A DNA stretch of 64,000 bases from Eledone cirrhosa. Lineage: Eukaryota. This document shows positions 1 to 64,000 of the stretch, piece after piece. The first letter of the stretch is position 1; each line of letters begins with the position of its first letter. The notes under the pieces were generated by a model. That model was not told where the DNA came from. It did not search any database and saw nothing but the letters and a program-made list of their open reading frames with translations. Location of the stretch: assembly GCA_964016885.1 (NCBI GenBank), contig OZ024743.1, positions 153,574,001-153,638,000 of the forward strand, read 5' to 3'. A program made the position numbers and the translations under genes.

Positions 1-140
1 ATTGCCTCATGTGTTTTGTTCATTCATTTTCAACAATACATATATATGTATATGTGTACATGTGACTATATATATCTATATTCATAGAAGTATGACATGC
101 ACATGAAACCACCCCCACCCACAGACATACACACATACAT

Positions 141-474
141 ATCATAATTTCATTTTACATCCGCTTTTTCCCTACTTGCAAGGGTGGGACGGGAACTGAT
201 TCTGGCTTGATTTCTACAGCTGGATGCCCTTCCTAACACCAACCTCATTTACAGTGAGTGCCGGGTGCTTTTTTGCCGTGGCACCTCCACGACCACTTTG
301 CAGTGGAATGATAGCGACCCCAGTCCCTATCATCTCATTTCTACAGCTGAGTAAACTGGAGCAATGTGAAATAAAGTGTCTTGCTCAAGGAAACAACACA
401 TCACCTGGTCTGAGAATTGAACTCACAACCTTTTGATTGCAAGGCCAATGCTCTAACCACTAAGCCATGTGCCT

Positions 475-476
<2 letters not shown>
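141..476 (-). mobile_element. SINE family A (tRNA-derived head, CORE-like centre, RTE-derived tail), full length
   Basis: Minus strand starts GGAGGCACATGGCTTAGTGG (A-box) ... GAGTTCAATTC (B-box), then CCTTGAGCAAGACACTTTA CORE-like block and a tail shared with RTE 3' ends. Near-identical copies at 26429-26771 and 36866-37194. Confidence 0.85.
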
Positions 477-1185
<709 letters not shown>

Positions 1186-1207
1186 ATATATATATATATA
1201 TATATAT

Positions 1208-1949
1208 AATCATCATCATCAACGTTTAAACGTTTAACGTCCGTGTCTTGCTCACATAGGACTGTCTGGCAGGTTTTCTACAGTTGGATGCCCTTCCTAA
1301 CACCAACCACATTTACAGTGTGGGTCTGGGAGGTTTTTACCGTGTTGCCTACACGGCCAGATTACAGCGTGGACTGTGTGTTTTTTTGTCGTGACACCTA
1401 CATGATCTCATTTGTTTCGGCCTGGATGGTGTGGCACCAACATAACTTTACATAGAAGGGGGCGGTGTGGATGGGGTGGGGGTGGTTGGATGGGGGTCTA
1501 TTTTGTTAGAGATGCCTACTGACTGTAGTAGGTTTTACTTTGTATTTAGGTAAGGCGGGTCTTCTCTATTACTGAGTACCACCAAAGGTCTCGGTCCAGT
1601 GACATTGTCTTGGTGAGGTGTAAGTGTGTGAGGTCGGAGTTTATCAGCTCGTCCCAGGTTTTTCTGGGTCTGTCTATTCCATGGCTACCGTCTATCTTGC
1701 CCTGCACTTTGTTATACAGCTATCGTCCTTCATGCGCATCACGTGACCATACCAACATAGCCGTCTCTCGAGTAGACAACATCTGATCCCTCTTATTTCT
1801 AATTTTTTCCTTAGTTCGTTTATGCTTTGTCGTTCACGTATATTACTATTACACATCCAGCGGAGCATGCAAGCTTCGTTTCTCTCTAGTCTGCGTATAT
1901 CTTCTGCACACAATGCCCAGGTCTCACTGCCATGCAACATTGCTGTTCG

Positions 1950-1950
<1 letters not shown>
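1208..1950 (-). mobile_element. 5'-truncated RTE LINE (ORF C-terminus plus 3' UTR)
   Basis: Encodes [33 protein letters not shown]...; nearly identical to 48618-49400. Confidence 0.9.
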
Positions 1951-1985
<35 letters not shown>

Positions 1986-1992
1986 TATATAC

Positions 1993-2100
<108 letters not shown>

Positions 2101-2293
2101 ATAGAGGTGTAACACACAAGTTATTATATATTGGTAAACGGAATAGAAAATGCTGACAAATTGTTCACAGTTGAAAAATGGTTTAATTAGGAATAAAAGA
2201 GTATTAGTGATTGTATGGGTTAGTATTCAGTTGTGGTTTTAAGTTTTTAAGTTTTTACCGGTTGCGCATTTCTAAATGCTTTTCAAAAATAAG

Positions 2294-2359
2294 TTTGAGA
2301 TAGAGTGTCCGTGCTGTTTGCTCTGATCAGAGCAAACACCACGGACACTCTATCTCAAA
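2294..2359. repeat. 66-bp loop-less palindrome
   Basis: TTTGAGATAGAGTGTCCGTG...CTCTGA|TCAGAG...CACGGACACTCTATCTCAAA, one mismatch. Confidence 0.9.
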
Positions 2360-2362
2360 ATT

Positions 2363-2583
<221 letters not shown>

Positions 2584-4639
2584 TGGATGGTGCATGGAAA
2601 AATGGATGTTAAATGGTTATTATGAAATATATATTGGAATCTCCTGTATAAGGTTAGACTTTTCAATATTTCTTGTTTATATTTCCTAATATTACATTTT
2701 GAGTATTAAATGTTCGCCTTTATATCACAGGTCAGCTATTATTTGCTATATATATATATATATGTATATATACATAAACTGTATTATGTTTATATGTGTA
2801 TATGCGGCTAGCTTGTCAAATGCATTGTTTAGCGTGAATTCCTTTGTTTGAATTCAACCACCAAACCACGTGTTTTAGTCTCGATAGATTCCTTCATTTT
2901 TCTCATTAGAGGAAGCGTGTAAGAATGGCAAGAACTACTCGATTGCTTGGCCAGTGGTAACGGCCAACACACACTATATTTACCTATCTTATGACTTGGG
3001 TAACCTCTGGTTACATAAATATCTGCTGATATTACTTGATTTTCTGAACATTGGGGATATAACACCTGCATTTGTGAAGTTATGTTGCACAGAACCGATA
3101 TAGACCAGGAGTTGAGACTTTTACCTTTCTCTCTAGCAAAGACACAACCACCATATCAACTATTAACTAAATATGTGCACTCTGAACAGCTGATTGCAAC
3201 TGCATTACTGCAATTTGGCAGATTCATTGAGTGAGCTAGACATTGACGTAATACCATTAATCTTCATTAATTTTATAAAAATTATATATTAAAACGCTTT
3301 GCAACAACAAAATCTGGAGTCTATCCAACTGTTTGATATCTAGAGTGACATTTGTTATAGTCCTGGATTAACCAAACCAAGTGACTGATTTGTTATACAG
3401 AAAGGTATAAAGCCTTTCAGTTGTGTGCATTTGTATGTCTGTGTATTTGTTTCTTTCTGCCTCTTCTTGTTTCTTCACATAATAGAATTATGGTTGCTCA
3501 TTAATTAAATGTGCTAAGTGAAGGTGAAATGCAGGCATAACAATCATTGTGTTTTTTTGTGAACTGAGGAGTGGTTGAACATGTTTGCACTTCATATGTC
3601 ATTATTTTGACACCTAGAGCTTCTAATTAAATAATTACAGCATATCTACTTTAAGCAAGCCATAAATCTACAATTATATGCTGTTTTAGCATAACTATTT
3701 ATTATATATATTTATCTTTATCTTCATCATTTAAAGTCAGTTTTCCCTCTTAGCACAGGTTGGATGGGTCATCGCAGACCAAGACTATATTATCAAGCCT
3801 CTGAGCAATCAGATTAGCTGGGGGCAGGATTTCACATACATATGTTCCTGCAGAATTTCACTTACATTTATTGTGGCATGAGGATTAAGGGGGTTGTCAT
3901 GATCTTGACACAACTGAAGAGTCCTTTTAACCATATGTTTGGTAAGTGTCATATGGCTGGATGCCTATCATGTACTAGCAGCATTTCATTGTATCACCAA
4001 CACTAGAAAGATTATTGCGTTATTGGCACAACTGAAGTGTCCTCTCAAACCTTCTTTTTTGTGTGTCATGGCTTCTACTACACGGTTGTCTTTTTATCAC
4101 CAACCACACTACAGGATTTACTGAGTGGTTGACATCTAAAACCTTTTTGGTATGATTTCTATGGCTGAAAGTCTTTAAATGATGGACTTTGCATAGTTTC
4201 CATCCATCAAATCTTTTTCAAAAAGAATTAGTCAAAGTGAGGCAAAAGAAGACATTTGTCAAAGATGCTGAGCAACTGAGTTGAACCACAAGCCAACTGG
4301 CTGCCAGAAAACCTTTTAACCATACACATGTCTGGCCTTACATTTTTGTTATTCCTTAGCTCTAGGTCATACCTGATTGAACAGACATACGTATGATTAG
4401 GAGTACGTAATTTGAAATGTCCATTTCTTTTTAGTTGTATGTATGTCAAGAGAGATTTAGCTGCTTTTTCAATGAGGTTGAATAACTCAGTAGAGATTCT
4501 CTACGTGGCTCATAATAGTTTTAGTCTTAATTACAACATAACTGGTTCTTTCAGATTCATTATATTCTTTATCACGGTGATGCATTATAAATGTCATTTT
4601 TGGGGGGTAGATCTAAAAGCATAATAGAAAGTTAAAGAA

Positions 4640-5662
4640 TGGGGTGGAAAATATTCAAGGATCTATTACCTCTGCTGACAATGGAGAGATTCTCTGCATG
4701 AAGGACAGATGATTTGGTCCTTAAAGTTGAATCCATAAAATAACTAGAAAAGTTATGGACCTGGAATTTGGAATCAAAAGGTCTGACAGTAAACTTAGCC
4801 AAAATTAAAGTTCTAATGAGTTGGAAATGATAGGACCCTGATCCATTTTGTGAAGTGGTCCTGCTCCATATGTAGAAAAGGAGTAGGTATAAAGTCCATA
4901 TGGTGTACACAATATAAATATTGTAGTGGGATAATAGGTTGACTTAAAGGAATAAAAGACTTTGTATTTAGAAGATGCTCAGGAATAGTCAAGGGAAAGA
5001 GTGCCAGTGATATAAACCTTTTCAAGTCACTTGTTATGTGCTGAGAAGTGGTTGGTAGCTTCAATCTTGATGACCCAATTAGCTGTGAAGACAGTTGCTC
5101 TGAGTACAACATAATAGCTAGAATAAGGATAGGATGGAAGAAGTTTAGTGTACTGCTCCCTCTATTGACTACAAACGTTTTCTCCAGACATATAAAAGTT
5201 CAATTGTATGATGCCTGTGTGATAGGTGTGATGTTGCATGTTAGTGAAACATGTGCAGTGACTGCAGAAGATATGCAGAGACTGTAGTGAAATAAAGCAT
5301 GGCTGCCTCATTGGATGTACAATGTAAATTTGAGAGAAAGGCAGATCTTGGATGAACTGAGGGTGAAGCTGGGTTTAAGAGAAATCGAAGGGGGTGTGCA
5401 GGAGAGACAACTGCATTGGCATGGACATGTGATGTGCATGGATGATGATTGCTAGGTGAAGAAGTGCCAGGAAATGCCAGTGGAAGAAGCCACACTAGAG
5501 GTAGAAAGACCTGGGCAGAAGTGGTGACAGGTGACCTCAAATCACTGAGACTCACCAAGTAGATGATGAAAAAATACGAGTGGAATGATGCTGTGCTGAG
5601 AAAAACCCAGCCAACTCATTCAAGCATGGAAAAACTGGCATAAAAACGATGATAATGATGAT
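4640..5662 (+). mobile_element. Old degenerate RTE LINE 3' half
   Basis: Remnants of LESKGL.VNLAK, a Cys-rich segment, ARIRIGWKKF...LYDACV...MLH.SET, and a 3' GCATGGAAAA...GATGAT tail; many stops and frameshifts. Confidence 0.8.
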
Positions 5663-6482
5663 ATATATATATATGGGTCTGGGCATGTGTTTATTTCTCC
5701 AAAATATCTTCCCCCTCTCATGCGAGCATGGAAAGAACAGACATAAAATTATCATCATGATGGTACTATTTGCTTAACAAACCTGCTTCAATAAACAATA
5801 GTTGTTTTATTTATTGATAAAGACATTTGGATACATGGATAATGTTGAAAATATACGAATATGTACTATTTCATAATCTTTAGCTTTTAGTTATCTTGTT
5901 TCCTACATTTGATTTTCGTATCGCAAATGTAACATTGAAATATATGATGTATTATAATGCCACCAGAGGTATGGACCATTAATGTTGGTCAGATTAAAGT
6001 TTCTCACCACAAAACAAAAGATATATTATATAGTTTTGGTGGTTGATTCTTTTCTAGGCTGTAATTACTGAAAAATATGAGACCAACAGATAAAAACCAT
6101 GCTTTTAGTCCGCAGTAATAATGGGGATATGTTCAACCAGTAAAGCAGCTTCAAAGTTAATATTGTTCTGCTTCTCCTGTTTCTTATATTATTTTTATAT
6201 GAAAGTGGAAAATCGTATATTAACTTACATGAACATTTCCAGAGAGTTTGTTTTAGTAATCAAGATGACAATGACGATGATTTACTTTATCATTTCTCAA
6301 TATTTCTTCACCCAGTTTTCACAATCTTTTATGATTACTCAAATTAGTATGATATACTTCAAATCAGTATAATCTTCTTTGGTGGATATAACATTTCATT
6401 TCTCTTATACTTGCACATCAACGTTGTTGGTAACAAACCATTGTTCAGGTTTTAGTTTCAATTTTATATATATATATATATA

Positions 6483-6830
6483 AATGAAGTAATTCCGTCG
6501 GAAAAGTCCAGGAAAAAAGAGTGCTCTATGTAGGTAACAGAGCTTAATAGTTATGTAATAAACAACATAAGGCAATTATTTCATTTACCAGTGGTTTCTT
6601 AAAGGCAAATAAATTTTGCTTTCAATCATCAGAATGAAAAAATCCTGGTGTATTTATTGGCGTTGGATTTTAAAAACCCAACACCAATAAATACACCAGG
6701 ATTTTAAAATCCAACGCCAATAAATACACCACGATTTTTTTATTCGGATGATTGAAAGCAAAATTTATTTGCTTTTAAGAAACCACTGGTAAATGAAATA
6801 ATTGCCTTATGTTGTTTATTACATAACTAT
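6483..6830. mobile_element. Fold-back element between (TA)n tracts carrying a hammerhead ribozyme (retrozyme/PLE pLTR-like)
   Basis: ~6547-6675 is the reverse complement of ~6702-6830, with a stuttered 30-bp junction between them. Confidence 0.75.
6578..6640 (-). ncRNA. Type I hammerhead ribozyme (minimal stem III)
   Basis: TTTCATT-CTGATGA-TTGAAAGCAAA/TTTGCCTTTAA-GAAAC-CACTG-GTA^AATGAAA. The inverted copy at 6737-6798 has core CGGATGA (mutated). Confidence 0.8.
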
Positions 6831-6840
6831 ATATATATAT

Positions 6841-7195
6841 ATGACACACGACTGTGACCTCTGGCGTCACGCAGTAATACAGAGTACCCGACCTCTCATG
6901 GGTACAAGCTGAAGCATATAGACAATATGCCCCCACACCCCCCACCGCAATGTGGTCGTGGAGGTGCCACGGCAAAAAATCCCCCAGCCCACACTGTAAA
7001 GTGGACGTGTAGGCGCCACGAAAAAGCACCCAACACTCACTGTAAATGAGGTTGGTGTTAGGAAGGGCATGCAGCTGTAGAAATCAAGCCAAATCAGTTC
7101 CTGTATGAGCAAGGCATGGTCAGCCGACCAGACACTGCCCACAACAGGACAACCCGTCTAACCCATGCTAGCGTGGAAGAACGGACGTAAAACGG

Positions 7196-7225
<30 letters not shown>
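6841..7225 (+). mobile_element. 3' end of a second RTE family (putative partner LINE of SINE A)
   Basis: Translates MTHDCDLWRHAVIQSTRPLMGTS*, homologous to DRDLWRYSVIEKTRLT*. The 3' UTR matches the SINE A tail and ends in (GAT)n. Confidence 0.75.
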
Positions 7226-7226
<1 letters not shown>

Positions 7227-7709
7227 ATATATATATAAAGTTGAAATTATAGGAGCCAAGAAAACTATTGTGGCTGATGAAACAAGAGTAAAAGTGTGAG
7301 AAAGTTTTAAAGTTCTAAAATTGTTATTGTTACACATTAATAAATACATAAAGAAAGAATGGGTGAAATAGAAATGATGCAGATAGATAAATACTGAATT
7401 GATAGCAACAAAAAATTAAAAGAATGAAAACCTAACTTTGATAATCTGTGATTTTGTTACACTTCAATGCAAACTTTGAATTTTTTTGGCAATCAGATAA
7501 CAAATCTGGTCAGGGAATATTCTTACAAGAATATATGATCACCAAAATATGTTAGAGGTATATAATTATAAAGTGGAAATTAACATCAATGATTAATGAT
7601 CTGCTATTGCTGACAATTATATAGAAAGAAAGACAAAGGTTTGTGTATGTGTGTGTATATATATATATATATATATAAATATATATATAACTATATATAT
7701 AACTATATA

Positions 7710-7769
<60 letters not shown>

Positions 7770-7821
7770 CATGTATATATATATACATGTATGTATATAT
7801 ATATGCATATATATATATATG

Positions 7822-7888
<67 letters not shown>

Positions 7889-7900
7889 GTATATATATGT

Positions 7901-7934
<34 letters not shown>

Positions 7935-8176
7935 ATATACATACAAAAAGCGGACGTAAAATGATGATGATGATGATGATATACATATAAATGTAAGTAA
8001 TAGTTCATTGTTCCAACTGATTATATGTTCTATGTTTTTTTTTGTACAGGATATATAAATTGTTGCATCAATTACAATGACTTGTGATTTCCCTCTGTTC
8101 AGAAATATTAGTGCCTTTACATTGAGGGGTTATTGGCCAACAAGTCAATATACTTTTTATACTCCAACGTTTTAAT

Positions 8177-8265
<89 letters not shown>

Positions 8266-9046
8266 ATAATAATAAATTTGAAGACTAAAATCCAAAGAGG
8301 GCTCGATAAGGATAAATATATATCAGATATATAAGAACCGTAGAGCAAATAAATATATATATATATGTAAACGTTTTATTTAAAATTGTTGGGCTACAAC
8401 GAGTAAATATTTTATAACTGATATAAAGCACTCAACAAGTTTTGGAGTAGATATACGATATTAAACAAATGGAAACTATATTTATAAAACCATATTTATT
8501 TCATTATACATATTTCAGGGATAACATATTAAAAATATGGCATGCCTTCTTCAGATAAAATACAATATATAAGCAGTTTTATAAATAAATTTGACGTACC
8601 ATAAAATATTGATCAACTTCCATTTAAAAAGTTGGTTTGGTAGTGAAAATGTTTGTACATATTTAGTGTTAAGCACAGTTAGAAAGAAAGACGGAGAGAA
8701 GGAATAAATGTATGTAAAGAAAAACAGAGAGAGATAGAGAGAGATATGGGAGAGAGAAATAGTGAGGAGGTGAAAAATGAGAGGCAGCTGAGGCAACAGA
8801 TGAATAATAATAATAATTCATCATACAAATTGAGAGGTTTGGGAGGGAGGGAGTACTGTAATTATTTATTTATTTATTTATTTAGTTATAGTGTTAAGGA
8901 GACGGAGAGAAATAAAAAATAACTAAAGAGAAAACAGCGATACTTAAATTACATCATTTATAGAGGGAGGAGAAGAAAGAGCTATATCTAGAGAGAAGGA
9001 TGACAGATTTACAACTTTACGTTATGTCCTATCAATTTGATAGGAC

Positions 9047-10015
9047 ATAAGTTTTAACTCTAATCACCCCAGATCTGTTAAAAATACTATAGTGAACTCT
9101 GTTCAAGAACGTATCTCAAGAATTTTATCTAATAAAAATATTTTCGACGAAAAAGCGCAGTATTACAATGAAGCGTTAGCTAGAGCAGGATATAGTGATA
9201 AAATTATGTACATCGATAATAATAGGCAAACTAACCAATATAACAACAATTTTAATTACGGTAACAACTTTAACAACTATAATAGAAAACATTACAATAA
9301 TTCCAAAAGGCAGAAAAGAAATAGAACTAGAAATATAATATGGTTTGCCCCCCCCCCCCCCTTCTCACTAAATATTAAAACCCACATTGCTAAACTATTT
9401 TTTAATGCTCTTGACAAACGCTTCCCTAGAACACATAAATATCACCCAATTTTTAATAGACATACTATAAAATTAACTTACTCGTCCACCAAAAATTTAG
9501 CACAATATATTAACAGAATAAATAATAGGAATCTAAAACCTAGCCAAAATACCGATAATAGCCTAAACAATATTCAATTAAACAACTGCAACTGTAGAAA
9601 TAAATCTAAATGTCCGTTAAATAACAATTGCTTAGTTAAAAATATAATATACAATTGTAATGTTAAAACTGACTTAAATTCTTTTAACTATGTTGGTTCC
9701 ACCTCGACAGAATTTAAACTTCGCTATAATAATCATAAGAATTCTTTCACAGATCCAGGCAAAAAATCTTCAACATCATTATCAAGCTTACTCTGGCAAC
9801 TTAAACATGATAACGTTGGATATTCGTTGTTTTGGAATATAGTCTCAAGAGGGATTCCTTTTAATTCCTCATCTGAGACATGTGACCTCTGCGTGGAGGA
9901 GATATTCTTTATATTAAAATCTAAAAATTCCCTTAATCTAAGGAGCAATTTATTCAGTTGCTGCAGACATAGATTGAACTCAACGTTTAAATATAAATAT
10001 AAATTTAAAATGTAG
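9047..10015 (+). CDS. PLE ORF C-terminal part: thumb, Asn-rich linker, Cys-rich motif and GIY-YIG endonuclease (5'-truncated)
   Basis: SNHP...RIS, RNIIWFAPP, CNCRNKSKCPLNNNC, NIIY...YVGST...FKLRYNNH, CDLC.EE, SCCRH motifs; reading frame open from 9047. Confidence 0.85.
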   Translation: MSFNSNHPRSVKNTIVNSVQERISRILSNKNIFDEKAQYYNEALARAGYSDKIMYIDNNRQTNQYNNNFNYGNNFNNYNRKHYNNSKRQKRNRTRNIIWFAPPPPFSLNIKTHIAKLFFNALDKRFPRTHKYHPIFNRHTIKLTYSSTKNLAQYINRINNRNLKPSQNTDNSLNNIQLNNCNCRNKSKCPLNNNCLVKNIIYNCNVKTDLNSFNYVGSTSTEFKLRYNNHKNSFTDPGKKSSTSLSSLLWQLKHDNVGYSLFWNIVSRGIPFNSSSETCDLCVEEIFFILKSKNSLNLRSNLFSCCRHRLNSTFKYKYKFKM

Positions 10016-11356
10016 TATATTTAGTTAAGATATTTATTTAATCAATTATGAAACCTGACGATAAATCTTTCGATTCCTTCAACTTTTTCTTTTTTAAACC
10101 TTCTTCATAAATATATACTAATGATGTAATTAAACTACCCTAAAATGTTGATGCTCCCAATCTATTGAATAAATTTTACGCTAGATAAACTTCTATACTA
10201 AATATAAGAGCATCTGTAGAACAACAGGGTCTCCTAAATCTTTTAAATGATTTCTGCTAAATAAATCTTGTTGAATAATTTTTGTTTTTTGTTTGCTTTT
10301 GATTCTGATTGCTTCTAATGAACTTGGCAATATATTGTCAGATAAATTGGAAGGGTTGATTTCTGTGGTTGATATGGGGGGCATACTGTGTTTTTTTAAG
10401 GCCCTAGATACTCTAGGGAGTGATGAAAGTATTCTTAGCGTTTTGATATATTGATATCTGTTGTCTATTCTATACATGAACGATAATCATGTATGTGAGG
10501 GCATGAATATTAATATTAATATATATTTTTATGTATGTGTATGTATGTATATATATATATAGTAAAATCTTTTATAACGCAAAGGAAAATTTTTTCATGT
10601 GAAATAAGAAATTACAGAGCTGATCACGTAAGTTCATGTGTATCTCTATAGTGTCAACTAGAACTTGAGATGACCTTCTCTTTTTCTCTTTCTTTCTTTT
10701 TCCGGAAAGTACATATATACTTATGTATTTTTGAAGTTTTATCTCAGGTTTTGGTATATCGACCTAAGAATTTTTAAACTAAACATATGGTCATTATTTT
10801 TCACACATTATATATCTATGTCTCATTCATGAATATTGATATTTTCATTATAATACCCAATTCATATGAATTGATAATTCAAGTTGATAGGACATAACGT
10901 AAAGTTGTAAATCTGTCATCCTTCTCTCTAGATATAGCTCTTTCTTCTCCTCCCTCTATAAATGATGTAATTTAAGTATCGCTGTTTTCTCTTTAGTTAT
11001 TTTTTATTTCTCTCCGTCTCCTTAACACTATAACTAAATAAATAAATAAATAAATAATTACAGTACTCCCTCCCTCCCAAACCTCTCAATTTGTATGATG
11101 AATTATTATTATTATTCATCTGTTGCCTCAGCTGCCTCTCATTTTTCACCTCCTCACTATTTCTCTCTCCCATATCTCTCTCTATCTCTCTCTGTTTTTC
11201 TTTACATACATTTATTCCTTCTCTCCGTCTTTCTTTCTAACTGTGCTTAACACTAAATATGTACAAACATTTTCACTACCAAACCAACTTTTTAAATGGA
11301 AGTTGATCAATATTTTATGGTACGTCAAATTTATTTATAAAACTGCTTATATATTG

Positions 11357-11422
11357 TATTTTATCTGAAGAAGGCATGCCATATTTTTAATATGTTATCC
11401 CTGAAATATGTATAATGAAATA
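11357..11422 (+). ncRNA. Type I hammerhead ribozyme in PLE pseudo-LTR
   Basis: TATTTTAT-CTGAAGA-AGG...CCT-GAAA-TATGT-ATA^ATGAAATA; short near-palindromic stem III. Inverted copy at 8497-8562. Confidence 0.7.
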
Positions 11423-11534
11423 AATATGGTTTTATAAATATAGTTTCCATTTGTTTAATACCGTATATATATGTATATATATATATATATATATATGCGT
11501 GGAAGATGGACGTTAAACGAACGAACGAACGAAC

Positions 11535-12175
11535 GATATATAATTAAATAAACAAGAGAGATGAACACTGATATAAATATACATGTGTTCGAATTGTAAG
11601 GATTAAGTTCGGAAAACCTTTTTTCTGAGAGATATTTAATGGTAAGAAACTACTCTGAGTTTCTAACTCACTATATATTTGTCGGCTCCATCATGTTGAG
11701 CTAATTTTAATGTCTTGTTAACCAGGCTGCTATTTTTAATGGCATGGGATTTCGAGACAAGCTGGGTTCCGTAGAAAGTGCGATAATTCTTATCGCACAC
11801 AATTCAGTCTCTAATATTTTTAGATATGAAAGGATCGCTAATTTCTCAACAACTACTGAGGAGCAGAGAAAAGTGTGGACTTCACTTAAGAAGATGTTGC
11901 GAACAGTTTCCAAAACTGTCTAGTTGTTACCAGCCTTTTGCTCGATATAGGTCTGTTATTTTTCTTAATTTACTACTTAAAATTAAGTCTGACAAACCAT
12001 ATTGCTGTAGTTAGTATTTTAGCACCCGAGCAAACCTAGTCCATACGATTTAAACACATGTATGTTTATATTAGTGTTCATCTCTCTTGTTTATTCAATT
12101 ATATTACACGGCCTGGAAAAGCTTTTTTCTTAGAGCTATTTAATGGTAACAGACTACTTTGAGTTTCTAACTCAC

Positions 12176-12180
<5 letters not shown>
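11535..12180 (+). mobile_element. ~504-bp monomer element with terminal direct repeat, short inverted arm and hammerhead
   Basis: 11611-11677 repeats at 12115-12180; 11535-11600 is inverted relative to 12040-12105; sequence related to the 536-bp family at 13069-14325. Confidence 0.7.
11848..11928 (+). ncRNA. Type I hammerhead ribozyme, probably inactivated (one A missing from GAAA)
   Basis: AACAACTA-CTGAGGA-GCA...TGC-GA-ACAGTTT/AAACTGT-C^TAGTTGTT. Confidence 0.65.
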
Positions 12181-12238
<58 letters not shown>

Positions 12239-12399
12239 ATATATGTATTTGTATATATATATATATGAATGTATATATAGTGTATTTTGCAATATACTGT
12301 ATGCTTAATTAAAAGCATTTCGAAGACCTTACGCTATTGTTTTAAAGTAGTGACAATGTCACTTACTTCTATTTTCAGAAAACAAGGGGATTATCTCCC

Positions 12400-12599
12400 C
12401 TTGTCCTCACAAGCCATTCCTCAACACCTAGTTTCCTTACGGACCACCAGATGACAGATCGGGGTACCCTATCAAAGGCCTTCTCTAGGTCAACAAAGGC
12501 TAAGTATAGTGGCTTATTTTTCTCTAAGAACCTCTCTTGCCACCAAGAAGAGGGCATCTGTTGTACTCTTCCAAGGCACAAAACCAAACTGCATCTCAT
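12400..12599 (-). mobile_element. RTE RT fragment
   Basis: QERFLEKNKPLYLAFVDLEKAFDRVPRSVIWW...LGVEEWLVR, homologous to 47690-47890. Confidence 0.8.
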
Positions 12600-12622
12600 C
12601 TATATATATATATATATATATA

Positions 12623-14325
12623 TATACAAGTTAATATAAATTAATATATATGATAAACACTAATACAATCATATAGATGTTTGCATTGTAAATGACCAAG
12701 TTACCTGGATTGAAAAATACTAATTAGATTAATACAGTTTGCCTGTCTCGATTTAAAATAATAAATCAATAAAAACAAACCCATATTGGCAATGGCCGTG
12801 GTACTTGGACAAATTTAAATTTCAAAATCCAAACCTGTTCTGTAGATAAGTTTAAACTTCAAAACCCAAATAAGTTTCGATAATTGAAAAGGTGAAAAAT
12901 TTCATCTTCTGCTCTCATCAGCAAGTACCCAGAAAATTGGTGTTTCACCTCAAAATATTTAGGAGAACTGATTGACGCACATGGTTTCTCAGCGTCTAGC
13001 TATCTCATACTCGTGCGGCTATAAATAACAGCCGTTTTCATGGGATTAATCTAATTAGTATTTTTATGTATTAATCTAATTAGTATTTTTCAATCTAGCT
13101 AACTTGGTCATTTACAATGCAAACACCTATATGATTGTATTAGTGTTTATCATATATATTAATTTATATTAACTTATATTTCACGGCTCAGAAATACTTC
13201 TTTCTTTGAGCTAATTAATTGTAAAAGACTGTTTGAGTTTATAACTCTATATATATAGTATAACGGCTCCTTTTGTTGAGCTAATTTTAATCCCATAAAA
13301 ACGGCTGTTATTTCTAGCAGCACGAGTATGAGATAGCTAGACGCTGAGAAACCATGTGCGGCAATCAGTTCTCCTAAATATTTTAAGGTGAAACATACAA
13401 ATTTTCTGGGTACTTGCTGATGAGAGCAGAAGATGGAATTTTTCACCTTTTCAATTATCGAAACTTATTTGGGTTTTGAAGTTTAAACTTATCTACGGAA
13501 CAGGTTTGGTATTTTGAAATTTAAATTTGTCCAAGTACCACGGCCATTGCCAATATGGGTTTGTTTTTATTGATTTATTATTTTAAATCGAGACAGGCAA
13601 ACTGTATTAATCTAATTAATATTTTTCAATCTAGCTAACTTGGTCATTTACAATGCAAACACCTATATGATTGTATTAGTGTTTATCATATATATTAATT
13701 TATATTAACTTATATTTCACGGCTCAGAAATACTTCTTTCTTTGAGCTAATTAATTGTAAAAGACTGTTTGAGTTTATAACTCTCTATATATAGTATAAC
13801 GGCTCCTTTTGTTGAGCTAATTTTAATCCCATAAAAACGGCTGTTATTTCTAGCAGCACGAGTATGAGATAGCTAGACGCTGAGAAACCATGTGCGTCAA
13901 TCAGTTCTCCTAAATATTTTGAGGTGAAACATACCAATTTTCTGGGTACTTGCTGATGAGAGCAGAAGATGAAATTTTTCACCTTTTCAATTATCGAAAC
14001 TTATTTGGGTTTTGAAGTTTAAACTTATCTACGGAACAGGTTTGGATTTTGAAATTTAAATTTGTCCAAGTACCACGGCCATTGCCAATATGTGTTTGTT
14101 TTTATTGATTTATTATTTTAAATCGAGACAGACAAACTGTATTAATCTAATTAGTATTGTTCAATCTAGCTAACTTGGTCATTTACAATGCAAGCACCTA
14201 TATGATTGTATTGGTGTTTATCATATATATTAATTTATATTAACTTGTATTTCACGTCTCAGAAATACTTCTTTCTTTGAGCTAATTAATTGTAAAAGAC
14301 TGTTTGAGTTTATAACTCTCTATAT
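12623..14325 (+). mobile_element. Hammerhead-containing 536-bp tandem element (about 2.35 units) preceded by an inverted ~430-bp arm
   Basis: Units start near 13069, 13605 and 14140; 12623-13048 is an inverted copy; (TA)n on both flanks; no coding capacity. Confidence 0.85.
13409..13539 (+). ncRNA. Type I hammerhead ribozyme with extended stems II and III
   Basis: GGTACTTG-CTGATGA-stem II-GAAAC-~64-nt G.U-rich hairpin-GTC^CAAGTACC. Further copies at 13945-14074 (+) and 12800-12929 (-). Confidence 0.75.
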
Positions 14326-15065
14326 ATAGTATATATATATATATATATTTGTGTGTGTGTGTGTATATATATATACACACACACACACACATATATATAT
14401 ATGTACATCTATGTGTGTGTGTGTGTATGTATATCTTTTTATATGTGTATGTATGTATATATACACACGTGGGTGTGTGTATGTGTGTACATATGTGTCT
14501 GTGTGTGATTGTAAAGACCTGACCATTTTGTAGACTTTAACACAGCATGTTGATACACACCCCCTTAACCCTTTAGCATTCACATTATTTTATATATACT
14601 ATTATATTTTCATGGTAAAGGCTTTACCTCACTTAATTATCTCACATAATATCGAATCTATGAGATTTGGGAAGTATTTATTTTGAGAACAATACCTTAA
14701 CATCAGTTTGAGCAACAAGTTACAGCCAGTTTCAACAAAAAGAGGTAGAGAATTCTGGCCGGTTTGCACACTAAAGGGTTAAAGAAAAACTTTTTGTCTG
14801 CTTAGCATATTTGCACCTTGAAAAATAAGGAGTGCCTGCTTTTGTATCCCTCAGTACCACTATGCATTTTTTTGTAAGTATAGTTTTCAAATAATCCCCA
14901 TTCTTTAAATCCATCAGCCAATGAACTCCACCCATCCCGATCACCACCTTTCCCTACCACCAGAAAATGTATTAATATCACCATAACTCATTGATGATTT
15001 CCTTCGAATGAAACAGTTCTAGTCTTGTAGATGCCATCTCTTATTATATATACATATATATGTGT

Positions 15066-15409
15066 GAAGGTACATGGCTTAGTGGTTAGAGCATTGACCT
15101 TGCAATGAAAAGGTTGTGAGTTCAATGTTTGGACCGGGTGATGTGTTGTTTCCTTGAGCAAGATACTTTATTTCACATTGCTCCAGTTTACTCAACTGTA
15201 GAAATGAGATGATAGGACTGGGGTCCCTTTCATTCCACTGCAAAGTGGTCATGGAGGTGCCACGGCAAAAAAGCACCTAGCCCACACTGTAAAGTGGACG
15301 TGTAGGCGCCTCTGAAAAAAAGCACCCAGCACTCACTGTAAATGAGGTTGGTGTTAGGAAGGGCATCCATCTGTAGAAATCAAGCCAGAATCAGTTCCCG
15401 TATGAGCAA
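15066..15409 (+). mobile_element. SINE family A
   Basis: A/B boxes, CORE-like block, longer RTE-type tail matching 6950-7110. Confidence 0.85.
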
Positions 15410-15666
15410 TATATCTATCCATCTCAAATTATTAGAGACCAAGCCTACAGAAATCTGAAAGACTTCTCTATTTAATACCATGATATTTTTGAGGATCAAA
15501 CCTTTTGTTTTACAAGACACTCTTTTGTATGATTTACTTTCAAAGCACTCCACTTTGCCTTCATGTATGTTCCAAGTTCCACTAATGAAAGAAACTTCTC
15601 GGATTCACTGAGAGAGAGAAAATTAAGAATCCATATGTATGTATATGTATATATATATATATATAA

Positions 15667-16523
15667 ATGGAAAAAATGAAATTTCATTTCTCACTCTTAG
15701 TACGGCTGATACTTAAATATAAGTATGTATACGTACATACATATATGTATACAGACGTACAGTAGTATATATACATACATGCACACATATATATATGTAC
15801 GTATGGGTTTACCAAACATTTATTATAATGTTCGGTTTGTTTGTAAACAAAGAACCCGAATTAAGCCGTACAGTGTTCGGCAACAATCGTTGCCCTTTTG
15901 TTCAACACTGACAAAGGAACGATGAGCTAGTTTCTAGCTTATTAGCTGTCATCAGCACCATATACCCTCCTGTCAATTGATTGAACGTTTGAATGTATAT
16001 ACTTTCCTTATGCATATTAACGGCTGAGCAGCCTAATTTGCATATCGAATGAGTTAGTCGGCCGGGCGTACCGAAAACGATAAATGGAAAAGATGAAATT
16101 TGATTTCTCACTCTTAGTACGGCTGATACTTAAATATAAGTATGTATACGTACATACATATATGTATACAGACATACAGTAGTATGTATATACATACATA
16201 CATGCACACACATATATATGTGAAATTTCATTTTTTCCATCTATCGTTTTCGGTACGCCCAGCCGACTAACTCATTCGATATGCAAATTAGACTGCTCAG
16301 CCGTTAATATGCATAAGGAAAGTATATACTTTCAAATGTTCAATCGATTGACAGGACGGTATACCGTGTTGATGACAGCTAATAAGCTAGAAACTAGTTC
16401 ATCGTTCCTTTGTCAGTGTTGAACAAAAGGGCAACGATGGTTTCCGAACACTGTACGGCTTAATTCGGGCTGTTTGTTTACAAACAAACCGAACATTATA
16501 ATAAATGTTTGGTAAACCCATAC

Positions 16524-16566
<43 letters not shown>

Positions 16567-16630
16567 CATGTTTGTATGTATATACATACTACTGTACGTC
16601 TGTATACATATATGTATGTACGTATACATA

Positions 16631-16635
<5 letters not shown>
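15667..16635. mobile_element. 417-bp monomer element (about 1.3 units) followed by an inverted copy, with degenerate hammerheads
   Basis: 15667 repeats at 16084; 16221-16635 is inverted; flanked by (TA)n. Consensus fold ACGGTG-CTGATGA-cAGCT/AGCTa-GAAAC-TA-GTT^CATCGT at 15919-15961 (-) and 16363-16405 (+). Confidence 0.75.
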
Positions 16636-16684
<49 letters not shown>

Positions 16685-16685
<1 letters not shown>

Positions 16686-16830
16686 AGGAAAAGAGTCAGG
16701 ACCCCAACGGCTGAGCTCCAGCGATTTCAACAGCTAGATCTGAACTAAACCAGTAATAATTTTGGTTTAGTTTGGATCTAGTTGTCAAAACGGCCAGAGC
16801 TCAGTTGTTGGGGTCCTGACTCTTTTCCTA
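16685..16830. repeat. ~145-nt imperfect hairpin
   Basis: TAGGAAAAGAGTCAGGACCCCAAC... pairs with ...GTTGGGGTCCTGACTCTTTTCCTA; the right arm plus downstream sequence recurs at ~37205-37277. Confidence 0.8.
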
Positions 16831-17244
16831 TTACCCACTCTACTACCCTAAGTATCGAGTACTCTGGTGCCTTATGGTCCACTTGGTTTCTTACCCCATT
16901 TTTTTTGTTATATATATATAATGCCTATTCTAAGCAAAAATCACAGGATTAACTTCCCAGCTACTGCTGGTACTCACTCTCAGCTGAACATACTGGAACA
17001 GCATGAAATACAAAGTATACAAATTAGGTTATAGAAATGTAATCAGTTTTCAAATTTGTAACCTTAAGATATCAGTAAACTAATTCTTTAGCTATTTGTG
17101 TTGCATATCTAAATAGTTATCCTCGCCTACATTTTACGTCCGCTTTTCATGTTGGCATGGGTTGGACGGATCATAACTGTTTGAGATTACATAAATCGGA
17201 GAACCACATTTTGCTAATACGTTCTATCATTTAACCAAGTTTCC

Positions 17245-17372
17245 ATGGCTTAGTAGTTAGAGCGATGGGCTTGTAATCGTGATGTTGTGAGTTCGATTCC
17301 TGGACCAGTGATGCATTATGTCCTTGAACAAGACACTTTATTTCACATAGCTCCAATTTACTCAGCTGTAGT
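17245..17372 (+). mobile_element. SINE family A-related head fragment
   Basis: CATGGCTTAGTAGTTAGAG...GAGTTCGATTCC...CCTTGAACAAGACACTTTA. Confidence 0.7.
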
Positions 17373-18469
17373 TGCGATATGGTATATATATATATATATA
17401 TATATATAAAACTAAAATGAAATTAAAGATGTCATGTCTGAGAATTATATATATATATATATATATAACATTAAATTCTCCGACAATATATATATATTTG
17501 TGTGTGTGTCAATATATATACCCTACGCATTTAAAATATATATCATCAATGAAGTGAATACATTCATGAAATGATAATGTTGTTATTTTGTTCTATCAAT
17601 AGGAAATTTTGCTTCAGACATAAATATTTGCGAATGTTTATTAGAACTTTGGTCTCTAGTCAATATCTTATGTTGATATACATTCTAAAATACACACAAC
17701 ATGCTATTTTTACTTCTCATAGTAGAAATCGAGAAGGATATTTGACAAATTGAGTAAAACGGGATAAAAGAAGAGGAAAAAACAAGTTACATATTGGAAA
17801 ATATAATAAAAGGTTGGTCAATATTTATCACTCAAGAGACAATTTTAACTGGATATTTTAAGGCTATTGCAAGGGTCGAAAGTGTTTCTTTTGACTTGCT
17901 TGCAATATTTTCTGTGTAATCTAATTTGATGTAGTTACTATAGGTTAAAGTTGTCCCAAGTTGTGGAGAGAAATTGCTCAAATTAATGGCTGTGGTTCTT
18001 ACAATTGTGGATATAAATTTATTCCAAATGAAACTGTACAAGGTTGATACTTATTATATTAGTGGCAGAAAAGTAAGAAAAAAGTAGAATTGCTGTAAAA
18101 ATCTGATTTATTTTTCTTTTCAAAAAGATATCAGGAGTGCAATGTAAATATAAAGTTAACTATATATGATCAATCATTATAATTTTACAAGAACAGGAAT
18201 GTTAGGTTCTGACTGAATCTAATGTTGTTTAAATAAATTTATGATTTGTACATACATACATACATAAATACATACATAAATTTGTGCATGCATGTATGCA
18301 TACCTGATGGCTGTCTACTTGATTTCGAGTTTGATGTCTATCTTACTCATATGATAACAATGTCATTAGCATTATAATGAGTTCGATATTGTTTTGCTTT
18401 TTTAAACCAGCAATTGATTTACATTGAATGTTACATAAACAACATACATTTTGACCTTCATTAGCAACC

Positions 18470-19602
18470 CAAACAATGGGGCCCAAACCAATGCAAGATA
18501 CTTTTCATCATGATGTACTAGCAGAAAACCTACCTTGGAGGAAGTGGAAATGCCTGTAAACAACTCAATAATGGAAAGTTGCCAGGGAGCAGTGGTATTT
18601 GTGCTGAGATACTGAAATATGGAAATCAAAACATTCTTTGACTTCTTACAAAATTGATACATAAGGTTTGGGAGGAAGAAAGTGTTCACCAAGACTCGAA
18701 ATATGCATTGATTATGTTGCTTTATAAAGGGAAAGGTGCAAAGGATGAGTGTGGTAATTATCATAGGATATCCCTTCTGTCAGTTGTGTAAGTTTATGCT
18801 GGACAGATTTGCTTGATAATATCATTGGCAATGTTCTTCCTGAGTTGCAGTGTAGCTTTAGAAGTGGCACAGAGTCAACAGACATGATCTTCTCTGTGAG
18901 GCAACTACAGGAGAAGTGCATTGAACAGGGGATGGATTTATATCATGTCCTGTTGCCTTGACAAAGGCTTTTGAGGCACTGAATAGGGCTGAGTTATGGA
19001 TGAGTCTGTTTAAGTTTGGTTGTCCTGAAAAGTTCATATCAGTTCTGAAAGGTTTTCACAATAGTATTAAAGCTTGTGCCAATATCGTTGAAGAAGTGTC
19101 AGACCATATTTATGTTGAAAATGGGGTAAAAGAAGGGGATATACCAGCACCTACACTGTTTGATTTTTATTTCTCCATGGTTTTCCTTATGGCATTTAAA
19201 GACTGCACACATGGTATTTATATCAAATAACATTCAATATTCAAGTTGTTCAACCTCAGACAGTTTGCTGCCAAAACAAGTGTGGTAACTTCTTTAATAC
19301 ATGAATTTTTGTATGCAGGTGATTTTGATCTTATTGTTTACTCTGAGAAGAATATGCAGCAGCTGGCCAGGGCAGTTGTCATGTATCAACCTGTTCCAGG
19401 GAAGGATTTCACTGAGACCAGCATTTATGTGTATGGCAAAACAATGAAGGTGGTGGATGAATTTGTGTATTTAGGCACTACAATTAACATGACAGACACC
19501 CTTGATGATGAAATTGCTTTACAACTAAAGAAAGTAAGTGATTCTTTTGATAACTTAGATGGACGTCTCTGGTTTCAACATAGAATATCCATGTGGTTGT
19601 GA
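18470..19602 (+). mobile_element. Degenerate RTE (BovB-like) RT fragment
   Basis: LYKGKGAKDECGNYHRISLLS, TKAFE.LNR..LW..L.KFGCPEKFI, NGVKEG...APTLF, FLYAGDF, VDEFVYLG; frameshifted. Confidence 0.8.
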
Positions 19603-20401
19603 AGTAATCTTCTTAAGCCATGCTTGCACTCATTTTGTTTGTGCTCAGTCAAGGATTACAAGTTATTTAATGATGGTAGGGTGTGAGTTAAAACATATTT
19701 GGCTGTTATTTCTAGCAGATTCAGCAGCAACATAAAGCTCCCCCATTGGCTGTTGAAAGACTCTTTATGAGCTGCTTGTTGATGTCACTATTCTGAAGCT
19801 ACATTTATAGATAGAAAGAATGATTTGAGACATTATTCAAGATAATCTTTGGTGCTTATTTTTGTTACCTGTGGTATATCGATGATGAAGCTGAAATTGA
19901 AGTACTAGTCAGAAAAGAGATTTCTTTCCTTGAAGATGCTGCCAAATGCTTTGATAATTCAAGCAATTCATCATTTAGATTGCAAAAATTTGGAAAAGCT
20001 TGGTTTGGTATAATTCAGTAATAAATTGTAATAAATGGCTTAGTCTTGGACATGAGAATTTCATGGTGCTAAGGAAGCAAAGCTTTAGCAAATTGAGCAT
20101 TTAACAAAATAATAATAGAGAATGGGATTGTGAAGGGAAGGTGAACCAGGTTTAATGTGTGTGTACTATGATAAAGAAGCTGGAAGAAAAGGGAACGGGA
20201 AATATGTTGTTCTTTTTAATAAAGTGATGCTAACAGGGCCACACATTCATTTTTTATTTTTTTAATTCTTTTTATTAGTTTCAGTCATTAGATTGCGGCC
20301 ATGCTGTGGCACCTCTTTAATTTATTGACCCCTGTACTTATTTTTGAAATGAATACATACACAGACACTCATGTAAGCATGGACACATGAACACACACAC
20401 A

Positions 20402-20435
<34 letters not shown>

Positions 20436-20449
20436 CATAGATTTAGATT

Positions 20450-21065
20450 CAGACGAATTGAATTGAAAGGTCTTAAATCGACTTGGCAATGACTAAAGTT
20501 CTAGTATGCAGAAAGGAAAAGAGGGCCCAGAATACCTGAGGGAAATGGCCTTGCTTAGTGTGCTGGAAGTGGGTAGGTAGAAATTCCATCCTGTGCCCCA
20601 AACACAAATTATTATTTCTACTTTTGGCACAAGGCCAGCAATCACACCAGTGTATTACTGGTACTTTATTTTATCGACGCTGTAAGGATGAAAGGCAAAG
20701 TTAACCCTGGTGATTTGAACTCAGACCATAAATGGCCGTAACTCTTTGCTGCAAAGCATGGCGTCCGACCCTCTACCGATACTGCCAATCCACACAAATT
20801 ATGGTTACACAAAAGATGTAGTGTGATTTCAGGTAGGCTAGCAAAGAACATAGGTTTTATATGTGGTTGTAGCACAGCTCATTTAAATGCCCAAAGGGCT
20901 CAGTAGATGTAGTTGAAAATTTCTGTTACCTGGGAGACTAAATTAGCAGTGGAGGTGGGTGTTCCAAAGGTACTGTAGCCAGAGAGGGAACATCATGGAG
21001 AAAGTTCAGTGAGCTACTACCACTGCTAACCTTAAAAATGTTTTTTCCTCAAAATGAAGGACAGC
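20450..21065 (+). mobile_element. Degenerate RTE fragment interrupted by SINE family B (20609-20791, minus)
   Basis: Homologous to 48140-48600; SINE flanked by duplicated ACACAAATTAT. Confidence 0.75.
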
Positions 21066-23886
21066 TTTGTAAATAAACGATTTTTCAACATTTATACCAA
21101 ACTTTGAATTTATCCTTATTATACATATACTCTGTGATGAATTGACAAATTACATTTGGAAGAAAACACATGACATTGAATGTTTAATTTGAATTGCATC
21201 ATTGTTTACTGATCGGTGTGTTGCATATGGAACCCCAATTAGGCAACATATTTACCATCAGTTATATATATATATATATATATACTTCTAATTTGTTTCT
21301 AACTAAATTAATCAAGCACCAAGATAGAAATCTATTTTTAGAACTTCTATTTGAGGAAACATATATAGTTTGTTGTAAGTTTAAGGACCCATGTGACTAT
21401 AGTTGTGATTATATATTTGTAGCATCAGAAGTAACCCCAGAGGCCATGTAAATGCAATACTATTCTTATTGGATAATATCTGCTGATGAAACCAGTCTGT
21501 TTTACTTGCATATGCAATTTCAGTAAATGTGTATCATGCATTTAGCCGGGCATGTCAGAAACTAACGTTGGTCCAAGTAAAGGTTTTTTCCTGGCTTTTT
21601 CTTGTTATTTTCTGTTTGATTTCACTACATTCTCTATGTCTCCTGCACAAATTCCTTTCGAAATCACACATATTTAGTTGTCCAGAAATTAATGGCATTT
21701 TTTAGACTTTTGACACTTTTAGAAAATAGATTATTTCCCTCTATTATTGAGTTGATCAGGTAATTCCAGATTTGTTGGATTATCAGGTAATTTTGGTGAC
21801 AATTCATTCCTTATATATATGTACAAACAACATGCTTTTGAAGTTTCTGTCAACCAAGTTCTACTCACAAGTTATTGGTCAGTACAAAACTATAATAGAA
21901 GACACTTGCTCGAGATTCCACATAGCAGGACGGAATAATGATTGTGAAGTGAACTCCTTAACTACTCAGCCATGCTTATATTTATAGCACCTCTAGATTG
22001 CAAAACAATTGTAATGTTCATTGATTTTATGTCTTAGGTTGTAGTTAAACAATAAATATAAATAGCTTATTTTTGGAAAGGATTTGTATTTGTCGTTAAT
22101 TCAACAATTCATTCCCTAACAGATGTTATTGGTTTCATGATTAGAACAAAATTATTTCATATTTAATAACATTATTAAAATTCATTCACTATTTTTCAGT
22201 TCCTCCTCATTTCTATAGAATAAAACAATGAGATTTATTAAAAGAACAGCATCTTGATGTGGTAAAGATTTGGTCAAACAAAACAACTGCAAAAATATAA
22301 ACATAAACTCTGAACACAAAACCATTAAACTATGCACGAGGTGTTTTCCGAAAATATTTAAAAAACAATATAATGTTTTATAACTGTTGTCTTAATAGAG
22401 TTTAGAAATAAATGTTTAGAAGTGGAAGGTTTTCTGATAGATAGTGTGAAATTATTTTATCTATATTTTTTAAAATTTTAATTGTGAATTTAATTTACTG
22501 AAGGCTGTTTAAAACAACTCTATTTTAGAAGCTTTCTAAATGATACACACACAATGAGTGACACCAAATTAGTGTCATAAAAACAGAAAAAATCTATTTA
22601 ATTAAAAGAATGGAATTTAATTTTTCTGCAGAATGTAATCAAATAATTCAGTTTTGTTTTCTTTACACAATATGCTTGACTTCATGCAGTGTTTGTAAAT
22701 ATTTTGAAGTTTGGTGCAATATTCTGCTGTGTCATTAAATTTATTTTTTCTTTGCTATTGTGTTCTTGTTGTTGAAATGCAAGTGATTATTTGAATGGAA
22801 GAATGAATTCTGCCTCGTTTCTAAATTTCTTTTCTAACAGAAAGGATTTCTTATTTGTAGCAACTGTTATTTTACTTCATGTTTCATTAACTTTCAATTA
22901 TGCATAATGTTAATTTCCTTATGCAGCTATTTACCTCTTATCATCATAAACAATTCTGAATCTTGACTCTCTTTCTTTCATATCTGTTTGCATTTTATCC
23001 TACTCACTCTATTACCCTCTGTTTTTCCATCCCTAACTCTTAATCTAAATGCCTGTTCATCCATTCCATATATTATTTGGAGAAACAGTAAACATTTCAT
23101 ACACTTCAAAATCAGTACACCTATCTCATATGTTGTTAACAATTTTTGCACTAAATGGTGTACTATTAAAAAAATTGTTAGATATATTGATTTCATACAT
23201 AAGTGCAAGATTTCAGATTTACTGACGGGTATGAAAAATGGGAAGTCATGATATTTATTTTATTCAAAAACTCATTAGAAGTGTAAATGATGTGAAATGG
23301 TTTAAAATTAGTAATCAAATTAGATTTCAGATTTGATTTTTTTAGATATTTAGAATTTTATAAAGCTCTCACAGATTCACATATTAACTTCTTATATAGC
23401 TACACTACTAATTGTTGAAAGGTAAGAATATGCTTTCATTGGCTCAACCTCAAATATTATTGGTATGTATCACTATTAGCAAGTAAAAAGAATATTCAAT
23501 CCCTGCAGCATTAAAAATCTAATCCTGCAAAAGTTTGAATTACATAAAATAAATATGTGTACGTTCTTTCATACAATATATTTGTATGAAAGAAATGGAA
23601 ACTTGCATTGCTTATCCCTCACTGTAAGTGTTAGTGGTTAACGACAGTTGGATAAAAAGAACTCCAAATTGGGATATGGATTTTATGAACATGGAGCTTG
23701 CATCTAAGACATTCAGATAAATATTGTAATATTGTTAACATTGATTAAAGATTTGAAGGAGGAGAGACAAGGTTTCTACCTTTTGAACTCCATCCCATTT
23801 GAGTGAGATCGATGCATTTGATGTTCTGCTTGTTTATAACTGCATGAAAATATATGCAAGTAGGAAGTGAATTTCAGGTGTTGCAT

Positions 23887-24440
23887 TTCTCAAGAGTTCT
23901 AGTGAGTCACAGAAAGAGATACACAATCTTGACAAAAGGCAATTACCCAGAAACAACATTGTCGATTGTTTCTCTGTGCCACTGCTAGAACAAAAGGGTG
24001 ATAATGGTCATGTAAAGAACATTGCATAATAAGGCTGTTTGCTTGCAAACAAATCAAATATTATTATTATCCGATATAAAACTCACAAATACATTTATGT
24101 ATCCACTATTTAGAACGAAAAACCAAATTCTAATTTTGTTTTTAACTTTTGGCAAAGCCAGCTGTAAAATCGCTCAGTATGCACATAAAGTTAATCAGTC
24201 GATGTATATTTTAGAGAATACTATATATTCTCAAGAGTTCTAGTGAGTGATAGAGAGATATATACACAATCTTGACAAAGGGCTACAACCCAGAAACAAT
24301 GGTGTTGATTGTTTCTCTCTGCCATTGTTAGAACAAAGGATGATGAGGGTCATGTAAAAAACATAGTATAACAAGGGTGTTTGCTTGCAAAAAAAATCGA
24401 ATATTATTATTATTTGATATAAAACTCACAAATACATGAT
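23887..24440 (+). repeat. Diverged local direct duplication (~210 bp, period ~341)
   Basis: TTCTCAAGAGTTCTAGTGAGT...AAACTCACAAATACAT at 23887-24093 and 24228-24437. Confidence 0.8.
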
Positions 24441-26428
24441 CATATTTCTCTTTATCATTATTATTGTTGCAGTTTTAACATTCATATCCCATATTGTGCT
24501 TAGTTTCTCATCTTCTGTCTAGAGAATGTTTTGTTCATAGAATATTGAAATATTTATACAAATATAGAGATTGTCGTTCCTTCCTTTGATAATTGTATCG
24601 TTATGGTTTGGATTGATCTCATTGTCAATATGGATGACTGTATGACAGTTATATATATTGTGTGAGTTACACACGTATATACCCTCCATGCAGTTCTCAC
24701 ATACACATGTCAAGATATTGCTCAATTGACATAGTTGTGTCTGTTGCTATACTTGATTTTGCAAGCACAGGGCTGCCAGAAATAATGTCTCATTGTAATG
24801 ACTGTATAGCTTTCTGCTAATGTTAGCCTCATGATTCATTATTTTGTTCTTATAGTGTATATGTAGCTAGATATCGATTCTTCTGTAGCTGAACTAAGAC
24901 TAGTTTCTACTTTTAATTCAGAATTATTATAAATATCCTCATTCAGGTGGAATTATGAGAAAATGGTCATCCCATTCAGTGTCCACGAATCGCTGGTCTG
25001 TGTAATTATGTGCAACAACAGCTATTTTATGTAGCACATATTGGAATGGTAGCTGAATACAATATGAAATCAATATGCTGCGTTTTATGTAAAGAAATGG
25101 AAAAGGTTTACATTTTTTGAATAACCGGGAGAAAGACGTCCATTATACACAAACCAAAAAGGGTTCGGGATTATTATTTTCTTCTACACTGAAACTTCAT
25201 CAACTATAACAACTATAATTTTGTAGGGCTACATGATACTTCAGCATTAGAGTCAATTAGGGAGCCTCTTTGTGATCATTTGACCTGCTAGAAATAGCAG
25301 CCAAATTCTTGGTCATTGTAGTCTCAGATTACAGAATTAGGTTTACGAGGGACTAAACAACATCAACTGATCTGAAATAAACTGCAGTAATATTTGGGAT
25401 AATGCTGAAATTTAGATTGTATTAAAAATGTCATTCAACTGCTTGTCAATAATTCATTCACCAACATGATTTAATCACGAACTAAATAGTGCACATTCTC
25501 TTTCCTCTACATTATTTATTACTATTACAGTGACCTCTGTTCATTTGAACAAGATAGCTGCCCATTGTCTCTACCGTGATCCACCTGATAATCCATTTCT
25601 CTTCCTAATAGCATCTGTACTATACTCCAACTCTCAGACGCCATATAAAAGATATTGTCCACTCTTTTTCAAATAATACCATAAACCACTGGAATTATCT
25701 CGGCATATACACTTTTTTTCTTGCTGACATTGTCTTACAGATGTTCAAAATGAACAGCAATCACATCAAACTTACATATCTGGGGTGGAAGTCTACAAAT
25801 ACCATGCACATTAATTCTTCTCTCTTGGCTTTGTTTTGAAAAGATTTCAAAATATGAAAATGATGATGAGAATAATAATGTATGAGTGTAGAGATTCTTA
25901 TCCATACACCATATTACGCTACAGAGAATATCATAGTGTTTTACCATTTCTTCAGTGAGGCCAAACAACGAAAGCAAAATACATCTTAAAAATCTTTTTC
26001 TATCTTCTTTCACTGCCAGCACATTACAGTTTTCTACTGAATGCTCATCCTTTTTTCCATATCAACCATTCATATATTGCAGATGCTTTTCCTCTGTGTT
26101 TTAACCAGTGTTTTAATGGCCGAGTACCACTTGACTTGCAGAAGAGCATCACATGTAAAACAGATTTTGTTTGTCCAACAGAATATGCTTGCCAATAAGT
26201 CTTACATATTCAGTATTCGTGTCTTATGGTAATGACACAATGGTGTATTTTGTAACACAAATGGTTAACATTGTATTAAATGTATTCCTTTTTCCAGAAA
26301 TTATGCTTTCCTTCACTAATTAGAGCTGACTATTGCCAGGCCCTTCTTCTTGACAGTATGATATATGACGCAGCACCATTTATGGAGCCATTGCTTGCTT
26401 TCAGGTATTGAGATTCTATACTCAGCTA

Positions 26429-26771
26429 TCATCATCATCATCATTTCATTTTACGTCCACTTTTCCCTGCTTGCAAGGGTGGGACGGGAACTGATTCTGG
26501 CTTGATTTCTACAGCTGGATGCCCTTCCTAACACCAACCTCATTTACAGTGAGTGCTGGGTGCTTTTTTGCCGTGGCACCTCCACGACCACTTTGCAGTG
26601 GAATGATAGGGACCCCAGTCCCTATCATCTCATTTCTACAGCTGAGTAAACTGGAGCAATGTGAAATAAAGTGTCTTGCTCAAGGAAACAACACATCACC
26701 CGGTCTGAGAATTGAACTCACAACCTTTCGATTGCAAGGCCAATGCTCTAACCACTAAGCCATGTGCCTTC
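26429..26771 (-). mobile_element. SINE family A, full length
   Basis: Near-identical to 141-476. Confidence 0.85.
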
Positions 26772-27554
26772 TATATATATATATTGGAAAATATGTGAAA
26801 TCATTGGTACAGTTAGGTATATTTGAAAAAAGGAAAAGAATGACTTCACTTGTAGTTCTAAACAATTTTATTTAATTTTGTAATATCATAATATTATGAG
26901 TTGGTAGATCTAGTAAGTTCTTTGTTAACTTCGGTGGGAAGATTTTTAAAGATTCCTGGTTAACTTTCCTGGAGAATTTTCTCTGATGGCAATTGTCAAA
27001 CATTCCCTAAATGTAAACATACTTACAGCCCATATATATTACACACATATACACACACACATATACACACACACATATATATACACACATACACACACAT
27101 ACAATATATACATACATATGCATACACACATTTATATATATATATATATATACACCTACACATATATGTACATACATACACATACATATAAACACACACA
27201 CATATGTATATACACATACACATATGTTCATATATACACACCCACATGCACACATACATAGACAAACCTACACCTACAGACATACGTACAAACACATATA
27301 CACACACACATATATATATATACACATCTACTCAAGTACTTAAGTTCACATATACATTGGGGTGGGGAAAGGGGAATTAATGAAATGTTAGTGTACCTCT
27401 GAGGGTTTTTCTTCTCTTCAAAGATCGAATATTTGAAAGTGTGGGTGTCATCAACTTCTATTTGGATATTTTCCTTTTTTCAAAAAGAGATTTTTTAAAG
27501 AATAGAGAGAGGTGAGAGAATCCTGTTATTTGAAGATGGAATATCATTTTTTTT

Positions 27555-29010
27555 TTGTTCAGTAGTGGTTTTTACTTTCTAATGAAGAATTCTTCTTTAT
27601 ATTTTCGGAATTGTTCGTTGTCCGACCATATCTTAAAGAAGGGGAAAATTGTGAATTTTCCCTTTCCGCTTGTTGCGAAGTTTTCACTGCATGTGGTGTT
27701 TCTGACAGAGGTGTCTCTAATTTGTTGTTTATGTACTCGGACTCTGTCATGTAGACCCGTTCCGGTTTCACCAATGTAGTGTTCTTTACATTGTGGGCAG
27801 ATTGCACAGTAAATCAAGTTTTTGGTTTTGCAATTCATGTTTGCATTAACTTTGAAAAACTGGTTGTTTTTAAAGGAGATTTTCCCACCCTCTTCAATGT
27901 GTTCCCAAGTTCCACACCGAGGGTCCCTGCATTTCTTAACTTGCATTGCTTCATTATTAGACGTAAATTTTACCTTGGTAAGCAGTTTTTTTAGGTTGGG
28001 GGCTTGGCGTCTACTATATATTTTCGTGCATCTTTTATGAGTGCATCCGTTTTAGGGGACTGCTGGAGAATCGAGAGATATTGTTTAGTGGCTTTCTCAA
28101 TGTTGAAGTTCCTTGGATTGTGAGTGATGTCAACAGGGATAACTGTTTTTTCCATTTTATTTTGTTGCTTTGTTTTTCTCAGTGTTGTCACTGGAATGTT
28201 CTGGGCTTTGGAGATGGCTGTGTTGATGAGGTTCACCGGATATTCTTGTTTTCTAAGAAACTCTTTTAATTCATATAATCTTTTTTACTGTAGTGTGGGG
28301 TGTGTTATTATAGTGCAAATACGTTTTGCCATGTTAAAAGGAATGTTCCTTTGGATATGTGAGGGTGTGCTGATCGGAAATTCAAGTATTGGTGTGTGTC
28401 TGTTGGTTTGTAAAATAAGTCTGTTTTAATATTTCCCCCTTCTTAAATGGTAAGGATATCCAGAAACGGTAGTTCCTTTTTATTACATTCCATGGTAAAT
28501 TTTATTACTTCGTGAAGATTGTTTATGATGGAATGGAATCTTTGCAGTTCTTCTTGGCTTCTATTCCAGAAGTTGAAGCAGTCGTCTAGGTAACGTTTCC
28601 AGTTGTGATTAATGTAGGTGGGGAAGTTATGACTGAATGTTTCCTGAAGTTGGGAATATAATTTTGCCTCTAAGTGACCCATAACGAGTGTTGTATATGT
28701 TGTGGCGACTTTGGTGCCCGTAGCCGTTCCTTTTATTTGTAAATACAGTTCGTTATCAAAAAGGAAATGGTTGTTCTCCAATACTAATTTGAGTCCTTCC
28801 AAAATAAATATTTTGGGAAATCTCTCTGAAATGTAGTCTGGGTGTTTTGTAATCCATAAGTGAACAGCTTCAATTTCTAAGTCATGTGGGATGTTAGTAT
28901 ATAAACTTGTTACGTCAAAGCTGACTAAGTTTGTTTCTTGATTGTTCTGGAAGATATAATTCAGGAATTCCATATCATCTCTGATGAAGCTTGGCACTGT
29001 TTTACATAAG
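27555..29010 (-). pseudogene. Penelope-like element ORF (RT plus Cys-rich linker plus GIY-YIG), 5'-truncated and frameshifted
   Basis: LVSFDVTSLYTNIPH, GTATGT...Y..LVMG, RYLDDCF, LPFLDI; KKCRDPRC; NLIYCAICPQCKEHYIGETG...RVRVH. Confidence 0.9.
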
Positions 29011-29214
29011 GGTTTCAGTATGATGAAAAAGGGGGTTGGACTAATGTTCTTTAACCATCTTTGAAAACTCTTTAAGATAGTACCAAGTGCTTCTATGACA
29101 ATTGGGACAATCTTGATCTCATGACAGACCCAAATCCTTTTTAATTCCGATTTTAAATCCTGGTATCGGTTAATTTTCTCCTTCTGCTTTTCTTGCACTC
29201 TCGTGTGAAAGTGG

Positions 29215-32200
29215 TGTGGATATGGTGTGGCGTGCGGTGGCCGGAGCGGGGGAATGCTCGACCAGAAGGGCCAGCAGATGGCTCTCTCTCTAGTGGTGAC
29301 CAGCAAAGGTGTGGACGCGAGTTTTGGCAGCTCCCGGTGTTGGACGCACGTGGAAGAGGAGAAACCAGCAGTGGGATTTAGCGGCGCCCATGAAAAGCGG
29401 TAAGTGAGATAGCCTTTTCTAACTACAAGCTATTTCGGCACTGGAAACTGAGATCTGATTGAAAAAAAAAAAAAAAAAGCTACTGGAAAAACAGAGAGGA
29501 GTATGTTTTTTTTCTTTTTCACGTACCGCAAGACAAATTAGAAGATGGCGACAAGACTACTAACAAGCGAAGCTATCAGGGCATTTACCGGGGAAGGTGA
29601 TGTTGTCGCTTGGCTGCGAAAAGTCCGGCTGGTCGCAAGCTTGCAGAAGATAGATGTGGCTGGCCTCATGGCACTGTATCTCGAGGGGGACGCGTTGGTA
29701 CTCTTCCTTGAGTTGGACAAACACAGCCAAAGAGATGCGCAAAAGATTGAGAGGCGCATGATGGAAGCGTTCGCAGAGGGACCGTTAGCCGCTTTCGCTA
29801 AGCTGGCAAGATTTAGATGGAACGGTGAACGCGTTGACATTTTCGCAGCGGAAAAACGGCGATTGGCCATGCGAATGCACGGTGCGGTTGGCGTTCATAA
29901 ATGGATTTCCAGACGACATAGCGGTGAAACTGCAGCAAGTCCCGGGTTACAAAGAAATGGAAATGCGTTCACTGGTGGAACAAGCCCGGATAATAGCAGA
30001 AGATGCCAAGAAGAGTGTTGCGGTGATAGCAACTACAGAGGCTCAAGACAGCTGGCAGCGAAATGGTGAAAGAGAGGCAACCACGGCACGCGGTCGCCCG
30101 CGAACATTTAGAGGTCGCTGTTTTCGGTGCCAGGGTCCGCACATGGCTAGAGACTGCAGAGAGTCAAGGCCGGAATAATATGCTACCGGTGTAAGCGACC
30201 AGGCCACATCGCTATTAACTGCGACCAGGGAAACGATCCAAAGGGAACTACTGCGCCGGTAGTTGCCCTTACGAGTGGAGGCGCTGCCCGTGGTGGAAGT
30301 CTTCGTGAGGGGAAAGCCACAGCGAGCCCTCGTGGACACGGGCTGTACGACGACACTGGTGTCCGCGGGGGTGGCGCAAAGGTGGAGAGGGAAGAGCAGC
30401 GTAAGGGCAGTCGACGGCAGGAAAATTGAATGCCGAGGTCGCAGCGAGATGGAAATAGCGGTACGGGGAAGGAAAATAAGGCTTTCTGCCATCGTAGTCG
30501 ACAACGTGGTGGATGGGATCGGCGTGGTTATGGGAATGGACGCAATTGGCCGTCTAGGAGGCGTCACAGTGAACAACGTCGGTGTGTCGTTTGGCGCCGC
30601 TGCATCGGTATGCGCTGTGAGTACGCGATAGGAGAACCAGAAGGCGCACGAGGAGAAAAACCTCGCTTACACACTGCAGGACAAAGACTTCAAGGCCGTG
30701 TTTGATGGGCAATGATGGGTTGTTGAGTGGTACTGGAAGGGAGAACACCAACACTGAAGACCAAAGTGGGCTGCTATCAACACACATTGAAGGGAAACAT
30801 TAGGAGCGAGTTCGAGCGAGAGGTAGAGAGATGGATTGAGGAGGGCATACTGCTTCCCTGGAAAGAGGAGGTGAAGTGCGGAGTATTGCCGTTAATGGCG
30901 GTGGCGCAACCCACGAAGTACAAGGTGAGGCCGGTGCTGGACTTTCGGGAGCTGAACGAGCACGTGTCATGCCACACGGGTGGCGAGGTCACGGATATCT
31001 GTGGGGAAACCCTGCGTGAGTGGAGACGCATGACGGGGGCTTCAGCAATCGTAGATCTAAAGTCGGCATACTTGCAATTGCATATAGATGAGAAGCTCTG
31101 GCAGTATCAGCTGGTCAGGTACAAGGGCCGGACATATTGCCTGACCAGGCTCGGTTTCGGGCTGAGCTCCGCACCGAAGATCATGGTGGCGGTCCTCAAG
31201 ACCATTCTGGGAAAGGCCGACAAGATGAAGAGGGCCACTAACTCCTATATTGACGACATCCTAGTGGACGAGTCTGTGGTGTCGGCGGCGGAGGTCACGA
31301 GCCATTTACAGGGGTATGGACTGGCTGCGAAGCCGTCAGAAGCGTTGGAGGGAGGAGCCGCGCTGGGACTTAGGTTACGGCGAGACAGGACGGGCGTCTT
31401 GGTATTCCAGAGGGGAAATGAAGTTCCAGAACTGGGCCCAAGTATGAGTATGCGGGAGCTTTTCTCGGTGTGTGGAAAGTTGGTGGGTCACTACCCGATT
31501 GTCGGCTGACCGAGTCGGATCTGAAAGGGTTGCATGACATGCACCACATGGGAGTGGATAGGAGCCTGTTCCTAGCCAGGAGAATCGACTCGGACGTTAA
31601 CAGACACAGTGTTCAAAGAGTGGTTAGAGGCTGCGTCCGATGACAGTCCATTGATCCCGGCCCGGGTGTGCACGAAACGGGAAGCCTCCCGGTGGATCGC
31701 GACTGGAAGCGATTGCGGTGGATGTAACGCACTACCGACAGGGAACGTACCTCTCGATGGTCGATTGTGGACCAGGACGGATGGCGATATGGAGGGAGAT
31801 GAAGACTGAAACGGCCGAGGAAATCATGCGGACGTTGAGAGAGGTGTTCTTGGAGCTGGCCCCTGTGGACGAACTGCTGATGGACAACAGCGCAGCGTTC
31901 CGCTCGGAGGCGCTGAGGGAGATGCTCGATGGATGGAAGGTGGACCGTTTCTTCAGAGTAGCGCACAGGCTGAGCTATAATGGAATTGTGGAGCGACACC
32001 ACCGCACGATCAAGGCAATGGCGGAGCGGGGCCATATCTCACCAATGGAGGCAGTGTTCTGGTACAACATGTCCCCTCGGGTAGGACAGGTCGAGGAATC
32101 GGTGCCACACAGAGCAGTATTCAGATACAAGTGGCGGTACCCGTGCACCCCACCACAATGTCCAGTAGGGAGAGAGAGTGCATTCGTGCAGGTGGGCGAA

Positions 32201-32712
32201 GAAGTCTGGGTTGAGCCCCCAGATGCACGTTGCACATCTCAATGGGGAAGGGGAACGGTGACGGCCGTAAATTCCCAGAACAATGTGTCCGTGGACGGAG
32301 TACCACGTCATGTCATGGATGTCCGTAGAAAAACTGTGTCAACGGACTCCGAGGAAGAGGAAACCCAAAGTGCTGCCCCAACACTGCGGAGATCGCAAAA
32401 AGTCGTAAACCACCAACCTGGACAGCAGACTTTCATATGCAGAAGGACGAGGGGGAAATTGATCCTTGAGATCAGGGGGGGGGCGTGTGAGTGTGGTGTG
32501 GCGTGCGGTGGCCGGAAGCGGAGGAGTACTCGACCGGAAGGGTGCTTGGCTGGAAGGATGCTCGACCGGAAGGGCCAGCAGATGGGTCTCTCTCTAGTGG
32601 TGACCAGCTCCCGGTGTTAAGGAGTTGGACGCACGTGGAAGAGGAGAAACCAGCAGTGGGATTTAGCCGCGCCTATGAAAAGCGTTAAGTGAAATAGCTT
32701 TTTCTAACCACA
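29215..32712 (+). mobile_element. Compact Gypsy/Ty3 LTR retrotransposon (3.5 kb), degenerate
   Basis: LTRs 29215-29427 and 32486-32712 (TG...CA); TSD AGTGG/AGGGG; PPT AGGGGGGGGG at 32474; GC-rich relative to the host. Confidence 0.9.
29547..32390 (+). pseudogene. gag-pol remnant: Gag with two CCHC knuckles, protease, RT, integrase; RNase H missing
   Basis: CFRCQGPHMARDC and CYRCKRPGHIAINC; ALVDTGC; VDLKSAY...YIDDILV; HHMG..., DVTHY...DNSAAF...NGIVERHHRTIK; order PR-RT-IN; stops and frameshifts. Confidence 0.88.
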
Positions 32713-32958
32713 AGGGGCAGGTTACATCTACAATCAGGCATGATTTTTTTTCCATGATAAAAACCACCTGGTCAGGCCTATTGTGTTCTAACTTTTTGTC
32801 CGTCTATATCCTAAAATCCCATAACACCTTCACTTGATCGTTTTCTATCACCGGCTCTGGCTTATGCTCATACCACTTCTCAGAATGTGGTAAATTGTTT
32901 AGTTTGCATAAATTCCAGTGAATCACCTTTCCTATCATATCATGTATTATTATTATTA

Positions 32959-33063
32959 TTCCGCCGAGGTTAACTTTGATTTTCATCCTTACGGGGTCGA
33001 TAAAATAAAGTACCAGTAATAAACTGGTAATTTGCTGGTCTTGTGCCAAATGTAGAAACAATT
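32959..33063 (+). mobile_element. SINE family B, 5'-truncated
   Basis: CCGCCGAGGTTAACTTTG...CATCCTTACGGGGTCGATAAAATAAAGTACCAG...GTAGAAACAATTAT. Confidence 0.75.
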
Positions 33064-33077
33064 ATTATTATTATTAT

Positions 33078-33238
33078 TCGCATCCGTCATCTACTACCGC
33101 CCGACAGTCGTGCCTTTTCCTAAGCCTCGCCTGACTGCACTGGAGCATTCACTCATTCGCTTTTTGTGGAAAGGACGTACTCCGATGGTCAGACGGTCCA
33201 TATGCTGTCAACACCCGTTACGCGGAGGGCTGGGCATG
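33078..33238 (+). mobile_element. L1/Tx1-like LINE ORF2 fragment
   Basis: ASVIYYRPTVVPFP...RFLWKGRTPMVRRSICCQHPLRGGLGM, homologous to the start of 39436-38392. Confidence 0.75.
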
Positions 33239-33259
33239 ACGGATGCGAATAATAATAAT

Positions 33260-33446
33260 AATAATTGATTCTACTTTTGGCACAAGGCCACAAAATACCC
33301 AGTGCATTACTGGTACTTTATTTTATCAACCCATTAAGGATGAAAGGCAAAGTTATCCTCGGCGGGATTTGAACTCATAATGGCAAGGGCCGTAACTCTA
33401 TGCGTCAAAGCATGTCGTCTGACCCTCTACCGATACTGCCAATCCA
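33260..33446 (-). mobile_element. SINE family B
   Basis: Reverse complement of the 43654-43844 consensus. Confidence 0.8.
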
Positions 33447-33454
33447 ATAATAAT

Positions 33455-34010
33455 ACCTGATATGATGGGAAAGGTGATTTACTGGAATTTATGCAAACTA
33501 AACAATTTACAACATTCTGAGAAGGGGTATGAGCATATGCCAGAGTCGGTGATAAAAAACGATCAGGTGAAGGTGCTATGGGATTTCAGGATACAGACGG
33601 ACAAGAAATTAGAACACAATAGGCCTGACCTTGTGGTTTTTGACACGGAAAAAAGATCATGCTTGATTGTAGATGTAGCCTGCCCCTTTGACATGAGAGT
33701 GCAAGAAAAGGAGGAGAAAATTAACCGATACCATGATTTAAAGTGGGAGTTAAAAAGGGTTTAGGTCTGTCATGAGATTAAGATTGTCCCAATTGTCATA
33801 GGAGCATTTGGTACTATCTCAGAGTTTTCAAAGGTGGTTAAAGAACATTAGTCCAACCCCCTTTTTTGGAACACTTAAAAACGCATGCTTGCTGGGAACA
33901 GCTAGAACCCTCCAAAACGTCCTGAATATCTGCGGTTTGATGTTCATTTGAACAAACCTTCCACTTAAATAACATCAATGACTGAGACTCAAAGAAAAAT
34001 AACAATAATA
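33455..34010 (+). mobile_element. R4/Dong-like LINE 3' fragment
   Basis: VLWDFRIQTDKKLEHNRPDLVVFD...IVDVACPFD...EKINRY (PD-(D/E)xK type endonuclease); flanked by (AAT)n. Confidence 0.8.
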
Positions 34011-34011
34011 A

Positions 34012-35305
34012 TGTACATAATGAAACAAAGCACAATAAGTAACTGCAGAATATGTGGAGATAGGGAAGAAACAATCAATCACATAGATTTTGGATGCCCA
34101 GGTCTAGCCAAAAAGGAATATATCCACAGGCATGATATAATTGGGACCTTCATACACTGGAAGTTGTGCCAGAATTATGAAATACTAACAGAAAAAGGAT
34201 AGTACAAACATACCAGAAAAGTGTCCGAAAATGACAAAGCAACCATTCCTTGGGATATGCCAATACATACAGATAGAGATCAAGCCAACCAACCAGATAT
34301 AGTGAAAGAACACAAAGAAAACAAATGCCTTCTAATAGATGTATCTATCCCACAGATGACAATATATCTTCCAAAAAAATAGAGAAACCCTCCAAATATA
34401 AAGATCTAGAGATACAAATATGGATAATGAAAACTGAAACAATCTAAACTATAATAAAGTAAGAAGCGCGGTACAGTTTATAATTTCTTATCCCCTCAGT
34501 AAAATAATTTGGATTACTTTGAATAAATAATGAATGAATATTACATAATTTATCTACTAAATTTCGTGGCTGTTTATTAAATATATTTTATTACTTATTT
34601 AAAGATTTACTTCTTTAAAATTTTCAAATGTCAACACTTCCGGTTAGCGATCGTTTAAATATATTTCTGTCACAAATTTTCTCCTAATGCAGTTTATATA
34701 TAATATCGTCTTTTTTTAAATGTATCATGGATTACGTTACTGATTACATAAGACAGTGTAACACATTTTTCGTTCAATATCTGTGTATATTGTCAATTAC
34801 GATTTTATTTGATCATATGTGCTTGCGTATAATATCAGTATACACACTACACATGCTAGCAGATATATAATATCGTCTTTTTTTAATGATTACGTTACTG
34901 ATTACAGAAAACAGTGCAACACAGTCTTTGTTCTATTGTCAATTATGGTTTATTTGATGTATCATATCTAAATGCATATATACTTGCGTATAATATCAAT
35001 ATACACACTATACATGCTAGCAGAAAACCATTCTTTGGGTCGTTTTTCTGCTGGTATCTATAATAATAGGTGCTTTGGGAATGATAAAACGAACAAACAC
35101 ACAGACAAATACATAACCAAAATTCCAGGACTTACAAATATATACAATATACAAAAAAAGAAAACAGCGTTACTAGGCACGGCACACATACTACGAAAAG
35201 TACTATTAATACAATAGAAAACACACGAACAAAAACTACACTGCTCATACCCAAGGCGCACAGAGCTGTGCTCAGTAAAGCAGTAATGATGTGCAATAAA
35301 AATAA
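34012..35305 (+). mobile_element. Second R4/Dong-like LINE 3' fragment, interrupted by a Helitron-like element
   Basis: CRICGDREETINHI..GC..LAKKEYIHRHD, NQPDIV, LIDVSIP, ET|ISIIIGALG...KTALLGTAHILRKVL*; ends in (AAT)n. Confidence 0.8.
34443..35054 (+). mobile_element. Non-autonomous Helitron-like element
   Basis: Inserted at A|T with no TSD (removal restores GAA ACA ATA TCT ATA ATA ATA GGT); 5' TCTAAACTATAATAAAG; 3' hairpin then CTGG; internal ~165-bp duplication. Confidence 0.7.
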
Positions 35306-35671
35306 TGATAATAATAATAATAATTGTTTCTACTTTTGACACAAGGCCATCCATTACCCAGTGCATTACCGACCCCGTAAGGATGAAAGGCAAAGCAACC
35401 TCGGTGGGATTTGAACGCAATAATAATAATAGAATGTACTGCTTTTTACCACAGCCTAAAAACACTACATTTTATCACTTTGTACTTCTACCTTGCTTTA
35501 CTTGCTTTCTTCAAGTGCTTGCCTATGTTCAGCATTTAGTGCTAATTGTAAATAACTGTATTTGATTGACTTGTTGTTTGCATATGCATGTATGATCATC
35601 ACCTGTATAGAAATGATTGTAAATATAAAAAAAATGGATTTAATTTTATAACCTTGTTTTTCTTTTCATTT

Positions 35672-35706
<35 letters not shown>

Positions 35707-35714
<8 letters not shown>

Positions 35715-36657
35715 AAGTTTGTCCTCATCAGTGGCCATCCGACCGTCGTAGGCATTTCGTTGCATTAGAGGCCATATACCTCAGGTTGGTACGAGCAACG
35801 GCTAAAAATAAGTCGTTGGACACGTAAATAAGGGGGACGCTAGGGTAAACGAACAAAATGGTTTAAGCAGCAGAAAGTAATGAAGAAGGAAACAAGTCCC
35901 AGATTTCTATGAATATAAATTCGGTGAAATCGTGAACGAGAGAATAAAGACCATCAAACCTGGTTGAAATGTGAGCAAGGAAGGAATTTCGCACAGGTCT
36001 AACGGGAGGAAGAATTCGGTAAACATAAGTTCTGTGAAGTCGCAGACGAGAGAGAGAGAGAAAAAAATGCATACCGGCTTGGCCAAGTGCCCGCGAGAGA
36101 AGGAATACGAACAGGTCAAACGGGAAGAAAGGGGAGGAGGAGAGATAGTGTCAGAGAGTGAGTGAATGAAAGGTGAGGAAGAGGCTAACAGAGAAAGAGA
36201 CTGCTAGAAAGGGTAAAGACACAAAGAACGAAACAGACTGGTGGCAGCAGAGGAAAAATATGACCAAGCCGGTATGAATTTTTTTTCTCTCTCTCTCTCG
36301 TCTGCGACTTCACAGAACTTATGTTTACCGAATTCGCAGACCAGACCCCTTCTTCTTACCGTTAGACCTGTGCGAAATTCCTTCCTTGCTCACATTTCAA
36401 CCAGGTTTGATGGTCTTTATTCTCACGTTCACGATTTCACCGAATTTATATTCATATAAATCTGGGACTTGTTTCCTTCTTCATTACTTTCTGCTGCTTA
36501 AACCATTTTGTTCGTTTACCCTAGCGTCCCCCTTATTTACGTGTCCCAACGACTTTTTTTTAGCCGCTGCTCACACCAACCTGAGGTATATGGCCTCTAA
36601 TGCGACGAAATGCCTACGATGGCTGGATGGCCACTGATGAGGACAAACTTTTTCATA
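35707..36657. repeat. Inverted repeat (~380-bp arms) with purine-rich spacer, between (TA)n tracts
   Basis: 35707-36082 is the reverse complement of 36263-36657; outer ends carry CTGATGAGGAC. Confidence 0.85.
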
Positions 36658-36694
36658 TGTAACCCATTTGCAGCGCCGCAGCTCCATTATTATC

Positions 36695-37194
<500 letters not shown>

Positions 37195-37749
37195 AAAAAT
37201 ATCGGAGCTCAGTCGTCAGGGTCCCGAATTTTTCACATTACCCACTCTACTATCCAAAGTATCGAGTACTTTGGTGAGGAATGTTCTAACTGATTTTCAC
37301 CACCTCCATTCTGATATATATATATATAATCACTTCCCAGATGGCATTGGGATTGTGTGCTTTCTTTTACTAAATGCCACTTCAATCTCTTTTAATCTAC
37401 ACATTAAAGAATGTAGACAATAGTATCAGTTTGAGAATGCTGAAATTTAATTTATCAAAACTATTATCCAAATTTATTAATTCCCAAACTGTTTGGATCT
37501 TCTGTAATTTTCATAAGAGATTTATTGTCAATCTGAAACTTTTGTCTGAACTTTTAATTCAATAGGATATTAAAAATCGTCTAAAAAAGGTCTATAACTT
37601 TTATAAGACTTCATTACATCTAAATAAATTATTAGAAGATAAAATGAATTTTTATTAATGAGATAGTGAGAAATTCATATCACATTATGCTATCCATTTA
37701 AACTTTAATGTTTCTTTTTAATGAGAAAAATATGTGTGTATATATATTC

Positions 37750-37785
<36 letters not shown>

Positions 37786-37788
<3 letters not shown>

Positions 37789-37844
37789 AGTGGTTACACA
37801 ACAGTTAGTTGGTATGGTGAACTAACTGTTGTGTAACCACTTCT
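37786..37844. repeat. Perfect 25-bp hairpin with 9-nt loop next to (GA)n/(TA)n
   Basis: AGAAGTGGTTACACAACAGTTAGTT-ggtatggtg-AACTAACTGTTGTGTAACCACTTCT. Confidence 0.9.
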
Positions 37845-37930
37845 ACCTAACTCGTCCCTTGGACTGAGTGCTCTACCACTACGGATATTACCTTCCAGTG
37901 TTCCACCACTATATATATATATATATATAT

Positions 37931-37976
<46 letters not shown>

Positions 37977-37989
37977 ACCTTACCACAAC

Positions 37990-38080
37990 AGAAGTCTGAC
38001 GAGTTTTTGATTTCAGAGTTAGGCCAGATCGATAAAGATCAAGCCTGGTGCTGATCATTAGCGAAACGTTCGTCACTTCT
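37990..38080 (+). ncRNA. Type I hammerhead ribozyme with intact core
   Basis: AGAAGT-CTGACGA-long stem II-GAAAC-GTTC-GTC^ACTTCT, followed by AATAAA (38082); sits in a 160-bp island between (GA)n and (TA)n. Confidence 0.8.
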
Positions 38081-38141
38081 CAATAAATATAATGAATTCC
38101 TAACGAACTGTCCTTTTTATTATTAGTAAATATATATATAT

Positions 38142-39436
38142 GTTTCTTTTATTTGCCACCAGGGCATCAAAAGTGGGACAAGTACAAAGGGGGCAGTTTA
38201 CACAAAAAGGCGTCCTCAATAAGGAGGAGGCAATAACAAAATATAAAAATAAAATAAAATATAACAAAAAATAAAATTTATAACAAAATCCTCAATAGAG
38301 AGGGGTCGCACACACCCCCGAAAAAAGTGTGCAACCCTTTTCCTCAGGAGCACAGAGAGGGGGTGCTCCCTCGTTCCTTCCTCCTTTCCACCTACAGGCT
38401 TATGTAAAGAGAAGGCCCATTCACACGGGCCATTCTCGCCACTTTCACCCACCTTTCATAAAAACGACTGGGGTGGAGCACCTCTCTCTCCATCCTGATC
38501 CTTCTTCCGAAATGATATCGGAAGAAACGGACCAGTTGTTGGCCAGAGAGAAAGGTGCCTGACCTCAGTCCTTTCAGACGCGTCCACCATATAACCTCTT
38601 TCGCCATGGCTATTACGCACAGAAACACCGCCTCTGCTTCATCTTTGAAGGGGGGAGGCGGCTTGACCATTACAATAGACTCGGTGGTCAACCGGATCGG
38701 TCCCACCCTTGACAGCAGTTGTTCGACATAGCCCCACAGATCGGCTACGCCCGAGCAGTGTACCAATGCGTGTGCAACGGTTTCCTCGTCGCACACGCAT
38801 CTGGGACAGATCTTTTTGGCGGGGTCCCTACCCGGTCGCCCGTGTCTGTAGAGCCTTTCTCGAACGGGTAAAGCCCCTCGGTAGCACTGCCAGGCCAGGG
38901 ACTTCTGGAAGTTGTCCATAGGTCCCGGGCTGAATGTCCTACCGAACAGGCTGGCCAGTTCGTCCTCCTCCATGTCTAGGGCTTCTCCGAGGGCGTCGTC
39001 GCACCTGCTGCGTACCCGCCCTCTATAGAATGTTGCGGTGTAGTCTCCACTGATAACCGGATCCGCCTGCCAGAGGGCGGTGAGCGCCTGGGCACACTCA
39101 GTGTGCCAGGCGCCCAGTTTTCTCGGTCTTTGCTTGACCCAGGATTGCAGCTCGGTGAGTGAGACGAGTCTGGGAAAGGTTCGTCTCACAAACGAGGCCC
39201 ACACCGGTTGACCGGTGAGGAATACGTAGAGGTGCCGTAGCCTTAATGCGTGTTTACGCATCATTAGCCACGGCATCCCCAGCCCTCCTTTCGAAGGGTG
39301 TTGACAGCAGATGGATATCCTCACCATAGGAGCCCGCCTCTTCCAAAAGAATTGGAAGAGTGCGCGCTCCATCTTGGTGAGGGTTTCCCTTGGGCAGGGC
39401 ACTACGGTCAGGCGGTAGTAGATGACGGACGCTATG
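38142..39436 (-). mobile_element. 5'-truncated L1/Tx1-clade LINE (ORF2 C-terminus with zinc knuckle, 3' UTR)
   Basis: Open frame 39436-38392 with FFWK...GGLGMP and CPRC...ETVAHALVHC...W; GC-rich; AATAAAAG end; flanked by (TA)n. Confidence 0.85.
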
Positions 39437-40157
39437 AGTAAATATATATATATATTGTTATACTTGGGGAGGATCATATTTGTGTGATAATATTGCCAGA
39501 ATTAATAACAGAACTCACTCACTGTTTGGTTGGTTTTCGCTTCTGTGTCCTTTATATCGGTTAATTTAATTTATTCGGTCCTCAATGTTACCATTGACTG
39601 ACCAACGGTCAAAAATACAGATACAATATAGACACAAACACATATATATAGTCTAACAAAGTTTCTTCGTTGCACATATGCAACATCGTCATAGGTGCTA
39701 TTATGTTTCCTCACGTTGCAATGTATTCCTACGCCATCTTTATTTAGTCTGTTTATTTATTTGTTTATTTGTTTATTTTTTTTGTCTTCTCTGCGCATGC
39801 TTTTGCGTGTGTGTATAGTGTTTTGTTTGATGTGTGTTCATGTTTGGGTGACTGTGTATTGGTTATTATATTCTATCTTAGTTTACTAGTGTGTGTTTAC
39901 ATGTGTTTGTTGTTATTGTGCTTGTGTATGTATTTATTTATTTATACTTCTCTTAGGTCAGTGTTATTTGTTTGGGTGGTGTTGTTATTCCATTCATTTT
40001 TTCTGTTTAGCATTGGCCTTCTAAGTTCTATTTCGCTGGCCTCTCTGATTTGCCTATCTGCTGGGTCATTTCTATGTTTAGATATTATTCTATGTTGTCT
40101 ATGTTACCATCGTGTTGTTGTCTGGCATGTTCGTATAACTAATATATATATATATAC

Positions 40158-40192
<35 letters not shown>

Positions 40193-40194
<2 letters not shown>

Positions 40195-40408
40195 AACGAT
40201 CGACTTTCGTCAAATCAGACCGAGGGAACAATGTTTCCGTTGGTCTTTCCAATTGCTAATACTATCTATCGGTCGCAACTCCAGGTAGAAGGAGCAACGT
40301 GAAATAAAGTGTCTTGCTCAAGGACATAACGCATCGCCTGGTCCAGGATTCGAGCTCACAACCTTACGATTGCGAATCCAATTCTCTAACCACTCAGCCA
40401 CACGCCTT
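40193..40408 (-). mobile_element. SINE with family A-like head and CORE block but a different tail
   Basis: AAGGCGTGTGGCTGAGTGGTTAGAG...CCTTGAGCAAGACACTTTATTTCAC, then an unrelated 3' part. Confidence 0.7.
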
Positions 40409-40546
40409 GTAGAATTGAATGACTTTAGATCTTAACAAATTTTTTTGATATTTCAAATGTAGCATTGACTTTTGTGTTGCTCTTTGTGACCAAGACTATC
40501 ATTCTTTTTTGTTTCCAATATATATATTAATATATATATATATATA

Positions 40547-40632
<86 letters not shown>

Positions 40633-40752
40633 TATACATATTGGAAACAAAAAAGAATGATAGTCTTGGTCACAAAGAGCTACACAAAAGTCAATGCTAC
40701 ATTTGAAATATCAAAAAAATTTGTTAAGATCTAAAATCATTCATTTCTACAA
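40407..40752. repeat. Inverted repeat (~125-bp arms) centred on (TA)n
   Basis: 40407-40530 is the reverse complement of ~40628-40752 with about four mismatches. Confidence 0.9.
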
Positions 40753-43653
40753 ACATTGCAGCAGCTATAGAAAAATGAAATTTTTAGATTTTTATCTATT
40801 AACTTAATGAACTCGGTTATATATTATATCACTTGAAAATTAACTAATGCAAGTAACTATATTCTTTTGAAATGAGATATTTGACAGAATACTGAACAAT
40901 GTGAAAGCAACAAATAATATTTTACTTAAATATGGTAATCAAAACAGCATATTTTGCTCACTAAATATTTAAGGGTCAAAGTTTAATGCAAATTAATGTC
41001 TGTTTTAAGAAAGTTTGAAAAAAATTATTGTAATGTAATTTGAGACAAAAATGATTTGATGTAGAATCTTCGATGTAATACTGTAGAATAATTAAAGCAC
41101 ATTAATCACCAAGAAGTTTTATAATCTATAAGAAGCTTCTAGAAAGTTGTTTTCTGAGTCTGATCTACAAATTAAATGAATTATATATTCAAATTTGTTT
41201 TACCTTCATTTTAACTATTTGTAACAAAGCATATTTTTCAGAGATTGTTGAAAGCATAACTAGTTAATTGGCAGTGTTCACGTTACCTTTAATTTTCCTG
41301 AGTTCTAATCATTGCAACATTCATTTTGTATCTGTACCATTAGACATTTAACTGTACTTTCAGGATTTAGAGCATTTTCTGTAATTGATGGATAGATTCA
41401 TCTGCACAAAGTAAGATTTCAGCATAGGATAGAAGAATTTGACCGAAATAAGTGGTAATTCATGATTGTATATCCTAAACTATTTATATACCAAATTGTC
41501 ATTTATCATCAATGGTCTTTACAGCAATGAAGCTTTACGTATCCTTAGAAATATCCATAAAAACAAGCAGAGAGAGTCCATAATTTCTTCAAAGAATTTA
41601 ACTTTAAAATGTTTCCCAAGTCTAATATTGAAATAATCAACTAAGATGATGTAACATTCAACTTATATAATTTACAGTTATTCTCATTTAGAAAAAAATA
41701 ATGAATGAGTTACTATGCTGGTCAAATATACATGGTAAATGATAGTGGTTTATCATAGCTATAGTATGCTGATAGATTAGTAAAATAGCTGCTGAGAAAT
41801 AATAATCAGTTTTTAAAAGAGAAATGATTAAATGATTAAATCACTATTTGTTAATAAATTTAGTGTTGGAGTAACTATCAAACAGAGTGTATTTATCAAA
41901 TGTGTATGGGGGATAGAAAAGAGGCAGTGCAGAAAGTTTATATTTATATATTGGGCGGTTAAGTTGAGTTGGAAAAAGAAGGAATGCTTTTAGATTCACT
42001 ACAACAACAGAAACCGAAAGTCTTGGGTTATGTTTAACCATAGTTGAATCTGTAAGAAAGTAGTTGTTGTGGCTTTATGTGTTGTATATATTTAAGTAGG
42101 TACTATCCACGTTTTCTTTGAACATTGACTAACATGTATCTGAGGTATAATTTAATCAACCAACCTTAGTAATAGAAAATATATGATGGTATATAGTAGT
42201 TTACAGTCATCAGCAATAAAGTAAGGAATTTATAAATTACCTATTTGGAAATAACATTGGTTTACAATATTATGAGTATTAAATCTAGTGTGTCCTATAG
42301 ACCAAAAACCTTTATAACAAATTGCTATTGGTTTAGTGTGTTTCTACAACAGAAAAAACTAAACTCCTCACCCACTTTACATATAAATGTAATATATGTC
42401 ATACCAAACTTTGCCTTATTTATATTTCTTTGAGTATTCCCGCATGGTTTTGTATCATCTTTATACCATTTTTTTGTGTGTATGAATGGTCGAATGGTCT
42501 CTGGTGGTAATACAATAAATGATTATTAGTTGCAGTATAATTGTATTGTAGAAGACTGTACCTTATTACTTCAAGGTTTATATAAATAGCAGTTAATCCC
42601 TGAAGGAATAAACATATTACTTTATACTAGAATATGAAAAGGACAATATAATTGAGAAGTGTCACATTTCTCAACCAGCAAAGTGTTGAAAATAAAACTT
42701 TCAAATGAAGAAAGTGCGCCTGCTAATATGATGATGATAATGGTGATATAATGATAATAATTGGGATATTATTAATGAAAACTGTGATTAGAATATCAAC
42801 AAAGACTATAAAAATGATATTATATACAATAAGATAAGCAATAAAAGCTAATAACATCTAAATTTCCACTATTGTCTAATATTATTGTCTAACATGTGTT
42901 TCTGTTTCCTCATGAGACCAACACAAAACTCAACATCTTGTAGTATTTTATGTTGCTTGTTTTATATCACTAATTAAACATTTATATTCATAAAATAGAA
43001 AATGACTTTCTTTTCAGTTTTAGCATTTAATTCAATAGAACTTAAAATTGTTTGTAAAGTTACCTGGTTTGTAGTTTTGGCAAAATGATGGGGGAAATCA
43101 ATAAAATATAATTTGTTTTCTTTCAAAAGGTAGAATGTTATATGAGGCTTCCAGCTTGAAGATTAATCTTATAAATTCTTACAACATTTTTCAATGCTTG
43201 TAGTTGCTCTTTATCAGAAAAATGTTTCATTTAATTTGAGTAATGCTAAATTGTTGGCACAAGTTCGTGGTTGTTGATCATATGTTGACAGTTATTGGCT
43301 TCAATATTTATCAAAGAAATAAGAAAATATTTTCTATACAGCAAGCATCTTTACAAACATTAATCCTGTCTGATTTCCTGTTGTTTTAACTGATGTTATT
43401 TCAATTTCGTTCTTGGCTTTTATGAATTATACAGACCTACTTCATACCATGTTTCTCATATTCATAAACCATTTATTAATATTTAGCATGTTTCATATCT
43501 ACATTACACAGAAATTATGAGATAGGTTTTTCTGATAATTTATGTGTAAAGCCCAGTGCTGATATTGTATAGTTTAATCCATGTTCTCTTTAACACAGTT
43601 GAATATGGTAATAATTTGGTATAATTCATGACCAATATATATTATAATCTGCA

Positions 43654-43844
43654 AGGGCGGTGGATTGGCAGTATCGGTAGAGGGTCGGACGCCATGCTTT
43701 CCAGCATAGTTACGTCCCTTTACGATCTGAGTTCAAATCCCGCCGAGGTTGACTTTGCCTTTCATCCTTACGGGGTCGATAAAATAAAGTACCAGTAATG
43801 TACTGGGTAATTTCTGGCCTTGTGCCAATAGTAGAAACAATTAT
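43654..43844 (+). mobile_element. SINE family B (~190 bp, tRNA-like head, Meta-domain-like centre), full length
   Basis: TGGCAGTATCGG and GAGTTCAAATCC boxes; GCCTTTCATCCTTACGGGGTCGATAAAAT; TSD ATTATAATCTGCA. Confidence 0.85.
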
Positions 43845-45399
43845 AATCTGCATCGATTCTTCAGCTGCATGCATATAAATCAGATATTACCAACTTACAA
43901 GAGCATTGATAAGTAATACAATTCCATTCTAAATTTGCCAATTCTTTTATCTAAACCAGACAAATATAACACAATGTTTAAGAGACAAAACAAAATAGAT
44001 GCAAGATGAATTTCCTTTCTAGGTTCAAATTCTATAAACTTGAGACATAAGTGATTGAGCTATAGATAGACATAGTACAATGCCAGTGCTGCCAGAATAA
44101 AAACTGTCAATCCATTTTGGCAATCTCACACCCTCTACAGTGTGGTCAATGGTGATTAACTTGATGTAGTCTACTTGTCTGTAAGATGAGGTATTAATTC
44201 AATTTAAAGACTCTGAGAATCCTTTCAGGCAGAACATTAATCAATCTACTAATCTATGCAAGCAAGATATAAATACCATAAATATTCCAGACACACTTCC
44301 CTTTAATGTCAAATTATGAAATCAGTTTTCATATTCGCATATCTTTGCAAAATTGTTATTACTGTTCTTCTGATTTAAAGACTGATTGGCATTGAATTTA
44401 ATACCTTGTGGTATTTAGTTACATCTCTTTATGACCTCCATTTTGAATCTTGCTGACTTTGTATTTCTTCCAAAGTTAGTAAAATATGTAGCAATCATGC
44501 ACTTACTTTAATTTCAACATAGTTTCAGATAAAGACACTTGCCAGCATTTGCTCTGTTTTGGATAAACAACAATTATTAGTAAGCAGAAGTATACAATAA
44601 TGAAAGTATAAAAAAATACTGATCAAAATAATAAACATAAAAAATAGTAAAGAGAAAAAAACGAGGGAGAATGAAAACTTAAATAATGATAAATGGGAGA
44701 ATGAAGAATGGAAGGAGCAAACTCTACACATCTGGCTGGGAAGTATATCTCAGCTGTGCCACATCGACAAGATAACAAAAGCATTTCTGCAAAGAACAGT
44801 AAAATATAACTGTTGCCTTAGCCCTTCCACCTAAAAGTGCTCCTCCTTTAAACAGGAGGACAAATTCACAATTTTCCAGTGGAAAATGTCAGTTAGCTGA
44901 CTGAGGACAGCAGGAAAAAGAAATAATTGATCAAATCATGGTATTTGATTATTTTCTGATTCTCTAAAATAAGGTCAGAATCAGAGAATGTGTGAAAGAA
45001 TTTGGCATCCCAGATTAGTAATTTATTCTTCATTGAATGGGAAAAATGTTATCCCTTTTGGATGCTATTCACCATGGTTATGACAGACAGATCCCAGTTG
45101 CAATGGAAAACTGACCACGTTGAGATTTGTTCTGAAGATGTTATTCAATGTGGCACGATGAGGCAACTGTTTTGCATGGTGTCAGTATGAGATTAGATAT
45201 ACTTGTGATTACCTTTCTGCCTCTTTGGGAGCATTGTACATATTTATAAAAAGTGAGTACCTTAGAACAGAAATAGTCACCCAGAAAGATGATTTTCTAA
45301 ACTTCTTTCAATTTAGCTTCAGGTTCATTCCTACCTTTTATTACCTCAGTTTCAGCTCAACCATCTACTACTTCAGTTTCTAAGTTTTACTACATCAAT

Positions 45400-45720
45400 A
45401 TTATGTTCAGATGTGTCTCTATACATAGGTTGAATAAGGTTTTCGTGTTCATTATTTCAAGTGTTTGTATCATGTGCTTCAGCCCCATTTTCGGCAAATG
45501 TAAGACAGTTGTAATACATGATGTCTCTGTTCTTCGTACATTTGTTAGCTTGTTTGCATCAGTATAATCACAGGTGTTGTCCACTATCATTTCTCTCTGG
45601 ATATTAAAACACAACTCAGTTTTATTGCATCCTGGTTGTTCCAATGCTGTGAAGAATGCTGTCATGACTTCTTCATATTCCTCTCTTGCCAATCTATTTT
45701 TAGTCGTTCTTTTATTGCTT
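45400..45720 (-). mobile_element. Possible N-terminal remnant of an RLE-type LINE ORF
   Basis: AREEYEEVMTAFF.A...DANKLTNVRR resembles the N-terminus I recall from invertebrate R4/Dong-like ORFs; not verified. Confidence 0.35.
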
Positions 45721-46507
45721 GTCTTAAGGAGACAGGGTTGATTTCTTGGTTCTGATTTCCCACAAGATTATTTTCAGAGAAGTTTGTTCCATTTGTAAAC
45801 TATCTTTTTCATAGTTCCTATATATCTGGAATTCTGCATTAAACCACGTTCAAGAACTTTACCTTGGCCCTCAATGTGGTGACAGATAACTCTGCTGTTA
45901 GTCAGCATAGAGTTGTGTTTCCAGCTGTCATGTTATAAGTCCTCCAAATTTGCTTGTTGATGAGTGATTCTATTACCATTTAATATTCCTTTAGTATAGT
46001 GTTGACCACTTTAATTTCCATATATGTCAACATGGATTTCTTGCATCCCAACTAGATTATCATGCCACCCAAGAAATCCAAATTCTGCAACAGTGAGTGA
46101 AGAATCAAAATGTACAAAATGTACAGAAGCAACGAAAAAGAATACTCTTGGTAGATTAAGCAAGTAATACTAAATATGTCCAAATGATGTCTATTTACCA
46201 CTTACTTTAATTAGATAGCTGTACAGTGCAGAACTTCAGGTGCTGAACATAAGACCAAAATTGTTTTCATGCAGTACAACCATGAGGTACATCATGAATT
46301 AACCCTATCAAATCCTTTAGATTGATACACATTGATCACACTCTACATGATGTATAGAGGTATAATAATAACTGTTTCAAATTTAGGCATAATGTCTGTA
46401 ATTTGGAGGGCGAGGAGAAATTATTATGGAAAGTTGAGTATATCAACTCAAGTGTTTGAATGGCACTTTATTCTATCGACTCAGATGTAAAGAGCCAAAA
46501 TACTGCT

Positions 46508-46707
46508 NNNNNNNNNNNNNNNNNNNNNNNNNNNNNNNNNNNNNNNNNNNNNNNNNNNNNNNNNNNNNNNNNNNNNNNNNNNNNNNNNNNNNNNNNNNNN
46601 NNNNNNNNNNNNNNNNNNNNNNNNNNNNNNNNNNNNNNNNNNNNNNNNNNNNNNNNNNNNNNNNNNNNNNNNNNNNNNNNNNNNNNNNNNNNNNNNNNNN
46701 NNNNNNN
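46508..46707. other. Assembly gap
   Basis: 200 consecutive N. Confidence 1.
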
Positions 46708-46991
46708 CTGGTAATATGTAAACCCAATACAATCTGTTGCATATTTGAGTCATCAATGACTAAACCAACAACCTCAGCAACCTTGCTTGGTGAAGAGTGT
46801 GATTTTTTGGACAGCCTGCAGGATGAAAAGCAAAAACCAGTCAAAGGGTAGAGGAATTCAGGAGAGTTAATGGTCAACCAATAATATGTATATATGTATA
46901 TTTATTTTTATTTATATATTTTTATATAGTTGTATATATTTTTTTTATCTTTGTGTGTGTGTTTTGTGTGTTTATATATATTTATATATAT

Positions 46992-49425
46992 AAGGCCAAA
47001 AAGCAGGCTTGGAAAGTATGGCGGGATGGGGGAAGTAGAGAAGACTATCAAGTGGCCAGGAGGGAAGCTAAGAGACAAGTGTACTTCGCAAGAAGGAAAG
47101 CAGAGGAAAGAAAGTTTCAAGCATGTTCTACAACACGAGGACCAAAAACGTGAGGTGTTCAGGATTGCTAGGCAATGTGTCAAGGAAAAACCGTGATATT
47201 GTCGGGGAGAAGTGTGTACTTAATGATGACGGTGTACTTGCCATCACCGATGCTGATAAGAAGGTAGCTTGGAAGTGTCCACTACGAAAGGCTACTAAAT
47301 GAGGAGAATAAATGGGAGAAAGAGACAGTCCTCCCCCACATCGACCCAATAGAGGGACCAGCAGTGTTAGTCCGAGGGTAGTATAATAAGTAAGGCAATC
47401 AAAGATATGAAGACGGGTAAGGCGGCTGGGCCTTCGGAAATAGTTGCTGAGATGCTGAAGGCATCTGGTACAGTGGGACACACCATGGTCACCCAGATAG
47501 TTAACCAAGTCGTACAGAATGGGGTTGTTCTGAAGGACTGGCGTAGCAGCATCATCATTAACTGTTATAAGGGTAAAGGAGATGCCATAGATAGGAGTAA
47601 CTATAGAGGCATTAAATTAATCGACCAGGTCATGAAGGTCACGGAAAAAGTAATAGCGCAACTAATCAGAGAGAGAATTGATCTAGATGAAATGCAGTTC
47701 GGGTTTGTGTCAGGCAAAAGTACCACAGACGCTCTTTTCATTGTACGACAACTACAGGAGAAGTACCTAGCTAAAAGTAAACCCCTATACTTAGCTTTTG
47801 TCGACTTGGAGAAAGCCTTCAACAGAGTCCCCCGTTCCATTATCTGGTGGGCTCTTAGAAAACTAGGTATTGACGAATGGCTTGTGAGAGTTATACAAGC
47901 CATGTATAAAGAAACAGTCAGCAAGGTTAGAATTAACAACGAATATAGTGAAGAGTTTAGCGTAAACGTTGGCGTCCATCAGGGCTCTTTTCTTAGCCCC
48001 CTACTATTTATTATTGCCCTAGAGGCTATAACAGAGGAGTTCAAGACCGGCTGCCCATGGGAACTCCTATACGCAGATGACCTAACGCTCATAGCTGAAT
48101 CAATGGCCGAGCTAGAGAAGAAATTCCAAACATGGAAGCATGGCCTAGAATCAAAAGGCCTTAAAATTAACCTGGCTAAGACTAAAGTTCTAGTTTGTAA
48201 GAAAGAAAATAAGGCGGCGGTCCCTTCAGGGAAGTGGCCATGCTCAGTGTGTAGGAAAGGCGTAGGTAGAAACTCCATTTTGTGTCCCAAATGCAAAGTA
48301 TGAGTGCATAAAAGATGTAGTGGGATCACAGGTAAGCTAACTAAGAACATAGATTTTACATGTGGCCGGTGCTCTGGTGCAATAAGTAGCAGCAAGTGCC
48401 CACAAAAATACTAGCTCTTTCAACTGCGCAGAGGGTTCTATAGAAATAGTGGACAGCTTCCGTTACCTGGGTGACAAAATCAGCAGTGGGGGAGGGTGCT
48501 CTGAAAGTACAGTAGCTAGAGTCAGAACTGGATGGAAAAGTTCAGAGAGCTTATACCACTATTAGCCGCTAAAGGGTTCTCCCTAAAAATGAAAGGCAGG
48601 TTGTATGATGCCTGCATACGAACAGCAATGTTGCATAGCAGTGAGACCTGGGCATTGTGTGCAGAGGATATATGCAGACTAGAGAGGAACGAAGCTTGCA
48701 TGCTCCGCTGGATGTGTAATAGTAATATACGTGAACGGCAAAGCAAAAACGAACTAAGGAAAAAATTAGAAATAAGAGGGATCAGATGTTATTTACTCGA
48801 GAGAAGACTACGTTGGTATGGTCATGTGATGCGCATGAAAGACGATAGCTGTATAACAAAGTGCAGGGCAATAAAGATAGACGGTAGCCATGGAGTAGGC
48901 AGACCCAGAAAAACCTGGGACGAGCTGATAAATTCCGACCTCACACACTTACACCTCTCCAAGACAATGTCACTGGACCGAGACCTTTGGCGGTACTCAG
49001 TAATAGAGAAGACCCGCCTTACCTAAATACAAAGTAAAACCTACTACAGTCAGTAGGCATCTCTAACAAAATACACCCTCGTCCCACCACCCCCACCCCA
49101 TCCACACCGCCCCTTCAATGTAAAGTTATGTTGGTGCCACAACAACCAGGTCAAAACAAATGAGATCGTGTAGGTGTCACGACAAAAAAAACACACAGTC
49201 CACGCTGTAATGTGGCCGTGTAGGCAACATGGTAAAAACCTCCCAGCCCCACACTGTAAATGTGGTTGGTGTTAGGAAGGGCAACCAGCTGTAGAAAACC
49301 CGCCAGACAGTCCTATGCGAGCAAGACAATCACTCTTGCCTCAAGTGGGAAATAGCCCCGTCCAAACCCATGCAAGCATGGAACACGGACGTTAAACGTT
49401 GATGATGATGATGATGATGATGATG
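46992..49425 (+). mobile_element. 5'-truncated RTE LINE, relatively young, with few disruptions
   Basis: RT motifs GKAAGPSEI, NYRGIKL, QFGF, FVDLEKAF, GVHQGS.LSPLLF, LLYADDL, FRYLG; C-terminal LRWYGHVMR, GRPRKTW; (GAT)n tail; starts at (TA)n. Confidence 0.92.
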
Positions 49426-49737
49426 TATATCTTTTTATATATTTAGTCTCATGGGTAAGAGAGACCCTTCAGTGTATGTTGGTAATTCACCTGAGAACTC
49501 CAAATGATAAAACAAATGTCTTTTTCTTTTTGTCTTTCTTTTAGCTGTGAAGTATAGAGTACTGAGTTGGTGTCCAGGGCAGGATAGCTTATCTTAATTT
49601 TAAGGTCTAAAAGCTCTTTTGAGTTGTTTAAAACACCCTCTAGAAATGGTGTCTGAAAAGAAAAATACTGGTGGTTGTGGCACATCATCAACATTAACAT
49701 CATTTTAAGTGAAATGGAAAAACTCTTGTATAGAAAA

Positions 49738-49929
49738 AAATTGTTTCTACGTTCGACACAAGGCCAGCAAATTATCCAGTGCATTACTGGTACTTTATTT
49801 TATTAACCCGTAAGGATGAAAGGCAAAGTTAAGCTCGGCGGAATTTGAACTCAGAATGGCAAGGGCCGTAACTCTATACGTCAAAGCATGGCGTCCGACC
49901 CTCTACCGATACTGCCAATCCACTGCCTT
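49738..49929 (-). mobile_element. SINE family B
   Basis: Matches consensus; TSD CTTGTATAGAAA(T)AAT. Confidence 0.8.
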
Positions 49930-51191
49930 CTTGTATAGAAATAATGGTGTGAATGATGCTGGAGGCAATAACATTGAAGGTGTCTTGTCCAATAGGTGTC
50001 ACATGGGTGAGCAGCATGGGCCTGGTCTGCACCCAACTACTGCCAGAAGTACTAAAAGTAGCTGTAATGAAATGCTACTTTTTTTATGAGACCTATGGGG
50101 GAAGCCTTTAAGAGTTTACAGAAAATCAATGCACAATATCTGGAAGGAGAAACAAGATTTGAAAGTGATAGAAAACGACTCTGTGACCAGATGCAGATGA
50201 TTAAAAAAAAAAACAGTTGACTAATGGAGGTTAAGTTGGAAGGCATAAGGAGATATATATCTGTAAAAAGCATAGCTAACAATGAAGATCATGAGACAGG
50301 TGAAATTGTGACAAATGAGGTGATGGAAAGGAAGCTTGAATGAGTGTCGATGATCAATAACCTAGAAAAGAATGAAAGGAATGAAAAGAATAAGGTGATC
50401 TGCTCATTCAGAACTGACATGGAGCTAAGCTAAAAGGAAAACAACATAAAACACAAAGGTTATATTACGCTTTGATCTTGTGAACATATAGACAGTGGTT
50501 TAGCTGGAAAGCCACAATGTTTTTTACTAACGTGTAGTATTTAATCACGATAGTTCTAAATCTGTAAATAATATCCTCTATGAGTATAATACATACATAT
50601 AACTCATTCCACCAGTGTATTTTGAATCTAGTAAAAATATAATCAAAGCATAAAGTCATACTAAAAATCTTTTTACACATAAGTTTCATATTCCAACATC
50701 CCATTAAACCCATATTTATTTTACACTGTGCATCATGAATTATATTTTTTTTATCTCCGTGTTTGTATTTTCCGATTCTCTAAAATATTGTTGTGAACCA
50801 AGATGGTAATATATTAAGTCTGCTAATACTTCTTCCTAATCTTATGTGCTTGATGCCTCTTATACAGACACATATTGGTTTGTTATTAAGTATTTTTAGA
50901 TATCACCTCAAGTTATGGCATGATCTGTCAAGTCAATTGATTATTACCTCTTTTCCTTTATAAAATGAGTTTTGTATCTAGTTATAAAAACAAAACAAAA
51001 CAAAAAAAAGAAAATATTATTCTGCTCTTCATTCCAGTAATCCAAATTCTTATTTTCCATTCCTTTAGAAATAATTTCAGGTTACTAACATCTAGTGATA
51101 CATGTAAACAAATGTTTGTATAAATTGAAGGAAGCATGTAAATAAATAAATTTACATTGATTGAAAATGATACATATAATTATATATCCAA

Positions 51192-51231
<40 letters not shown>

Positions 51232-52594
51232 CATACATCACATAAAAAAGTGCTTAATAGAAATACAATACAAAAGTATAAGTTACAGCACAGAGGATTA
51301 GATGGAAGTATCAGAATAAGTATGCATGTACAATAATATTTACATTTAAATAGACACCTAAACAAATATAACTGCAATGATATGTGAAGATCTATACATA
51401 CACTATGTACAAAACACCTTACATTCAAATAATTTTCAGATTTGAAAGCAGAATCTTCAAATATGTCAATGTAAAACTAGTTTATTTATGCAGGTTTTGA
51501 ACTATAAAAAATGAATTTAAATATCTAATCTGAATCTTCTATGTTTCGCATGACTTCCAGAATGCTGAATTAATAGAGGTTTTTTTTCAAGCTGTTAAGG
51601 CATTTAGTCTTTTTAAACATCTATCCATTTGGTGGAAATTATGATGGGACATTGTTGTTACAAAGCAAACTCCCTAACTATACAAACTTGGGTTCCATAT
51701 TGATGGCAGTAGAAGAATATTTATTGAGCAAAATCTATTTCTAATAATCATATAAATCTATGTACAGCAAAGCACGTGGAGTATCATACAATCAACTGTT
51801 AGATGTATGATTTGTTTCATTTCATTATCACATAATATTCAATGACTGAAAATACCTAGCTAAATAATGATCTTTAGCCTCTTGTCAACCTCGACAGAAC
51901 AGATGCATCAGCAACAGTGATCCAAGTTTTTCTGTTTTTGTACTCTTTTTTCAGAGCGGGAGGGATGAAGGTATCCTCAACCTATAAACAAGTTTCAAAT
52001 GCTTGCAATAGAATGGATTTCACTAAAAGCAACCAAGGACCAGTTGGAGGTATCAAACCAGTCAATAGATTAAGTTTACCACCCAAATAAGCCCCAGTGG
52101 GATTTGAAGTTAGAACAATAATTCTTGTGCAATGCTCAAACAATCCCACCAAACCACTATTCCTAACAGGTACTATAATATATCAATCCCTTAAGAATGG
52201 AAGACAAATTTGACTTTGAGTGGATTTGAGCCCAGGAAGCTGAGAGCTGGAATATGAGTCACACAGCCTTTTGTCCAATGCATTAAAGCCAATTTACCAC
52301 TTTTGTTACCAAGATGGTCGAGTGTGGTGATGGAAATTTGGTTGTCATCTTCTGCTGGCCTAGGAAGATCATGACAGATCTAATCTATAACTAAAAAGCA
52401 TTCCAGTTGTGACTATCTTAGATTTTTGTAAATTTAAGATTTTGTGTATTATGGACTACATTATGCAATGTGACCTTTAATTTTTAATGATGTTAAGGTT
52501 ATGATTTGAGGGTGATTTGGCTGCTATGTCTAACGGGATGAGCAATCATATAAAGAAAATCCTTATTAATTGGCATGGGGTATGTAATCAACCT

Positions 52595-52795
52595 CTACAA
52601 GATTTTACAGACAAAACCAACTGGCAAGAAACAGGTGTAAACCATGTGCAAGATGGTTGGATAACATCTATGAGCTGGGGATCCAGCTAGATCAATTGGA
52701 GACAGTTGCTTCTGACAGGACATGCTGGCAGGAGTGTTTAAGGACTCTGCTCCCACGACCCTGTCAAGAATAATTGGGCGAAAAAGAAGAAGAGC
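52595..52795 (+). mobile_element. RTE 3'-end fragment
   Basis: Homologous to the reverse complement of 53225-53430; (GAA)n tail. Confidence 0.6.
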
Positions 52796-53220
52796 TTATA
52801 GAAGAAAATTTAATTACAGGTAAGATATATTCCTCATCTGGTTAATACTATAGAGACTGGTGTTAGAAATCACTAAATCGTGTTTCAGAAAGATTGGCTA
52901 ATTTGTTTCTTCTTCAAATATCGAATTAAATATTTAAATTAACATGTGACATTTATGCTGTTATTAGAAAATAATTTGTTAGGAAAACCCGATAATAATG
53001 AATAATGAGAGGCAATTCAGCGGAATCATCCAGTATTCATCTGTATGGGAAAATGTACATTGAATAGGTAATAATTTGTCTTTGATGATTTTAGCTACAA
53101 GTCAGCCCTAATCATACTGAACTATTTTGCTGGCCTTGTGCTTAACGTAGAAACAATTATTACTGTAACCTTTTGTTTTTGCTCTTATGTGCAGGGAAGC
53201 TGGGGCCATATTAATAACCC

Positions 53221-56100
53221 TTCTTCTTTCTTCATCTTCTTCACCCAATTATTCCTGAGAGGGTCGTGGAATCCTCAAACACACCTCCATCGTGTCCTGT
53301 GAAAAGCAACCACTTCCAACTGATCTGGCTGGATACCCAAGCGAGAAAAGCCAAGCTCATTGATGTTAACCAACCATCTTACTTGAGGTTTACCCCTACG
53401 TCTCCTGCCTGTTTGTTTTGCCTGTAAAATCCGCGTCCAGCAATTCTTTCATAAAACATTCTAACCATATGTCCATAGTATCAGAGCTGTGATCTCTCAA
53501 TTTGGAGAAGGGGAGCTACCGTTACTCTAAAGACCCGTTGGAGAAAACCCATTTTGGCAGCTTGTATTCACAATCGTATTCCTTTGGACATTACACAAGA
53601 TTCACCACCATAGGTAGGGGTTGACACGAATACCAAATTGAAGATAGCAAGCATGGCTTTTACACCTTCTTCTGATTACCAAATGCTGAAGCTGGTGCAT
53701 AACTGCACCAGCTCTTGCAATTCTTACACTTAATTCAGCTTCCTGCCTTCCATCACTCATGGACCCAAGATACTTGAACATCTCTACCTGATTCAGTGGA
53801 ACTCCATTCACATGTAGAGTGTTCAGGACAGGTTTCCTTAAGAGGATGAGTGTCTCAGTTTTCACAGCACTGATTTTCATTCCAGCAATGAAGAAAGTGA
53901 CATCAAACTTAAGGAGTGCAAGTCAGATGTCACCTTCTGTCAATTAAAGTAACACCATGTTGTCTGCAAATTCCAGCTGACTGATTTTAAACTTGCCAGT
54001 CATGATACCACTTCCAACACATCTGCATGTGTCAATCTTGTTCACATAAATAATTGTTTCTACTTTTGGTACAAGGCTAGCAATTATCCCAGTGTGTTAC
54101 AGGTGATTTATTTTATCGACCCTGTCAAAGTTAACCTCGGCAGGATTTGAACTTAGGAGCCGTAAATGAGCTGTAACTCTATGCCGCAAAGCATGTTGTC
54201 TGACACTCTACTGATACTGTCATTCTACCATTCATGTAAATAATTGTTTCTACTTTAAGCACAAGGCCAGCAATTATCCAGTGTATTACTGGTACTTTAT
54301 TTTATCGACCCCGTAAGGGTGAAAGGCAAAGTCAACCTCGGCGGGATTTGAACTCAGAATGGCAAGGGCTGTAACCGATACTGCCAATTCACTGCCATTC
54401 ATGTAAATAATGAACAGGAGAGATGACAGTATGCACTCTTTGCAGAAACTGACACCCACTCTGAGTGGTTTTGATTTAGCTCTATTTATCCGAACACAAA
54501 TACTTGGTCATTCATTTAGAGACATCAGGACATCAAAAAGCTGACAATCAATCCCATACTCCTGCCCAACCTCCCAAAGCATGTTCCAAGGCACGTAGTC
54601 ATATGCTTTTTCAAGTTTGATAAAACAAGAATGTACCTTTTGGCAATACTCCCATGATTTCTCAAAGGCCTGTCGCATTTTGAATATTTGGATGGTTGTG
54701 CTGCATCTGGGGCAAAGACCACCCTGTTCATCAGCTAGTTTGGACTCAACAGTCTCCCTGCATCTCTTTGCCAGACATGTAGCATACACTTTACTGTTTT
54801 CATATCTGAGATTATCACACCAAGTTGCCATTGCTTAAGTACCTTTCCAGAGATCAAACGACACACACAAGTCAAACAGAGAATACTTTCTCTATTTAAG
54901 GGTTTTAACCTCTTGAGCCAGATTTCATCTTCCTCACAGGCCATGCAAAATTTTATCGCTTTTAATGCTCTTGAGACCTCAGCCTCTGATAGATTAGTCA
55001 CAGTACCCAGATACATCTTGTGTGCATCAGAAAATGTTGTTGTGATTGGGTTTAGGAGATCAGCAAAGTATTATCTCTACCTCATGAGGATGCACCTCTC
55101 TGAAGAGAGGAAAACCCCAGATGTGTTCCTGATAGCATGTGTAGAGGAGGATCTATTATTACGAAGTTGGCAGATGGGCTGCCAGAAAACTTCATTTGCT
55201 GATCTGAAATCAGATTCCAGCTTAACCCCATAGTCCTATATCTTAACTTTGGACACCTTTACTATCTCTGTTACAATTCTTCATGCCTGCTTGTAGCGCA
55301 AGTGCAAGGACTTATTTGCAAGTCAAGGTTTGTAGCCCTCCTTCTTTGCTCAGATGGAATCTTTGATCTCTTGAATGAACTAAGGAGTCCTCCTGCCATG
55401 CAGTGCTACACCAAGTCTCTTTTGCCAGCAGCATTTAGCAGCTGAAGCAGAAACTGTTGAGATGAACAATCTCCACTCTGTCTCAACATGCTCAGTTTGA
55501 TCAGGGAGTTCTCTGATTTTGGATGCAATAGTATCTGCATACCTGGTTCTGGCTTCCTTATCCACCAACTCTTCCCACTTTATCCTGTAGTTCAACATGG
55601 ACCTGACAGTTTTGTGGGCTTCTTTGGCTTTAGTTAGTCTCAAGATATATGACTCAGTCTTAACTACATCTAATGATGCAGTGACATTATCAAGGAAGGA
55701 CCAATATTCAGACTCCTTTTTTGGTGCATAAATGTGCACCACCTAGAGAGACCTATCTTTCTGCCTAAGCTTCAAGAGGCAAATCGTCCCTCCTAATAGG
55801 ATCCAGTCCATAAATCTTTCTGACAGCCGGGGGGGGGGGGGGTGAGTTTCCCCACACCTGCCTGTGCAATCATATCTAGCACCACAACTGAATAGTGGAG
55901 TTTCCATCCTTCATTCAAATCTACAGTTGCAGAGCCATGGAACTTGCGTGAGGAAACCTGTCTATATCTAGCAGGTAGCATCTAGCCTCCTCCATTAGTT
56001 CCTGCTCTATACCTGCAAGGGTTGTGATGTTCCAGGTTTCAATTGTCAAGGTTGCTCCCTCAATGACACTCTTTGGGCTGTCAGGGTAATACTTTTTGTG
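53221..56100 (-). mobile_element. Near full-length degenerate RTE LINE (APE endonuclease plus RT)
   Basis: TLTIETWNITTL, HIYAP, EQGGL.P..ST..QIF, FIKLEKAYD.VP, FKYLGS; (GAA)n tail; many stops; two SINE B copies inserted. Confidence 0.8.
54050..54397 (-). mobile_element. Tandem pair of SINE family B
   Basis: Copies at 54050-54228 and 54240-54396; target TTCA(CA/TG)TAAATAAT present three times. Confidence 0.8.
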
Positions 56101-57396
56101 CACCGTCCCACGGTCCCCAGGACATGTTGCAGGCTCATTGCCAGTTTTTGCAGCATGAAATGGAGACTGCAATATATTTTTCAAACATGCCCCTCTACTT
56201 AAGGCTTAAATGCTTCCCTTGTTAACCCGCACAAAGGACAATGCGGTATAGTTCTCTTTTGGTTTTGTTTTCCTCATCATATTGCAGTTTCAGATTCAGT
56301 GGTCTTATTAGCACCAGTAACCAAACTGGTACTTTGACAAACCTGCGAAGACTGGCTTTTTTTTATAGAAGTGGCCTTTTCTCTCCCCATCATAGTTATG
56401 TCACTGGGTTGTAAGAGTTTTCTTGAGAGGTACAGGTGACATCATTGTTCCATCTCCCCTAGTAGTTTACCACTATTGGTCCAGGGTTGCATATTCAGCT
56501 GGCATTTGCCAACTTATATAACAACTAGCCATCATATCTGGTAGCTGTATTACTATCCACCACCTGTGACCCATTCTCTGGCAGAACAGCTCTGCCAAGA
56601 ATATTAATAACTCAAAGTATCTTTTTTTAAATTTGTAGGGAGTAATTCCTTTTTCGATCTGATCAGATAATGACTCTCTAAAAACGTTAGATTCACAATT
56701 GAATAACAATCCCATATCTAAGGTGATGCTGTTGTTACATACATAAGAATCCTAAACTGCATTTGAAAGAATAAGCTATCTGGCTTATAGGCAATGTCTC
56801 ACTCACTAAATAATGTCAACCACTAGTTCACGGGTGCACAGTTTTCTCCCTACATTTAAATTCTGCTCACATGAACTTGCTAATCCCACACCACTACAAC
56901 CTAGGCCAAATTGACAGACCTATTGTTTTTTCATCATCTTTGTTATATCTCGTTCCTCATAATCCACAATAACCATTTTGCAGTTATTCTTCTGAATTCA
57001 TAAATACTAAAAATACGTTCCTTCTCATGTTTTTCATGCAAACTTTTTCATATAAACTCATGCCACTGCCCAACCTTTGCCAGCATAGTAGAACAGATTA
57101 TTAAATGAAGATGATCATACACATTTATTGGCAAACAGTTGGTGATTCATTTCATTAGTTATCTGGAATTATATATGTAGAGTAAGCCTGTGATCAGTTG
57201 AACAATATATAGTGAATAAAGCTTTAATTACAAAGTGCTAAATAGACTGATTCTCACTGATAAAGTCATCACATGACATAATGTGTTGCAGGTCGAAGGT
57301 GACTGTAGTACTATAGTGTCAACAGAGCCTACTCAGTCCAAGTATGTGATCAAGTGAAACTGCTCCACAAAGCTTATTAAAATCAATGGCTATAAA

Positions 57397-57790
57397 TAAT
57401 TGCTTCTACTTTTGGCACAAGGCCAGTAATTATCCCAGTGCATTACTGGTGCTTTATTTTATTGAACCCGAAAGGATGAGAGGCAAAGTTAAGCTCAGCA
57501 GGATTTGAACTCAGACTCTAAAGGGCTGTAGCTCAATTCTGCTAAGCATGGCGTCCGATCCTCTACCAATACTGCCAATCCACTGCCCTTTGGCTATAAA
57601 TAATTGTTTCTACTTTAGGCACAAGGCCAGCAATTACCCAGTGCATTACTGGTACTTTATTTTATCGACCCCGTAGGGATGAAAGGCAAAGTCAACCCCG
57701 GCGGGATTTGAACTCAGATCGTAAAGGGATGTAACTATGCTGGAAAGCATGGCGTCCGACTCTCTACCGATACTGCCAATCCACCGCCAA
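57397..57790 (-). mobile_element. Tandem pair of SINE family B
   Basis: Copies at 57397-57588 and 57600-57788; TGGCTATAAATAAT at 57387, 57591 and 57798. Confidence 0.85.
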
Positions 57791-57971
57791 TCCCAAATGG
57801 CTATAAATAATGTTAGTGAAACTGGAGCTTTCAGGCATTATCCAAGAAAAACACTGTCTAATAATGGTAATTAAAAGAAATCACTAACTTTAAAATCTGG
57901 ATAAATCTTATAGTTCTGTGACCTATTGAAGCATAGTGTCAACATTATGTCATTGGAGGACGGTGGATTGA

Positions 57972-58161
57972 AGGGCGGTGGATTGGCAGTATCGGTAGAG
58001 GGTCAGACGCCATGCTTTGCAGCATAGTTACGTCCCTTTACGATCTGCGTTCAAATCCCGCCGAGGTTGACTTTGCCTTTCATCCTTACGGGGTCGATAA
58101 AATAAAGTACCAGTAATGCACTGGTTAATTGCTGGCCTTGTGCCTAAAATAGAAACAATTA
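57972..58161 (+). mobile_element. SINE family B
   Basis: 18-bp TSD ATTATGTCATTGGAGGAC (57944, 58158). Confidence 0.85.
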
Positions 58162-58865
58162 TGTCATTGGAGGACAGTCAGACTCATAGTCCATGTGTTT
58201 CCCTATGAACTGGAACAGACATTTAAACTTTTTGTTATTCCTTGACCTAAATAAATGAAGATGCTAGTAGTTGCGAAAGAGCTCACAGTGAGATGTATGT
58301 AGTTTATGTCAAAATTGTTTAAGGGTATAATGAATGATGGATATATAACTGCTTTAGAGAGACATAATCCCATGTGTTGTCAGCTAGTGGAACTTCAAGA
58401 TATATATATATTGGCTGTTGGGGTGGTGGCTGTGTGGTTGTGTGTTTTGTGCTGTAGAGTGTGTTACAGGAATCGATGTTGTTTATTAAAAAATACCTTA
58501 CCTCATCAGGCAGTGTTTTCTTACTTGATCTAGTATTATCCTGGTAATCTTTGTTGTAAAAACTGAGTTATAAGTTGACTTAAACCCAATTCCCTTCCTC
58601 TTGTTGGTTCTACATGGATACTAGATGGATAGAGTTTTCTCCATTTATACAAGCTTCCCATTAAAGCTATCTAGCTCATGCATAATTATAATCGGTGCTT
58701 CCTCTGTAAAATATGTCATAGTTTGATAGATCAAAGATTCCTCATTTGGATTTCTGAAAGAGACGTGTTTGTCTGTCTTTAAATTTACTGTTATTTTTAG
58801 GAATTTGATTATGGATAAGTTGGTGGTTATAGTTATATTTAACTAAAAATCCTTGAATAATACTG

Positions 58866-59240
58866 AAGGCGCATTGGGCTTGCAATCGAAAGGTTGTGAG
58901 TTCAATTTTCAGACCGGGTGATGTGTTGTTTCCTTGAGAAAGACACTTTATTTCCCATTGCTTCAGTTTACTCAGCTGTAGAAATGAGAAGATAGGACTG
59001 GGTCCCTATCATTCCACTGCAAAGTGGTCATGGAGGTGCCACTGCAAAGTGGTCATGGAGGTGCCACAGCAAAAAAGCACCCAGCACTCACTGTAAATGA
59101 GGTTGATGTTAGGAAGGGCATCCAGCTGTAGAAATCAAGCCAGAATCAGTTCCCGTATGAGCTGGACTTTACCCACAACAGGACAACCCATCTAACCCAT
59201 GCTAGCGTGGAAGAACAGACGTAAAATGGTGATGATCATG
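58866..59240 (+). mobile_element. SINE family A (head deletion, internal 26-bp duplication)
   Basis: B-box, CORE-like block, RTE-type tail. Confidence 0.8.
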
Positions 59241-59616
59241 AATACTATTAACACCTTTCTTTAACATCTATCAATTGTATTGTCATTCATAATGTATCAG
59301 ATTATTCAGTTTTCATCTATCTACATCCAGAAACTATAGGTGTGCACTTTTGACTGTAGCAAGATAAATAATCTCATGAGGTGGGCCATCCCATCATAAA
59401 TCCTTATCAAAATAACAAAAAAAAAAAAAAATGGTTCACTGTCTGTTTTGATCCAATAGTAATTGTTAGGTACAAAAGAGACATCCTAGCATTTGTTATT
59501 AGCCTGATGTGATTAGTATCTGTAGTGTCTCTCACAAGATCCAGGAATTTCAGTAGGAGGTATTTTGATATAAATGAGTAAAAGCATAATGTTGAATTAA
59601 ATGAATCTGCCATTTG

Positions 59617-59809
59617 ATAATTGTTTCTACTTTTGGCACAAGGCCAGTAATTACCCAGTGCATTACTGGTACTTTATTTTATCGACCCCGTAAGGATGAA
59701 AGGCAAAGTTTACCTCGGTGGGATTTGAACTCAGGCGATAAAGGACTGTAACTCTATGCTGCAAAGCATGGTGTCCAACTCTCTACCGATACTGCCAATC
59801 CACCACCCT
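59617..59809 (-). mobile_element. SINE family B
   Basis: 17-bp TSD ATCTGCCATTTGATAAT (59605, 59810). Confidence 0.85.
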
Positions 59810-60146
59810 ATCTGCCATTTGATAATGATAGTACTGCAGTTCCATAGGTCTGGTTGCATAATGCTTTAAAGTTTGAGATTGATAGCATCAAGTATATGAT
59901 TGCTATATATGCCTAATTTGCTTTAGTGGGCCTGATTAACATTTATTTTAGGTTGGAATGTTAGATGGTATTCTTGTATTCTTTTTATTATTTCACTAGT
60001 TACTATAACTAGACTGTGGTCATGCTGGGGCAACACCTTGATGAGATATATTGTTGATCATCTTGACCCCATTAATTGCTCATTCTAGTCTGTTACTTAA
60101 TTTATCAATTTCTACTATGTTATAGGTAATAAACAAACAATAAAAG

Positions 60147-60244
<98 letters not shown>

Positions 60245-60747
60245 TAAATGACAATTTCTGTCTGTTTGTTTGTGAACCTAAAACTCAAAAACTACCAAAC
60301 TGAACTTGATGAAACTTGAGACGTGTGTGGTGCTCATGCCCATTTGATTTCTTACATATATTTCATTTTAATCAAAGGGTTCCCCAGGGTTCAAACCCCC
60401 GCTTAATTTTTTCCTTTCGATTTATATGAAATTTAAACCATAGGTAAATGACAAGATATGATGCCTATTCACAAAATTTCAGCAAATTTCAATATTATTA
60501 AGACACCCTAATGGAGGTTCTATTTTTTTCCTTATAGCAACATTCAACTTCTCTGACAAATCTTTTTCGCCTGACAAATGCAATCAACAATATTTATTTG
60601 TATTATTGTTTCGGAAATGAATTTGTCTTCGCTTTTGATTATCTGTCCTATATTTTGATTTCATTTTTGGTCTGAGAGGTATTGGGTATTTTAATGAGAA
60701 CTGGGAATACCCTCCCTCTCCCGGGTATTACTGGGTACCTCAGCCCT
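60245..60747 (+). mobile_element. Degenerate non-autonomous Helitron-like element
   Basis: 5' TAAA...CTGTCTGTTTGTTTGT...AAAACTAC...TTGATGAAACTTG and 3' hairpin CCCGGGTATTACTGGGTAC, the layout of Lep1-type Helitrons; termini eroded. Confidence 0.5.
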
Positions 60748-61000
60748 GTGTGTATGCATATATGTATGTATGTAAGCAAAAGGCTTAGCAATGTTTGCAT
60801 CCACCAAATTTTACACATGCACCATTGGTTAATGCCAGGTTATAATATAGCACAAATGCTGAAAATGCTGCAGAGTGGAACTGAACACCAAATTATATAG
60901 CTGCAAAGAAAACTTCTGAACTCATGCATGCTTTTATTGCAAGTATAGCCTTGATTGATAGTAGCTTTTCTCCATTTGCCATATTCAGAGAGCAAGAATA

Positions 61001-63502
61001 AAGTGAGTCCTCGATATACGGTATATATGCGTTCCTGAAACCCTTACCGTATATCAAATTACCGTATAAAGAACCCATTATAACATGTAATAGATAGGAA
61101 TGCACTCCAGCACATCGAAAAAGTCATCCCTACAGAAAATAAATAATGTTTTTTTTTATTTACTGTACTTTACACATGCCACGTAGTCCATCAGATGATG
61201 TGCCTCTTCATTTGTCCCTCCCGAGGCTAAGGGACAGTATGGGTTTCATCCCTTACTCATCTTGGGCTGAGTTGGCAGGGGAGGATGAGGATGATGTGGG
61301 AGGCTCAAAACCAACAAACTCGTTGACTGCAGTGGATGTTGAAAGGCCAGCTGTAGCACGGTTGGCAGGTGTGACTGGCTTGAAGAAAGAGTAGATGGAG
61401 GACTGTTTGGCGGTGTTTCTTTTGGCATCATACATTTCTTGCTAAATCTTGATGTTTTTCTTGATGTTTTGAGCCACTTTGCTGCTCCTAGCAGAGTTGG
61501 GGTCATGCTCCTTCAGGGTTTCTAAGATTGTTTCGATACTCCCGAGACATTCTCTTAGAGTTTTTATGTCCAAGCCATGCACAGGTTCTCCTTCCACCTC
61601 TTCTTCTTTTTCTGTCTCCTGTATCGCCTTGTCTAGTTCTATGAGTTCATTATTGGAGAGTGGTTCAGCGTGGCTTTCCAAAAGGTCTTGCTCATCATCA
61701 TCATTAACACCATTGAAGCCAGCTCTATGGCAGAGATTTACAATATCTTTTTTTATCGCACCAATGTCCTCAGCAAAGCCTTGGAAGTCATTCACACATG
61801 CTGGCCATAATTTCTTCCAGGCCAAGTTCATGGTAGACTGCTTCACTTCTTCCCGAGATGCCTTGATGTTGTCTAGGCTGTGCTTGATGTTGTACAATTT
61901 CTACCATTCCCTGATTGTGGGCTTGTCAGGCCCATCTGTGCCCTTTATCAGCTGCTGCATGGTTCTCCGCTGGTAGTATGCCTTAAATATTTTGACGACT
62001 GTTTCATCCATCAGCTGATGAGAGCTGTGGTGTTTGGGGGGAGAAACAAAACCTCAATATTTTTTGACCAGTCTTCCATTCCCCGTGGGTGGCTGGGGGC
62101 ATTGTCCAGTAATAGCAGAAAACTGTTGGCAATGTTGTTAGCTAATGCATATTCCTTAAGGGTTGGTGACAGATATGAGGTGAAAAAATCCTGGTGAATT
62201 GAAGTGATCAGCCATGCATTCTTATTAGACTTCCATATCACTGGTAGGTATTGCTTAAGTAACCCCTTGAGTGCTCTTGGAGTTTCAGAGTGGTAGGTAA
62301 TGAGTGGCTTTAGCTTTAAATCTCCTTCTGCATTCCCTCCAAGTAACAGAGTAACGTGGTCCTTTGAGGCTTTGAACCCCTTCGCACTTTTCTCCTCCTT
62401 GTCAATATATTACTGGTCATCTTTTTCCAATAAAGTCCTGTTTCATCATAATTAATAAGCTGTTTTTTGCCGTACCCCTTCTCTGCAATGCATTTCTCTA
62501 ACTCAGCCTTGAATTTTTCAGCACTCTCTTTGTCGGAACTGGCAGCCTCACCTGTAACTTTTATGTTGTGAAGACTCGAAAATCGTTTGAACTTATCAAA
62601 CCAGCCTTTGCTTGCCTTGAATACAAAGTCCTGCACCCCATTTCAGTCTTGAGTCTGTCAATAATGGACAATGCTTTCTCACTGATTACATTTAAAGACA
62701 GAGGCATATCTTGAAAGATTTTGGTCGTCGATCCAAATTTTGAGCAACCTTTCCATCCTATCCAAAATCGGCTCACGATGTTTGGTCGACAATTTACTCT
62801 GTAGACTCGTAGCATTCTCCCCAGCTTTTTAGACAGTCACACTATTTTTTAAAACAGTCCAGACTGTAGAGTGGGCTAGGCTTAAGTTATGACTTATGGC
62901 GGACGTACCTTGCCCTTGTTCCTTCCTTTTCAAAATGTCCAGCTTTATCTCCAAAGTCAGGCTCTACCTCATGCGTTTGGTCTTTCCATCTGCATCAACA
63001 ATGTTTACAGGATGTTTTGGGACCATGAGATATGGGGTTATAAGATATGCCGTGATAATTATGCTCCAAAAACACGCCGTCGAGTTTTCTCTTACTTTGA
63101 ATGACGTCATAACTCTTAACTGATCCCTTCAGTTCGGCAAAAATTCTCTTACTGAGAGGACACGCTAGTTTTCCGAACTGAAGTGATCAGTTAAGAGTTA
63201 TGATATCATCGACGCATTTCTGAACTCACTCGTGATTGGCCAGTTTCTCAGTAAGGTCAGTTAGTACGATAGCAGTAGTAACACAATTTTCCTAGAATTC
63301 GAATAGCAGTCAGTTTCCACGAATTCAAGGGGGAATTTATTGCTTACTACAGGTGGCGCTACGGTACAATATAAACAAAATGCGACCAAAAACCGTATCT
63401 ATGAATTTTGTTTACCGTAAATAGAATTGATGGTAGTAATTACCCAAAACCGTATCGCTGAATTTAACGGATAAAGAACTACCGTATATCGAGGACACAC
63501 TG
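61001..63502 (-). mobile_element. Tigger/pogo DNA transposon, full length, inactive
   Basis: 22-bp TIRs (C/A)AGTG(T/A)GTCCTCGATATACGGT with TA on both flanks. Confidence 0.92.
61253..63026 (-). pseudogene. Tigger-like transposase (CENP-B type HTH plus DDE_1)
   Basis: MVPK...LTLEIKLDIL, FKASKGWFDKFK, NYDETGLYWK, LLLDNAPSHP, FLPPNTT; several stops and frameshifts. Confidence 0.9.
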
Positions 63503-63948
63503 TATTTGTCTATTTACACTTCATGCAGAATTTGTGCCCTTAGGCATTCTTGCCTCACACTTTGTTAACAGACAGCCTCCCCGCCCACACATAAAAACAC
63601 ACTCACACACACACACACACACACCCACACACACACACACACAAATATGCAATATGGCTATTTTCTAACAGCACTTTACTGTTTTTACCTCTGAATTCTT
63701 AATTAAGGTGTACAACAATTTATGCACACTTAATATTCTCTATGTATTAGCAGTAGTTACTTAACTGTGTTTTGCTATATTTTACCATGTATATATATTA
63801 TGTGTGTGTATCTGTGTGGTGGAAAGGCTTCCACCGTAACATATCTAATCAAAATTTTACTTCATTATCTTAATAATATAATTATGCCAAAGTATATAGC
63901 TTCAATTAATTGAAACAGGAAACCATATATTTATGATTCTCTGTCTCT

Positions 63949-64000
<52 letters not shown>

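What the first reader, a model, noticed from the sequence alone, without database searches (positions are those of the whole stretch)
12623..14325. 536-bp tandem monomer with three intact hammerheads having a long stem III
Seen: about 2.35 direct units plus an inverted arm; each hammerhead has an 8-bp stem I (GGTACTTG/CAAGTACC), GUC site, and a ~64-nt G.U-rich hairpin as stem III. PLE-type hammerheads typically have a tiny palindromic stem III and need dimerisation. Inference: this one may cleave as a monomer, and successive cuts at 13531 and 14066 would release a ~535-nt unit able to circularise; the multimer would fit reverse transcription around a circle.
Basis: partly seen in the sequence, partly recalled or inferred. 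Interest (0 to 1): 0.75.

Follow-up and report, generated by a model that had tools for sequence, protein, structure and literature searches.

The report
Retrozyme with self-duplicated hammerhead arm
This is one insertion of an abundant, protein-free jumping repeat whose predicted self-cutting RNA motif has an unusually long arm made of two tandem copies of the motif's own back half, and it likely borrows the copying enzyme of a Penelope-type jumping gene in the same genome that carries the same pair of end signals; it is a known kind of element in a new form.

Summary
In detail: 2.37 direct 535/536-bp units plus a 0.81-unit inverted arm in (TA)n, with three consensus type I hammerheads. It is one copy of a dispersed family (812 exact motif matches, control 0). 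Of 68 two-armed insertions, 56 end at two different fixed sites, one per arm, each just before a GCTC..GAGCT hairpin. A young Penelope-like element with Hydra-type motifs and intact 844-aa frames has the same twin hairpins and ends: the likely enzyme donor. The long stem III is a 37-nt tandem duplication of the hammerhead's 3' half; sister subfamilies have one copy. Changes shared between loci keep its pairing (13 of 15), private ones mostly break it (36 of 40). Monomer-active long-helix hammerheads are already in print. No RNA evidence was obtained.

The parts
12601..12626 (.). Left (TA)n target tract
12624..13049 (-). Inverted arm, 0.81 unit; outer end at fixed site S1 (184 nt after the cut site); BLAST extends it to 13058
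12800..12929 (-). Hammerhead of the inverted arm (core 12921-12915, predicted cut after 12808; apex loop UACA here)
13045..13066 (+). Arm junction: 21-nt duplicate of the start of the direct arm, overlapping the inverted arm by about 5 nt of microhomology
   Evidence: (family D9)
13067..14333 (+). Direct arm, 2.37 units (13067-13602, 13603-14137, 14138-14333); outer end at fixed site S2 (267 nt after the cut site); no reading frame over 37 codons on this strand
13185..13212 (+). End-signal hairpin 1 (GGCUC..GAGCU), just 3' of S1; repeated at 13721-13748 and, with one change, 14256-14283
13265..13282 (+). End-signal hairpin 2, just 3' of S2; repeated at 13801-13818
13409..13539 (+). Type I hammerhead 1 (core 13417-13423, GAAA 13460, predicted cut after 13531; one extra U in stem III)
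13532..14066 (+). 535-nt monomer that two cuts would release (predicted)
13945..14074 (+). Type I hammerhead 2 (core 13953-13959, GAAA 13996, predicted cut after 14066)
13954..13996 (+). Predicted inhibitory 6-bp helix: 13954-13959 (core) with 13991-13996 (stem II 3' strand and G12); the active stem II has 2 bp
13996..14066 (+). Long stem III = 34 nt (13996-14029) + 3 nt + 34 nt (14033-14066), halves 26/34 identical; inner remnants form a C(UACG)G loop at 14029-14034
14330..14348 (.). Right (TA)n target tract
11538..12181 (+). Neighbouring insertion of a related 504-bp family (about 65% identical unit, short stem III; this copy lacks one A of GAAA), used as outgroup

Best explanation
The feature is a two-armed insertion, in a TA tract, of a non-coding 535-nt hammerhead repeat (a non-LTR retrozyme) that is likely copied by the reverse transcriptase-endonuclease of a Hydra-type Penelope-like element, and its long stem III is a tandem duplication of the hammerhead's own 3' half that is predicted to let one copy fold without a partner, although cleavage would likely be slow or need refolding help. 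Steps: (1) inferred: a tandem copy is transcribed; (2) inferred: successive hammerheads cut after GUC once the core leaves the competing helix, perhaps on protein binding, and the monomer is ligated to a circle as in other retrozymes; (3) shown at DNA level: copies end at two fixed sites just 5' of two similar hairpins, in (TA)n, one site per arm; inferred: the Penelope protein binds the hairpins, cuts both strands of a TA tract and primes cDNA from each cut end at one of the two sites; (4) shown: arms run through one to four cut sites and stop at variable places; inferred: copying goes round the circle; (5) shown: the two truncated ends meet head to head with microhomology or short filler.
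For: Ends: 197 of 213 arm ends lie at S1 or S2; 182 of these 197 run into TA; of 68 head-to-head insertions in 131 places 56 are S1+S2, 1 S1+S1, 1 S2+S2, 10 have an end elsewhere or at the locus edge. Donor: a 5-kb tandem element (copies 99-100% alike over the 293-bp query, 1627 first-look candidates) carries a small hammerhead and two ACGGCTC..GAGCT hairpins 92 nt apart; its copies end before these hairpins in TA, and 5 of 5 second arms seen end at the first hairpin. Its 844-aa frame has YRDD, a C-terminal VY..YIG, CxCX5C, CxxC and CxH, as listed for Hydra (PMC8557442 section 11); 13 of 63 matches cover all 844 residues without a stop. Two internal start sites and extension of both strands are shown in vitro for another PLE (PMC11167929). 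Selection on the hammerhead shape: four main stem I sequences, all 8/8 paired (43, 34, 22, 18 places); positions 3-8 are C-G in 85 places and U-A in 54. Stem III: shared changes 13 keep/2 break, private 4 keep/36 break, p=1.4e-7 (171 of 209 motifs, 106 places). Duplication: long form 71 nt = 34+3+34, halves 31/34 alike in L140 with inner GUC-UGC-GAAAC intact; 23 single and 7 shorter forms among 212 hammerheads. One template: both window arms share two alleles seen in 5 of 125 and 4 of 104 other places, never together.
Against: No RNA, cleavage or circle was observed. The active fold is predicted 6.9 kcal/mol above the core-sequestering fold; the model ignores tertiary contacts, so the gap may be overstated. 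Sister lineages spread with non-consensus cores: position 4 is A in 24 and C in 12 places, the 10.1-11.1 pair is broken in 26, U3.G8 in 12; in the sample picked 3' of the cut only 3 of 36 places had a fully consensus hammerhead. Some arrays mix subfamilies (L004, L102, L271, L025: 12-20 within-array differences common elsewhere), and one rare allele is in the window's two full units but not in the partial unit or the inverted arm; neither fits one simple circle. All pairing-preserving changes in the long helix are one-sided; the 3' arm does not vary, and the search pattern fixed it in part of the sample. The UNCG loop is UACA in about 30 of 106 places. The donor link rests on short motifs and end behaviour: no longer homology was shown, Pfam gave no family for the protein, its pairwise match to another PLE RT is weak (E=0.017), it has RWR and DKA where Hydra has RWK and DKT, and other PLE families were sampled thinly (42 loci). 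Hammerhead mutants did not affect insertion of the anole PLE in vitro (PMC11167929).
Confidence: 0.6

Rival explanations
1. Same Penelope passenger, but catalysis is dispensable: the template is an uncut tandem transcript, and the three-way junction with its long helix is kept as a structural or protein-binding element.
For: Whole lineages with U4A, U4C, U3.G8 or a broken 10.1-11.1 pair are spread over many places and still keep stems I and III; mosaic arrays; the 3' arm of stem III is nearly invariant among units only 60-74% identical; insertion by the anole PLE does not need cleavage in vitro (PMC11167929); Naiads proliferate without canonical hammerheads (PMC8557442).
Against: C3-G8 to U3-A8 covariation in 54 places and GUC/GAAAC conservation point to selection on the core; natural 2-bp stems II and U4C variants can be functional (PMC3088659); array-wide rare alleles in 40 of 131 multi-copy places.
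Confidence: 0.27
2. One reading: the hammerhead cleaves freely and efficiently as a monomer, and the predicted competing helix is a modelling artefact.
For: Consensus core, 8-bp stem I, stem III pair probabilities 0.83-0.95; stem II of two pairs is common in active hammerheads (PMC3088659); a close relative (L012 type) has the active fold as its minimum.
Against: Stem II pairs have probability 0.0 in the ensemble and the gap (median 7.0) exceeds that of the other well-sampled subfamilies (1.9-5.4); I noted no canonical loop I-loop II contact, though this was not tested.
Confidence: 0.11
3. A local satellite or DNA-level duplication in which the hammerhead is a chance match.
For: Long arrays of relatives exist (at least 8 matches spaced 518 bp apart).
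Against: Dispersed copies on many contigs with fixed outer ends in TA; strand-specific G.U-tolerant conservation and stem I covariation.
Confidence: 0.02

Closest known systems
Metazoan non-LTR retrozymes (Cervera and de la Pena 2020, PMC7229834; Li, Clavereau and Pollet 2026, 10.64898/2026.07.22.740005)
   Same: Non-coding, low-GC (31%) tandem units, one type I hammerhead per unit, dispersed in a genome with PLEs.
   Different: Unit 535 nt (reported RNAs 170-400 nt); 67-nt stem III made by duplication of the hammerhead's 3' half; two-armed insertions with two fixed ends; a candidate donor PLE identified by shared end hairpins; RNA not shown here.
Penelope-like element pLTR hammerheads and insertion structure (PMC4209133; PMC8557442; PMC11167929)
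   Same: Partial tandem plus inverted 5'-truncated arm, optional 'tail' between two start sites, (TA)n targets, U3-A8 core variant.
   Different: No ORF; tail about 83 nt instead of 30-40; helix III long, as in fungal and protist PLE hammerheads and unlike the minimal animal ones.
Hydra clade of PLEs (PMC8557442; Hydra-1_Obim, 2507 bp, (TA)n, listed in its supplementary file 1)
   Same: The candidate donor has a single ORF, C-terminal GIY-YIG-like motif, CxCX5C linker, CxxC and CxH, a hammerhead and TA targets.
   Different: Donor unit is about 5 kb (Hydra 'generally <3 kb'), RWR and DKA in place of RWK and DKT; I did not compare it with Hydra-1_Obim or place it on a tree. The window's element is a passenger, not a Hydra copy.
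Engineered helix III extension that mimics the dimer (PMC4209133)
   Same: A single hammerhead given the helix that two palindromic copies would form.
   Different: Here it arose naturally by tandem duplication; activity untested.

Membership tests
Type I hammerhead ribozyme | Core CUGANGA / GAAA / UH with A15.1-U16.1 and G10.1-C11.1 | tested here: met
   All three window copies
Type I hammerhead ribozyme | Three stems closing the core, open stem I, supported by covariation | tested here: met
   Stem I 8 bp with compensated variants; stem III conserved by pairing; stem II only 2 bp
Type I hammerhead ribozyme | Active fold is the favoured fold | tested here: not met
   Core-sequestering fold 6.9 kcal/mol lower in nearest-neighbour prediction; prediction only, tertiary contacts ignored
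Type I hammerhead ribozyme | Match to an Rfam hammerhead model | tested here: not met
   No hit at gathering score or E<=10; long insertions in stems II and III may explain it
Type I hammerhead ribozyme | Self-cleavage after H17 | not testable with these tools
   Needs in vitro assay
Non-LTR retrozyme | Tandem non-coding units each with a type I hammerhead (two consecutive) | tested here: met
   longest frame 37 codons on the hammerhead strand
Non-LTR retrozyme | Dispersed multi-copy family without LTR structure | tested here: met
Non-LTR retrozyme | Expressed as linear and circular monomers | not testable with these tools
   Only contig sets of unknown kind were available
Non-autonomous Penelope-like element | Partial tandem plus inverted 5'-truncated arm, two 3' ends (tail), microsatellite target | tested here: met
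   features as described in PMC8557442
Non-autonomous Penelope-like element | Cis signals shared with an autonomous PLE of the same genome | tested here: met
   Twin hairpins at the copy ends of a 5-kb element with intact ORFs; short motifs only
Non-autonomous Penelope-like element | Mobilisation in trans by that protein | not testable with these tools
   Needs biochemical or cell assay
Hydra clade (candidate donor only) | C-terminal GIY-YIG with CxCX5C linker, CxxC and CxH; hammerhead; (TA)n | tested here: met
   against PMC8557442 section 11
Hydra clade (candidate donor only) | RWK and DKT motifs | tested here: inconclusive
   RWR and DKA found
Hydra clade (candidate donor only) | Groups with Hydra RTs in a phylogeny | not tested
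   No reference proteins were fetched

The most novel reading that the evidence does not exclude
A retrozyme lineage built its own dimer: by duplicating the 3' half of its hammerhead it fixed the intermolecular stem III inside one copy, turned the spare catalytic residues into a UNCG cap, and in the window's subfamily gained a core-masking helix, so that the ribozyme is a switch released by the Hydra-type Penelope protein that recognises the twin hairpins. The genome would then hold a graded natural series (short, single, doubled stem III; consensus, covaried and broken cores) together with an intact donor enzyme, enough to test directly whether hammerhead cleavage and RNA circles are needed for Penelope-type retrotransposition.
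Probability: 0.25. Interest if true: 0.72.

Novelty: new variant of a known kind. Interest (0 to 1): 0.5.

Why it matters
The role of hammerheads in Penelope-like elements and the enzyme and route by which animal retrozymes move are described as unresolved in the papers read (PMC8557442, PMC11167929, PMC4209133). This family offers a matched kit: a passenger RNA with two mapped ends, a young candidate donor with intact frames and the same end hairpins, and natural hammerhead variants from consensus to broken that all spread. The duplicated stem III is a traceable natural route from a palindromic helix to a long intramolecular one. The general system is known and was reported many times in this genome by the scan.

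Tried and rejected
Expression: no RNA holder listed; three contig sets of unknown kind from one sample hold the family but show nothing about RNA. Genomic footprint of cleavage: unselected arms stop within 50 nt 3' of the cut more often than elsewhere (22 of 51 vs 48 of 348, p=3e-6, bin chosen after seeing the data, one duplicated place counted twice; later laps 11 of 59 vs 107 of 755, not significant). An independent sample picked 3' of the cut gave 18 of 75 vs 50 of 367 (p=0.034), with 16 of 18 stops at 14-35 nt, at and just past an 11-nt palindrome, not at the cut: fold-back joining explains it as well, so it is not used. A-to-I editing as source of the G.U pairs: A>G is 13 of 60 array-wide private changes vs 42 of 569 one-copy changes (p=0.001), but A>G against T>C is borderline (p=0.06-0.11; one search included a segmental duplication): inconclusive. 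Direction of the duplication: best tree roots on single forms (10 lnL above the free search; p-AU 0.93; root on family E p=0.048, on family C p=0.098; 27 rows, three left out); the free tree nested them among doubles, so deletion is not excluded; L024 shows one secondary collapse. One search used a mis-cut outgroup and one search mislabelled minus-strand ends; both discarded. End hairpins alone fold weakly (z -2.4, -1.2; -0.3 and +0.6 in family C). Donor search among 30 + 12 GIY-YIG loci found no PLE frame tied to the hairpins; the donor came from a hairpin that happened to lie in L214. Pol III transcription looks unlikely: three T5 runs in the unit (terminator rule recalled). Literature searches listed no paper on cephalopod retrozymes or on a duplicated helix III; Lunse et al. 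2017 was not held and the preprint's supplements were not seen, so either may bear on novelty.

Full report
Observation. The window holds a direct arm of 2.37 units (13067-14333; units 536 and 535 bp) and an inverted arm of 0.81 unit (12624-13049, BLAST to 13058), head to head between two TA tracts. A 21-nt duplicate of the direct arm's start lies at the junction. There are three type I hammerheads with consensus cores, an 8-bp stem I and GUC at 13531, 14066 and 12808. It left out that stem II has two pairs, that stem III starts with two pairs and a 2x2 U.U loop, and that the predicted best fold pairs U4-A9 of the core with the stem II 3' strand and G12. Forcing the active fold costs 6.9 kcal/mol in each hammerhead and in the circular monomer; the same masking appears in the whole direct arm. 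Rfam has no hit.

Family. The genome (3.0 Gb; earlier notes call it octopus-like, which I did not test) holds many copies: 3608 first-look candidates, 40 scored; 812 exact matches to a stem III motif and 829 to a motif 3' of the cut, controls 0. Related subfamilies of 500-566 bp are 60-98% identical, and the neighbouring 504-bp family aligns over its whole length at 54-68%. In 131 places, 197 of 213 arm ends fall at two sites, S1 and S2, 184 and 267 nt after the cut in this subfamily, each a few bases before a GCTC..GAGCT hairpin; 182 of 197 run into TA. Of 68 head-to-head insertions 56 use one of each site, 1 uses S1 twice, 1 S2 twice, and 10 have another or an unseen end. The window is an S1+S2 case. 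This is the PLE layout of partial tandem, inverted arm and tail (PMC8557442, passages), and it matches two internal start sites and extension of both strands shown in vitro (PMC11167929, parts 1-2 of 4).

Candidate donor. Thirty GIY-YIG loci and twelve longer stretches showed no PLE frame tied to the hairpins, but one stretch held a similar hairpin behind a small hammerhead. That led to a young 5-kb tandem element (40 scored copies 99-100% alike over 293 bp, 1627 candidates) with two ACGGCTC..GAGCT hairpins 92 nt apart. Its copies end just before these hairpins in TA; the 20 loci were picked at the second site, and the 5 second arms seen all end at the first. Its 844-aa frame has RT and endonuclease motifs and the CxCX5C, CxxC and CxH motifs given for the Hydra clade (PMC8557442 section 11; a (TA)n-targeting Hydra-1_Obim is listed in its supplement). 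Thirteen of 63 matches cover the whole frame without a stop. Against: no Pfam hit, weak pairwise match to another PLE RT, RWR/DKA in place of RWK/DKT, and no test against other Hydra-type families. Earlier scan notes had pointed to shared hairpins and to a Hydra-type element.

The long stem III. It is 71 nt from GAAAC to GUC, exactly 34+3+34. Sister subfamilies have one 34-nt copy or shorter forms (179 double, 23 single, 7 short, 3 intermediate among 212). In L140 the halves are 31/34 alike and the inner GUC-UGC-GAAAC is intact; in the window they are 26/34 alike and the inner part gives a C(UACG)G loop (extra stability of UNCG loops is recalled). Each half contains a wobble palindrome, so the hairpin of half 1 with half 2 is the helix two single copies would form with each other. 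Selection acts on this pairing: over 24 pairs in 171 of 209 motifs (38 of other lengths dropped; 106 places), changes shared by three or more places keep pairing in 13 of 15 cases, private ones in 4 of 40, two-place ones in 5 of 10. The kept changes are G.U to A-U or U.G to C-G swaps, apart from two at the apex boundary, which marks the hammerhead strand as RNA; all are one-sided, since the 3' arm is invariant. The single 34-nt form already folds a hairpin of up to 13 bp, so the duplication was not needed for monomer folding. Trees without stem III favour single to double but do not prove it.

Is it catalytic? Stem I covaries across four main types and the 3-8 pair switches from C-G (85 places) to U-A (54), a known natural covariation (PMC4209133 parts 1-2 of 4; PMC3088659 passages and section 8). 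Yet other lineages carry A or C at position 4 (36 places), U3.G8 (12) or a broken 10.1-11.1 pair (26), and in the sample picked 3' of the cut 3 of 36 places were fully consensus. The window's subfamily has a consensus core but the largest predicted masking among well-sampled groups (median 7.0 vs 1.9-5.4 kcal/mol), while a close relative has none. The anole PLE hammerhead cleaves only with protein and is dispensable for insertion in vitro. I therefore take slow or assisted cleavage as most likely, dispensable cleavage as the main rival.

Circle or linear multimer? Arms cross 0, 1, 2, 3, 4 cut sites in 43, 104, 41, 7, 2 cases (sampling favours crossing one), so the template is circular or uncut. 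Both window arms share two rare alleles that no other sampled place has together, and 40 of 131 multi-copy places have array-wide private alleles, which fits one monomer copied repeatedly. Mosaic arrays and one allele confined to the two full units do not. An excess of arm stops just 3' of the cut was weaker in a second sample and sits at a palindrome; it is not counted. An A>G excess among array-wide changes is inconclusive. No RNA data were available.

Comparison and novelty. It meets the sequence criteria of a non-LTR retrozyme (PMC7229834 passages; PMC7761336 passages; preprint 10.64898/2026.07.22.740005 part 1 of 5 and passages) and of a non-autonomous PLE derivative. Searches listed nothing on cephalopod retrozymes or a duplicated helix III. 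The scan has many notes on this kind of element in this genome, none matching this hammerhead by sequence or by the words for the duplication. Verdict: real, a new variant of a known kind, interest 0.5.

Noticed in passing
window 11538-12181: Related 504-bp hammerhead family (1937 first-look candidates) with its own small inverted arm and a 7-bp stem III; this copy lacks one A of GAAA.
   Followed up: yes
window 15663-16583: Another head-to-head element in TA-rich DNA: 417-bp period, 361-nt inverted arms, no hammerhead found by my relaxed scan.
   Followed up: no
window 6586-6632 (-): Weak hammerhead-like match (consensus core, 7-bp stem I, poor stem III) near a 33-bp tandem repeat.
   Followed up: no
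window 36872-36935 (+), and a similar stretch near 15075-15140: tRNA-like heads, probably of a tRNA-derived SINE (Rfam tRNA 30.9 bits at the first; the second seen by eye only).
   Followed up: no
window 28446-29429 (-), 30727-32617 (+), 38395-39501 (-), 47371-48300 (+): Fragments of other retroelements: RVT_1; RVT_1 with DUF7047; integrase core; zf-RVT; RVT_1 (several below the curated cut-off).
   Followed up: no
L051-L080 (family C, young): Copies 94-99% alike with core UUGAUAU (U3-A8 plus U at position 9), an 83-nt stem II domain and a perfect 27-bp stem III.
   Followed up: partly
L218-L287: Single-stem subfamilies nearly all carry A at core position 4, two also C at position 6, yet are dispersed over many places.
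   Followed up: partly
G000:C2:19387320-19391186 (L165): Family E array of at least 8 near-identical 518-bp units with array-wide private changes.
   Followed up: partly
L308-L310: Young 5-kb Hydra-type PLE in tandem and head-to-head copies, with a Gly/Asn-rich repeat between RT and endonuclease.
   Followed up: partly
L004, L012, L018: Insertions that join different subfamilies in tandem, as opposite arms, or side by side in one TA tract.
   Followed up: partly
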